From: Azolla caroliniana
Lineage: Eukaryota > Plantae > Polypodiophyta
NCBI GenBank assembly: GCA_043228905.1
Contig: JBHGNT010000013.1
Span: 17,298,001-17,362,000, forward strand
Length of the DNA: 64,000 bases
Direction of reading: 5' to 3'
Shown: positions 1 through 64,000 of the stretch, piece by piece
Position numbering within the stretch: the first letter of the stretch is position 1
Layout: each line of letters starts with the position of its first letter
Position numbers and translations under genes: made by a program
The notes under the pieces: model-generated
What the model saw: only the letters and a program-made list of their open reading frames with translations
Databases searched by the model: none
Told to the model about the DNA's origin: nothing

Positions 1-1117
1 CCACGATGGCTAATAACTCCTTGTCATGTATTTCGTAGTTGATTTCTGCGACATCGAATTTGCGCGAATGGAAAGCCACCGGATGCAACTCTTCTTTATC
101 TCCTTGTTGAGAAAGGATGCTACCGAGGGCGAAATCTGATGCGTCGACCTCCATGATGAATGGTTTGCTTGTATCCACATGAGCTAGAATCGATGCTGAT
201 GTAAAGGCTTTCTTAAGATGCCGAAAAGCCATATCTGCTTCTATGGACCAAAGAAATGCTTGGCCCTTCTTCGTAAGTTGTGTGAGAGGTAAAATAATCT
301 TCGAGTAATCCTGTATAAACTTACGGTAGAAGTTAGCAAAACCTAGAAAACATTGTACATCTCGTACCGACCGTGGAATTTGCCGCTCTAGTACAGTTTG
401 GATTTTAGCTGTATCCATGGCGATGCCCTTTGAGGAGATGACGTAGCCTAGAAATTCCACTTGCTTGCAGTCAAAGCTACATTTTTCTAGCTTGGCATAA
501 AGACCATTCTCGCGGAGTCGCTTTAGTACTAATAGTACATGAGAATCGTGCTCTTCCTGGGTCTTCGAATAAATCAATAGATCATCCAGATAAATGATCA
601 AACAGATATCCAAGAGGTCTCTGAATATATCATTTGCCATGTGTTGGAAGACTGCAGGTGCATTGGTTAGGCCAAACGGCATAACAGTATACTCGAAATG
701 CCCATACCGCGTGTGAAAGGCGGTCTTCCACTCATCCCCCGGTCGGATCTGCACGAGGTTATACGCTCCTCGTAGATCGATTTTAGTAAAAAACTTGGCA
801 CCATTAACTCGCTCTAAAAGACTTGATATAAGAGGAAGTGCATACCTATTCCGGATGGTGACTTTATTCAATCCGCGGTAATCAACGACAAGACGAAGTG
901 AGCCATCTTTCTTCTTGACAAAGAAGATGGGTGCACCGGCCGGAGATTTCGAATGACGGATGAACCCGCTTGCCAAGTTCTCCTCTATGTAGGCTCGAAG
1001 GACTTCTAACTCGGTGGGTGACAAGTTGTAAATTGGTCCCCATGGTGGCTCGGTTCCTGGTTGTAAATCGATGGGACAGTCATAGGGACGGTGATGAGGA
1101 AGGGTACCGGCTTTTAC
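1..1117 (-). pseudogene. Element A pol: reverse transcriptase and start of RNase H
   Basis: Reverse complement gives PPWGPIYNL, SPAGAPIFFVKKKDG, TKIDLRGAYNLV, MPFGLTNAPAVFQ, YLDD and HPVAFHSR. No ORF-track call because it is cut by the window edge and the insertion. Confidence 0.9.
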
Positions 1118-1399
1118 TGTCGAATACAAGTGTATAATGGACGTATTCACACTATCCCTTTAGGCCATTTGTGTAATTAGCATAAAGGGTAGTTGCCCTA
1201 AGTCGGTCACTATATATATTGACCTTGTAACCTTTTTGTAAGGTTGGGTGTTGTATTATTGTTTCTATTGAATAGAAAGTCTTTTGTGTCTCTCTCTCTC
1301 TCTCTCTCTGTGCAACGACCTACAATCTGTCATACGCAGGTATACAGAACAGAATCGAATGCTCCTTGATCTTCCGCATAGACGACCTCGTCCCCAACA
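1118..1399 (+). repeat. 5' LTR of intact Copia (282 bp)
   Basis: Direct repeat of 6292-6577; differs only in (TG)n(TC)n copy number. Confidence 0.97.
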
Positions 1400-2081
1400 A
1401 CTGGTATCAGAGCTAGGTTGTCGGCCGTCATCACCGCCTGCACAGCATTCGGTTCTTCACTTCATCACGGCCTGCACAGTATTCGCGTCATTCGAAGAAA
1501 GAAAGAAGAAGAAAAGAAACGAGGCTTGCATCTCATCGCGTTAGATCATCTTCGCTTGGAGTAAGCCAGCAGGTTGTACTCTGTTCCTTGTGATCGTAAC
1601 CGCTCGAGGTGAAATCCCCTTGTGCATCATTGACACGATCGTGCTCCATTCGGTTAAACGGCATCCGAAGAGGTCATCAAACGCTGCTCGCCGCTCATTG
1701 TAACCACTCGGTGCAGATCGGTCTCAAGACAACAACCCAAATTCGTGCTTCATCTGGCTGATCGACATTCGGGAGGATCAGTTGGATCCGTCTCTCTCGT
1801 TGCTGCAGTCAACCGAAGCAGAATCGGTCCAGATAATCGGTTTCAATAATCGGTATTCGGCATATATATCCGAAGTGAACCGGGCTCACTCCGACTCGGC
1901 AACATTCGGGAAGACCAGTTGGTTCTGTCCCTCAAGCTACCGGAGTCAATTCGAGCAAGTTCCGAAGCCGAACCGACTCGGGTTCAAATCCGACTAGAAC
2001 GATATCGGGTGAGCCAACCGACTGCACTCCAACAAGGTTCGTAGTCAACTCCGAACCGAGCTTCGTCAACCGAAACCGAAT

Positions 2082-5000
2082 TTGATGGCATCAACATCCG
2101 GCTCGTCAGAAATGAGTCTCCGAAAGTTCGATGGATCGAACTTCAACTTCTGGAAGGAACAAATGCAGGACTATCTCATAGTCAAGGGGCAAATCGATCC
2201 CATCGAAAATGAAGAACCTCCAGAAGGATACAAACCAATTGAGTGGCAGAAGCTGGACAGAATCGTCCGCGCCACGATTCGGATGCACCTATCGGAATCG
2301 GTATACTTTACGGTGCAATCGTGTACGACAACATTCGAACTGTGGAAAACACTGTCGGACACTTACGAAAAGAAGGTCGCCGCAACTAAGATGTTTCTGA
2401 TCCGGCGCCTCTACAACTTGCGGATGAAAGAATCCGATTCGGTTCAAGCACACCTCAATGAGTACGAAAGCATAAGCTCCCAAATCTCGTCACAGGGGAC
2501 GGCAATCGAGGATGAACTCAGAGCAATGATACTCATGAGTAGCCTTCCCTCATCATGGGAAACTTTCGTCACAACCGTGTGCAACGCGTCAACCACGGCT
2601 GTTAAGTACTCCGAAGTCACGAGCGCAATCCTGACCGAAGCAGCTCGGAGAAAGTCTTTCGCCAAAGACTCAACAGACGACGCTTATGTAGTACAAGGTT
2701 CGACAGACCGATCGAACATACGAGGAAGAGATTCCTCACGACCGCCGAACAATCAACGAAGACGGAGCCAGTCACGGGATAACCGAATCTGCAACTATTG
2801 CAAGAAACCCGGACACATCAAAGCCGACTGTCGCGCACTCAAGAACAAGAACAACAAGAAGAGTGGCCGGCATGAGGAGATCAATTACGTCAGCTTCTCA
2901 GCTGATGTGCTACCAGACGACCCGAATATACTATCAATCGAAAATCCAGTCGGATCAGAAGTCCTACTCACAACTGAAGAGTCGAGCACATGGCTCTTAG
3001 ATTCGGGCGCGTCATTTCACGTGACTCCTCATCGATCCCAATTTCGGCAATATACGATCCGTCACTCCGACTCAGTTCGAGTCGGCAACTCACAACACTG
3101 TGACATCATCGGAATCGGCACAATAGAGCTCAACCTTGCAGGTGGCTCTACACTTGTACTCCACAATGTCCGACATGTACCCGAGCTCTCAAGGCCATTG
3201 ATCTCAGTCGGACAACTAGATGAAGACGGCATTCGTGCCGGTTTTTCTTCGGGAGGGTGGACACTCCACAGGGGGAACCTCCTACTTGCTAGAGGACCCA
3301 AGATACACTCCCTGTATCCGTTACATGTTACGCTCAGAGAGGGTAACCTGTTTTTGGTGGATATTCCTGTGTCATCACTATGGCACAGAAGATTAGGACA
3401 CCTCAGCAAGGCCGGCATCATGCATCTATCTAGAGCCGGATACATCCCTAAACTCTCCTTCTCCGACCATCAATTCTGCGAGCATTGCCAGTATGGCAAA
3501 CAAGCAGCCGCATCACACCTGACATCAGCACCAAGAGAAACGAGACCTCTTGATTTGGTCCACTCGGACGTCTGTGGCCCAATGCCGCATCAGTCTCTCG
3601 GCGGTGCCTCTTACTTCGTCACTTTTATTGACGATTCGACTCGAAAGGTGTGGGCTTATCCGATTCGCACCAAAGATCGGGTCTTCTCGATCTTCACCGA
3701 TTGGCTCGCTATGGTAGAAAATCAAACCGACCGAAAGCTGAAATGCTTTCGGACAGACAATGGGGGAGAGTTCAAATCCGATGAATTCGTCAAATTCTGC
3801 CGACAACGCGGCATCCGACGTGAATTTACGGCACCACACAACCCGGAGCAAAACGGGATTGTCGAACGCATGAATCGCACAATCCAAGAACGGATAGTTT
3901 CCATGCTCCAACACTCCGGACTGTCGGATGGCTTCTGGGCAGAGGCTCTACTCACGGCAGTACACATAATCAATATGTCGCCAAGTAGACCTCTAGGACT
4001 TCAAATTCCTCAGGAACGATGGATCGGCAGTAAGCCGAATTACGACAAGCTGAGGATCTTCGGATGCGAGGCGTACGCCCTTATTCCGAAAGATGATCGC
4101 CGAAAACTTGCACCTCGGTCCAGGAAATGCATTTTCCTTGGATATGGATCCGACGGCGAAATGGGATACCGACTCTGGGATCCCGAACGCAGACAAATCG
4201 TCCGAAGTTCGGACGTTGTGTTCAACGAGTCGGCTATGAATCCATCAGTCGAAAAACCGATCGAAGTCCGAAGGGTAACATTTTCCGATGTGCCGACCCT
4301 TCAAGAAGGCCCCGCTCTCAACACACGGTCAGCTTCACGGGTAGCTGAACCCTACACTACCGACTCGGACAACTCCGACTCGGCACAGCAGAACAATCCG
4401 CTTTCGGACCATCCGACCACGATACCCGATGCGACCAGTCCAATCATACCTCGACGATCCGAGAGACTGTCGCAACCTCCGGAGAGGTACTCTCCTGGAA
4501 TTTTCCTCACCGACGCCGGCGAACCGACGTCTTACGAAGAAGCATCGACATCTGTCGATTCAGCCACCTGGCATCTGGCGATGGAGTCGGAAATGCACTC
4601 CATTCGGGCAAACAAGACTTGGGATCTGGTCGAATTACCTAAGAACCGACGTGCTCTTCCTTGCAAGTGGGTTTATCGACTAAAAGAGACGTCTGATTCG
4701 ACCACCCCAAAGTACAAGGCCAGATTAGTTGCGAAGGGCTTCCGACAAGAATATGGCGTCGACTTCGACGAGATTTTTTCACCAGTGGTGAAAATGACAA
4801 CCCTTCGTTTTCTACTCGGCGTAGTGGCAGCCGACAACTTGGAGCTGATTCAGCTAGATGTCAAAACAGCCTTCCTCCATGGTGATCTCGAGGAGGAAAT
4901 TTATATGGAGCAGCCAAAAGGCTTCGTGGCAACTGGCCAAGAACATTTAGTCTGCCGACTCAGGAAGAGTCTATACGGCCTCAAACAGGCACCACGACAA

Positions 5001-6098
5001 TGGTACAAGAAGTTCGACGACTTCATCCAATCGATCGGCTTCTCCAAAAGCGATGATGACCATTGTCTCTTCACCAACACAGCTCACGATGGATCACCCA
5101 TCTTCCTCATCATTTACGTGGACGACATGCTAATTTCTGGACGCCACGCGGGCGAACTTGCCGATCTCATTCAGCAACTGCGGTTGAAGTTTGCCATGAA
5201 GGACCTCGGTCCGGCACGACACATACTCGGCATGAAGATTAGTCGGCATCGCGATAAACGACATCTTTTTTTGTCTCAGACCGACTATATCCGACGTGTC
5301 TTGGAACGCTTCAACATGCAATCAGCCAAATCTGCTTCAACCCCGCTCCCAATGAATCTTCGGCTCTCTCAGCGAGACTGCCCGACATCCGGCCCGGAGG
5401 GGGAAGATATGAAGTCGGTACCGTATGCACCGGCAGTCGGCTCCCTTATGTACCTGATGGTCGCGACACGGCCTGATATTTCTCATGCCGTAGGAGTCGT
5501 TAGCAGATTTATGCACAATCCTGGCCGATCGCATTGGAACGCAGTCAAGCATGTGTTCAGATATCTGGCTGGCACAAAAGACCATGGCATTCTTTTCGGT
5601 CCGAACCGAACCTCAGGCGTAGTCGGTTACACCGACTCGGACTTCGCCGGCTGTATAGACAGTCGGAAATCAACAACCGGATACTGCTTCAAATTCGGCA
5701 ATGGAGCAATCTCGTGGAAGTCGAAACTTCAGGAGTGCACAGCGACCTCAACGACCGAAGCAGAATATGTAGCTGCGTCCGACGCAGCAAAAGAAGCTTT
5801 ATGGCTCGGTCGGCTGGCGCACACGTTTCGACAAGTCGACCATGACTCGGCTCCAGTTGTCTACAGCGACAGTCAAGGTGCTGTTGCCTTGTCGAAAAAT
5901 CCGGTTCACCACAACGCCTCCAAACATATCGACGTTCGATATCACTTCGTTCGGGACTGCGTCATTTCAGGGAAAATCGGTCTAGAGAAAATATCCACAA
6001 CCGACAATGTCGCAGATGGAATGACCAAGTGTCTTTCGGCAGACCGCTTTCGGTTTCTTCGGCATCAGATGGGTGTAACGACAAACCAGTCCGGTTAG
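2082..6098 (+). CDS. Copia Gag-Pol polyprotein (Gag, CCHC, protease, integrase, RT, RNase H), 1338 aa
   Basis: Uninterrupted ORF with CNYCKKPGHIKADC, WLLDSGASFH, LWHRRLGH..CEHC, RTDNGGEF, QLDVKTAFLHG, IYVDDML, YTDSD and KHIDVRYHF in Copia domain order. ATG start probably 2085. Confidence 0.97.
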   Translation: MMASTSGSSEMSLRKFDGSNFNFWKEQMQDYLIVKGQIDPIENEEPPEGYKPIEWQKLDRIVRATIRMHLSESVYFTVQSCTTTFELWKTLSDTYEKKVAATKMFLIRRLYNLRMKESDSVQAHLNEYESISSQISSQGTAIEDELRAMILMSSLPSSWETFVTTVCNASTTAVKYSEVTSAILTEAARRKSFAKDSTDDAYVVQGSTDRSNIRGRDSSRPPNNQRRRSQSRDNRICNYCKKPGHIKADCRALKNKNNKKSGRHEEINYVSFSADVLPDDPNILSIENPVGSEVLLTTEESSTWLLDSGASFHVTPHRSQFRQYTIRHSDSVRVGNSQHCDIIGIGTIELNLAGGSTLVLHNVRHVPELSRPLISVGQLDEDGIRAGFSSGGWTLHRGNLLLARGPKIHSLYPLHVTLREGNLFLVDIPVSSLWHRRLGHLSKAGIMHLSRAGYIPKLSFSDHQFCEHCQYGKQAAASHLTSAPRETRPLDLVHSDVCGPMPHQSLGGASYFVTFIDDSTRKVWAYPIRTKDRVFSIFTDWLAMVENQTDRKLKCFRTDNGGEFKSDEFVKFCRQRGIRREFTAPHNPEQNGIVERMNRTIQERIVSMLQHSGLSDGFWAEALLTAVHIINMSPSRPLGLQIPQERWIGSKPNYDKLRIFGCEAYALIPKDDRRKLAPRSRKCIFLGYGSDGEMGYRLWDPERRQIVRSSDVVFNESAMNPSVEKPIEVRRVTFSDVPTLQEGPALNTRSASRVAEPYTTDSDNSDSAQQNNPLSDHPTTIPDATSPIIPRRSERLSQPPERYSPGIFLTDAGEPTSYEEASTSVDSATWHLAMESEMHSIRANKTWDLVELPKNRRALPCKWVYRLKETSDSTTPKYKARLVAKGFRQEYGVDFDEIFSPVVKMTTLRFLLGVVAADNLELIQLDVKTAFLHGDLEEEIYMEQPKGFVATGQEHLVCRLRKSLYGLKQAPRQWYKKFDDFIQSIGFSKSDDDHCLFTNTAHDGSPIFLIIYVDDMLISGRHAGELADLIQQLRLKFAMKDLGPARHILGMKISRHRDKRHLFLSQTDYIRRVLERFNMQSAKSASTPLPMNLRLSQRDCPTSGPEGEDMKSVPYAPAVGSLMYLMVATRPDISHAVGVVSRFMHNPGRSHWNAVKHVFRYLAGTKDHGILFGPNRTSGVVGYTDSDFAGCIDSRKSTTGYCFKFGNGAISWKSKLQECTATSTTEAEYVAASDAAKEALWLGRLAHTFRQVDHDSAPVVYSDSQGAVALSKNPVHHNASKHIDVRYHFVRDCVISGKIGLEKISTTDNVADGMTKCLSADRFRFLRHQMGVTTNQSG

Positions 6099-6291
6099 AG
6101 CCGGACACAGAACAGGATGGTTCCCGACAACCGACATCAGTTCCTTAATGATCGGCTTCAACTGTTCCGACCCGACCAGTTCGGTCTTCTGCCTTCGGAC
6201 CCTGCCGACTCGAACAAAGCTGATATGTCCGAGAACCTAAGTCTATACCTGTAATCTTAGATAACCCATGTATACGCCCATTACGGGGGAG

Positions 6292-6577
6292 TGTCGAATA
6301 CAAGTGTATAATGGACGTATTCACACTATCCCTTTAGGCCATTTGTGTAATTAGCATAAAGGGTAGTTGCCCTAAGTCGGTCACTATATATATTGACCTT
6401 GTAACCTTTTTGTAAGGTTGGGTGTTGTATTATTGTTTCTATTGAATAGAAAGTCTTTTGTGTGTGTGTCTCTCTCTCTCTCTCTCTGTGCAACGACCTA
6501 CAATCTGTCATACGCAGGTATACAGAACAGAATCGAATGCTCCTTGATCTTCCGCATAGACGACCTCGTCCCCAACA
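6292..6577 (+). repeat. 3' LTR of intact Copia (286 bp)
   Basis: Direct repeat of 1118-1399, followed by TSD TTTAC. Confidence 0.97.
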
Positions 6578-6582
6578 TTTAC

Positions 6583-7224
6583 CTTGTCAAATACATCGGC
6601 ATAAGGATGATATTTTGCCGAAAGTTGTACTGAGGAGTCCTTCTTAATAGTGCTAGAAGGATGTACTGATATTGCAAATAGGAACATTGCCTCCTTGGGT
6701 CCTTCTTCGCGTAGTTGATGGAGTGAAATGGTTGAAACCCGGTGAGTTGATTCTTGGGGTGGTCGATATCAGACTTCTCTTGTTCTCCAATCTATGGCTG
6801 GATTATGAAATTCAAACCAAGGTAATCCTAGGACAATGGGATGCTCTGGACTACTAATTATATTAAATGATATTACACACACAAAACTACCTAGGACAAC
6901 TTTAATGGGTTCTGATTCTTCTACAATATTCCCGGAAGCAATGGGACGACCATTGATGACTACTACAGATGCGGGACAAGGAAGTTTTCTTAAGGATATC
7001 TGAGAAGCTTGGGCAAAATTTCGATCCATGAAACAAGAATTAGCTCCGTAATCTAAAAGTGCTAGGACGGGTACTGGGGGAGTACTTTTAGTACTAACAA
7101 TGTCTTGGGCTAGGAACACATTGCTAACTTGCTTGGAAGGAATGGAACCACTAATGGGCTGTACAGATCTAGGGCTGTAGTCCAACCAAACGACTCCTAT
7201 TTTGGCTGGACTCAATCGTTTAAC
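6583..7224 (-). pseudogene. Element A pol 5' part (aspartic protease), -1 frame relative to gag
   Basis: ORF 6769-7215 with ALLDYGANSCFMD and IVLGLPWFEFHNPAIDW; premature stop near 6769. Confidence 0.88.
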
Positions 7225-8369
7225 TCTTCATCTAATTGACTAAGGATTTCAAATTTATTTGAGATACTTGGGCTATTAGTACTATGAATACTATCAAACA
7301 CTCTATTAGTACTATTAATACTATCAGACACTCCTAAGGGAAGAATTGACTCGGGTTTAGTACAAGCTACAATTTGATTTACCTGTCTTCTTGGCCTATG
7401 GGGACAATTGATTGCGATATGCCCTGGTCCACCGCAATAAAGACATAATCGATTTGCACGTCGTTGTTGCTTTTCTTCTTCCGATAACGGGCCGCGTCGA
7501 CGCATGGTATCGATCTCCATCGGTGTCGAAGTATTTGCTTGAGGTATGTCTCGTGCAAACGGTTTAGCCGCGACTGCGGCGTAAGTGGGCTCCGGCCTAG
7601 CGCGTGGTATCTGTAATTGACGTTCCGAACGCCGTTCGAAAAGGCGGTTGTCACATCGGACCGCTCGACTGATTGCCTCCGTAAGAGACTTTGGTTCTTC
7701 GGGGAAGGTTAGAAGTAGATCTTTGACATTATTTCGCAAGCCATAGCGAAACTGCTCCATTAGTGCTTGATCATCCCAGGGTATGTTTGAAGCGAGTAGG
7801 CGGAAATCCGCCGCGTAGGCAGAGGCTGGATGATCGCCTTGACGCAATCGCCGGATCTTGTTGATCGCCGTCGTGATGCTATCGGTGTCTCCAAAGCAGG
7901 CTTTGAACTCACTAATAAAATCTTCAAAGTTATTAAGCAAGGGCGATTGTTTTTCTAGAAGCGGAGCGAACCATGCTAAGGCTGAGCCGCTAAGCAACGT
8001 GCCTATTAAGCCGACTCGGGATGCATCAGTGGGGTATCGGGAAGGATGCATTTGGAGGACTAATTGTACCTGATTAAGGAATCCCCTGAATTGCGATAGC
8101 GTTCCATCAAATTTCACAGGAAGTCCAATCTTCGGCTCTTTATGAAATCCTTGGGGACTTGATCCTTGTTGTTGCAATGCCGCTTCGAGTTGTTGCACTC
8201 GTAATGCTAACTCCCCATGCTAGTGCTGTGTTTGTTGCTTTTCTAGAGCGATTTGTTGCAGATCCCCTATCAGCCGTTGGTTTTCTTGTTCCAAGGCAAC
8301 AAAATTTTCTTTTAAGCATTGTAGCTCGGAGAAAATGGATTGATATTCTTGGGCGCTAACAGTAGCCAT
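7212..8369 (-). pseudogene. Element A gag (one premature stop near 8220)
   Basis: ATG at 8369 (MATVSAQEY..) is in frame with ORF 7212-8198. CLYCGGPGHIAINC knuckle; collinear with gag 43004-44131. Confidence 0.9.
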
Positions 8370-8680
8370 AGTATAGGGAAAAGGGTAGGAGGACAAATTG
8401 GTTCAAACTGTCAGGAATAGTACTAAGCAGAGATGGAATTAGTACTAAAGAAGAGCAGTACTATTAGTACTAAGAGGACGGGACTACGTAAGACTCCCGA
8501 GAGAGAGAGAGAGAGAGAAGCGAAAAGAGAGATAGCGAGGATGAGAGAGAGAGAGAGATGATGATAACAACCAATATATTATGTGAAGGATAAGTACAAA
8601 ATGGCTAAGAGGCTTAAGACTGGTGTCGAACCAATTTGGTTCAAAACAATGCCTTGTCCCTCCTTTTATAGTGTTTTTAG

Positions 8681-8723
8681 GAATAATCCTGAAGCTTCTA
8701 GAATGTTCTAGAGAGATCTGGAA
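8681..8723. promoter_or_regulatory. Heat-shock-element array in element A U3
   Basis: GAAgcTTCtaGAAtgTTC (8691-8708) with imperfect in-phase units on both sides, just upstream of the TATA box. Confidence 0.7.
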
Positions 8724-8784
8724 TATACATCAATTTTCTATGATAAAGCATAAATGAAAATAATATCCTACAAATTACAATTCA

Positions 8785-8842
8785 TAGTCTAATGGTAAGA
8801 GCTCGACCCATGTAGCATAAGGTCATGGGTTCGAGTCTTGCC
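8785..8842 (+). promoter_or_regulatory. tRNA-like Pol III A-box/B-box cassette in element A U3, antisense to the element
   Basis: TAGTCTAATGG (8785-8795) and GGTTCGAGTC (8828-8837) at tRNA spacing, with AGGTC before the T-arm. Confidence 0.65.
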
Positions 8843-8853
8843 ATATCATGACA

Positions 8854-10143
8854 CACATTGTCTACTCCTCCTTGATGTAATTCAGCAGTTAATGCTTCTC
8901 CTTGATTTGCCTTGATGTCAGGATATGGTTGCCCTCGTTTTGGACATACAATTTTTATCTCATGTTGATAATCTTGGATATATAGGGTAGCTTGATGTTT
9001 GCTGAATTTAATTGTCATTCCTTTTGCAGTAGCTTGTCCCACTGATAATAGATGTTTTGCAATTCTAGGTACAAAGTATATATCTGAAATTTGTACAACA
9101 CGATTAATAATGAGCCTTAATTTGATATTACCTTTCCCAACTACCACTTTTTGACCTTTGTCTCCGAAGGTGACCTTCAATGGTATTGGGGGCCCTTGGT
9201 AGTTGTCCAACCAGTCTCTTCGATATGTTAGATGGTGAGTAGCCCCAGTATCCAAGAACCAAGTGCTATCATCTTCATTTTGTTTTTCTTCAAGTGTGTT
9301 TGCCTTATATGCTTGAATGTACACTTCTTCATCATGTTCTCCATATTGTTCAAGTGCCTCTTCAAAAGAGTATTATGTATTTCTATCATCTTCTTGTTGG
9401 ATAACCAAATTATGTGCCTGGGGTCGGTTTGCCTTCTTGGTCGTTCAGTTTTGCCCACATATTCTTGGTACTTTAGTTTTGCCCACATCGCTGCTGCAGA
9501 TGTGAGTTTTCGAATAATTTCTGACTTTTTTTCATCTACATTTAATATTATCTCTAGTCTAGCTCTTTTATCTAGCTTTCGCCACTTGTTCCATTCTTCT
9601 TACTCTTGTTTTTTAGGTTCTGGACTGGTGCCAGTTGTGATGTCGAGGAGCTCCTCAACATTAAGTAGTAGCTCCATTCGAGTCTTCCAAGTTTTGTAGT
9701 TTTTCTCTGTTAATTTGTCCAAGGTATATTTTCTGCTTGAGCTTGCCATAGTGATAGTACTAAGATTTGTTTATCTGAGATAATATATGGTGAGTTTTGT
9801 TGGTTATAGGGGAGGGGAGTATGAGATTCAGATCGTGCAACTAAGCTCTGATACCATGTACAAGAAATTAGAACATAATGGAATGGAGTGACAACAGAGG
9901 AAGAGAGAGAGAGATATTGAAACAATGTATAACAAGGAAAATATTATTAAGACATGTGTATTACAATGTAAGAACCTACAGTAACAACAATTACTCCAAT
10001 GTAGTATCACTCACTGAAAAACTAAACAATACTTCATACATACATATATATATACATACTTCTTTGTAACTGTTGTTTTGTCTTTTTTCTCATAACTGAT
10101 ATTTTGTCTTTATCATTTGTGGTGTAAGCAGGCAATCTTAACA
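8854..10143 (-). mobile_element. Degenerate Ty1/Copia 5' end (LTR, PBS, deleted gag, protease); host of element A
   Basis: LTR about 10143-9857, iMet PBS (GCTCTGATACCA on +, 9845-9856), gag start ATG 9749 (..LTEKNYKTWKTRMELLL), protease WFLDTGATHHLT in ORF 8782-9324. Confidence 0.82.
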
Positions 10144-10980
10144 ACGCATACAACACTGTCTACAAAGGGAGAATATTAGTAATGCTGCAACCTGGCAAGA
10201 AAGGTGAATCTATGGTGTACGAAGAATTTGCAGTGAAGTGGTTGAACAGAGAGGAGAGGGGCTGAGGAAGAGCGATGAGTTCTTCTCGGAGATCAATATG
10301 ATCAATAGGCTGCAACACCCACACCTGGTGGAGCTGAAAGGATGGTGCTACTAGAAAGGGGAGGCCATGTTGGTCTACCAATTCATGAGCAATGGAAGCT
10401 TGGCGGAGCACCTGTTCAGCAGCAGGAAGGAGAACACAACTTCCTTGAGAAGTGAGATGAGGATGGAGATCCTGAAGGGAGTAACAAAAGCTCTGAACCA
10501 TCTGCATGGGGCGGGTGCAGTGCACTGAGATGTGAAGGCCGCCAACGTGCTGCTCACGTCTAACTTTGTGGCCATGTTGGGCAACTTCAGGCTTCTACGC
10601 CTCCTCAAGGACAACAACCAAGTGACCCAAACAATGACGGCCATTGGAACTCTTGGATACATCACACCTGAGGTCGTGTTCACATGCACATTGACCAACA
10701 AGGTGGATGTGTATAGCTACAACATGCTCGCCCTAGAGGTGGCGTGTGGGCGTCGGGCCATCGAGCCGAGTTTCGACCTACCCGACGAGCGGATGTTCCT
10801 TGACTAGGTGTGGTCGAAGCGAGAGAGTGGTACCCTAATGGACGTGTTGGATCCTCGGATTACGGATGTACCGGAAGGTCACGTGGAGACAGATACAATT
10901 TGGAGGTGCATCCTCCATGTTGAGCTCAAGTGTTGCCATCCGATTCCTGAGGCACGACTGACAATGCAAGAAGTGCTCCA

Positions 10981-11421
10981 TGTTATTCCTTAGGGTCGGA
11001 CAATGGCCTAACACAGGGTGTCTACGGAAGACACTTCACCAAAGGGGTGCTACGGCGAGATAACTTAAGACACAACGATTGATCAGACTTAATTGGTTAC
11101 TTAGCAATATGGCATTAGACTTGATACACGCGCATGATAGAACAATTAGCACAGAACGGTAATCAACACTTAAAGATAAAACAAGAAGCTCTATTAATTG
11201 TCCGTCAAAGTTTTACATTGTAACTAGGCCTTTATATAGGTCCCCGGTGCTGAGTACAAAACGGTGCAACTGACACCTATTCGGAATCGGCCCGGATCCA
11301 GATCAGCATACCGATTCCGGTCCGTTCGTTCACGTCTCATAACATACTTAATTATAATCTATTCCGAATAAACAATCCCTTTCACATTCTGGTCTTTAAC
11401 TCCTTTGCTGGCCAGGTAACA
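10981..11421 (-). repeat. 3' LTR of non-chromovirus Gypsy
   Basis: Diverged direct repeat of 17558-17998, TG..CA. Confidence 0.95.
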
Positions 11422-11653
11422 CATTGCATGCCTGTGGGACAGTACCTTGTACGTCGAATCCCACTATCTGGCCCTTAGACTTCGTCCAAGATATCTAGAA
11501 TACTCTGCTCTAGGGTGTCCAATGGTTCTTCGGAAATCTGTTGTTGTTGTTGCTGTGGCCGCTATTGCTCCGGTTCCGGATCCTCCGACTGTGGCTCCTT
11601 GGATGGCGTCAGTTCGGCTCCTGGTACCGGCGGTTGTGGCGGTGATTCCTCCG

Positions 11654-14116
11654 TCAACTGTTGTGCCGGATTTGAGTCCGGTTGACTCGTCCTGGCCTTG
11701 TCTCTGTCCGGTCCTTGCCCCGACGATGGCTCCTCATCACTGAGGTTGACGGTCGCCGCCTGCTTTGCTTCTTCTTTCCGTATCCTAGTCCGCTCATAGC
11801 TTTCAAATTGGATTGAGCATCCAGTCGATCATCGTCCAACTGTGCTACTAGTTGTCGAACCACTGCTGACTGTTCCTCCGCCAGAGTTACAAAGTCTTCT
11901 GCGAACTCATCTCTTATGGCGGTGAAGTCCTCCTTTGTTAGCATGTAGCAGTCGTCGCCATCCTTCTGCCGGTTTTCCGCGTCGCCCTTAGCAACTGGAG
12001 CTTGACTGTGTGCTTTGCCCATTTGTCCCACCATTGCGCGGAGCATTCGTCAATCAAGTGTTTTGTCTTGTTCCTCCATGCCTGGACAATAAACTGGATC
12101 CGCTCAAGTCCCATCTTTGTTTTGTCCTCCGCGGCTTGCCGTTCTTCCTTCAATTGCTTGATCAGTGTCACCGTGTCCGCCTCCTGCTCCTGGTAATGTG
12201 ACAATTGGTTTTGGTAGGTGTTCTGCAGCCTTTGCAATACCATTGTCGCTCTTTCCTTTTCTTCATAATGCTGCTTATGGAGCTCCATACGTTGTCGTGA
12301 AGATTTTCGGCAATAATGTGAAAATCCCATAAAACGTACAAAATCGAGTATGAATCACGTAGTACAATAATTGTGAAGATAACATTTTAAATAGATTTAA
12401 TATCTAAGTACAAAATGATGGAGGTTTCGAATGCACTTTATTACACGAGAAACAAACAACTAAATGTCAAGATATGAGGGTATAAAGTTTGTAAAAGGAA
12501 AGGAGAAAATTGTGAGATATCCCACATAGGCACGACAAATACAGCTCTCATCATATATAAGGTGGAGCAAAAGATATTATCTTTGTGTTTATGTGTGGAG
12601 CATAGAGAGTTCAAGGTAACTTGACCTAAGAGTGGAGGTGGGCTAGCTACTCGTAAAGGGTTTTGGCTAACCAAAACCGGACCGGCGATGGAGCCGGTGA
12701 TCCGGCGGCATCTGGCATCCGACGATGCACCGGTAACCGACGAGCCAATGGTCGGTCTTGTCCGGAGGGTTGGCTGTTGGTTCCACTAGCCAGTGGTCGG
12801 TCTTGTCCGGTTGCGTCGAGCCGCAACTCTGTTTCTAGTTGGTGACCACTTTGCCGTTCTGGTTCTGGTTGCACCTCCCTTGGCCGCTCCGCCTCTGATT
12901 GCTCTTGACCTGCCGATGCGAGAGGCAACTGTACTGCTGGCGCTTGACTTTCGGGTCTTGACGTATCCTGACCCGTCGGTATAGTTTGTTGTGCAGGGAG
13001 CTCTGTGACCGGTTCTGTCCGAACCGGTTCCGGTTCCACCCTTGGTGCGGGGTGCTCAATGCGGGGTAGAGGCGTTCCATCTTTCTTTGGGTCCGAACGC
13101 TCCCCAGCCTGTTCTGCGGTGCTTGCCTTTTGGCGCCGCTGGAGGTGCTCTAATAGTTCTTCCTCTACTTCCCCATGAGTCCCGATGTTGATTTTTGCTA
13201 CCAAGGGGTCTGACTCTTGTTGAACCAGTCGGTGAAATATGATCTTGATTGGCCGTGCCAGTATCTCCTCCTACGTTTCCACCTGCCGCTTCCTATTGGC
13301 GTGCTCTTTTGCCGCCTTGTCCGTGTCGGTCGCCGTCCCTTTGGTTGTCTTAGAGGCCAACAACTGCTGCCGTTTCGAAGCCGTTTTTGGGGTGCCTTCG
13401 GTCGTTCTCCCCCGCTTTGTGGTCTTGGCAGGATCGATAGGTGGCGCCAATAGGGTGAGCCATTGCGCCACTGCAGTCCATATTTTCCGACCCTCCTTGC
13501 CTCTTACAGAGTCGATGGCTGCACAGACGCCGTCCGCAATCAGTACCGGCCAGTCCACCTTCACGCCTTCATACGTTGCTATGATTAAGCCAACTCGTTT
13601 TTGAGGCATGCACGGGGGTCGAGGGTATACATGTCCAAATTCATGGAGCACATGGGCAATCTCTCGAAATAATGTATCTTTGCTGCCCTGTGTCCTGTAG
13701 GCCTTGCTGGCTAGAGAGTATTCGCCAAAATATTTTCGGAGCTGCTCCGGGGTAGGGTTGTCGATAGTGAAGATGCCTCCCTCTAGAAGGCCAATCAAAT
13801 CATGGATGTCCTCCTCCGTGATCAGCTCTATGTCGATTTCCTTTACTATCTTCTCCGCCTCCTGATGCGGTGGCACCTCCATGATCATGAGGAAACCTTC
13901 TAACCCGTGTTGCCTTAGCCACTTCTTGGTTGCTTTAGAGAGTGCTTGGCAGTCCATGGCTTCTTCGAGGTTGGTCAACGCTGGTGAGGGATGTGTTTCA
14001 GGAGGCTCTGTGTGCGTGGGCTCGCGTCTATTGATCTTTAATCGCTTGTGTGCGGTTGTGCTCCTCTGTTCGCGAAATGTGAAGACCTCCATGCGATGGG
14101 AGTTTTCTTGCTGCAT
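11654..14116 (-). pseudogene. Extra ORF downstream of pol (broken into ORFs 13271-14116, 12647-13204, 11938-12292 and 11654-12046), function unknown
   Basis: Same strand as gag. Globular-looking N-terminal part (WLRQHGLEGFL, ITEEDIHDLIGL, KVDWPVLI), P/Q/E-rich linker and coiled-coil-like tail. Confidence 0.6.
12293..12670 (+). mobile_element. Truncated LTR fragment of the same family as the solo LTR at 30967-31867
   Basis: Starts TGTCGTGAAGA and aligns by eye with 30967-31257; right end uncertain. Confidence 0.8.
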
Positions 14117-16071
14117 GTTGGCGCCTTTTTTCTTCCCCGCGTGTGTGCACGTCGTGTACTAAAATAGAATGTCGTGCCATGTGGTGGCGGTTTAATACCC
14201 TATTAATAGCCCACTACGTACCATTTCAAAGTGCTTGTTCACTCCTTGTTCTTGCATGTGTCCGTTCACACCTCACCCTTGCATGATTTACTTTGATTTG
14301 ATTTGATTTGATTATTATTATTATTTTTTAAATAAAACTGTTTGGTTAATTCGCATCCGGTCCCACTGAACCCCTATCCAAATTGTGGGACTTGCTGACT
14401 GTTGGACTGCTTGTCGTCGCGTCGTTCTTGCCGTTTGGCGGCTCGTGCTCCCTCTTACCGGCTTTGAGCTTGCCGATTGCTAAACGTGTTGCCATCTCTT
14501 CCGACTCACCGGTGTCCGGTTCTATGTTGGCCTTTACTTGTTCAAATGGGTTTCTTGGCATGGGTCCATTGTATGGTTTGAGTCGGAACCCATTGACCCA
14601 TTGACCCAGAACCTCGCCGGCGAGTGTCCCTAACTGGTAGGAATCGTTGAACTCACGCGTGATCCAATATGGTCCGGTCCACCGAAACCGTAGCTTCCCC
14701 AACATCTTACCCATCCGGGTCTGGAATACTAGTACCGGCTTACTGATTCCGAACATCTTTTCGTTCCCTTTTCGGTGACGATCCACGAATGCTTTCCTTT
14801 GCCAATCCTTCCAGCATGTTGACACATTCCGCATATAGCGGCGTCAATTCCTTGCCGGAACCCGACCGTGGTTGAGTCGGTACTCGCATTTTCGCTTTTC
14901 CACGCTGGAACGTAATTATATTCTTCATCCGGTTTTGCTTGATGTGTGCTATTTTTAACCAAGGGAATCCCAACAATAGTGGGTACGCTCCCTGAGCCTG
15001 TAGCTAGAGAAATAATACCGAAATGCGAAATGTGTGACCCTCGATGGTCACTTCCAGATCACGTATTAACCCAGTCGGCCATACTGAGCTTGTGTCCGCC
15101 ATCCGAAGCCAAAACGGGCATGGTTCCCAGTCATGGATTCCTAGAGTGTTACACGTTCGGAGGGTGATCACGTTCACATCGGATCCTCCATCGATAATCT
15201 GGTCGGGTAGCTCTTTTCCTTTCACGATGGCTCTGATTGCCGGACTGCTCGTGTCTACTATCGTCGGTCCTTCCTCCGGATTTGAAAAGAATGTTGGAGC
15301 CGGTGGTGTGTCGACTTCCGTCCTTCCCGTCTTCAATCCTTCTATGAAGCATGGTACCAGTTGCAATAGCCGGCCTAATGGCAACATTATTTGGCATTCT
15401 TGTAACGCCTGCCATGTTGGGTTTTCGGGCTGCCCTAAGTCGGTGAGCTCTTCGGCATTCTCCTTTTGTTGTTCAAGCTCTGCTGCATTCCGCTCATTTG
15501 CCTTCTTCACCCATTCGGTTGCCTACTTCCGGATGGCTTCTTGAGTTTCCCACTCCGTGGCTTTGCCTTTTGATCTTGTAGTGACTTGTTGTAAGTCTGC
15601 GACTTCTGCGTCTAGCATGTTTACTGCTGGTCGCTTGTCGTAGCCCTTCATCGGACATTGGTTACTATTGTGGCCTTCTTGCTGGCAATAATAGCAGTAC
15701 ACCTTTCGAGTGTTGCTGGATTCAGCGTTTGTGCCCGCACCCGGTTGAGGTCCTGTGGTAAGTGCTTGGTTTTGGTCCGGTTGGCTGCTTGGAGCGCCCT
15801 TTTCCGGTTCCCATGGATGACCCCCGTTTTTGTTGAAATGACGTTTCTTGTTGAAATTCTTTTTGTTTTGGTAACCTTGACGGGGCTGGTCATCATACTT
15901 GCCATAGTCGTCGCGTCGTTGGTTGTAACCAGGGGAGTGATCCCGGTTGTATCTCTCGTACCATCCATTATAGTCCCAATATCTATCATGTCTGTCATAC
16001 CGGTCATAAGCGTCTCTTCGATCGCTGTACCGAACATCTTGTGCCAGCCGGTAGCGCTCCTCTCGCCGCCA

Positions 16072-17502
16072 TCATTCTTCTTCTTCCTCCCAGTTGCTTC
16101 GTGGTTCAATTTTCCGGACTGGTGGTGCTTGCCGATTTAAGAAGTTATACTCACACCGTTCCATTATGTGACTTCTGGAGTGGCAGAGCAAGCATTGGGA
16201 ACGCATGGTGCATTCCAACGCCGAATGTCTGGCATTCATGCATGTCGTACATTGAATTGCTTGCCGGAAGCGGAGGTCCTCATTTGTCGGTAGTGCACGC
16301 TGAAGTGCGCCCATGGTTAGCCATGAACTTGATTTTTCCATTTCCCGAACTCGGTCGATCACTTGATCTATGTTGCTAGTGCGGAAATCAATGACGGTGC
16401 ACACCGTTCGTAAGGGTTCCCGAAGTGTTGCTAAGAATATGGCCTTTGTTTCTTGCTCTGGTGGTGCCCGACTGAGCTGACTGTGTATCCGCTGGAACCG
16501 GATGACAAACTGTTGAATGTTCTCCGTTGGTTCCTGCAGGATAATGTAAAATAGGCCTACCATTTCCCGTTTGTCCATCTCCTTGTGAAAGAAATGCAAG
16601 AATTTGGTCTTTAATGCTTCAAACGTGGGGATGGTGCTGGGATCTTGTGTTCGGTGCCATCTGGCGGCAGGTCCCTCCAGGGTCATGCTGAACTCTGCCA
16701 TTTTTTAGTGTTCCTCTTCGGCCGCATTTAAGCGTTGAGACACATGGTTTGCCTCCCAGGTCTGTTGAAACACATGAACATGGGCTTCCGCGTCCGGATC
16801 ATCCCAGTATCTAGGATATTGGAACGACATATCGTCGTCTGGTGTCGGTATGCGGGCTGGTGGTGTCGGTGATCTTTCCTCCTCCTCTGTCGGCGTTAGA
16901 GGTCTTGCTCGCTCCTCTATCAGCGTTAGGGGTCTTTCTTGCTCCTCTTTCGGTGTCAGAGGCCTCTCCTCCTCAACTGCCGGTGTCAGAGGTTTCTCTT
17001 TCTCGACTTCTGGTTCCGGAGTGTGGTCGACTTCTGGTGTCGGAGGTCTCTCTTCCTCGACTTCTGGTTCCGGTGTGTGCTCGACTTCTGGTGTCGGAGG
17101 TTCCAACCTTGTCAATTCTGGTTCCAGTGTCGGCAAGGTATCCGACTCCTCGTCCTCCGGTCCGTTTGGGGTGTCGTTACTAGTGCGGTAGTTCGTATGC
17201 GCGTTGTATTCCCCTTCTGAATCCACTTCAAAAGCCAAAAATGCTTCGGATTCGCCTTCGCCCGCTGCCAATGCCTGGAGAAGGGATTTCGCTTCCCGAA
17301 GGCTACTTAGGCTGCTTCCTTCATCCGGGTAGTCGTTTTGTGGTAACCGAAGTGACTCCTTGGCCACTCTCCGGATCACCTTGGAAAATGAGCGATCCGC
17401 TCTGATTTCTTCTGTCGCTTGCTGGAAAGCCTCTCGCTTCCTCAGCCATTCAGCAAGTCTCCTTGCTTGCTTCGTAACCGGGTCGTTCATTGGTCTAGTC
17501 AT
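16072..17502 (-). pseudogene. Gag of non-chromovirus Gypsy (in-frame stop at 16705-16707)
   Basis: ORFs 16705-17502 and 16072-16701 share a frame. LEGPAARW..FEALKTKFL..F capsid-type motif; two Cys/His knuckles. Confidence 0.82.
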
Positions 17503-17557
17503 CCATTCCCACCGTTGTTCGCTGCGATTGTGCAGGAATTGTAGTCGCCAAAAACTC

Positions 17558-17998
17558 TGTTATTCCTTAGGGCCGGACAATGGCCTAACACAGGGTGTCT
17601 ACGGAAGACACTTCACCAAAGGGGTGCTACAGCGAGATAACTTAAGACACAACGATTCATCAGACTTAATTGGTTACTTAGCAATATGGCATTAGACTTG
17701 ATACACACGCATGATAGAACAATTAACACAGAACGGTAATCAACACTTAAAGATAAAACAAGAAGCTCTATTAATTGCCGTCAAAGTTTTACATTGTAAC
17801 CGGGCCTTTATATAGGTCACCGGTGCTGAGTACAAAACGGTGCCAACCGACACCTGTTCGGAACCGGTCCGGATACAGATTGGCATACCGAATCCGGTTT
17901 GTCCGTTCACATCTCATAAACTACTTAATTATAATCTATTTCGAATAAACAATCCCTTTCACATTCTGGTCTTTAACTCCTTTGCCGGCCGGGTAACA
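17558..17998 (-). repeat. 5' LTR of non-chromovirus Gypsy
   Basis: Repeat of 10981-11421; PBS-like site adjacent at 17541-17550. Confidence 0.95.
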
Positions 17999-18436
17999 CT
18001 CCATGCCCTACAACATGGAGTAGTGTTGCCCCTTGAGACTTCGAGGTCTCCATATCCTGGAACTTATGTCTTTCACTATCACGAGCTTTTTGACGAAAGC
18101 TGTTATAGGTTTTAGGGTTAGGGTTAAGGACGATGATAATCATGATAAAGATAGACATGGTGGTTATGATGATGATGGAGAGTATGGGATTGATGGCGAG
18201 AGAGATCATGTGCATTGAGAAGCATTGCGGGGTGGGGGGTGGTGCCTAGAATGGCTCGACCCCCCTCCCAAGGGGATTCAACGTTGAGGGGGAGAGAGAG
18301 AGAAAGAGAGATGACAAGAGAGAGAGATTGAGAGAGAAAATGATTATTCATGTTTCATTCATTCCCCATAAGGGGTTAAATAGTACAAGAGGGGGTAGAT
18401 ACATAGGGGTGTAAGCCCCATTGAGCATTCATACTG

Positions 18437-19214
18437 TGTTGGGAGACAGGTCCCTCTGGATGGGAAGGGAGAAGAACAGTGCCGACCGAGTACCCGGTTA
18501 CGGAGAGCCGGATGATACAGACCCGGTGAAGACCGGATGAGGAGTACCTGGCTACGGAGAGCCGGATGATACAGACCCGGTGAAGACCGGATGAGGAGTA
18601 CCCGGCTACGGAGAGCCGGATGATACAGACTCGGTGAAGACAGGATGAGGAGTACCTAGCTACGGAGAGCCGGATGATATAGACCCGGTGAAGACCGGAT
18701 GAGGAGTACCCGGCTACGGAGAGCCGGATTGTATAGACCCGGTGAAGAACCGGATGAAGAGACATATTCGTAAATATGTTTCTAAGAGTCCATCGAGGCT
18801 ATATTTGTAAATAGCCAAAAAGTCATATTAGTATAAATATGACTTAGGGCAAACTTTTAGACTGTTGTTGTTGTTATTCTTGTTGGTGCAAGAATAGAGT
18901 GAGTGTGTAACAGTGTACAAAGAGAGAGAGAGAGAGCAAGAGGTCGTTGCCTCTGTTGTAACCGCCGCCTGTGGCGAGGATCGTGAGCACGAGGTCGTTG
19001 CCTCCGTGAACTCACTGTTGTACATTCTAGCATAGTGATAGTTTGCAGCCTGTGGGCTGCCGTGGTTTATTTCCCTCTTTGGGTTTTCCACGTAAACGTC
19101 CTGTGTACTCTTCTCCTCTTTGTGTCGTGCTTTCATTTCCCGTTTTTTCTGTGCATGAATCTAAGCTTGGTTGTGGCCGAGCGTTGCATATAGGGGAGCG
19201 TACAGTTCCTAACA
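18437..19214 (+). mobile_element. Copia-type solo LTR (778 bp) nested in the 5' LTR of the non-autonomous element
   Basis: TGTTGGG..CCTAACA, TSD TACTG/TATTG, absent from the sister LTR. Shares promoter blocks with the LTRs of the Copia at 24427-29753. Confidence 0.9.
18488..18758 (+). repeat. Tandem array, 5 x 54 bp, in solo-LTR U3
   Basis: Unit GAGTACCCGGCTACGGAGAGCCGGATGATACAGACCCGGTGAAGACCGGATGAG starting at 18488, 18542, 18596, 18650 and 18704; no spacers. Confidence 0.95.
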
Positions 19215-21449
19215 TATTGGACAGTCACTCACACCTCCTCGTATCCATCCACATGCACACACGTGTGCATGTGTTCACATACGTATAGACTCACAACTAC
19301 ATTTATGCCCCCTACACATACACAACAACATCATGATAACATTCGACCCTCGCTCATCACACTTGACTCTCCGTACATCTCGTATGGGGTAACACAATAT
19401 GGCACACCCGTGGGAAAGTGCCTTGCACGTCGATCCCACATGCCTTGATGATGATATTTCTTCGACCGAAACTTCCATCGGTCCTTTCATTGATCGACTC
19501 CCTCGATTGGAGTGCTTGACTCGAACATCTTTGTCGGTCAGCAAAACTTCCGCGACAGGAACATTCTCGTTCTGTCGACTTATGAACTTCGTAAAATCAT
19601 TGGGGTCGTCAAAAATATGTTGTATGTATGTGTGTTCTTCCGTTAATTTTTGTGTGGGTTGTCGTGGTCGATCACGTCCATTTCTTTAGGTGGATAAGTT
19701 TTTAAATTTAGGTATTTTTAGCCTGAAATTTTCTAAACGAATGACAATGCCCTTAGGTTTTGAAAACTGTATATGTACCCTTATGTTTTTATAAAATTAT
19801 GTACCCTCAAGGTTTTTATAATTATATTCGATACCCCTATCTCCTTTTCCCCCCTCTCTTTTCTTTCTTTCTTCATTCCTTTTTTTTTTTCCTGTTTTGC
19901 CTCTCCCGCTCTTTTCTGTCTGTCCATCTTTTTCCTGTCTCTCTTCTTTCTCTTCCTGTATGCGGATCTCGTCTTGTCTCTATCAGAGACAGTTCTTGTT
20001 TCTCTCTCTTCTGCGTCCTTCTTGTTCACGATCCCTTCTCCTTCTCCTTCTTCTTCTTCTTCTTCTTCTTCTTCTTCTTCGCATTTCTCTTCTCTCTTCT
20101 TCTTCTGTGACCACCACTATTTCTTCGTTGTGTGTCCATTGCTTGTTCTACGTCTGTCCATTGTTCAACACATCCAATCACCGCCACTTCATCCGACAAC
20201 CTTCTTACAATCGGACCGCCGGTTCGGCCGCTCTAGCTGTTGTCTGGCCGCCCCCTGTCGCCGTCTTTGTCACCGTCTTTGTCCAACATGTCTCTATTTC
20301 CGTCTCTAGCTCCATTGCCGTTGCCATCTCCATCTATTGTCGTTGGCTGACTTCTCTATCGTTGTTAACGGTCTTGTTGGCCGAGGTTCATTGCTTGGCT
20401 GCTCTATTCGGTCTTCATACGGATGACGTTAGACTGCCGTTGTGGTCGTTGTTGTCCGGCCATTCAGGCTCTCCGGCTCCTATCCGGCCGCTCCCGACCA
20501 TTCTGTGCGCTCTGACTGTTGTCCGGTCAGTTTGGCCGCTTCGACTGTTATCCGGCCAATTTGGCCGCTCTTCGTTTTCCAATCCGGTAGTCCTATTTGG
20601 CCCATTTCGACGTGTCTATAGCCGTTGCTCATCCGTCTTTGTTCGGGCCTGTCTGGACACTCCGGTCGCTTCTCCATCTCTGTCTCGTGTCGCCATTCTA
20701 GTTGTTATCGATCGTTCTTCCACTCCTATCCGGCCACACCAGCTTCTCTTTTGCCGCTGTGCGGCCACATTGGCCACTTTTGTGCATTTCAGCCGCTCAT
20801 CTGGATGTCTGTCCGTTGTCTTTTGGCTGTGCGTCTGGTCCGTCTTCTCGGTCATCTGTCCGGTTCTTTCCTACCCGTTTTGTTTTGATATTGGGTAGTC
20901 AGTCGTCTATGTCTTTTGGGCGTTGTCAGTTTTTCTGGCCGTCAATGTCTCGTCAACGACAACATCTCCTTCTCTGTCTACGTTGGCCCTTCTATGTTAA
21001 CCAACTTTGGGTCTGGTTCCGATTCCGGTTCCGACTCTCTCTGTGTTGCTTTGTTTGGAACCATCTCTCGTGCATTCTCAGCACATTTTGCCGGCCTTCG
21101 CTCCACACACTACGCCTTCCACTGCAGTCTCCGGGTGGGCTTCTCTTTCCAGTCGTGCTGGCGCCGGTTCCCTCTGCGTCGTTGTTTGTCCAACCGTGCA
21201 TCTTGCACCACGCATTCGAAACACACACATTGTCGCTAACTGCTTTCGGAACCATGCACATTGACACATTGACTCGCACAAAACGTTGTTTCTATTTCTC
21301 GTCCACTCGCACATACTTTCGCCGAACATTGTCGTCGTCATTTGCACATTTCTGCCATTTCTTGCACTTAGTCGCTATGGCTTGCCCATCCGTGTGTCAT
21401 TCTTCGACTCCGTCTCCAAAGGGGGGTCGCCTTAGTGGTCGTCAAAAGG

Positions 21450-21962
21450 TGTTGTATGTTTTAGGGTTAGGGTTAAGGACGATGATAATCATGATAAAGA
21501 TAGACATGGCGGTTATGATGATGATGGAGAGTATGGGATTGATGGCGAGAGAGATCATGTGCATTGAGAAGCATTGCGGGGTGGGGGGTGGTGCCTAGAA
21601 TGGCTCCACCCCCCTCCCAAGGGGATTCAACGTTGAGGGGGAGAGAGAGAGAAAGAGAGATGACAAGAGAGAGAGAGATTGAGAGAGAAAATGATTATTC
21701 ATGTTTCTTTCATTCCCCATAAGGGGTTAAATAGTACAAGAGGGGGTAGATACATAGGGGTGTAAGCCCCATTGAGCATTCATACTGGACAGTCACTCAC
21801 ACCTCCTCGTATCCATCCACATGCACACATGTGTGCATGTGTTCACATACGTATAGACTCACAACTACATTTATGCCCCCTACACATACACAACAACATC
21901 ATGATAACATTCGACCCTCGCTCATCACACTTGACTCTCCGTAAATCTCGTACGGGGTAACA
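21450..21962 (+). repeat. 3' LTR of non-autonomous element (513 bp)
   Basis: Matches 18101-18436 joined to 19220-19394. Confidence 0.95.
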
Positions 21963-22158
21963 AAAGCAATTCTACTACCTCTCACTCTAGTTATAGCAGT
22001 GGCCACCATACTAGCTCATCCAACTCTCGTAACACTACTTCGACAAATTAGCAGCGTATTGATGTGGTACCATACTCCTTAGAGAACATTTGCTCGGATG
22101 CATGTCAATAAATAGTGGGTGAATGTGATGTGGACTTTAGAATCAAATTCTTTTGAGG

Positions 22159-22582
22159 GATAAGGATGAGTGAAGATGGTGTGGGGGGTGAAGCAGAATA
22201 TTATGAGTAGGTGAAGAAATTATTTACACTAAATTTGTGTTGTCTATTATACAAGATGTTTGATGGAAATCGGTGAGATGGCAAGATGATTAACGAGTTT
22301 GAGTTGTTGCAGAAGATTTATGTTGATCATTACGATGACTGATGTTGGTGTGGTGGTAGGGATTGAAGCATATGGATTTTTTTGTGGGATAAGGATGAGT
22401 GAAGATGGTGTGGGGGGTTGAAGCATGTGAAGATGGTGTGGGGATAAAGATGAGTGAAGCTAGCACTTGCGTAGACATGCGAACATATGGAACATGGTGG
22501 TAATTGGCATGGTTGATGCGGACTTAATGAAGAAATGTTTTGTGAGATAAGGATGAGTGAAGATGGTGTGGGGGTCAAAGCA
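22159..22582 (+). repeat. Dispersed degenerate repeat GATAAGGATGAGTGAAGATGGTGTGGGG, about 4 copies
   Basis: Copies near 22159, 22388, 22443 and 22546. Confidence 0.7.
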
Positions 22583-24426
22583 CATTTTTTGAGGTTGTGA
22601 TAAAGCAAACGTTGTCATGGCTAATGTCAATGTAAAAATAGCTCACAATAGATAATGGAAGGTACACAAAACATGGTTAAAAGCAAAGCCAGATGGGAAT
22701 CAACACTTAGAAAGATTGGACTGTAAAAATAAAAAAATAAAAGAGAGAGAGAGAGAGAGAGAGAGAGGATTACATGAGAAAAGCCCTATTTAGGGAGTGT
22801 TTTGACTACTATATATGCCAAAGGTGGTGCACTAGAGAAGCCTATAAAGTGTTTATGGAGCTTCAAGTTCGAGATGTTGTCTCATGGTGTGCTATTATTT
22901 TGCTTTCATGGCTATGTATGCTAAATGTGGCGAATTCAGAAAAGCAGAAATAGTCCAGTATCAATTTCGCAAGGATGTTGAAATGTTTAGAAGTGATGCA
23001 TTGTGACTACTTGTATTTGAAAGCATGTTGGGGAATCTCTAAGGGTTAACGAAGCCATGATGAGATAATTTGTAAAAGTTTATTGGAAGACAATGTTATG
23101 CTTGAGGGAATGCTGCTTTCGTTGACATGTATGCCAAATGTAACAATTTGGAAAAAACTCGCTTATTTTTTTTATGAACTTCATAGTCAAGATTTGGTCT
23201 CATGGTATTGGATATGTAGGCTAAATGTGATCAACTATGAAAAGTACATAGAGTGCTCAAGGGGCTTCTGGTTCAGGATGTATGTGGTTTCTTGGAATGC
23301 ATCCCAACATAGATCTGGCCAGAAAGCATGGACTCTTTTTTAACACAAGGCAAAATGACGGTAAGCATGGATATGATAAGGAGACACTCATGTGCTATGA
23401 GAAAATGTGAGTTGAAGGTGTGCCATTGGATGATATTACACTGGCTTGTGTCTTGAAAGCTTGTGTTAGCAATGGAGACACTACGGATGTTTCATGAACA
23501 TATGTTGAAATTATCCTCACAGGATTAGAAAAGGAGCTCCTTACCAGTGGTACTTTGGTAACTAATGTTTATGCTAAATATAGCCTACTTGCAGAAACTC
23601 AACATGTGTCTCTCAACTCACAAGTAAAGATGTAGTATTGTGGAATGCATTAATTTCAAGATTTATTGAATGTGGGGATGTTGAGAAGGTAATCTGTTGT
23701 AACAAAAAGGTGTTTCTCAAGTCATTATACCATTACTTTGCAACGTGAAATCATACAATAGTATAGTATTCATCAAGCAAATGCATGCTGCAATAATTAA
23801 GAAAGGATTCGACGCATATCTTCTTATTGGTAGTACATTGGTTGATATGTATGTTCAAATTGGATTGATTGAAGTAACACGTCAAGTTTTTGACAACTTG
23901 CTAGTCAAAGATATGATCCTATGGACTGCATTAATAATTGGTTATGTAGAATATGAGCATGGTGAGGAAGAACTAAACCTCATGAAGGAGATGCAAACAC
24001 ATAATATGCTGCCAAATACATGTGTGTTTGTTTCTGGCTTGAAAGTTTGTGGTGTTACTCAAGACATCAATCAATGTAGTGTAATACATGCCGAGATTGT
24101 GAAGAAAGGCTTACATACTGAGACCCTCATTGTCAATACCATAGTGGGTATGTAGGCCAAATGTGGTTTCCTCCAAACAACATAGGAATTTTTTATGTTT
24201 CTGTGAAAGATGCAATTTAGTGAGAGAGACAACACTTTCCTTTTTTTGAACAATGCATGCCATATATGGAGAGTTTGTAAAATCTCAGAAAGTGCTTCAA
24301 CAGGTTCCTATTTGAGATACAGTCTCTTGGACTGCACTTATTGGAGTTCACACAAACAAGTGCCTTATTGAGAAGTATGCTTGAAGGTTAACAAGTCTTT
24401 GCCATAAGACAAGCAAGAAGTCTTTT

Positions 24427-25033
24427 TGTTGGGAATCGACGCTTCGATTCACCTTCTTCTCTCGGCCACAACCGAGTAATCGCGGATCAATGCAGTAGAA
24501 AATAGGAACCACACGGAGAAACAAAAAAACGCGCGAGTACACAGGAATTAACGTGGAAAACCCAGACGGGAAAAACCACGGGAGCACAAGACTCCAACCC
24601 AACACTATACAGAGAAGTATACAATGACGAGCCGCAAGGCGACGACCTTGAGCTCGCTGTCCTCGCCACAGGCGGCGGAAATACACAGAGGCGTCTACCT
24701 CTTCCTCTCTCGCGCTCTATCTCTCTCACGACTGCTCTCTCTTCACTCCTCTAAAGTGAAAAACCAGAAAAATAAGAAGCAACACAAAAACTATTTGCCC
24801 TAAGTCATATTTATACTTATATGACTTTGGGCTATTTACAACTGTAGCCTCAGGGGCCCATAGCGAACATATTCACGGATATGTCCCTGCATCCGGATCG
24901 CTCACCGGGTACATTCGTCATCCGGTACCGAAGCCGGGGTCTTCGTCATCCGGATCCGAAACCGAAACCGGGCTTGTCGGCATCCATCTCAGATATCCGA
25001 CCATCCCATCCGAAAGGGACCGAAATCCCAACA
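24427..25033 (-). repeat. 3' LTR
   Basis: Direct repeat of 29147-29753. Confidence 0.97.
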
Positions 25034-25043
25034 AACTCCCCCT

Positions 25044-28000
25044 TCACTTCGGCATGGGATGTCTCTCCAATCCGATCCTCTTCCGGCATGCTTCCAGCTT
25101 GTCGGGTGTGAGCACCTTGGTCAGCATATCCGACCCGTTCTCGTCCGTGTGGATCTTCGTCAACACGAACTCCTTGTCTTCTATCCTTTCCCGGATCCAG
25201 TGATATCTTCGCTGGATGTGCTTCGTCCGGGAGTGATAGGCCGCGTTCTTCGCAAGGTGGATTGCACTCTGACTATCGCAGTAGAGTCGGTACTCCTCCT
25301 GTTGGATACCGAGCTCTCTAATGAAGTCCTTCATCCATATTATTTCCTTGCCGGCTTCAACAGCCGCCATGTACTCCGCCTCCGTGGTTGACAACGCAAC
25401 CGTCTTCTGCAGCCTCGACTGCCAGGAAACAGCTCCCCCTGCATACGTCATCACATACCCTGATGTGGACCGGCTGGTATCTGCATCAGCCGACATATCC
25501 GAATCGGTGAAGCCGTCGAGTTCGGGCTTACCGGAGCCGAATCGGAGGCACACGTTCGCCGTGCCCTTCAGGTATCGGAGTATCCACTTGGCCGCGTTCC
25601 AATGCTCTTTGCCGGGATTGCTCATGTACCGGCTCACCACTCCGACTGCATATCCGATGTCCGGTCTCGTACACACCATGGCGTACATCAAGCTCCCGAC
25701 GGCTGAGGCATACAACACTTTCATCATATCCTCCTTTTCAGCCTTTGTCTTGGGACTTTGCTTGCTGGACAGCTTGCAGTTTGCCGGGAGGGTCGATCCG
25801 ACCGGTCTTGCTTCCGACATGTTGAACCGGTGAAGCACCTTCGTCACGTACTTCTCCTGTGACAGCCACAACTGCTTCTTCTTCCGGTCCCGGATGATGT
25901 GCATCCCTAGTATTTGCCTCGCCGGACCCAGGTCCTTCATTGAGAAGGTTCGGTGAAGAGCCTTCTTCAGCATCCGTATCTTGACCTGGTCCCGTCCGAC
26001 GATCAACATGTCGTCCACGTACAGGAGGAGTATTAGAAAGTCTCCTCCTTCGAACTTCTTCACAAACACGCAGTGGTCGGACTGCGTTTTGAGGTACCCT
26101 TCGTCGGTCATGAAGGAGTCGAACTTCCGGTACCATTGCCGGGGAGCCTGCTTCAGTCCGTAAAGGCTCTTCTTCAGCCGGCATACCAGGTGCTCCTTCC
26201 CTTTCTTCTCGAATCCTTCCGGTTGCTGCATGTAGATCTCTTCTTCGAGGTCACCGTGAAGGAATGCCGTCTTCACGTCCATCTGTTCTACCTCGAGGTC
26301 CATGCTTGCCGCTATGCTCAGCACCGTCCGGATGGAGGTCATCTTCACTACCGGGGCAAATATCTCGTCGAAGTCGACGCCCTTCTTCTGCTGAAACCCC
26401 TTCACCACGATCCTGGCTTTGTATCTCGGGGGTTTTCCGGCATCTCCCGGTTTCAGCTTGAACACCCACTTGTTTCGAAGTGCCCGCTTTCCTTTCGGCA
26501 ACTCCACAAGTTCATATGTGTGGTTCTCATGCAGGGAATCCATCTCGTCCTGCATGGCACTCAACCACCTGCGGCTCTGAGTGTCATGTTTTGCTTCTTC
26601 AAAGCTCTCCGGCTCCCCCTCGTCGGTTAGCAGCACGTGCTCTGGTTCCGGAAATCTCCGGGGGGCCCTTCTCTCTCTTAGAGGATATCTCCGTTCCGGA
26701 GCTTCGGTAATCGGTTCTTCCGATTCTTCTTCATCCGAATCCATTTCGGGATCGGGGCCGGTTCCGGTATCATTTTCATCTTCTTCGGTCGGTTCAGTTT
26801 CTTCACCGTCTTCGGCCGGATCCTCGAGTGCTAACCGGTCCCTTGCCGGTCGGGACTGCTCCTCGTAGAGTTGATCTTCACCGGTCGACTTGGAGCTCTT
26901 CATCTTCTTCTCCGACTCCCAGTCGGCGAGTGTCTTGTCCTCCATGAAGATGATATCTCGACTCCTGAATATCTTCTTGTCGACCGGGTCCCATACTCGG
27001 TAGCCGAACTCGTCATCGCCGTAACCGAGGAATATGCATGGCCGGGTCTTTGGATCTAGCTTTCCTCTCCGGTCCTTTGCCACATGCACGTATGCGAGAC
27101 ACCCGAACACCTTCAGATGCCGGTAGGATACTTCCCTACCGGTCCACACTCTCTGCGGCGTGTCTCCGCCCAAAGGTACTGAGGGTGATCTGTTTATCAC
27201 GTATGTCGCCGTCGACATCGCCTCAGCCCAAAAACCCTTGGGTAATTCCGCATGCGCCAGCATACTCCGGACCCTCTCCATTATGGTCCGATTCATCCTC
27301 TCGGCCAGCCCGTTCAGTTCCGGCGTCTTCGGCACAGTAAACTCGAGCCGGATTCCCTTCGAGCGACAGTACTCCTGGAACTGTCCCCGGTATTCCCCTC
27401 CGTTATCCGCTCGTATCGCTTTCAGCTTCTTGCCGGATTCTCTTTCCACTCTCGCGTGGAGTTCTTTGAAGACGGACAACACTTGGTCCTTTGTCTTCAT
27501 CGGTGCCGTCCACAGTCTTCGGCTATGATCATCTATGAAAGTTACGAAGTACTGGGCTCCGCCATGTGACTTCGTTTCTACCTGACACACATCGGTGTGC
27601 ACCAACTCCAATGGTGCGCTACGTCTCGTCGGTGGCCTTGAGTGGAAGGAGGTTCGGTTCTGCTTACCGGCCAGGCAATCGGTGCACTTCTCCAGGTGCA
27701 CGTGCTTCACTGGAATAAGGTTGTCTTCTGCAAGCCTCTTCATCCCCTTCTCACTCATGTGGCACAGTCTTTTGTGCCACAGCTCACCGGCAGTGTCGGC
27801 TGCCACATTCAGCTCTTCCGGACATAACCAGGCATTCATCAGGTACAGTGTGTTGACCTTCCGGGCCCGAGCCACTATCAAGCTCCCCTTGCTGAACTTC
27901 ATGACACCGTTCCGGATGCTACCCGTGTAGCCTTCATCATCTAGCCTCCCGGCCGAAATCAGGTTCAGTCGGACCTCCGGAACGTGTCGGACATTCTTCA

Positions 28001-29117
28001 GCAGCATTTTTCATCCGGTCGGGGTTGTCAACCACACGTCTCCTATGCCGGCAATCCGGCACGTACCTTCGTTTCCCATCCGAACACAGCCATGCTCGCC
28101 GGCTGTGTAGGATGAGAAGTATCTTCTCTCCGGGGTCAGGTGGAACGATGCTCCGGAATCGACCACCCAGGTCGTCTCATCGCCGGCAATGTTTAGTTCA
28201 CCTTCTTCGGTGATGAGCATGATCTCCTCTTCACTTGCCGCGAGTGCCGTCGTTCCTTTCCGGTCCTGTCCTCGCCGATCCGAACCATTTCGGTCCGTGG
28301 CTCCCCGGTATGCACCGTTTCTCTCCGGTGACTTCTTCGAATCGGTGTTGTCGGTTCCATTGTCCTTTCGGTAATGCCGACAATTCTTTCGGAAGTGCCC
28401 GGGCTTCCCACAGTGGAAGCATGTGGGCCTTCCTCTTGACTGCGACCGGGTCCCCGACTTCTCCCGTCTTTGCGGACTCCGGTTCCATTGTCTTCCCCGA
28501 TCCGATTCGGTAAACAACATCTTCGGGTCGGAGGCCGGTTCCTTATCTCTCCGACGCGCTTCTTCATTCAAAATACTTGTCTTTACCGTTTGTAAGGACA
28601 AGTTATCTTCGGTGCAGGAGGTGCTGAGAGTCACCACCAAGTTCTCCCAGCTTTCCGGCAATGTACACATTAGGATGATGGCTTGCATTGCATCCTCCAA
28701 TGGGAACTTGATCGCCGCAAGCTGATTCACGAATCCCATGAACGTGCTTACGTGTTCCACCATACTCTCGCCGTCCCGGTACTTGAGATTCACAATCTTC
28801 CTCATCAGGGAGGTCTGGTTCAGCGCATTCTTCCTCTCGTAGAGGCCCGACAGCTTCCACCACATCTCATATGCGTTGGTGTCGTTCGCCACATGTTGTA
28901 GGACGCTTACATCGACATATTGTCGGATCGTCGCCACGGCTTTCCGGTTCAGGAGCTTCCACTCCGACTCAAGTACCCCCTTCGGTATTTCCGACCTGTC
29001 AATCGGTTCGTACAGGTCCCGAACAATCAGAAGATCCTCCATCTTGATCTTCCAGTCGGCGTAATTCTGTGCATTCAGCACCATCATCATCGGCTGCCCG
29101 CTGCCGCCGCCTTCCAT
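25044..29117 (-). pseudogene. Copia Gag-Pol with a single in-frame TGA at 28011-28013
   Basis: ORFs 28011-29159 (ATG 29117; CFHCGKPGHFRKNC, WVVDSGASFH) and 25044-28007 (LWHKRLCH, RADNGGEY, LYVDDML, TKHIQRRYHW) are in the same frame. Confidence 0.93.
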
Positions 29118-29146
29118 TTTCTGCAACAGTCGCTCTGATACCAGTT

Positions 29147-29753
29147 TGTTGGGAATCAACGCTTCGATTCACCTTCTTCTCTCGGCCACAACCGAGTAAT
29201 CGCGGATCAATGCAGTAGAAAATAGGAACCACACGGAGAAACAAAAAAACGCGCGAGTACACAGGAATTAACGTGGAAAACCCAGACGGGAAAAACCACG
29301 GGAGCACAAGACTCCAACCCAACACTATACAGAGAAGTATACAATGACGAGCTGCAAGGCGACGACCTTGAGCTCGCTGTCCTCGCCACAGGCGGCGGAA
29401 ATACACAGAGGCGTCTACCTCTTCCTCTCTCGCGCTCTATCTCTCTCACGGCTGCTCTCTCTTCACTCCTCTAAAGTGAAAAACCAGAAAAATAAGAAGC
29501 AACACAAAAACTATTTGCCCTAAGTCATATTTATACTTATATGACTTTGGGCTATTTACAACTGTAGCCTCAGGGGCCCATAGCGAACATATTCACGGAT
29601 ATGTCCCTGCATCCGGATCGCTCACCGGGTACATTCGTCATCCGGTACCGAAGCCGGGGTCTTCGTCATCCGGATCCGAAACCGAAACCGGGCTTGTGGG
29701 CATCCATCTCAGATATCCGACCATCCCATCCGAAAGGGACCGAAATCCCAACA
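29147..29753 (-). repeat. 5' LTR
   Basis: Direct repeat of 24427-25033. Confidence 0.97.
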
Positions 29754-30009
29754 CTTTTTGAATGGTCTAGTTTAATTTCCAGATATGCTTGAACGGAGAA
29801 ACTGTGCAGAAAACATTTAGCACAATTATGGTTTCAAATATCGTCTCATGGAATGCACTAAAAAGAGTCTATAGAGACTATGGATATGCCGAGGAGGGGT
29901 TGTATTAGTTTTGAATAGATGCAACACAATATATGTATATAGTTTTCCTTTAATTTTAATACCAATGGAGGATATTTTTTATGGAAAAAAAACATAGTGG
30001 TTGAATGCA

Positions 30010-30497
30010 TGTTAATAAAGTATCTCCTTGTTTGTTTGTTTGCTTGCTTGCATTTTGTCATTAGAAGGAGAATAGATTCTCCTTGTACCCTTTAGGAAAC
30101 TCCTCTGAAGGAAGAGAACATAATGTTTAACAATTAACAAATAGATCTTGTAAAGGATATGGGATCATGTGTCAAATACACAAGATCATGAACACACATT
30201 CATTAATAATGTTTGACGACATTGTGTTGAATACACATTGCTTAATAATGCATGGTTAATGTGGAGACATGGAGTAAAAACATTCCGTTGTGAGATATGT
30301 GTTGAGCTAATATTATTGCTCATACTTAAATTTCCTTGCATTAAACATAACGTTCAAAGACATTGTCATTTTCTCTTTCACTGCCTATATCTTCATTGCT
30401 CATGCCTTAATCTCATCAAAGACATTTTTATGTTCACCTTTGGGAAGTCGTTGATTTTGTACTCACACAACTATCATCTTTTCCCTTCAAGAAGGGA
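30010..30497 (+). repeat. Diverged duplicate of 32440-32938 (3' flank of the kinase pseudogene unit)
   Basis: Collinear blocks, e.g. GGATATGGGATCATGTGTCAA and CAACTATCATCTTTTCC..CAAGAAGGGA. Confidence 0.85.
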
Positions 30498-30966
30498 CTA
30501 GTGTCACACCTGGCAATGCACGTTTTTTTGCGACACTCGGCGAGGAGAAAGAAGGCACATTGATAAGTTTTTTTGTTTGAAGTAGTTGGCAAAAGTGAGG
30601 TGAAAAAGAATTTTTTATTCTTATTTTTACTTTTGATCTCTAAAGACTCTATTTACCATATAGAATAGGTCAAATAGGGTGTAAAGCAGTCGGTTCCATA
30701 AAATGTGGACCAAATAGACTCTGAAAATGGGCACACTTGCATTGTGTTTGGGACTTTGTCCAACACTAGTCTGTGAAGGCCGCCAACGTGTTGCTCACGT
30801 CCGGCTTCGTGGCCATGTTGGGCGACTTTGGGCTGCTACGCCTCCTCAAGGACGACAAACACATGACCCAAACCATGACGGCCGCCGACACTCCCGGATA
30901 CACCGCACACGAGGCCGTGTTCACACGCACGCCGACCGACAAAGTGGACGTGTATAGCTACAACGT

Positions 30967-31867
30967 TGTCGTGAAGAATTTCGGCAATGGTGTGAAAATC
31001 GCATAAAACATACGAAATCGAGTATAAATAATATAAAACAATAATAGTACAAAAAGATGGAGGTCTTCAAGAGCTTTCAAGTGCACTTTACTACATAAGA
31101 AATGGACATCTAAGTCTCAAGTTTTGTGGGTAAGAAGTTTGCAAAGGAAAATAGAAAGATAAAACTGTGAGATATCCCACATAGACAGGACAAATAAGGA
31201 TCTCACCATATATAAGGCAGAGCAAAAGCTATTATCTTTATGTCTATGTGAGGAGCACACATGTTCCAGAGATTTGGGCAGTTGCAGAAAGCCAACGTGA
31301 GACCCAAGAGATGGACGGTGGTGATACCCATGTAGGACACTCCATCTAGAGACTTAGGCAATTACGTTGAGAACCAACATGGGACCCAAGAGACAGATGG
31401 AGTGTCCCACATGTTCCAGAGATTTGGACAGTTGCAGAAAGCCAACGTGAGACCCAAGAAATGGACGGTGGTGATACCCATGTAGGACACTCCATCTAGA
31501 GACTTGGGCAATTGCGTTGAGAACCAACGTGGGACCCAAGAGACAAATGGTAGGAAAGGAATGTAAAATTGAAAGGTAAAAAATTAGAATGTAAAAAAGG
31601 AGTGATGTATTAATCAAGAAATTAAAAGTAAGAGATTCGTTATCCAATTGATGTATGAATCTTGTTCTTCAAATCTAAAGTCAAGAGTTCAATCTTAATC
31701 TCTTGCAATCTAAAGTCAAGCGTTCTATCTTATCTCAATCTCTCTCTTTTTTTCAATCTATCTTAATTCCTTTCTCGCTAAAGCTAGTGCAAACTTCGAG
31801 TCCTTCCGATCCAGAACCCCGATGGTTCTGCCTCACGATCCGCACTTAGTGACGGATCTTCACGACA
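30967..31867 (+). mobile_element. Solo LTR (901 bp) with 11-bp terminal inverted repeats and 4-bp TSD
   Basis: TGTCGTGAAGA..TCTTCACGACA; ACGT at 30963-30966 and 31868-31871. Removal restores the kinase frame. Orientation inferred from the CT-rich 3' part. Confidence 0.88.
31258..31550 (+). repeat. Tandem duplication, 2 x 150 bp, inside solo LTR
   Basis: ATGTTCCAGAGATTTGG at 31261 and 31411. Confidence 0.92.
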
Positions 31868-34199
31868 ACGTGCTCGCCCTAGAGGCGGCGTGTGGCCGCC
31901 AGGTCATCGACCTAAGTTTCGATGTAATCGAGGAGGAGCGGATGCTTCTCAATTGGGCGTGGTCGAAGCGAGAGAGCGGTTACCCTAATGGACGTGTTGG
32001 ATCCTCGGATGGAGATGATAGATAGGTGGGGAGGTGAACACCACAATTTGGAGGTGCATCCTACATGTCGAGCTCAAGTGTTGCCATCCGATCCTCGAGG
32101 CACGACCCGAAATGCAACAAGTGCTCCATACCTTACAAAATGGAGTAGTGTTGCCCCGTGAGACTTCACGGCCTCCATAGCCTGGTTCTTATGTCCTTCA
32201 CTATCACGGGCTTTTTTATGAAAGCAATTCTACTACCTCTCTCTCTAGTTATAGTGGTCACTTCGGGCCACTATACCAGTTCGTCCAACGGCTCTCGTAA
32301 CACTACCTCGATAAGCTAACAATGTATATTTTTGTACCTAAGGATGTAAGTGAGTCAAACTTAGGTCTATAGTTACATAATTACGTCTACTAGATGTGGT
32401 ATTGTACTCCTCCCTGTAGAACATTTCCTTGGATGCATGTCCATAAATATGTCCCCTTGTTTGTTTGTTTGGTCAGTGACAAAAAAATGTCGTTTTTTTG
32501 TCACTGAGCTTTAAGGAGAATGGATTCTCCTCTTACTCTTTAGGACACTCCTCCCATGCAAGACAACTTAGTGTTAAAAAATTAACAAATAAATGTTGTG
32601 AAGGATATGGGATCATGTGTCAATTACACAAGATCATGGACACACATTCATTAACAATGCTTGATAGACATTGTGTTGAAAACACATTGATTGTTAATGA
32701 GGAGATACACGTAGGCAAAACATTCCATTATGAGGTATGTGTCGAGCTAATATTATTGTGCATAGCTAAATTGCATTGCATTAAACAAATCGTTGCTATT
32801 TTCTCACACTTTCTATATCTTTGTTGCGCATGTCTTAATCTCATAAAAGACATTTTTTTGCTCGCCTTTCACTTGGGAAGCCACTCATGTTGTACTCACA
32901 CAACACACAACTATCATCTTTTCCATTCAAGAAGGGAATAAGGAAGTTATCCAACCTTCAACATGTAATTCTTTAATTTTATTTTCTAACCTCTTTTTCC
33001 TTCTTAACATTTAGGGAATGTTTTCTTAGCAAAAAATGTGCACATCACATGCACATAAAATGCACATATTTGAGATACATTATTAATATCTTACAAATTT
33101 TTATTATGTAATCCAAAGCTTCTCCATGATTCCATGGCCAACCATTTTAATCATCCTTTTCAGTTATGTTTGTTCCTATAATATATTAATGATGAATAAC
33201 TAGGAAGGCTTGAAGGAGGTTATGTTTCCATTGACTCCATATCTAGGAGGAGTTTAGAAACATACCAATGTCGTTGATAAACATAAGAGAAAGAGGCATT
33301 AATGAGACATTATATTAATAGCCACACAAAAGTACATCTATAGCATTATGGAAAGACAAAGCACAAAGATAAACGAGGACGTAGATGAATTGGTGCACTT
33401 ATTAAACTCTTCTCATAAAGAGTTTTATAAGTACTCAATTGTGGGGAAAAGAGAAACTCCCAACTATAGAGCTTCCTAGATGAAGGTGATGGCTATGTGG
33501 TAGAGTGTAGCCGTGGTCCAAATGTTATATTTTATTTGCCAATATATATTTAAAATATTGTCGTCCCTTTTCTCTTCATTCTTTTCAATAATATATTGGT
33601 TTGACTTCCAATAACCTTAGTGTTTGTAAAACTCCTCTATATTGTTTCATAACTCTCGATATTGCATAATTAGAAGAACATTATACAACGTTGTAACACC
33701 ATTGCTTTGATTTCTAGTGATTGAATCAATACATTAAGAGGTTCCAATCTACTTTCTGTTTTGGATTTAATAGTTGATGACAACATGAGCTCCCTCACCA
33801 TACATTTGACTTGGTAACAATAATGTAGGGGGGAAGGGGTTCAATGATATGTCATCAAAGTGTGGCTTGAGATCATGGAAGTTGTTTATGAGTTGCAACT
33901 AATGCAATCATCTGGGATGCCAATATGGATTTTCCCAATTCTCCCTTCGTATTGACAATCCAAATAGATACATTTATACTATATTCAAAAATTGCCAAGG
34001 ATGAGGTAGGATTGCAACTAAAAGGTGAGCATAGGTATATTGATTGTGCAATGTTCCTCATGTTGGTGACGATGTTGATCAACATAAGCCCTATGGTGTC
34101 CTTGTAGCACCTCAAGATATAGCAAGTCCTCAAGTCAAGCTTTGGCCACGATGAGATGCACTGTCAAGCTAATATACCATATGTACATGACATCCCCAT

Positions 34200-34660
34200 T
34201 TATGAATGGTTGTACGAAAGACGAGGTATATATGGAGCAAATATTAGGTTTCAAGCTACATGATTAAAGAAAACATGTTATTAAGGTTTGAAAAGCTCAA
34301 CGTGGGTTGAAACAGGCACTACTAGCTTGTTATGAGAAATGTATGGATTCCTCACAAAAAGGCAAATTTAAGATGCTTCTAACAGATTCAACCCTCCACA
34401 CAAAACCAAAGGTTCACATATATGCTATGTGTGTAACAATTTGGTCTTCTTGAGCAACATTGGCGCCAATCGTGATCGAACTAAGGAAAAATAGAGTTTC
34501 AAGTTCAAGACAACGGGTTTAGGTCTATTGTAGTTTAGTTTGGGGCCAAAAGTGTATCCAAGGGACACAGAGATGTTTGTTGCTCAAACCAAATATGCTT
34601 GCACTTAATTTTGAATTTAGCCTTCGAGGTGGAGGGTTCTAAATGAGCATCTACACCGAA
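34200..34660 (+). pseudogene. Possible very old Copia RT relic
   Basis: Degenerate GLGLL.F.LG and MFVAQTKYA resemble the Copia DLG..YFLG..SQ.KY segment. Confidence 0.3.
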
Positions 34661-34851
34661 TTGACGTGAAATGAACCTGGATTAACCAAGCTAGATGGGA
34701 GCAGAAAACTGGAGGGAGTAGGCCAGGGTGGCAGTTTGGTCAACGATTGCTTGTATTTGTGGAGAATGAGATTGGAGAATTGATCATGAATGTGCTGGAA
34801 ATGCGCTCAACAACCTTTATGATATGTTCCCCCAAGGAATATGTCCAGAAC

Positions 34852-35148
34852 TGTTGAGAATCAAGCTCAACCTAGTCTAGTGTGTGAACACACCCTTGAG
34901 AGTGTGCACTCAAAGGTCAAAAGTCACCACTCTTATCCACACATTAACTATGTGTCATAGAATCATATTCTATGACACATAACTAATGTGCTTTCACATT
35001 CCCCATTACCATGAGCTTCGGTAGTTAATGAAGAGAGAGAGTGACTATATAAGGCACTCTCCTCCTACTTTGTAAGAAGTTTGGTTAATCTCCTTTGTAA
35101 TATACATTGTCTTGAGTATTATATTCTTGTTCAAATCTATCTATCTTG

Positions 35149-35183
<35 letters not shown>

Positions 35184-38100
35184 CACACACACTCACAACA
35201 CATATCTCTAGTCTATTCCGCTGCACAAGAATCGCCACCGATTCTTTACATGGTATCAGAGCGGTTTGGTAGCTCCATCTAGCCCATCCGCGTGTGTTGA
35301 GCTCTACACCGACGTTCAAGAAGAACCGGCTCATCACTATCGTAGTGCGACTACATAGCTCATATTCAAGAGAGAAGAAGGAAGAAATTTACATCGAACA
35401 CCATGAATACTCAAATGGGGAGCGCTCTCCCTAGCGAGAAGTTGGACCGAAACAACTTCACATCTTGGGAGTACAAGATACACCAATACCTTGTCGGCCA
35501 AGGCTATTGGGGTTACATCAAGGGAGCACAAGAAAGCCGACCCGACCCGGAAGACGCTGACTACTCAACATGGGAGCAAGCGGCGAGTCAAGTAATGTAT
35601 TTCTTGGCGACATGTGTTCACGACCACATGCTCGGTTACATTCGAGAAGTCAAGATGCTGAAGGGAGCGTGGGAAAATCTACGAAAGATTTTCGCCGCCA
35701 ACACGACTGCAAGGAAGCTTCAACTCCGCCAAGAGTTGAACAACATCCAACAACGGGACATGTCCATCACAAGCTACACATTGAGGATCAGGGAGCTTTG
35801 TGACTTGCTCGGCTCAATAAGCGTCAATGTGGATGATGATGAGATGGTGCAAATATGCCTCGACGGCCTTGCACCACGGTTCGGCTCGATGAGAACCGTC
35901 GTCCTAGCAAGGGAGAATCCTCCCTCTTTCTTTGATCTTCAATCTATGTTATTGGTCGAAGAGAATCATGTTCGAACAAGGAGCAACACCTCGGAAGGCC
36001 ACATGCTCTACACACATTCGAATGGAGGAAGAGAACGTGGCCGAGCAAGAGGCCAATTCGGCCAAGGACGAGGCAGCGAACAAGGTTCAACGTACAACAA
36101 CAACTCCCAAATTCGGCAACAAGACGGAAGCCATCGAGGAACCTTCAGAAGAAGGGGGAGCTTCCATTCCGGTTCGAGTCGACAAAACTCGATTGAATGC
36201 GATTATTGCGGAAAAATCAGCCACCATGAAGAAGAGTGCCGAAAGAAGAAGCGCGAGTCGGCTTCCACAAGCCGACAACTCACCAATTACGCCACCAACT
36301 CTAACTATGAAGATCATGGTGGAATGTTTGTAATGAGACATAAAGCAAATCCTATGTCGGCCTCTACTTCGACTAATGCCTCCAATCCGGAAGATGTATG
36401 GTTCGTCAACTTCGGTGTTTCGAACCATATGACGTCCCATCAAGAATGGTTCAAAGACCTTCGAGAGTCGGATCGACCCAGTTATGTCGAGACTGGAGAC
36501 GACACCACTCATCTGATTCGGCATGTTGGCAATGTCCCATTCGGGAAAGAGGGTGAACAAACTTGCATAAAAAATGTCTTACATGTACCCACCATAAAGA
36601 AGAATTTGGTCTCGGTCGGCCAAATTGTGGAGCAAGGGATGCAAGTTCGATTCAACCTAGGAGGTTGCTTCATTGAGAAGGAAGGCCGACTAATTGCTCG
36701 TGGTCGAAGGGAAGGCCGAATGTTTATCCTCGAAGTGAACGAGGTAAAATCGGCCATGTTTGCAAAGGGCCTCAAACACAACACCGACATAGAGCTATGG
36801 CATAAAAGAATCGGCCATATCAATCTCAACAAACTCAAGACGGTGCAATTGAAAGGAGTCGTCATTGGGCTCCCAACCTTCAAAGAGAAAGAGATTGAAG
36901 GAGTATGTGAAGCATGCCAATTCGGCAAGCAACATTGACACCCGTTCCCGAAGGAGAGGAACGTGAGCAAAGGCCTATTGGACATAGTCCACTCGGATGG
37001 TGGGGACCGGCACAGACGGCTACGTTCAGAGGATGTCGGTACTATGTTACCTTCATCGACGACTTCTCTAGATACACATGGATCTTTCCCATGAGGATGA
37101 AGAGCGAAGTGTTTACACACTTCCAAAAATTCAAACGCGAAGTTGAAAAGACAACTGGGTGTCATGTACGATGACTTCGGTCAGACGGAGGAAAGGAATA
37201 CTTCTCTGATGCGTTCACGGCATACCTTCGACAAGAAGGAATTTTGCGAGAATTCACTTGCCGACACACACCACAACAGAATGGTGTACCTGAACGCAAG
37301 AATCGGCACATCCTCGAAGTAGCAAGGGCCATGCTAAATGAGAAGCATATGCCCAAGTCATATTGGGCAGAAGCTACAAATACCGCCGTCTACCTCATGA
37401 ACCGGTGCACAACATCCGGAGTGCATGAGGTTAGCCCGCAGGAGAAATACTATGGGAAGAAGCCGGATCTATCCCCTGTAAGGATATTCAGATCCATTGC
37501 ATACGTGCACATTCCCAAAGCTTGACCCAAAATCAGAGAAGTGCATCCTCGTGGGGTACTCACAGGAGCAAAAAGGGTACAAGTGCTTCAACCCCTCTAC
37601 TCGGAAGACTCGTGTATGTCGGGATGTCCTCTTTGACGAATCAACATCATGGTACAAACCCGAACCATCTACGAACGACCTCGACAACACAGAAGACGGT
37701 GATCAACTAAGGTCAATACTCGAAGAGAGTCCGATCTCAACTAGATTGAGCGAACCACAATAGCCTCCGAGCAACCAAAGCTCATCTCAGCCAAGTCCAA
37801 AGATGGACAAAGGGAAGGCCAAAATGCCGGAATATGAGGACGATCACTTCGATGGCAACGAATCGACTCATTCACTCGATAGTGAGTTCGATGGATTTGA
37901 TGTGCCTCTTATGAGGTCACCCGGAGTTGAGAAAGCACTCACATCGGCAATTGAGAAACTCCATCACTCCACCCGAGAAAAGAATCAAGTTATCCGATTC
38001 GGCTACAACGACTATATGGCATACCACTATGCCTTTATGATGAAGGTGGCAGCAATTCGAGAACTGGAGAGCTTTGCCGAAGCCGCTAAAGATCCTCAAA

Positions 38101-40095
38101 GGGTCGAAGCGATGAACGAGGAGATGCAAGCTCTCAGCAAGAATGAGACATGGGATCTCGTCCCTCACTCACCGCACAAGAAGGCAATCGGCTGCAGATG
38201 GATATACAAAGTGAAGTATAATGTCGACGGTTCCGTCAACCGCTACAAAGCTCGACTTGTAGCAAAGGGCTACGCACAAACACAGGGTGTCGACTATGAA
38301 GAGACCTTTTCCCCGGTGGCAAAGATGACAACCGTGCGAACCGTGATAGTGCTTGTAGCAGCGAAAGGGTGGCACCTCCACCAGATGGATGTCAAGAACG
38401 CTTTTCTTCAAGGAGAATTAGAAGAGGAGGTGTACATGGTACAACCACCCGACTTCGAATCCAACATTCATCCGAAAGCCATCTGCCGACTCAAGAAGCC
38501 TCTCTACGGCCTTAAGCAAGCACCACGTGCTTGGCACTCAAAGATAACACAATATCTTCATCGAATCGACTTCCAAATGTCAAAATCCAACAATTCTCTC
38601 TATGTAAGAAACGATTCCAAAAGTTTGATCATCATCATCCATCCTATACGTGGATGATCTGGTCATTGGAGGTGAGCATCTAATCAACATCAACAAGGTC
38701 AAATCCCTCCTTTCCAACAAATTCGAGATGATGGACATGAAAGAGCTCCACTACTTCCTTGGCATCCAGGTAATTCAGACTCCAGCCGGGATTATGATCT
38801 CCCAACGGCACTACATTCTCAACTTGTTATACAAGTTCGGGATGACTGAGTGCAAGTCTATGGCAACACCTCTCGACCGAAACCTCAAACTAGATGTCAA
38901 TTTTGGCACCACAGAGTGTGAGCCGACTCAGTATCGACAACTAATCGGTAGTCTTATCTACCTCACGATCACTCGACCAAACCTGAGCTATCCGGTCGGC
39001 CTTCTTAGCCAGTTCATGCAAACGCCACGAGATATCCATTTGGATTGTGCTAAGAGAGTGCTACGATACGTGAGTGGAACGATGGACTATGGCATTCTCT
39101 ATAAGTCGACCACGCCAATTCAACTCGAGGGGTACACAGATGCTGACTGGGCAGGCTACAAAGCCGACCGACGATCAACCTTTGGTTTTGTCTTCTCCCT
39201 CGGAAGTGGAGCCATCTCCTGGAGTAGCAAGAAGCAACCAACCGTCTCTCTTTCGAGCATAGAGGCCGAATACAAGGGCGCGGCGGTGGCTGCATGTGAA
39301 GCCGTATGGCTCAAGAGGATATTAAAGGATCTAGGTGTTCCCATCAAAGATCCTATTCTCCTTTACTGCGACAACATGAGCAGTATTTATCTGGCTCGGA
39401 ACCCAGTGTTCCACACACGCATGAAGCATATCGAAGTGCACTATCACTTCATTCGAGGCGTGTTCAGGCTGGCGATGTCGACCTTCAACATGTGTCTACA
39501 AATCTTCAGACAACCGACATCTTCACCAAAGCCCTAGGAGCCGACAAGCTTCGGCAATTCCTGTCAGACCTTGGGTTGACGATCCTTGACTTGCCAAGCT
39601 TGAGGGGGAGTACGAACCGGATGTACTGGATACCGTCCGAACCGGATACGAGCTGACGCAGACATCAACCGAAGTAGCTGACCAAATTTGAGCTTGAGGG
39701 GGCGTGTTGAGAATCAAACTCAACCTAGTCTAGTGTGTGAACACACCCTTGAGAGTGTGCACTCAAAGGTCAAAAGTCACCACTCTTATCCACACATTAA
39801 CTACGTGTCATAGAATCATATTCTATGACACATAACTAATTAGCTTTCACATTCCCCATGACCCATGAGCTTCGGTAGTTAATGAAGAGAGAGAGTGACT
39901 ATATAAAGCACTCTCCTCCTACTTTGTAAGAAGTTCGGTTAATCTCCTTTGTAATATACATTGTCTTGAGTATTCTATTCTTGTTCAAATCTATCTATCT
40001 TGTGTTTCTCTCTCTCTCTCTCTCTCCATACACACACACACACTCACAACACATATCTCTAGTCTATTCCGTTGCACAAGAATCACCACCGATTC
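34852..40095 (+). mobile_element. Ty1/Copia element, degenerate, 3' LTR missing its last ~5 bp
   Basis: LTRs 34852-35250 and 39705-40095, iMet PBS 35251-35262, PPT TTGAGGGGGCG ending at 39704 (second copy near 39600). No TSD on the right. Confidence 0.93.
35403..39610 (+). pseudogene. Copia Gag-Pol with several stops and frameshifts
   Basis: ORFs 35403-36938 (CDYCGKISHHEEEC, LWHKRIGH), 36914-37763 (integrase), 37803-38657 and 38650-39537 (RT QMDVKNAFL, YTDADW, KHIEVHYHFIR). Confidence 0.92.
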
Positions 40096-41993
40096 CATAT
40101 TAAAATTGCCTCCTACTAACCAACAATCTATTAACCCCAATATTCCACAAGAGACAGCCAAAAACTCGTCCTCATTGACACGGAGTTAGGAGCATAGATA
40201 TTCATTAGGCCAACCTTCTGAGACCCTATTTTTATGATAAGAAATTGTGCCCATTTATTCATAACAGTACCTGCTAACAAGATAATAGATTGCAATTGTT
40301 GTCTAAGAGCTATACATAATCTAGCCTGACGACTATTTGGGCCAAAGGCAGGAATCCAAAAATGAGTCCACCGTCCTGGTAAAATGGATGAGACTTTTGA
40401 ATCCTATCCCTGCACAAGTGATGCTCTTGCAAAATGAGGATATCTATGATGCCAATATTAGAAATACCTAAATCGGAACGTACGAGTCCTTTAAATCTAC
40501 AAAAAGCCTGACCACCCAGACCTTGCACATTCCAGGAAAGAAGATGTAGGGCATCCATATTATATAGGGGTTAGTGATGTCCTTTTCTCAAGAAGAGCAT
40601 CCTAGCGTCCTTTCTTGGCTCCCTCTTGAGCTCTCATTTGTCTTCCTACCACAAACTTTGGAAATGATGTATCAAACCGAATAGAATGTTGAACTATCTT
40701 CTGTGACGAAGAGTCTGACTTGAGTTTTTGAGGAGGATGGAATGATAAGGGACCCCCATTATTCAGTTCTTCTAAACTTTCCTCTTCCATTTGGAGAGCA
40801 TTATATGTATTCTGCAAGGGAGGGAAATCTTGCATATTGTTTATTGGCACTTGTGTAAGTTTATTTAGAGATATACGTGGATGTGTCTTCGGTGTCTTCT
40901 TATGCTCCACTGTGGTCCAACCCTCAATTTTATTCTAAGATGGAACTATAGTTGTGCTAGGTGTATGTTTGTTAATGTCTTCCTTAAATTTCGGGCAATA
41001 CTTTGCCAAATGGCCAAACCCAAAACAATGGAAACACTGGTTCAGCAAACCTCTATACAAGATTTTTTGAGAGTAAGGGGCCTATTGAGGATCAAGTAGA
41101 TTGGGCAACAAAATGTTTGAGGGCAGCCTTGTAGACTTAGAAATCAAAAGCTTAGCAGATGCAGCCCCTAAAGACTTATCTTCGATCCGGTGTGGTCTTT
41201 CATAAATTTCTAGAACCGTACCAATAGTGCTAGCAATCACATGCATAGAAGGTAACCATTCTTTTCTTAAATTTGGAAAAACAACCACACATGTTTGATA
41301 TGAATCAAAATCATGATGCACCTGATTTGTGGAAAAGTTGTGACTCCACTTGTGAAAAGAGATCCAACCTCCCTTGACTGCTACTGCTTTCTTCTCCAAC
41401 AAAACTGGTGTCATACGTTCCGACTCGAACTATAACTGGTAGTAATTCCTGCCAAGTATCTGTACATCTATAATGTTGTCAAGGTCTTGTTTCAAAGCGG
41501 CTTGAAGCAACAAACGGAGGTCATCCCATGTCGGACGAAGACCCAAGACCTGCGCAATGACAGTCTTCTTTTCCAAACGTTGAATCTCTTGCACAATCCG
41601 TGTTCGATCTTGTTCCAATAGCTTGAGCTCTATTGCGTTGTTCGAAATGGGTGGAATATCTAGGTTAGCTGCATGGGAGCCCCGGTCAAATTGTTCGCAA
41701 CGGCGTGGCAAGTGCTCTTGATTGGCGGATGTGGCGATGAAGGTTGAAGCAAGAGAGGATTCAACCGGAGATGATGCCTTGATTTCAGCAACCACGGATT
41801 TGTTCTCAGCTACTATGGTAGGCACAGGAACAGAGACTGGAAAGCCGACAGGTATGTGGCCGACAGTCAAGGCATATCCGGCGGTAGATGATCCAGCTGC
41901 GTTGGCGATGTGGGTGGCAGAAGATGTGGTTCTAGGCTGCGCGACTGTGTTCATCGTGTCCAATGAAAGTGACATTTTGCTTAAATGCTTGCC
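40096..41993 (-). mobile_element. L1-like LINE 5' part: ORF1 and start of ORF2 endonuclease
   Basis: ORF1 pieces 41430-41975 and 41082-41414, knuckle CFHCFGFGHLAKYC near 40995-41037. ORF2 from 40558: LLSWNVQGL, ILQEHH, INIYAPN, GNFN. Confidence 0.87.
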
Positions 41994-42411
41994 TTATGAT
42001 ATGTTCCCCCTTTTTTCAGTATTCAGTAAAGCTAGGAAGGTCATTACTAAGGTCTATGAATGTAATGACACCAACAACACAGAAACATTGGACTAACTGG
42101 GGTGTTTCAACGTTGCAATTGAAAACATATTGGAGATGGATATGGTCTTTCAAGGGGCCTTCTAAATTTATTCTTTTTAGATGGCTATTAGTGCATGCTG
42201 CATTACCAGTTGGCCAAACGTTAAAAGGGAATGTCGCACAGAATCTCAGGCAATGTGGATTATGCTATGCAACGCCGGAGACTACTAAGCATGCCCTCTG
42301 GTCTTGTCCCTTGGCTCAACAAGTATGGAATAAAGTTCTTTCTTTATTCCTAACAATCAATGTTGGTTGCTTGTTCTCATGGGTGTCTTGAAGACATCAT
42401 GACATTCATCT

Positions 42412-42478
42412 TGGCGAACCAGGAATCGAACCCATAACCTCTTGGTTTACATATTGTACTTTAACCATTGTAATAACA
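42412..42478 (-). promoter_or_regulatory. tRNA-like A-box/B-box cassette in element B U3 (second copy 47772-47838)
   Basis: Minus strand TATTACAATGGTTA..AGAGGTTATGGGTTCGATTCC TGGTTCGCCA; B box at 42432-42422. Confidence 0.65.
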
Positions 42479-42529
42479 TATGTGAGATGTAATCATAATA
42501 ATTATATGTTTAGTTATTACGAGATATTT

Positions 42530-42632
42530 AGAACATTCTAGATTATTCTAGAATGTTCTTGAATATTTCATGATTATATTTATTATTATTATTATTCATA
42601 AATATCTAAAATATTCTAGAACATTCTAGAAT
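42530..42632. promoter_or_regulatory. Heat-shock-element arrays in element B U3 (second copy 47890-47992)
   Basis: GAAcaTTCtaGATtaTTCtaGAAtgTTCttGAA (42531-42563) and TTCtaGAAcaTTCtaGAA (42614-42631). Confidence 0.75.
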
Positions 42633-42920
42633 ACTCCATAAGGGCCTATAAATAAGAGTCCATACACTCATCACAACACATTCGGTTCAACACCAGTCTT
42701 TAGCCCTTAGCCTACTCCTTGTAATCTTCTTTCTCATAATATAATCTCATTCCCATTTCTTATCTCTCACTTATACTTTTCTCTCTCTCGCACTCTCTCC
42801 CTTTTTCACTCTCTTTTGCTATCACTATCGCTATCTCTACCGCTCTCGCCATCTCTATCGTTATCGTTATCTCTATCGCCATCGCTCTCTCTCTGCTTCC
42901 TACTCAAGAGTCACGACAGT

Positions 42921-42931
42921 TTGAACCGAAT
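42921..42931 (+). other. Self-priming primer-binding site TTGAACCGAAT, complementary to 42680-42690
   Basis: Exact 11-nt reverse complement of ATTCGGTTCAA, which starts 33 nt after the TATA box. Confidence 0.85.
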
Positions 42932-43003
42932 ATTTCTTTTCCCTTTCTCCAATAACCCTAGCAAGCTTTCTTCTTTATCCTTCTTTCTTTTTCCCCCGCG
43001 GTT

Positions 43004-44131
43004 ATGGAGTCGGTCAGCAAGCAAGAGTATATGCGTGTCCTTTCGGAGCTCGATATGCTCACCACTAAGTTTGTGGCATTAGAGCAAGAAAATCAAAGGC
43101 TACTCGGGGATCTTCAACAAGTCAGTACTGAGAAAGCTCATCAATATGAGGAGTTATCACAACGGGTTCATCAACTTGAGGCTACTATATTAACATTACG
43201 AGAACAAGCGGCGGGGGTTCAAAACTCCCCAAGGGAACCAAAGATTAGCCTCCCTGCCAAGTTTGATGGTACCAGATCTCTCTTTCGAGGTTTCCTGAAT
43301 CAAGTTCGTTTGGTGATTCAGTTACATCCCAATCGGTATCCAACTGATGCTGCCCGTGTGGGATTAATAGGAACCTTGCTAAGCGGTACAGCGTTAGCAT
43401 GGTTTGCACCACTTCTTGAGAAGAAATCACCATTACTGGAGGATTTCGAGGCATTCGTTAAGGAGTTTCAAGCTAGTTTTGGAGATACGGATAGCACTAG
43501 GACTGCAATAAACAAGATTCGAAGACTCCGACAAGGAGATCGTCCCGCTTCAGCTTATGCCGCAGATTTCCGTCTCTTGGCATGCGACATCCCTTGGGAT
43601 GAGGCAGCCTTAATGGATCAATTCCGTCAGGGTTTGCGTAACGATGTCAAAGATCTTCTTCTTACTTTCCATGAAGATCCAAAGTCTCTTACTGAAGCTA
43701 TTAGCCGAGCTGTGCGATGTGATAATCGCCTATTTGAGCGACGTTCTGAACGTCAACAAATGTTACGCCGCCAACCGGAACAGACATACGCTTCTATAGT
43801 CGCCACACCGCCACAAGGTTCTAGACCCGTTACGAGGGATGGTCCCACTCCGATGGAAATAGAGTCGACACAACGTCGAGGGCCCTTATCAGATGCTGAG
43901 AAACAACGACGTCGGGCGCATCGCCTATGCCTCTACTGTGGTGGTCCGGGACATATAGCTGTGAATTGTCCACATAAACCCAGGCGTCAAGTTTACCAAG
44001 TAAGTGCACATGACAACCCTACATCAAGTTCTACTATCACTTCTAATAACTTAAGTACTAAGCCTAATAGCCCATGCCATGAGAATAGATTTGATGTCTT
44101 GAGCCAATTAGAGGATGTGTTAAACGAATAA
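43004..44131 (+). CDS. Element B Gag, 375 aa
   Basis: Intact ORF with coiled-coil N-terminus, P.KFDG, LRQG..SAY..F, PTPMEI and CLYCGGPGHIAVNC. Confidence 0.93.
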   Translation: MESVSKQEYMRVLSELDMLTTKFVALEQENQRLLGDLQQVSTEKAHQYEELSQRVHQLEATILTLREQAAGVQNSPREPKISLPAKFDGTRSLFRGFLNQVRLVIQLHPNRYPTDAARVGLIGTLLSGTALAWFAPLLEKKSPLLEDFEAFVKEFQASFGDTDSTRTAINKIRRLRQGDRPASAYAADFRLLACDIPWDEAALMDQFRQGLRNDVKDLLLTFHEDPKSLTEAISRAVRCDNRLFERRSERQQMLRRQPEQTYASIVATPPQGSRPVTRDGPTPMEIESTQRRGPLSDAEKQRRRAHRLCLYCGGPGHIAVNCPHKPRRQVYQVSAHDNPTSSSTITSNNLSTKPNSPCHENRFDVLSQLEDVLNE

Positions 44132-44170
44132 GTCCGGCCAAAATAGGAGCCATTTGGTTGGACCATCCTA
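44119..44170 (+). other. Predicted -1 ribosomal frameshift signal (slippery heptamer plus pseudoknot)
   Basis: G_TTA_AAC at 44119-44125, 6-nt spacer, stem 44132-44142/44153-44163, loop TAGGA pairs with TCCTA 44166-44170. Confidence 0.8.
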
Positions 44171-47100
44171 GTTATGTAGAGTCAGTACCTAGTTGTGGTT
44201 CCATTTCATCAAATCAAGTTAGTAGAGTTTTTTCTGCACAAGTCGAGCTTAGCACATCTACAGGTCATCGCGCCCTAGCCTCTGCCCTCCTAGATTCCGG
44301 AGCCAATTCTTGTTTCATGGATCGCGAGTTTGCATTGACTCAAAACATCATCTTGAAAAAACTCCCAAACCCAGTAGCTGTAGGAGTCATCGATGGTCGC
44401 CCTATAGCATCAGGAGATATAGTCGAAGAGTCTGAACCAATTCGTGTAGTCCTAGGTAATTTGGCTAGTGTCATCTCATTTAACATCATTAGTAGTCCGG
44501 AGCACTCTCTAGTTCTTGGTCTTCCTTGGTTTGAGTTACATAACCCAACCATTGATTGGAGAAAAAGAACTATTGAAGAGGTCACCGTACAATCCAAGTC
44601 TCTTGAAGCTCCAGGATCCCCCACAATTTCAACAATCTCTATACATCAATTACGAGAGGATGGAAGAAAGGAAGACATGATGGTATTTGCGGTTTTAGCA
44701 ACTCCCTCATCTAGCTCACAAGAATTGGGGGTCCAACTACCAAAAAAGTACATAGAATTCTCCGATGTGTTCGATAAGGTGAAGGCTAATAGACTACCAG
44801 AGCATCGACCATATGATTGCCCAATTGATTTGCAGCCAGGAAAAGAGCCTCCATGGGGACCAATTTATAATCTTTCGCCCACGGAGTTAGAGGTTCTTCG
44901 AGAATATATCAATGAGAACTTGGCAAATGGTTTTATCCAACATTCAAAATCTCCTGCTGGTGCACCCATCTTTTTCGTTAAGAAGAAAGATGGTACGCTT
45001 CGTATGGTCGTGGATTATCGAGGCTTGAATAAAGTGACCGTTAGAAACCGATATGCTCTCCCATTGATCTCAAGCCTTCTAGAACGCCTCAGTGAAGCAA
45101 AGTATTTCACGAAGTTAGATCTTCGAGGTGCCTACAACCTTGTTCGAATTCGTCCTGGGGATGAATGGAAGACGGCGTTCCGCACTTGCTATGGTCATTT
45201 TGAGTACACAGTGATGCCTTTTGGCCTCACGAATGCACCAGCAGTCTTCCAACATATGGCGAATGATATTTTTCGAGACTTCCTCGATATCTTCATCATT
45301 GTTTACCTGGATGATATCTTGATCTACTCAAAAACTCAAGAAGAACATGATATACATGTTCGCCAAGTTTTGCAACGGCTACGAGAGTATGGTCTCTATG
45401 CAAAATTGGAGAAGTGTAGTTTCGACCAATGTCAAGTGGAGTTTTTGGGGTACATAGTCTCTTCAAATGGCATCTCTATGGATCCATCAAAGGTTCAAAC
45501 AATTTTGGATTGGCAAACACCACAGTCCGTGCGAGATGTGCAATGTTTTTTGGGGTTCGCAAACTTTTATCGCAAGTTCATCAAAGATTATTCAAAAATT
45601 GTGTTGCCCCTCACTCAACTGACGCACAAGAATCGACCATTTGTATGGAGTATAGATGCGAACTCTGCATTTGAGGGTTTAAAGCAAGCATTTACATCCG
45701 CACCAATCTTAATCCATGTCGATCCAATGAGGCGCTTTATACTTGAAGCTGATGCATCGGATTTCGCACTCGGAAGTGTACTATCCCAAATTGGTGACGA
45801 TGGTGAACTGCACCCGGTGGCTTTTCACTCACGAAAATTTGAAGCCGCAGAAATCAACTATGAGATTCACGACAAAGAGCTTCTTGCCATTGTGGATTCT
45901 TTTCAACAATGGCGTCATTTTCTGGAGGGTTCTTCTCAGCAGATTATTGTCTACAATGATCATAAAAATCTAACATACTTTCAAAGTGCTCGAGTCTTGA
46001 ATCGACGACAAGCTCGTTGGGCGCAGTTCTTAACTCGTTTCGATTTTGTAATTCTATATCGCCCTGGGATGCAACAAGGAAAAGCAGATGCTTTATCTAG
46101 ACGTTCGTATATGGAACTTCAACCTGGAGAGGCCGCATTTGAAAGCCAAAAGCAAATCCTCTTAGGTCCTGATCGTCTACGAATAATGGCAATGCATACC
46201 ATCAACACACCGGGAGATTCAAGGCTTCTTGATTCCATTCGTGAGCAGATTGCGACTGATGCGTTCGCCCAAGAGGTTTTGAGCCATATTATCCCAAATC
46301 GTGCATCTAGCTCCCAAACTCAAAATCCTCGTCTAGACTACACCCAGTTTAGTTGGCATGATGGGTTACTTTTTCGACAAACTCTCTTGTATGTGCCTGA
46401 CGGTCCTTCTCGACTCAAAGTCATGCAACAATGTCATGACACACCAATGGCGGGACACTTCGGCATCCACAAGACTTTTGAGTTGATTTCTCGCCGATAT
46501 TGGTGGCCACGGCTTCGCCATTTTGTTACGGATTATGTTCGTAGCTGTGATACATGTTGCCGATCAAAAAAGCCTTGACATCATCCATATGGCTTATTAC
46601 AGCCAATGCCTATTCCGGAGAGCCCATGGAAATCTATTTCCTTGGACTTTATTACGGATCTTCCACCTTCCAAGGGATTTGATTCGATTCTCACGGTTGT
46701 CGATCGTTTTACGAAGATGGCACATTTCCTTCCATGCACAAAGACCATTACTAGTCAAGAGACAGCTGATTTACTCATGCGGGAGGTGTTTCGCCATCAT
46801 GGTCTTCCGGATGATATTATCAGTGATCGGGGTCCCCAATTCATCTCGAAATTTTGGCGGCACATGTTCAAACTCTTACATACTTCTTGTAAACTCTCTT
46901 CCGGCTACCATCCAGAGACTAATGGGTAGAGTGAGCGCACCAACCAAACAGTCGAGCAATATCTACGTTGTTTTGTCAACTATCAACAAGATGATTGGGT
47001 GGATTTACTACCTTTGGCAGAATTTGCTTATAACAACTCCGAGCATTCTTCTACTGGATATTCCCCATTTTTTGCAAACATTGGGTACCATCCTCGTTGG

Positions 47101-47751
47101 ACGATGCTTGAACATCCTGAACTCCCAAAAAACCCAGCTGCTGAAGATCGGCTCACTCGACTCCAAGAAGTTCAGGATATGCTTTTGCATCATTTATGTG
47201 AAGCCCAAAACACTCAAAAGAAGATTGCTGACCGTCATCGGCGTGATTCATCGACTACATTTCAAGTAGGCGATCGTGTATGGCTCTTACAAGGTAGCAT
47301 TAAAACGACCCGACCTTGCTACAAATTGGATTATCAACGTTTTGGCCCATATGTCATAAGTGGTAAGATCAATGATGTGACATTTCGTCTTGATCTTCCT
47401 CCTCATATGCGTCTTCACCCGGTCTTCCATGTTTCACTTTTGGAGCCCTACACAACGAGCTCTATTCCGGGTCGTGTTACACCTCCCCCACCTCCAATTG
47501 ACGTTTCCAATGGCTCTGAATATGAGGTTGCCGCTATCCTCGACTCCAAGATCATTCGCAACAAACTATACTACTTGGTTGATTGGTTAGGCTATACACC
47601 TAATGATCGAACATGGGAGCCTGCCGAACATCTTGCCAATGCCTCCGACATGGTTGTTGCATTTCACAACCAATATCCTCATAAACCAAGTCTGAACTCT
47701 TTTCTTCCGACTCGTGCAACTCGTCATCGAAAAGGGGGGATAATGTCATGA
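44119..47751 (+). pseudogene. Element B Pol (protease, RT, RNase H, integrase, chromodomain) with two nonsense mutations
   Basis: LLDSGANS, YLDDIL, EADASDFA, ISLDFI, SDRGPQF, GPY and EYEVAAILDS..YLVDWLGY..TWEP. In-frame stops at 46576-46578 and 46927-46929. Confidence 0.93.
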
Positions 47752-48278
47752 AGACATCATGACATTCATCTTGGCGAACCAGGAATCGAACCCATAACCT
47801 CTTGGTTTACATATTGTACTTTAACCATTGTAATAACATATGTGAGATGTAATCATAATAATTATATGTTTAGTTATTACGAGATATTTAGAACATTCTA
47901 GATTATTCTAGAATGTTCTTGAATATTTCATGATTATATTTATTATTATTATTATTCATAAATATCTAAAATATTCTAGAACATTCTAGAATACTCCATA
48001 AGGGCCTATAAATAAGAGTCCATACACTCATCACAACTCATTCGGTTCAACACCAGTCTTTAGCCCTTAGCCTACTCCTTGTAATCTTCTTTCTCATAAT
48101 ATAATCTCATTCCCATTTCTTATCTCTCACTTATACTTTTCTCTCTCTCGCACTCTCTCCCTTTTTCACTCTCTTTTGCTATCACTATCGCTATCTCTAC
48201 CGCTCTCGCCATCTCTATCGTTATCGTTATCTCTATCGCCATCGCTCTCTCTCTGCTTCCTACTCAAGAGTCACGACA
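47744..48278 (+). repeat. 3' LTR of element B
   Basis: Direct repeat of 42384-42918. Confidence 0.97.
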
Positions 48279-49205
48279 ATGGGGAGTAGTGGTGTGGGGA
48301 GTATTACACTCCAGCCTGATGTTGTATGAGGCAAATGATATGCAAGAGGCCATGATGGCATATAATAGAAGATTGATATCAGTTAGTTCGTTTCAGCAAC
48401 CTCGAAAGCAAATGCGATCTATCGAGATCTGGAAAACTGTGACTACGATAACATTATGGGTATTATGGAAATGTAGATGCAATTGACTTTACTATGCCGC
48501 AAAGCTTGGCATTCCAGAGGTATTGCTTGAGATATGGGAAACATTGTTGACAGTAGTTCGTGGGTAGTATGATAACATGACTGGTTCTCCAGAAAATATT
48601 CATAAAAGAAGGATGAAGCTTCTTCACTTATGGAGGAAGGTGCCTCTCTTTGTAATGACAAACCAAAGACCTCAATTGAATTATCATCTTCCATGGACCT
48701 TTTCTTGATATAAAACCAACATGTTAATGTATCGTTTAAGGCTCAACAACCCTATATAAGTTGTTTTTGTATGTACAAGTTTAGGTGTACATACATTACG
48801 TTGTAAACCTACGGGCAGATAACTTTCACTTGTACTTTCTTGATGTTTTAATACCATTGAAGAAAATCTTTCAGGGAAAAAAAATAAAATGCACTCAACA
48901 AACCCGGGAGTGAAGATAAAGAGGCACGGGCAAGCTATGAGGCATACACAACAAGGAAGCAGGAGAGTGCGGGCGGATGGGCAAGGTTGGCCAAAGAGTG
49001 CCATCCGGACGGACAAAAGTTGGCCGAACGAGACGAGTGCCATTGCCGGTTGGCCGGCCTGCCGGTCTTTGGACAGGTCTTATGGTGTTGTATTCAGAGA
49101 GGTGTCCATCCATCATATTCTCTGTTTTCCTTTACATATTTCCAAGGAGATTGTGAAGGAGGAAGAACAGAGAAGAGGGTGGAAGGAAGGACCCAGAGCA
49201 GAGTG

Positions 49206-52200
49206 ATGAGGGAAGAGACTTTCTGTTTCAGAGGATGCTGTTCCAGCGATCAAATCCCCATGGCCATCCTCCCCAAATCCTCCCTCACTATCCTCTCCGA
49301 AATCGCTAGAGGTATATGTAATCTCATCGTCTTCTCATCAATTCTCGTTTTACCTTGGTTCCCCTGTTCCCTAACCTCCAAGCTCAAAGCACGGAGAATT
49401 AGGGTTTTAATCCCATCTCTCAAGATGGTAAGTTGATTAAAAGTACCGCCTTTTCTCCAACGCTATCAAATGTATAGTGCGGTTCAATGAATCTATGCAT
49501 CTCGAGAAAGAGAAAGAGAATTGAGGTGAAGTGAATTAGGGTTTTAATCACATCTCTCAAGAAGGTAAGTTGATTAAAAGTACTGCCTTTTCTCCAGCGC
49601 TATCAAATGTATAGTGCCGTTCAGTGGATCTATGCATCTCAAGAAAGAGAAAGAAATTGAGGTGAAGTGAAATGAGGTGACAAATCTGCATAGGTCATGT
49701 GTATACACATGTCCCACTACTGTGTGAAGAACATGTGATTCATTTCTCTATATACTTGGCTTGACTAATGAAAACATCTAACGACAATGATATCTTTCTC
49801 TGATCTAATAATAGACTGGGCAACGACATATATAATTCTCCTTGGATTCAACTTCTTGAGTGCAAAGATGGCAGAAGTAGTACTCTAAAGCTATTTGTGT
49901 TATGTGTATATCCTTTTCTATCCTTAGTTGGGTATATGGTTTTGGTGTGCACCTTATCGATGTATGAAGGGCATGTGATATTGTGTCTCCATATACTTGG
50001 CTAGAATGTTATAAGAAGCTGGAAATTTAACTGGGGAAAAATGACATGAAATGCTATATCAATGGCTTCAAAAGTCCGAAATATTGTATGAGACCCAAAG
50101 TTACATCCAGGTGAATCTTATAGAATGTTTGGTAATATAAAGAAAAATTCAAATTTCGATAAACGAGGTAGCTGACATATGTAACTAGGTTGCGAATCAG
50201 TACACACTATATTGGAGTGCATGTTACAACTAAGGGGGAGCATAGAATGTACATATAAATATATATTTGGGAGAGGTAGAACATGAGCCGATTAGCTTAT
50301 GAACGCAAACCAGGCTGTCAATTGGGCATTACTAGTATGAAGTATCACCATCACTCACCAAAGGAATAAAGGATTCGGATGCCAACCTGATATATCTATG
50401 CTGAGGAAGCTCCCATGTACCATGATAAAGCATACTGACATGAAGAGCATTGGCAACCATTAATAGTGCAATCATCTCAGCCCGGATTATTCTGGAGACC
50501 ACGTGAAGAGGTCTCTCCATCAGTCTCCACACATTAGAGATGCCTCCAGATTTGCAGCAATGTTTAAACTAGGCTCGGTAAGTAATTGCAAGGGTAGTAA
50601 GAGTTTTAAATAGGCACAAGTTAGTACTAGACTATTGGGATTGTGTTTGTAAGCACATATGCTTCTCTCGTCCTCCTAGTGCACCATTCCTTTTGTAAGT
50701 AAATCTTATGCTTCTCTCTTGAAGAAGATAGGTCCTTGAACACTACGTCAAGGCAGAGAGACAATGGAATGAATAAGTTTTATTAACTTCGATTAAGATA
50801 CAATTCTAAAATACCATCACAACAGAATAAAAAAGGGCATCTAATTCACTCTCAGAACATATGATTGCATAGTCTTTTTAACTCTTATCTCATCCACATT
50901 TTTGTATGCATTATATATGTCCATATACATACATAGATACATACATATGAGCCCAAAATTGGCGTATGAGACAATTTATAATTATAAAAATGGGTGAATT
51001 CATGTCATCCATACTAAAACAAAAGTAAAAGCTCTAGGCTTCCTAATGCTCTATGATTGTGATCTTAATCTATGTGGTGGAAGGATTTTTGAGATGGTTC
51101 GTAAGTGAAAGAGAGAAGCAGAGAGTGCGATGTCTTTTAAGAGGCCAAAATGGCATATAAGACATGCATCTCACTCAGATGGCTTCACTCAAAGTAAGGC
51201 AGATCCTTGTCTTTATATCAAAGAACTGCTATGGTTGACTTGTACATCGTCTTCAGTTTTCTCCATACATGATGGCCATTAGTCAGCCTTTTATTTTTCC
51301 TAAAACTTCATCTGATGGTTAGGAAGTGTTTGCTATATTCTGTTACTTCGCTCACATCTTGAAGTTGTTTCAGACGAACTTCTTCTGCCATAACTTTTCC
51401 AGACATAGCGTCACCTGTGTCAACCATAGTTGTTTGTTCATCCATAGATCATGCATTGAAGTCTCCTAATAGTAACACATCCCCCACAGTAGCAAATCTT
51501 GTGATATTATAAGATAACGGAAGATATGGTGATTCTTCAAGAGATGCAAACCTTCACCTGAAAAGTAGAAAATTGTAACATATGGTTCTTCAAAATCCCG
51601 TCTTTTGATTTGTATCCTCATGGAGCTCCGTTTTGTGCAATACAGCCACTCCTTTGAAGCCTCTAGTTCTTCTTAGTATGTGTGGTTAGGACGATATACT
51701 AATTCCCATCTATATCCTTCTACATTGGGGATTTTAAAATGTGTTGGTGGGTGTTTGGATGCTTATCGATATCTATGTTCTTGAATGTATCTTCAAAATA
51801 CATGGCATCTATCCTTACAGAGCCATTGCAATTCGATATAGTTAGGAGCCCAATTCTGTAGCCCTTGATTGACTTGTAGCTTTAGGAGTGATGGGGTGAA
51901 AGAACATTGTGAGGGAGGGAAGGGGGGCGATGGAAAGGAAGAGAGAAGGGAGAGGGGTTTTGCCAAATCAGAGTGCATTTGTGGTTAGACTTTGCTCCAT
52001 TTTTCATCCATTGTTAGCTGACAATGTCTGAAGTGGATAAGTTCTGATGGTGACCAAGCTTCTAGGGTATCTTAAGCTGCTAATGGTGAAGAATGTTGAA
52101 GTAGTATCTGATGGTGCATGGTATGAAGAATAACTCTTTGGGATAAGTTCTGGCTGACCAAGCTTCCATTTGTTTCTCATTACTTTTTCAAATAATGGAA

Positions 52201-55200
52201 TTATTATTAGGTTTGGAGTTTGGCTCTAGTGACATTAAAAAGTAGGAAATCAGAATAAAGATTTAGTAAAGGAGGGCAAGGCTACCTTCTTTTATGATTG
52301 CAAAGGAACACAGGATGTAATTTTAAATTCATTAATTTGGCAGTTGCTTAGAAGTGCATCTTTGGAAATCATTATTCATCATTTAAAGTTCCACTTTCAT
52401 GATGAAAAGGAAAACATTATAAAGAAGGAGAGGACTTGGAGAAAAAAACCAATGCTGTATTTTGTTATTGCTTATTAAGATTTTTTACAATCTTTTGTTG
52501 AAAATATGCCTCCTTTCCCAGGGGCTGAGAGTGTTGTCTACGAATCAAGGCTCCATGGACAGTCTGTGGCAGCAAAAAAACCCCGACTTACGACATCAGA
52601 AGATATAGATCGATATCATAGGGAGTTGCAGTTATTGATGTAAATGTTGCCCACCATGATTTTAGGACATGTTGTCATCAACATTTTCTCACTTCATCTA
52701 ACATATTATTAATATATCTTTATGCTGTTTTGGATTTTAGCAAAGTAGAGCACCCAAACATAATCAAATTGGTTGCTGCACATGCCCAACCACCAAATTA
52801 TTCGTTTATTTTCCCATTATATGAACAAGGGAATCTATCTCATGCACTTCATGTCAGGGAGTGGATACCAACTTGGAAGGAAGTGGCTAAAATCTCCCTA
52901 CAATTAGGTACACTCATTGATCGAAACTTATCATACAGTTTATGTATGATTTGTGTAAGCGCACTTCAGCATTGCATAATGGACACGTGAAAAGACTCGT
53001 AACATACCATCTCTATTCATCTTTCCAGCTAGTTCTATACATCATCTTCATAAGATGGGTATCATTCATAGAGATATCAAGCCTGCCAATATTCTTGTAA
53101 GTATCCTACTTAATCATTCCCATTAATTGATTTTCCTTGGGTGAGATATTTAATTTAGGCAGTTCTATTTGTTTAATTTAGTTGGACTCTGACTGGAATG
53201 CACATTTGGGAGACTTTGGGCTGGCAATGCCTATCAAGGATATTGAAGGAATCAGTGTGCAAAATTGGAAATCAAGTGGAAAACCAACAGGAGGATTTCA
53301 TAAAAAGAACATGGTGGGAACTCTCTTGTATATGGCGCCAGAAGTGTTGAGGAAAGAAGTACATACCGAAAAAGCTGATATATATGGATTTGCAATCACC
53401 ATCAAGTGAGGTTCTTTGAGAGAGGGAGAGGGAGAGGTACTAACATAATTTAATGAATATACCTGTTCATATATTGTAGTAAGTAAAAAGTAAAACAAAC
53501 TGCAATACTGTGAGCACGCACCATCTACTTGGATATAGCTTTATCTTTATCTTAGAAGTTTCTACAGACCTTCCATCATCTTAGAGATACCTCGATTCTC
53601 TTGGAAAAAACTTAAAAGTTTGATACACCTGTATCACGATGTATGTATATGAGGTAAATAAAATCTTAGCATAAATCAATGCATCATGGCACAAAAATAA
53701 AATTGGAGGGAGAACAAAATAAGTACAACTTCAAAATTCAAGATATAAGGGGAGCTAGTTTATTTGATGGGATGTCTTTACAACATCGAAATGAAAAGAC
53801 TACCTGTAATATCACACTCTTTGTGTCTCTAATCACGGCCCTTGAGCTATTCACACTCTTTGTGTTCGTGCAGTGAGTTAGCAACTGGGGTGGTTCCTTA
53901 TACTGATCGAAGAACTGAAGCTCAGGTAAATCATTTCAGTCACTTAATTTCATAATGTTTCTTAATTTCTGCAGGTTATTAATGCTCATTGAATGCAGGC
54001 ACATACTGTTCTGGAGATGAACTATACAGAACAACAGTTAACTGCATCTATCACTTCAGGATTACGCCCTGTACTTGCTGGGCCAGAATGTGGTATTCCA
54101 TCAAGATTATCAGCGTTGATTGAGAGATGCTGGAATAATAACCCATATTTGAGGCCATATTTTACAGAAGTGATGTCAGAACTGCAAGAGATCTTCTCTA
54201 CCTTGACTATAGATGACAAAAGAAATGTCAAAACAGATTCAGATGCAGTGTCTGAAAGCCTTAATTTAACAACCTTCAGTTATAATACGGTCTTGCCTGA
54301 AAATGCCATTTATGAAAAGAAGGAAATTCCATCTACATTAGGCCAAAACTGGTTAAAATCTTCTAATGACGGCACAAAATATGCTCCAACCCTCTCTTGG
54401 GGTTCTTTCGCTACACGTGGTGGTAGAGATACAATGGAAGACAGTTGCTTTCTCCTTCCACAGCTTGGAGGCTCAACACAAGTTCATCTGTTTGGCATAT
54501 TAGATGGGCATCGAGGTCAGAATCTTGATGAATATATGTGATTCCGAACCCCATTAATTCTTCTTAATTACTTGATTCTTCAAGTAGATGTATGCGTATT
54601 CAATCATTGGAAAAAATGGGCAAATTGTTTTGCAGCTAACATTCATGCCCAAAGTGCATAGAAATATCCATCATGTTTGGATTAGAAAATATTGATTTGA
54701 CTGAGGTCAAGATTCCAAGTGAAGGGAAGGTAGTTTATTTCATTGCTAACTTCAAATGTAGCTTTGTCATATTCCTGCTCAATCAGGACACATATTTCTC
54801 TATGAAACATTCAGAGCTCTTTGCTCATCACACGTATTTGGAGCTCTCCATGCTCATCATATGCAATTGGAGTTCTTCGTCCTCATGACATGTACATATT
54901 TGGAGCTCTTTGCACCCATCATCTGCACTTATAAACCATCATGGAGCTGCTTTTGAAACTGCTGGTTTAAATTTACTTATTTCTATCATAGAGTTCAGAC
55001 CATATTTGTTCATCTACTAAGCCACGCATGTGCACACTAGAATTCCGACATCTCTGAATATTTAGATAATGTTGATGGGTATATATTCTTCATGCTGATT
55101 GGGCAGGGGGAGAGGCAGCCGAGTATGCAACTCATGCTATTCCGCACCATCTGATGGCTAGGTCATTCTTAGACTGCAGGTAATGCTGCTTTTCTATCTT

Positions 55201-57225
55201 TGAAACAGATTAAGTGATTGTTGCTATGTAATACTTATTTTTCATGGCAACACTTCGTGTTTTTATGTGAACATTTCTTAATAGAAAGATGGGAAAATTC
55301 CCCTAACGCTCTAATTTGCCACAAATTCCCAAATGCCCTAAGAAGATTTCATGGAAACAGTTTCCTGTTTTACACAGCCCATCGGAGGCACTTTCCGCAG
55401 CCTTCATCGAAACAGATAAGGCATTTCGGAAAGAGCTAGATTTCCAAAGACCCAAGAGAAAGGGTCAGGGAAAGAATTGGCATCCTGGATGTACAGCCAT
55501 TTCAGCTTTGTTTGTCAACGATACGCTCATTGTAGCCAATGCAGGTGACTGCCGAACAATCTTATGTAGGAATGGGCAAGCCATTGCTCTTAGCAAGGTA
55601 TTTTAAGTCAATAAAAGAGAGAGTATGTTAGCACGGTATATGCACTTATTTATTCACATATTGTTGATTGCTAAGTCAATCATGTTTTAAATACTGAAGG
55701 ATCATATAGCGAGTTCACTGGAGGAGAGAGAACGTGTGATTAAACTAGGAGGGCAAGTTAAGTGGCAGGTAGATACTTGGCGTGTTGGTGCAGCTGCTCT
55801 TCAGGTAATTCCCTGCTGTTTTGTTTTGTTTGTCAAAGTTTGAAGGTGCACTCATGCTGTAGATTTGAAGTGTAAGGTAAGATTTTCACTTGAACTTTAC
55901 ATTCAATCATAATTTTTCAAATTTGAATACTCTTTAACTTTTTCTAATTAATATATTATCAATGCATTTGCACCTTTGGGTATTTATTTCAGTTTCAGTT
56001 TGCAACCTTTGTTGTTCCCCTGATTGACATAGCCATTCGTATCCCAAAACAATACTAAGGTGCTAGGAACCTTCATATATCCAAATTGAAGCAACCAAAC
56101 AACGTGAAACATTTCATTAGATGTAGCAGAAAAAAACATTCGTCAGATGTTTTGTTAGACTTCCTAATATAAATAAATGGCTGTGCAAATTTATTGGATA
56201 TGAAACTGAAAGTGTATAAATTAGGGATAATTTTTCAAATTTTTGCAATATTTAGCTTCTTTTGGCAAATGTTACTGATATTTTATTAATTTGTTTATGG
56301 TGAGCGAATCTTTCAACAATCATCATCATAAAAACAGCAAAAGGTGCTCAAGCTCCAAATGCTTAAATAATAGTTGTTGGGTGATAAATAGCCCCTAACT
56401 TTTTCCTTGGTTCAAAGCTCCTACATGTTACAAGTTATACTCTTCCTAGTGGATCAATCTATAAAAGGGATAAAATATGGCACAATTTCTCAATTCATTA
56501 CACATTTATTTTCAGATTGTTGGAAACCCAGCACATTAGTTCCACATGAACTTTGAAAAGTGAACTGCTTCTTTGTGTCTTTTCACCAATCTGTGATGAG
56601 AAGAATGTGTATATAATACTGTGTGTAGACAGGCATCACTTCGTATGTTTTAGCTCTTCAGAATGTTGTAAATTCTTTTAGTTGTATATCGAGTTGTTGT
56701 TTGGTTTTAGGTTATTATTTTCCAGCCAAACAGCAGGGTTTTTAAAAGAAGATTGTGAGTAGAGAACTCCCTCTCTTGCAATATATCCAGTCATGCTTTC
56801 ATCTCTTTTGCTAGGTGACACGCTCAATTGGTGATGATGATTTAAAGCCAGCCGTAACAGCCGAACCTGAGATGACGGAGACCACACTCACAGAAGATGA
56901 TGAATTTCTGGTTAGTCGACATATTAATTAAATGGATTCTTCTTAATTTTTCTACTTGAAAGAATTGCAATGTAGTGTTAAGAGCATGTCCTTGAATGTC
57001 TAATGGAAAGCTTGTAATTGTGTTCCTTAGATCATTGCAAGTGATGGGCTTTGGGACAAAGTAAGCAATGAGGAAGCAATTCATTTTGTAAAAAATACAG
57101 TTAAGGAAGCAAGCATGTCTTCAAAGCGTCTAGCAACCGAAGCAGTGGAACGTGGTAGCAGGGACAATATCACTGTGATCATTGTATTTCTTCATCCGGT
57201 CTCCACATTGGAGCGTGTATACTAA
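49206..57225 (+). CDS. Protein kinase and PP2C-like domain-containing protein (Arabidopsis At2g40860-like), 12 exons, 646 aa
   Basis: GT-AG exons 49206-49311, 52522-52639, 52741-52907, 53029-53096, 53182-53405, 53874-53925, 53999-54515, 55107-55179, 55378-55597, 55700-55804, 56815-56910 and 57031-57225 sum to 1941 nt in one frame. Motifs RGCC, VAAKKP, HRDIKPAN, DFG, APE, then RGGRDTMED, DGHRG, NAGDCR, SDGLWD, GSRDN. Confidence 0.93.
49396..49668 (+). repeat. Tandem duplication, 2 x ~137 bp, in intron 1
   Basis: GAATTAGGGTTTTAATC at 49396 and 49533. Confidence 0.9.
51150..51750 (-). mobile_element. LINE endonuclease relic in intron 1
   Basis: Minus strand VGDVLLLGDFNA near 51453-51488; limits approximate. 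Confidence 0.6.
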
Positions 57226-57774
57226 TCCCTATCAAACACAAGATGACAAGTTGATTGATTTCCATTGCCACATAATAATTGATTCAATTATTTTTAAACA
57301 AACTGGTAAAAGAGTTTTGAGTATATGTTTCCTTGGTTTTTCATTGACTCAAGGTGCATCCAGACTATAGAAAAAGATTTTGCTCTCAAACGGAAAAGAT
57401 TGTAAACCAAGTTGTTGGGTCACAGAAATATAAACAGCAATAATAGATTATCAATTGACATTGTCCAGCTTGTGAGAACCATAATCATTAGGGTGTGGCC
57501 ACAGACCTACAATTAGTATGATTCAGAAAGCAAGCCATTATAAGTGAAGGTGAAGTGGATTTTTTAAACCATGGAAGGATGCCATATTATTAGCAAATGC
57601 GTTCTTGTTAGTTGCATAGTGCACATTCTTTTGTATGAGTGATGTAGTGAGAGGTCAAATTGGTATACAGTCTTTGTATTGCATAGGAGCCTTGCGTATC
57701 AATGTATTCCACATGATTCTCACTGACCATTATTTGGTTTTTGGTAGATACCTATACGAAGGACCTAAGGGGTG

Positions 57775-57908
57775 GTGTTGGGTTGTAAGCACATTCTAAT
57801 GTTATGTATCTAAATTTCCTTTCGATTCTTCAGAACCCAAACCAAAGGAGGCAGTGTTGGGTTGTATGCACTCTAATGTTATGTATCTAAGTTTCCTTTC
57901 AATTCTCT
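57775..57908 (+). repeat. Short imperfect tandem duplication
   Basis: GTGTTGGGTTGTA..CTAATGTTATGTATCTAA.TTTCCTTTC.ATTCT occurs twice. Confidence 0.75.
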
Positions 57909-58246
57909 AGGATCAAAACTTTCATATATTCTTCAAACTACTGATTTGCACATGATTATTATTACAAATTTCTGCTCTCATTTCATTTATGATAGTCTCT
58001 TTGTAGTGCCATTGGATTTAGGATGTGTATTGAGGTGGATACAACTCTTGCTTGTTACAAATAGTCACTCCTCAGGATCTAGCGAAGGGACACAATCTAT
58101 TACAAAAGGATTAGCTAGAGAAATTCTTCTTACTATGCTAAGTAATTTTTATCATGTTGTGGCAAGGATAATTCTTCCATTCCTTTAGATCTTTTCCTTT
58201 AGATCTTAGGGGTGACTTGAAACAAACATCCAACCCAATACTATGA

Positions 58247-58404
58247 AACTGCGGAACATGTCATGTAAGCTGCCACTTAACCCAAAATTGAATAAGCACA
58301 TAGGGTTAATGGTTTCCGTCACTCAGACAAGTATGCAGCTTAAGCAACTGCGGAACCTGCTGCGTAAGCTGCCACTTAACCCGAAATTAAATAAGCACAT
58401 AGGG
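58247..58404 (+). repeat. Short direct repeat (about 58 bp, period 99)
   Basis: AACTGCGGAAC..GTAAGCTGCCACTTAACCC.AAATT.AATAAGCACATAGGG occurs twice. Confidence 0.8.
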
Positions 58405-58735
58405 GCACATGTAGGGATCAACAATTAACATAAAAAAGATGCACAATTTTGTCAATTTCATTCACTGGTAACAATACAAAGTAAGGGTTTGAGCCAACTG
58501 TAGCGTTGTGTGCAATTTTTAGTTGTCAGACATGTTTATGTTGATAGCATAATCCTCAATTGATACTGTTTTAAGTCATCCATCCATATGCAAGACCACA
58601 ATGTGGTATTGAAATCCTTAAATGAAGGAATGTTAATATACATAATCTTTGCCAAATTTCCAGGTAAACCAATTCCGAATAAACCAATGAGGGGAGGTAA
58701 TTTACAAGAGACCCAATTTCCTGATATCGAGGGTT

Positions 58736-60769
58736 TCAGTAGGTCTCAGAGCTGAAACTACTGGATGTGATGGAAACCACAGTGGATGCTTGGTAAGAAT
58801 TGGACACTTCCTTAGGAGGAACACTATAAGGCGAAGATATAGATGGCGGCAACAATATGGGTGGCGCCTCCCCCGAGAGCACATGGAGGACATTTCGCAT
58901 TGATGGACGCATGTCTGGCACCGCATAGCAACATGTGAGCCCCAATTCCAACACAGTAATTACCATGGCTTTATCTTCTTCACTCTCTATTGACAAGCTT
59001 GGGTCCACAGCCTCAATTAAGCGTTGATCTTTATGAAACCTCCAAAGCCACTCCATCAATGCACATTCCTCTTTTGCGATATAATCACTCACCTTCTTTC
59101 CAGTAACAACTTCCAATACTAGTACTCCGAAGCTAAAAACATCAGTTTTATCTGTCGATTTGCGCGTATAGAAGGACTCTGGTGCCATGTAGCCCCATGT
59201 TCCAGCAACGTTGGTTGTACCTGGTGCCACATCATGCCCATATAGACGAGCTAGTCCGAAATCACCAAGACGAGCATTCATATGAGCATCCAACATCACA
59301 TTGCTGGCTTTGATATCACGATGAACGATTTTCTTCTCACATTCTTCATGGAGGTAATTTATGGCAGCAGATACCCCTTTCAGGATATGAAGTCGCATCG
59401 GCCATGTCAGTTTCCCTTGGTTGTTTCTTTGGAATAGGAAATGGTCTAAGCTTCCATTAGGCATAAGCTCATAGACTAGCATAAAACCCTTCTCTTGGCA
59501 CCAACCAAGCAAAGGGGCCAAATTCCGATGCCGGAGTTGTCCAATCGTTGTCACTTCCGACACAAATTCTTTTACTCCTTGCTTCGATCCCTTGGAGATC
59601 CTCTTCACAGCAACATCCACAAGGGTGGAAGGAATCTTGCCTTTGTAAACGGACCCAAATCCACCGGTCCCTAAAAGGTTCTTCGCATGGAAGTTCTGTG
59701 TCGCTTTGCTTAGTTCACGGTAACTGTAACGCTGTGGCAAGTTTTGATCCAATGACAACCCTAGTTGCTCATCTGTGGCGGCTTCAAATGGATGGTTACG
59801 ACACCTTGAATACATAAAAGCAGATGCTATTCCTAATGATAACAAGACCAAGGCACCTATTACTACCCCTACTATGAGGGCGATATGTCTCCAATTCTTT
59901 GTCGAGCCAGAAGGCATTGTGATGGGTGTCGAGTTTCCTTCATTGCTAAAACTCCAAGAATAGACATTATACAAGACGTCCTCCAAAGGCCCAGTGGCTG
60001 CAGTGAACCCGATGTACATGTTTTGGTTGAGCACCGATGACAAGTTAAGTGAAGTGTTAGAAATCAAAGCATATTGGGGTCGTGTTTGGCCTATAGTTCG
60101 ACTAACTGAGACCTCAAGACGATTAGAGACAGAATCAAAATCAATCCATGCTTGGATACTAGATCCTTTTAGTTGGATGGAATATCCATCAGCAGCGGAG
60201 TTTATCGTCGATGAATTGCTAGTACGAAAAGCAGACGAAACAGAGAGCCACGAGAAGATACTATTAACATCAATTCCAACATGGTTTCCATCGATATCAT
60301 TGAACTCTGGGTTCTTATAAGTATCAAACTCCACGCCGAGTGTTTGGGCGGTAGCATTTGTGGCATCAGTGGTGTTGGTATTGGTATCAGAGCTATTGAA
60401 GAGGCCCAGATAGCCTTGTGAGGAGCCATTAACTGGTTCCAGGGAAGGGGCGATCACAAACGCCATTCCATCGGCTTGATCTTCTGATCCTGGGGTTATC
60501 TTTAAGATGAATTGTGTGCTAAAAGAGACTGGCTTCCCAGAGTCGTCGAGGAACCGGATCGGCGAAGTGTAGAAGCATCGGCCCATGCCTTGGATCGCAT
60601 CAGTCGCAGTGAGCTGGAGGGCAGAGCCCACCACGGAGGCGCCTTGTAAGCATCGGATCCCTGCTGAAGTAGCCTCTTGGAATCCGATGTATGTGAAGTT
60701 TGTAGCACCATGGGGGTCTGGAAAACAGAGGAGCAGTGAGAAGAGAAGGAGAAGAAGGAGAGAACGCAT
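58736..60769 (-). CDS. L-type lectin receptor-like Ser/Thr kinase (LecRK), intronless, 677 aa
   Basis: Signal peptide, legume-lectin motifs (SFSTQF, ADGMAF, VEFDT, NHVGIDVN, MYIGFTAATG, YSWSF), transmembrane helix, kinase GTGGFGSVYKG, VAVK, HRDIKASN, DFG, APE. Confidence 0.96.
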   Translation of the reverse strand: MRSLLLLLLFSLLLCFPDPHGATNFTYIGFQEATSAGIRCLQGASVVGSALQLTATDAIQGMGRCFYTSPIRFLDDSGKPVSFSTQFILKITPGSEDQADGMAFVIAPSLEPVNGSSQGYLGLFNSSDTNTNTTDATNATAQTLGVEFDTYKNPEFNDIDGNHVGIDVNSIFSWLSVSSAFRTSNSSTINSAADGYSIQLKGSSIQAWIDFDSVSNRLEVSVSRTIGQTRPQYALISNTSLNLSSVLNQNMYIGFTAATGPLEDVLYNVYSWSFSNEGNSTPITMPSGSTKNWRHIALIVGVVIGALVLLSLGIASAFMYSRCRNHPFEAATDEQLGLSLDQNLPQRYSYRELSKATQNFHAKNLLGTGGFGSVYKGKIPSTLVDVAVKRISKGSKQGVKEFVSEVTTIGQLRHRNLAPLLGWCQEKGFMLVYELMPNGSLDHFLFQRNNQGKLTWPMRLHILKGVSAAINYLHEECEKKIVHRDIKASNVMLDAHMNARLGDFGLARLYGHDVAPGTTNVAGTWGYMAPESFYTRKSTDKTDVFSFGVLVLEVVTGKKVSDYIAKEECALMEWLWRFHKDQRLIEAVDPSLSIESEEDKAMVITVLELGLTCCYAVPDMRPSMRNVLHVLSGEAPPILLPPSISSPYSVPPKEVSNSYQASTVVSITSSSFSSETY

Positions 60770-61199
60770 GGCTTCTTCACTGGTGCTTTCACGGCCTGTA
60801 GAAAATTAGGGTTTTGTTTCGTTTTTATTTTTCTTACAGGGGAGAATCAGGGGCTTATTTCAATAGTGGGAAAGTAGAGATGTCTTCCTAGAGAGGAGAT
60901 GGAGGGTATTGTCATGGTGGGCAGATTAGGAAAGGAAAATCTTGGATTAGGGATGTGCAGAGGAGGAGAAGGAAGAGAAGGGAAGGAGATGGGGGAAGAA
61001 GAATTCTGAGAGACAAAAGCTTAACGGAATGAAGGAAGCAGACAAAGTCAAATTTACTTATTTAGGTATATATTCATTCCGCCATAGCATAATTATGTAC
61101 ATACATCTCTGCGCTATCTTATCTCTTACTTTCAAATTTTGACCTCTTTCATCTGTAACATCTCTCTGTTTCTCTTTATGCAGTCATCTGTGACATCTC

Positions 61200-61244
<45 letters not shown>

Positions 61245-61439
61245 CTCAGCTTTTAGCTTTTTTCTCATGTTGTTTTATACCTAATCTCTCTCTCTCTTAT
61301 ATGGTCCACAAATCTCAGCTTTTTTCTCATGTTCTTTTATACCTAATCTCTCTCTCTCTCTCTCTTATATGGTCCAGAAATGGAAGGAGAGCTTATCGAT
61401 TATATGGAGACCCTAAATCTTTGTGCATCCGAACAGGCT

Positions 61440-63000
61440 GTCTTTAGACGAGTCTTCTCTACCATTGATCATGATTCATATATTCATTCTTAGATGCTTA
61501 ATTGACCAAACAAAGGCCCACAAGAAGAAATTATATTGTTGTTTTTGTCGACTTTCGCAAAACCTTTGACACGGTCCCTAGCGAGCAGCTGTTTGATAGG
61601 CTTAAAAGCTTGAGGATACCAGATGACATGATTTGGGTCATCTACGCATTATATGAGCAAGTCTCCAGGTGCGTCCGATGCCCAGGTGGCCTATCCAATT
61701 CCTTCACTAGCACTATTGGTGTAAAACAAGGTTGCTCCTTATCACCGACTCTTTTTGGGATCTACATTGATGAGATCACAGGTTTTATTGCTCGTAAGGG
61801 AGGCAACATAGTAGTCCTTGGGGATACGCAGGTTCGTATCTTGCTCTATGCAGACGACATAGTTTTGCTCTCTGAATCCGAACACGACCTACAAAGGCAC
61901 CTTAATGCCTTAGATGACTTTTGCAGCACACACCGAGGATTGGTAGTGAATCTAGGGAAAACTAAAATTCCTTATCTTCCACACATCGGCCCAAGTTAGA
62001 GCTAAATGTCACCTAACCATAGCCCATAGCCCAGTTGAGGTGGTTGGATCATATGTCTATCTTGGAGTCACTTCAGTGTCCGCTTAAGTAAATTTTCGAT
62101 GACATAGGCAACGAATGATAGACTTAAGAGAGGACATGCATCCCTCTCACTCCTAGACAGACAATGCCACCAAACATACTTTCAAGAGCCACGGACTAAA
62201 GGGTGGCTCTTTGACTCATTGGTGACTCCCTCCCTCATGTATACATTAGTCGTTTGAGCCCTAGGGCTACCATCTTTCATGTTGATGCAATTAGAGAGAC
62301 CATTAGTGATGATGTTATCATGCCAACTCCGACGCAAATCGACAGTACCACATGACATTATTAGAACGGAGTTCACTTTACCCCCGATGTTAGTAGAGGC
62401 ACTTTTTCAACTTGTAGTCTTTATTCATAGGATACATAGCCAACCACATGATAGGATATTAATAGCCTACCTACCCTTAGGTACAACCATGCGATTGATA
62501 ACACTTTAATCTCTCATGAGGATTGTAATAAAGTAATACGCCAAGAAATATGGAAAATTTACACTCGGTATAAATGAATCTCCCCACTAGAGCCAGTCCC
62601 ATCTAAAATGTTGTATTATAAGGAACACTTTGACATGCACTTCTCTAAGTTAGGCTTTATTACATGACCAAAATATCTACATGCATTCTTACCAGATGCA
62701 CTAAGGGTTGCCATTGGACAACTTAGAATATCATTTCACCAACTTGAGATGGAGAATGGTCGTACTAATGGAGTCCCTCGGGAGCAAAGGATATGAAGAC
62801 TATGTCACATATAGATAGAGGATGAGTACCACTTTACATGCAAGTGTCCAACTTACGCCGAGATAAGGGCAAAATACCGAGACATACTCGATTCCTCCCC
62901 CACCCTCCCCAAACTATTAGATACTCTAGATATAAAGAATTTAGACAGATATATCCTAGAGCTAAAACAACACAGAGATAATAAACTACAAAATATTGAC
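61440..63000 (+). mobile_element. 5'-truncated degenerate non-LTR retrotransposon (LINE RT and C-terminal Cys/His motif)
   Basis: FVDFRKTFDTV, GVKQGCSLSPTLF and LLYADD in ORF 61502-61999; EDEYHFTCKCP near 62818-62850. The element may extend to the (CT)n at 63447-63488. Confidence 0.85.
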
Positions 63001-63441
63001 AATAATGTTTCTAATATTCACCAATATGTAACGAATGAAGTTTTTCAGGGACAAGGGGAGACACCAAATGTCGACACACCTGCACTACTCAGCCTCTTCC
63101 TTGATGAAGCAGCAAACCAAAGAAGAACCAAGCGCCCTCGGATGCCGGGTTTCAGAGCAACTCGATGGTGTAGCAATTAAGAAAATAAGGGAACGTGAGC
63201 TACACCGCCTAGAAGCCATGGTTGGGACACTCTCTACACCGGGACCACGGGTCACACCCACACCGAAACCCTTTGACCTCCCACTTCTTTTCAAGAGGCT
63301 TGGGTGGAAATGAACTTAGGCTTAGTGCTTCTATTTTTATTTTATTATTTTAGTTTTGATGATTGGATAAATACCCCATTTTGTTGTACACCAATTATCT
63401 CATAGGCCAATTTTGGCTTTAGAAGACTTTAATATATCTTT

Positions 63442-63493
<52 letters not shown>

Positions 63494-64000
63494 ATTAGGG
63501 ATCATCGATAACGACCCACATCTAATGAGATCGAATACAAAGGATGGTGGTTGTGACCTTAGCGTCATACCTATTCGTTTATGTTTCCGTTATGTGCCCA
63601 ATCCATTCCAAGCTAAAGATAACATATGGTGTGTACACATACACTTGCTTCAATCTAATGGATGGGCCTTTATGTATTCGTGTTTTAAAAAATATATGTA
63701 TCTTGATCTTTCTGTCCACTTTGTATAGTAGACATTTCATTGTTGCAATACATATATCCTTGTTCTTTTGCTAGTGCCGTAGAGAAAGGTAAAATAGAGA
63801 CACACAAAGTTAATCGCACTTATATTAAAAAAGAAAGAGAAAAGTAGAAACCTATTTGTCAACGTTCTTTGGTGCTTGTCTTATTCACATTGTTGATCCT
63901 TATCCATTGCTTTCTTAAAAAAAAACTTGCCTTCAAAACCATATTGCCATGTAATTATTTGAAGGACAACTGATTCATACACTCTCCGCCCAATTGTCCA

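What the first reader, a model, noticed from the sequence alone, without database searches (positions are those of the whole stretch)
42384..44170. Candidate system: heat-responsive, tRNA-independent chromovirus with a built-in Pol III cassette
Seen in both elements A and B in the same order and spacing despite LTR divergence: outward tRNA-like A/B boxes, HSE array, TATA, self-primer at +33, complementary PBS, and a frameshift pseudoknot. Each part has precedent separately (Tf1 self-priming, ONSEN HSEs, 5S-derived LTRs in Cassandra, viral -1 frameshifting). I do not recall the combination being described in an autonomous plant Gypsy family and could not check. Inference: TFIIIC-bound boxes may insulate a stress-inducible promoter from the heterochromatin that the chromodomain targets.
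Basis: partly seen in the sequence, partly recalled or inferred. Interest (0 to 1): 0.85.

Follow-up and report, generated by a model that had tools for sequence, protein, structure and literature searches.

The report
Plant retrotransposon LTRs carry tRNA promoter
A plant jumping gene of a known self-priming type carries, at the outer edge of its terminal repeats, a backwards tRNA-gene promoter kept at fixed spacing across six diverged lineages, next to heat-shock elements; it likely binds the tRNA transcription factor and may keep the element's predicted heat-switched promoter open, but no function has been measured.

Summary
Element A (42384-48278, LTRs 533/535 identical, TSD ATGGG) and the split element B carry, in order: antisense tRNA-type A/B boxes 43 nt apart, perfect four-unit heat-shock elements, TATA, an 11-13 nt self-primer at +33 pairing with the PBS, and a -1 frameshift site with a stem. 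Most of this is the known Tcn1 chromovirus: self-priming (83% of 1500 elements) and overlapping gag/pol are published, and SM-Tcn1 shows the same primer geometry and frameshift stem. Heat elements are common but not universal (11 of 13 U3 regions). The new part is the tRNA-derived box pair. It is present in all 13 U3 regions that cover it, from six LTR lineages (RT 80-99% to A), at 43-44 nt like real tRNAs, with 85 of 90 universal positions kept while the cloverleaf is lost. Selection on the boxes is clear in A's branch and not detectable in B's. SM-Tcn1 lacks it. Such promoters were described only for non-autonomous TRIMs (Helenus). TFIIIC binding, heat induction and insulation are untested. 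Verdict: new variant of a known kind, not a new system.

The parts
42379..42383 (+). Target-site duplication ATGGG, left copy (right copy 48279-48283)
42384..42918 (+). 5' LTR of element A, 535 bp, TG...CA; 2 differences from the 3' LTR
42422..42432 (-). B box GGTTCGATTCC, facing out of the element
   Evidence: perfect consensus match, 3 in the whole window
42465..42475 (-). A box TATTACAATGG, 43 nt upstream of the B box on the antisense strand
42545..42564 (.). Heat-shock element, four contiguous nGAAn/nTTCn units (distal)
42613..42632 (.). Heat-shock element, four contiguous units (proximal)
42647..42653 (+). TATA box
   Evidence: 35-38 nt before the primer core in all 12 U3 regions that reach it
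42680..42690 (+). Self-primer, predicted 5' end of the genomic RNA
42921..42931 (+). Primer-binding site complementary to the self-primer
   Evidence: covaries with the primer in relatives
43004..44131 (+). gag (Ty3 capsid, zinc knuckle)
44119..44170 (+). -1 frameshift signal: GTTAAAC, 6-nt spacer, 11-bp stem, loop that could pair with the downstream TCCTA
44095..47751 (+). pol frame (protease, RT, RNase H, integrase), with in-frame stops at 46576 and 46927
47521..47670 (+). Chromodomain with the three aromatic-cage residues (group I type)
47729..47743 (+). Polypurine tract
   Evidence: sequence
47744..48278 (+). 3' LTR of element A with the same modules
8409..8853 (-). 5' LTR of element B: A box 8785, B box 8828 (both read on +), HSE 8709-8690, TATA 8670, self-primer from 8637
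1..8408 (-). Body of element B: PBS from 8406, gag with a stop at 8222, frameshift site 7224, pol split by a copia element (1118-6577, TSD TTTAC), running off the window

Best explanation
A and B are self-priming Tcn1-type chromoviruses whose lineage carries a backwards tRNA-derived A/B-box pair at the outer end of U3, likely captured once from a SINE or tRNA gene and likely kept because it binds TFIIIC. Predicted cycle: heat-shock factor on the four-unit HSEs fires the TATA box; the RNA starts about 33 nt downstream, so its first 11-13 bases fold onto the PBS and prime reverse transcription without a tRNA; a -1 frameshift makes Gag-Pol; the group I chromodomain steers insertion to H3K9-methylated chromatin. 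The Pol III boxes cannot make the genomic RNA (wrong direction, 5.9 kb). I infer that TFIIIC, probably with TFIIIB landing inward on the AT-rich stretch between the A box and the HSEs, keeps the promoter nucleosome-poor and slows silencing from the flank. Shown: the motifs, spacing, conservation pattern and primer/PBS covariation. From established biology: self-priming, frameshifting, chromodomain targeting, tDNA barriers. Inferred and untested: TFIIIC binding, heat induction, barrier effect.
For: Box pair seen by alignment in 13 of 13 U3 regions covering it; 12 of 13 pass the strict pattern, with shuffles 0-4 of 500. Spacing is 43-44 nt against 42-44 in 25 of 27 real tRNAs. Six lineage representatives keep 85 of 90 universal tRNA positions; mean pairwise identity is 0.62 (A box), 0.69 (variable loop and T-stem), 0.77 (B box) against 0.34 (anticodon-arm equivalent), 0.37 (after B) and 0.33 (TATA to primer), with 0.28 expected from composition. 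A vs L028: 0 of 22 box and 8 of 28 inter-box columns differ (p 0.006); A vs L034: 1 of 22 and 13 of 28 (p 0.001). A tRNA profile scores 10 of 13 U3s above all 200 shuffles, always antisense. Primer and PBS pair over 11-13 bp in 10 of 10 distinct elements with both visible, in four primer variants. Precedent: tDNA barrier needing TFIIIC and Pol III, independent of orientation (PMC2040200 abstract); Tf2 needs the upstream start, opened by heat through loss of a U3 nucleosome, to include its self-primer (PMC5341516 passages); 4P HREs go with the strongest heat induction (PMC5059998 passages).
Against: No excess conservation of boxes within the B family (7 of 22 vs 10 of 28 variable columns, p 1) or between L040 and L041 (8 of 22 vs 10 of 28, p 1); six lineages together give p 0.05. 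Core B-box bases are lost in some: C56 in L045, C61 in L040 and L041, T54 in L009. The alignments were anchored on the boxes, which inflates their identity. 3 of 13 U3s got no tRNA-profile hit. SM-Tcn1 amplified to hundreds of copies without boxes or HSEs, so neither is required. L045 has boxes and no HSE, so the boxes are not tied to a heat promoter. The relatives are assembled contigs from an unknown number of host species.
Confidence: 0.5

Rival explanations
1. Passenger relic: a SINE or tRNA fragment landed in an ancestral LTR and is only decaying; the rest is an ordinary heat-inducible Tcn1 element.
For: No box-over-spacer conservation in the B family or in L040 vs L041. Core B-box losses. 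Host contigs hold other degenerate B-box-type repeats at E 0.02-0.16 (L018, L046, L035, L030). Kojima notes that 'not a few' Repbase LTRs hold tRNA-like pieces.
Against: Spacing is held at 43-44 nt in 13 of 13 U3s while the inter-box sequence is near random between lineages. Boxes are unchanged in A vs L028 and almost so vs L034.
Confidence: 0.25
2. The cassette is a transcribed Pol III unit making a short outward RNA; at the 3' LTR it would read antisense across the U3 start and polypurine tract and could tune plus-strand priming or feed small-RNA silencing.
For: Both boxes at tRNA spacing, outward-facing; Cassandra is transcribed from its LTR Pol III promoter (PMC10886601).
Against: No conserved terminator: an A4 run (T4 on the antisense strand) lies within 10 nt of the LTR start in 2 of the 9 distinct relative loci listed, and in A by reading. 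No conserved RNA fold.
Confidence: 0.12
3. The boxes act in integration geography: TFIIIC/TFIIIB on the LTR clusters copies in the nucleus or is a landing pad for Pol III-targeting elements, as tRNA genes are for Ty3 and Tj1.
For: Unchecked notes from other genomes report such pile-ups at LTR-borne boxes (e1-10420520, e1-10420559).
Against: No insertion just upstream of the A box in any of the 13 U3s here; they were chosen for being readable, so this is weak.
Confidence: 0.08
4. The conserved letters are a different cis-signal near the U3 tip (integrase, RT or a Pol II factor) that resembles tRNA boxes by chance.
For: The motif lies within 100 nt of the LTR end; in the B family part of it forms an inverted repeat.
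Against: Distance from the LTR end varies from 21 to 50 nt while A-B spacing is fixed; it matches D-loop, variable-loop and T-loop positions together.
Confidence: 0.05

Closest known systems
Tcn1 clade of chromoviruses (Tf1/sushi group; Neumann et al. 2019, PMC6317226; SM-Tcn1, Novikova et al. 2010, PMC2864245)
   Same: 5-bp TSD, about 6 kb, self-priming, overlapping gag/pol frames, aromatic-cage chromodomain. SM-Tcn1, read by eye, has a 12-nt self-primer 33 nt after TATA, the same short motif after the primer and at the LTR-PBS junction, and a frameshift stem with the same loop.
   Different: SM-Tcn1's U3 shows no tRNA boxes and no HSE array. I found no description of such boxes for Tcn1 elements.
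Helenus / TRIMp3 (Kojima 2024, PMC10886601) and Cassandra
   Same: tRNA-derived sequence in the LTR, conserved around boxes A and B, not a working tRNA; one Helenus family is in Selaginella.
   Different: Those are non-coding TRIMs of 0.3-1.3 kb that use tRNA primers and are thought to be transcribed by Pol III. Here the element encodes Gag-Pol, primes itself, has a Pol II promoter, and the boxes face outward. Kojima argued that autonomous partners are unlikely to share such LTR sequence.
ONSEN/COPIA78 and other heat-responsive COPIA families (PMC5059998); RLG2 of Physcomitrium (PMC7466625)
   Same: Four contiguous nGAAn units in the LTR (4P type). RLG2 is a moss Gypsy induced by heat.
   Different: ONSEN is Ty1/copia and tRNA-primed. 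Heat induction is measured there and only predicted here. The chromodomain Gypsy RLG1 of Physcomitrium is repressed by heat.
Tf1/Tf2 of Schizosaccharomyces pombe (PMC5341516)
   Same: Self-primer at the RNA 5' end; replication depends on the start site, and heat shifts Tf2 to the productive start.
   Different: There the switch is a remodeller-placed U3 nucleosome; the passages I read mention no HSE array or Pol III box in the LTR.

Membership tests
Tcn1 chromovirus clade | RT-RNase H groups with Tf1/sushi-type fungal and vertebrate elements, apart from seed-plant and algal chromoviruses | tested here: met
   99-row tree: A and B lie in a 79-row group (SH-aLRT 100) with fungal and vertebrate elements; seed-plant and green-algal rows are outside
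Tcn1 chromovirus clade | Clusters with named Tcn1 references (Tcn1, PpatensLTR, SM-Tcn1) | tested here: inconclusive
   No named reference could be put in the tree; SM-Tcn1 compared by eye only, showing long identical RT runs and the same cis-signals
Tcn1 chromovirus clade | Self-priming PBS, no tRNA PBS | tested here: met
   11-13 bp pairing with covariation in 10 of 10 elements
Tcn1 chromovirus clade | Group I chromodomain with aromatic cage | tested here: met
   Pfam Chromo E 3.7e-12; Y, W, Y cage residues
Tcn1 chromovirus clade | gag and pol in overlapping frames; 5-bp TSD | tested here: met
Tcn1 chromovirus clade | Host is a non-seed plant | tested here: inconclusive
   The window's lectin receptor kinase points to a streptophyte; the lineage was not resolved
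Helenus / TRIMp3 | tRNA-derived A and B boxes in the LTR | tested here: met
Helenus / TRIMp3 | Non-coding TRIM under about 1.3 kb | tested here: not met
   5.9 kb with gag and pol
Helenus / TRIMp3 | tRNA-complementary PBS | tested here: not met
   PBS pairs with the element's own LTR
Helenus / TRIMp3 | Genomic RNA made by Pol III | not testable with these tools
   Unlikely: boxes face outward and a TATA sits 33 nt before the primer
Heat-activated LTR retrotransposons (ONSEN type) | 3P or 4P heat-responsive element in U3 | tested here: met
   Two four-unit arrays in A, one in B
Heat-activated LTR retrotransposons (ONSEN type) | Transcript rise or extrachromosomal DNA after heat | not testable with these tools
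   No usable RNA run

The most novel reading that the evidence does not exclude
An autonomous plant retrotransposon lineage has domesticated a tRNA-gene promoter as a portable chromatin barrier: every new copy carries its own TFIIIC-bound boundary at the LTR edge, keeping a heat-gated, start-site-critical self-priming promoter usable inside the heterochromatin its chromodomain targets, and seeds thousands of Pol III boundary sites through the host genome.
Probability: 0.3. Interest if true: 0.8.

Novelty: new variant of a known kind. Interest (0 to 1): 0.5.

Why it matters
Chromoviruses insert into silent chromatin yet must be transcribed from an exact start, because a self-priming RNA with the wrong 5' end cannot replicate. 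A conserved Pol III box pair beside the promoter gives a concrete, mutable candidate for how that is done, testable with one LTR-reporter in a moss with gene targeting. It extends small-RNA-gene promoters in LTRs from miniature non-coding elements to a protein-coding plant lineage. If TFIIIC binds, the family spreads boundary-type sites at high copy number, which bears on how non-seed-plant genomes interleave gene-rich and TE-rich patches. If the boxes are inert, the finding is an ordinary, probably heat-inducible Tcn1 family with a SINE scar.

Tried and rejected
Intact tRNA or known RNA family in the LTR: none. Second, sense-strand B box over the self-primer (GGTTCRACACC at 42684 and 8632): not kept in SM-Tcn1 or L081, and I had used it as an anchor, so I treat it as probably coincidental. 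Conserved Pol III terminator at the polypurine tract: not conserved. tRNA-fragment priming at the PBS: rejected because the variable PBS bases follow the element's own LTR. Expression: no RNA holder listed; of three runs guessed as RNA, one looks like DNA, one gave 7 short pieces and one none; no conclusion drawn. Whole-genome analysis: no assembly is held. Viral contigs: no gag relatives; the 6 promoter-pattern hits were not followed as LTRs and served only to reach phage tRNAs. The frameshift pattern found 0 in prokaryote genomes. The cassette profile found no hit in 80 more distant loci, but few hold a whole LTR, so this is weak. The conservation figures used a wrong anchor for A and were replaced. 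The U3 identity matrix uses a lenient measure and is not used as evidence. Earlier-finding searches by sequence and the first word search were blank.

Full report
Anatomy. Element A spans 42384-48278 with 535-bp LTRs differing at 2 positions and an ATGGG target-site duplication, so it is a young insertion. It encodes gag, then protease, RT, RNase H, integrase and a chromodomain in the -1 frame; this copy has two in-frame stops in integrase. Element B lies on the minus strand, 5' LTR 8853-8409, with a stop in gag and a copia element inserted in pol; its RT-RNase H is 80% identical to A's. The only non-TE gene identified, a lectin receptor kinase, indicates a streptophyte plant. No genome is held.

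Observation. Both LTRs carry the modules in the stated order: antisense A and B boxes 43 nt apart near the outer end of U3, four-unit HSE arrays (two in A, one in B), TATA, and a self-primer 33 nt after TATA that pairs with the sequence just after the LTR. Shuffle controls give 0 and 2 of 500 for the box pair and 0 of 500 for the HSEs. The gag-pol junction has GTTAAAC and an 11-bp stem in both. In four DNA runs laid at 80% likeness, summed contig depth over the frameshift bin is several times that of its neighbours, and the commonest variant in the stem keeps the pair. Consensus patterns for the boxes, HSE and TATA are recalled, not taken from a call.

Family. A metagenome scan with the frameshift motif gave 40 loci from 39 contigs, a selection independent of the LTR modules. 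Eleven contigs hold the start of an LTR long enough to test (L009, L012, L017, L023, L028, L031, L034, L037, L040, L041, L045); with A and B this gives 13 U3 regions in six lineages. Left out: L015 (U3 cut by the contig end; no HSE in the 209 nt seen), L007 (outer U3 replaced by other sequence, no cassette), L011 (9 nt of LTR), L019 (rearranged), and the rest without an LTR start. The RT tree puts A, B and all nine relative loci included in one 23-row clade (SH-aLRT 97) inside a group with fungal and vertebrate Tf1/sushi-type elements (100), apart from seed-plant and algal rows (quick method, no named Tcn1 reference). Near-identical DNA is held by runs under several coded species labels.

What is already known. 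Neumann et al. (passages and Additional file 5 read) list 1500 Tcn1 elements from moss and club-moss: 83% self-priming, overlapping gag/pol prevailing, 5-bp TSD, aromatic-cage chromodomain in 95%. SM-Tcn1 (section and sequence file read) shows by eye a perfect 12-nt self-primer 33 nt after TATA, which its authors did not detect, and a frameshift stem with the same loop as A's. The sister-clade locus L081 (RT 71%) has HSE-like arrays, TATA and a self-primer at +32. Among the 39 contigs, 29 of 30 with enough sequence keep the 3' arm of stem 1 and 24 of 30 keep the CCTA for stem 2 (the 5' side was fixed by the search pattern). So tRNA independence and frameshifting are clade traits. That -1 frameshifting is common in this group is also recalled knowledge.

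Heat elements. Perfect three-unit HSEs occur in 11 of 13 U3s; L045 has none and the partial L040 has only one-mismatch matches. Four-unit elements go with the strongest heat induction in Brassicaceae COPIAs (PMC5059998 passages), and one moss Gypsy, RLG2, is heat-induced while RLG1 is repressed (PMC7466625 passages). Heat induction of A and B is therefore likely but unmeasured.

The tRNA-type cassette. All 13 U3s align with both boxes 43-44 nt apart; 25 of 27 phage tRNAs give 42-44. Twelve pass the strict pattern and 10 outscore all 200 shuffles against a tRNA profile, always antisense. Six representatives keep 85 of 90 universal positions while the anticodon-arm equivalent is near random and the T-stem pairs at 1 to 4 of 5: a promoter kept, an RNA lost, as Kojima describes for Helenus (PMC10886601, parts 1-4 of 6 and passages read). 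Against: the boxes are no better kept than the spacer within the B family or between L040 and L041, the six-lineage test is borderline (p 0.05), and four sequences lack a core B-box base. In A's branch the contrast is strong (p 0.006 and 0.001). SM-Tcn1 lacks the cassette, so it is a lineage addition. Weak B-box-type repeats elsewhere in the host contigs fit capture from a SINE.

Mechanism. A self-priming RNA must start exactly at its primer; in Tf2 that start is gated by a U3 nucleosome and opened by heat (PMC5341516 passages). The fixed TATA-to-primer distance and adjacent HSEs fit the same logic. The outward boxes cannot transcribe the genome. The reading I favour (0.5) is TFIIIC binding that keeps the promoter open or blocks silencing from the flank, as a fission-yeast tDNA does regardless of orientation (PMC2040200 abstract). 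Rivals: inert relic (0.25), short antisense Pol III RNA (0.12), landing pad (0.08), unrelated signal (0.05).

Novelty. Five searches found no description of a conserved Pol III box pair in an autonomous plant LTR retrotransposon; the library lacks most subscription papers and Repbase, Kojima remarks that many Repbase LTRs hold tRNA-like pieces, and the unreadable REXdb files may contain these LTRs. Unchecked scan notes describe similar cassettes in fungal chromovirus LTRs, one judged a passenger; they are leads, not support. Verdict: new variant of a known kind, interest 0.5.

Noticed in passing
window 8648-8626 (minus) and L009, L012, L017, L023, L031, L034, L037, L015, L045: A PBS-like inverted copy lies just upstream of the self-primer, forming a hairpin across the predicted start site (-6 to -15 kcal/mol). 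It is absent in A, L028 and L041. It could mask the 3'-LTR copy of the primer, or disable RNAs that start too far upstream.
   Followed up: partly
SM-Tcn1 sequence file of PMC2864245, LTR and the bases after it: The published element described as lacking any PBS has, by eye, a perfect 12-nt self-primer/PBS pair and a frameshift stem like A's.
   Followed up: yes
L019 2200-2950 (oriented): Three copies of the B-type LTR tip with the box cassette sit inside a palindromic repeat, in both orientations, apart from the rest of the LTR.
   Followed up: partly
window 8800-8836: In the B family the sequence between the boxes is an inverted copy of the B-box arm and folds as a hairpin (z -2.2).
   Followed up: partly
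L018 721-742 and 861-882 (oriented); L046 166-183; L035; L030: Degenerate tRNA-like or SINE-like repeats outside these LTRs, weakly matching the cassette profile; possible source family.
   Followed up: no
window 1981-1991: A perfect B-box match in the 5' leader of the copia element 1118-6577; no matching A box was sought further.
   Followed up: no
L031, L037, L041, L045: Contigs read LTR-internal-LTR-internal, either tandem elements sharing an LTR or assembly wrap-around.
   Followed up: no
window 58736-60805 (-): Intronless L-type lectin receptor kinase gene.
   Followed up: partly
L081-L156: 76 loci with Gypsy pol sequence in prokaryote genome assemblies, most likely eukaryotic contamination.
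   Followed up: partly
P0346: A close outgroup Pol (RT 77% to A) carries a dUTPase domain (PF00692).
   Followed up: no
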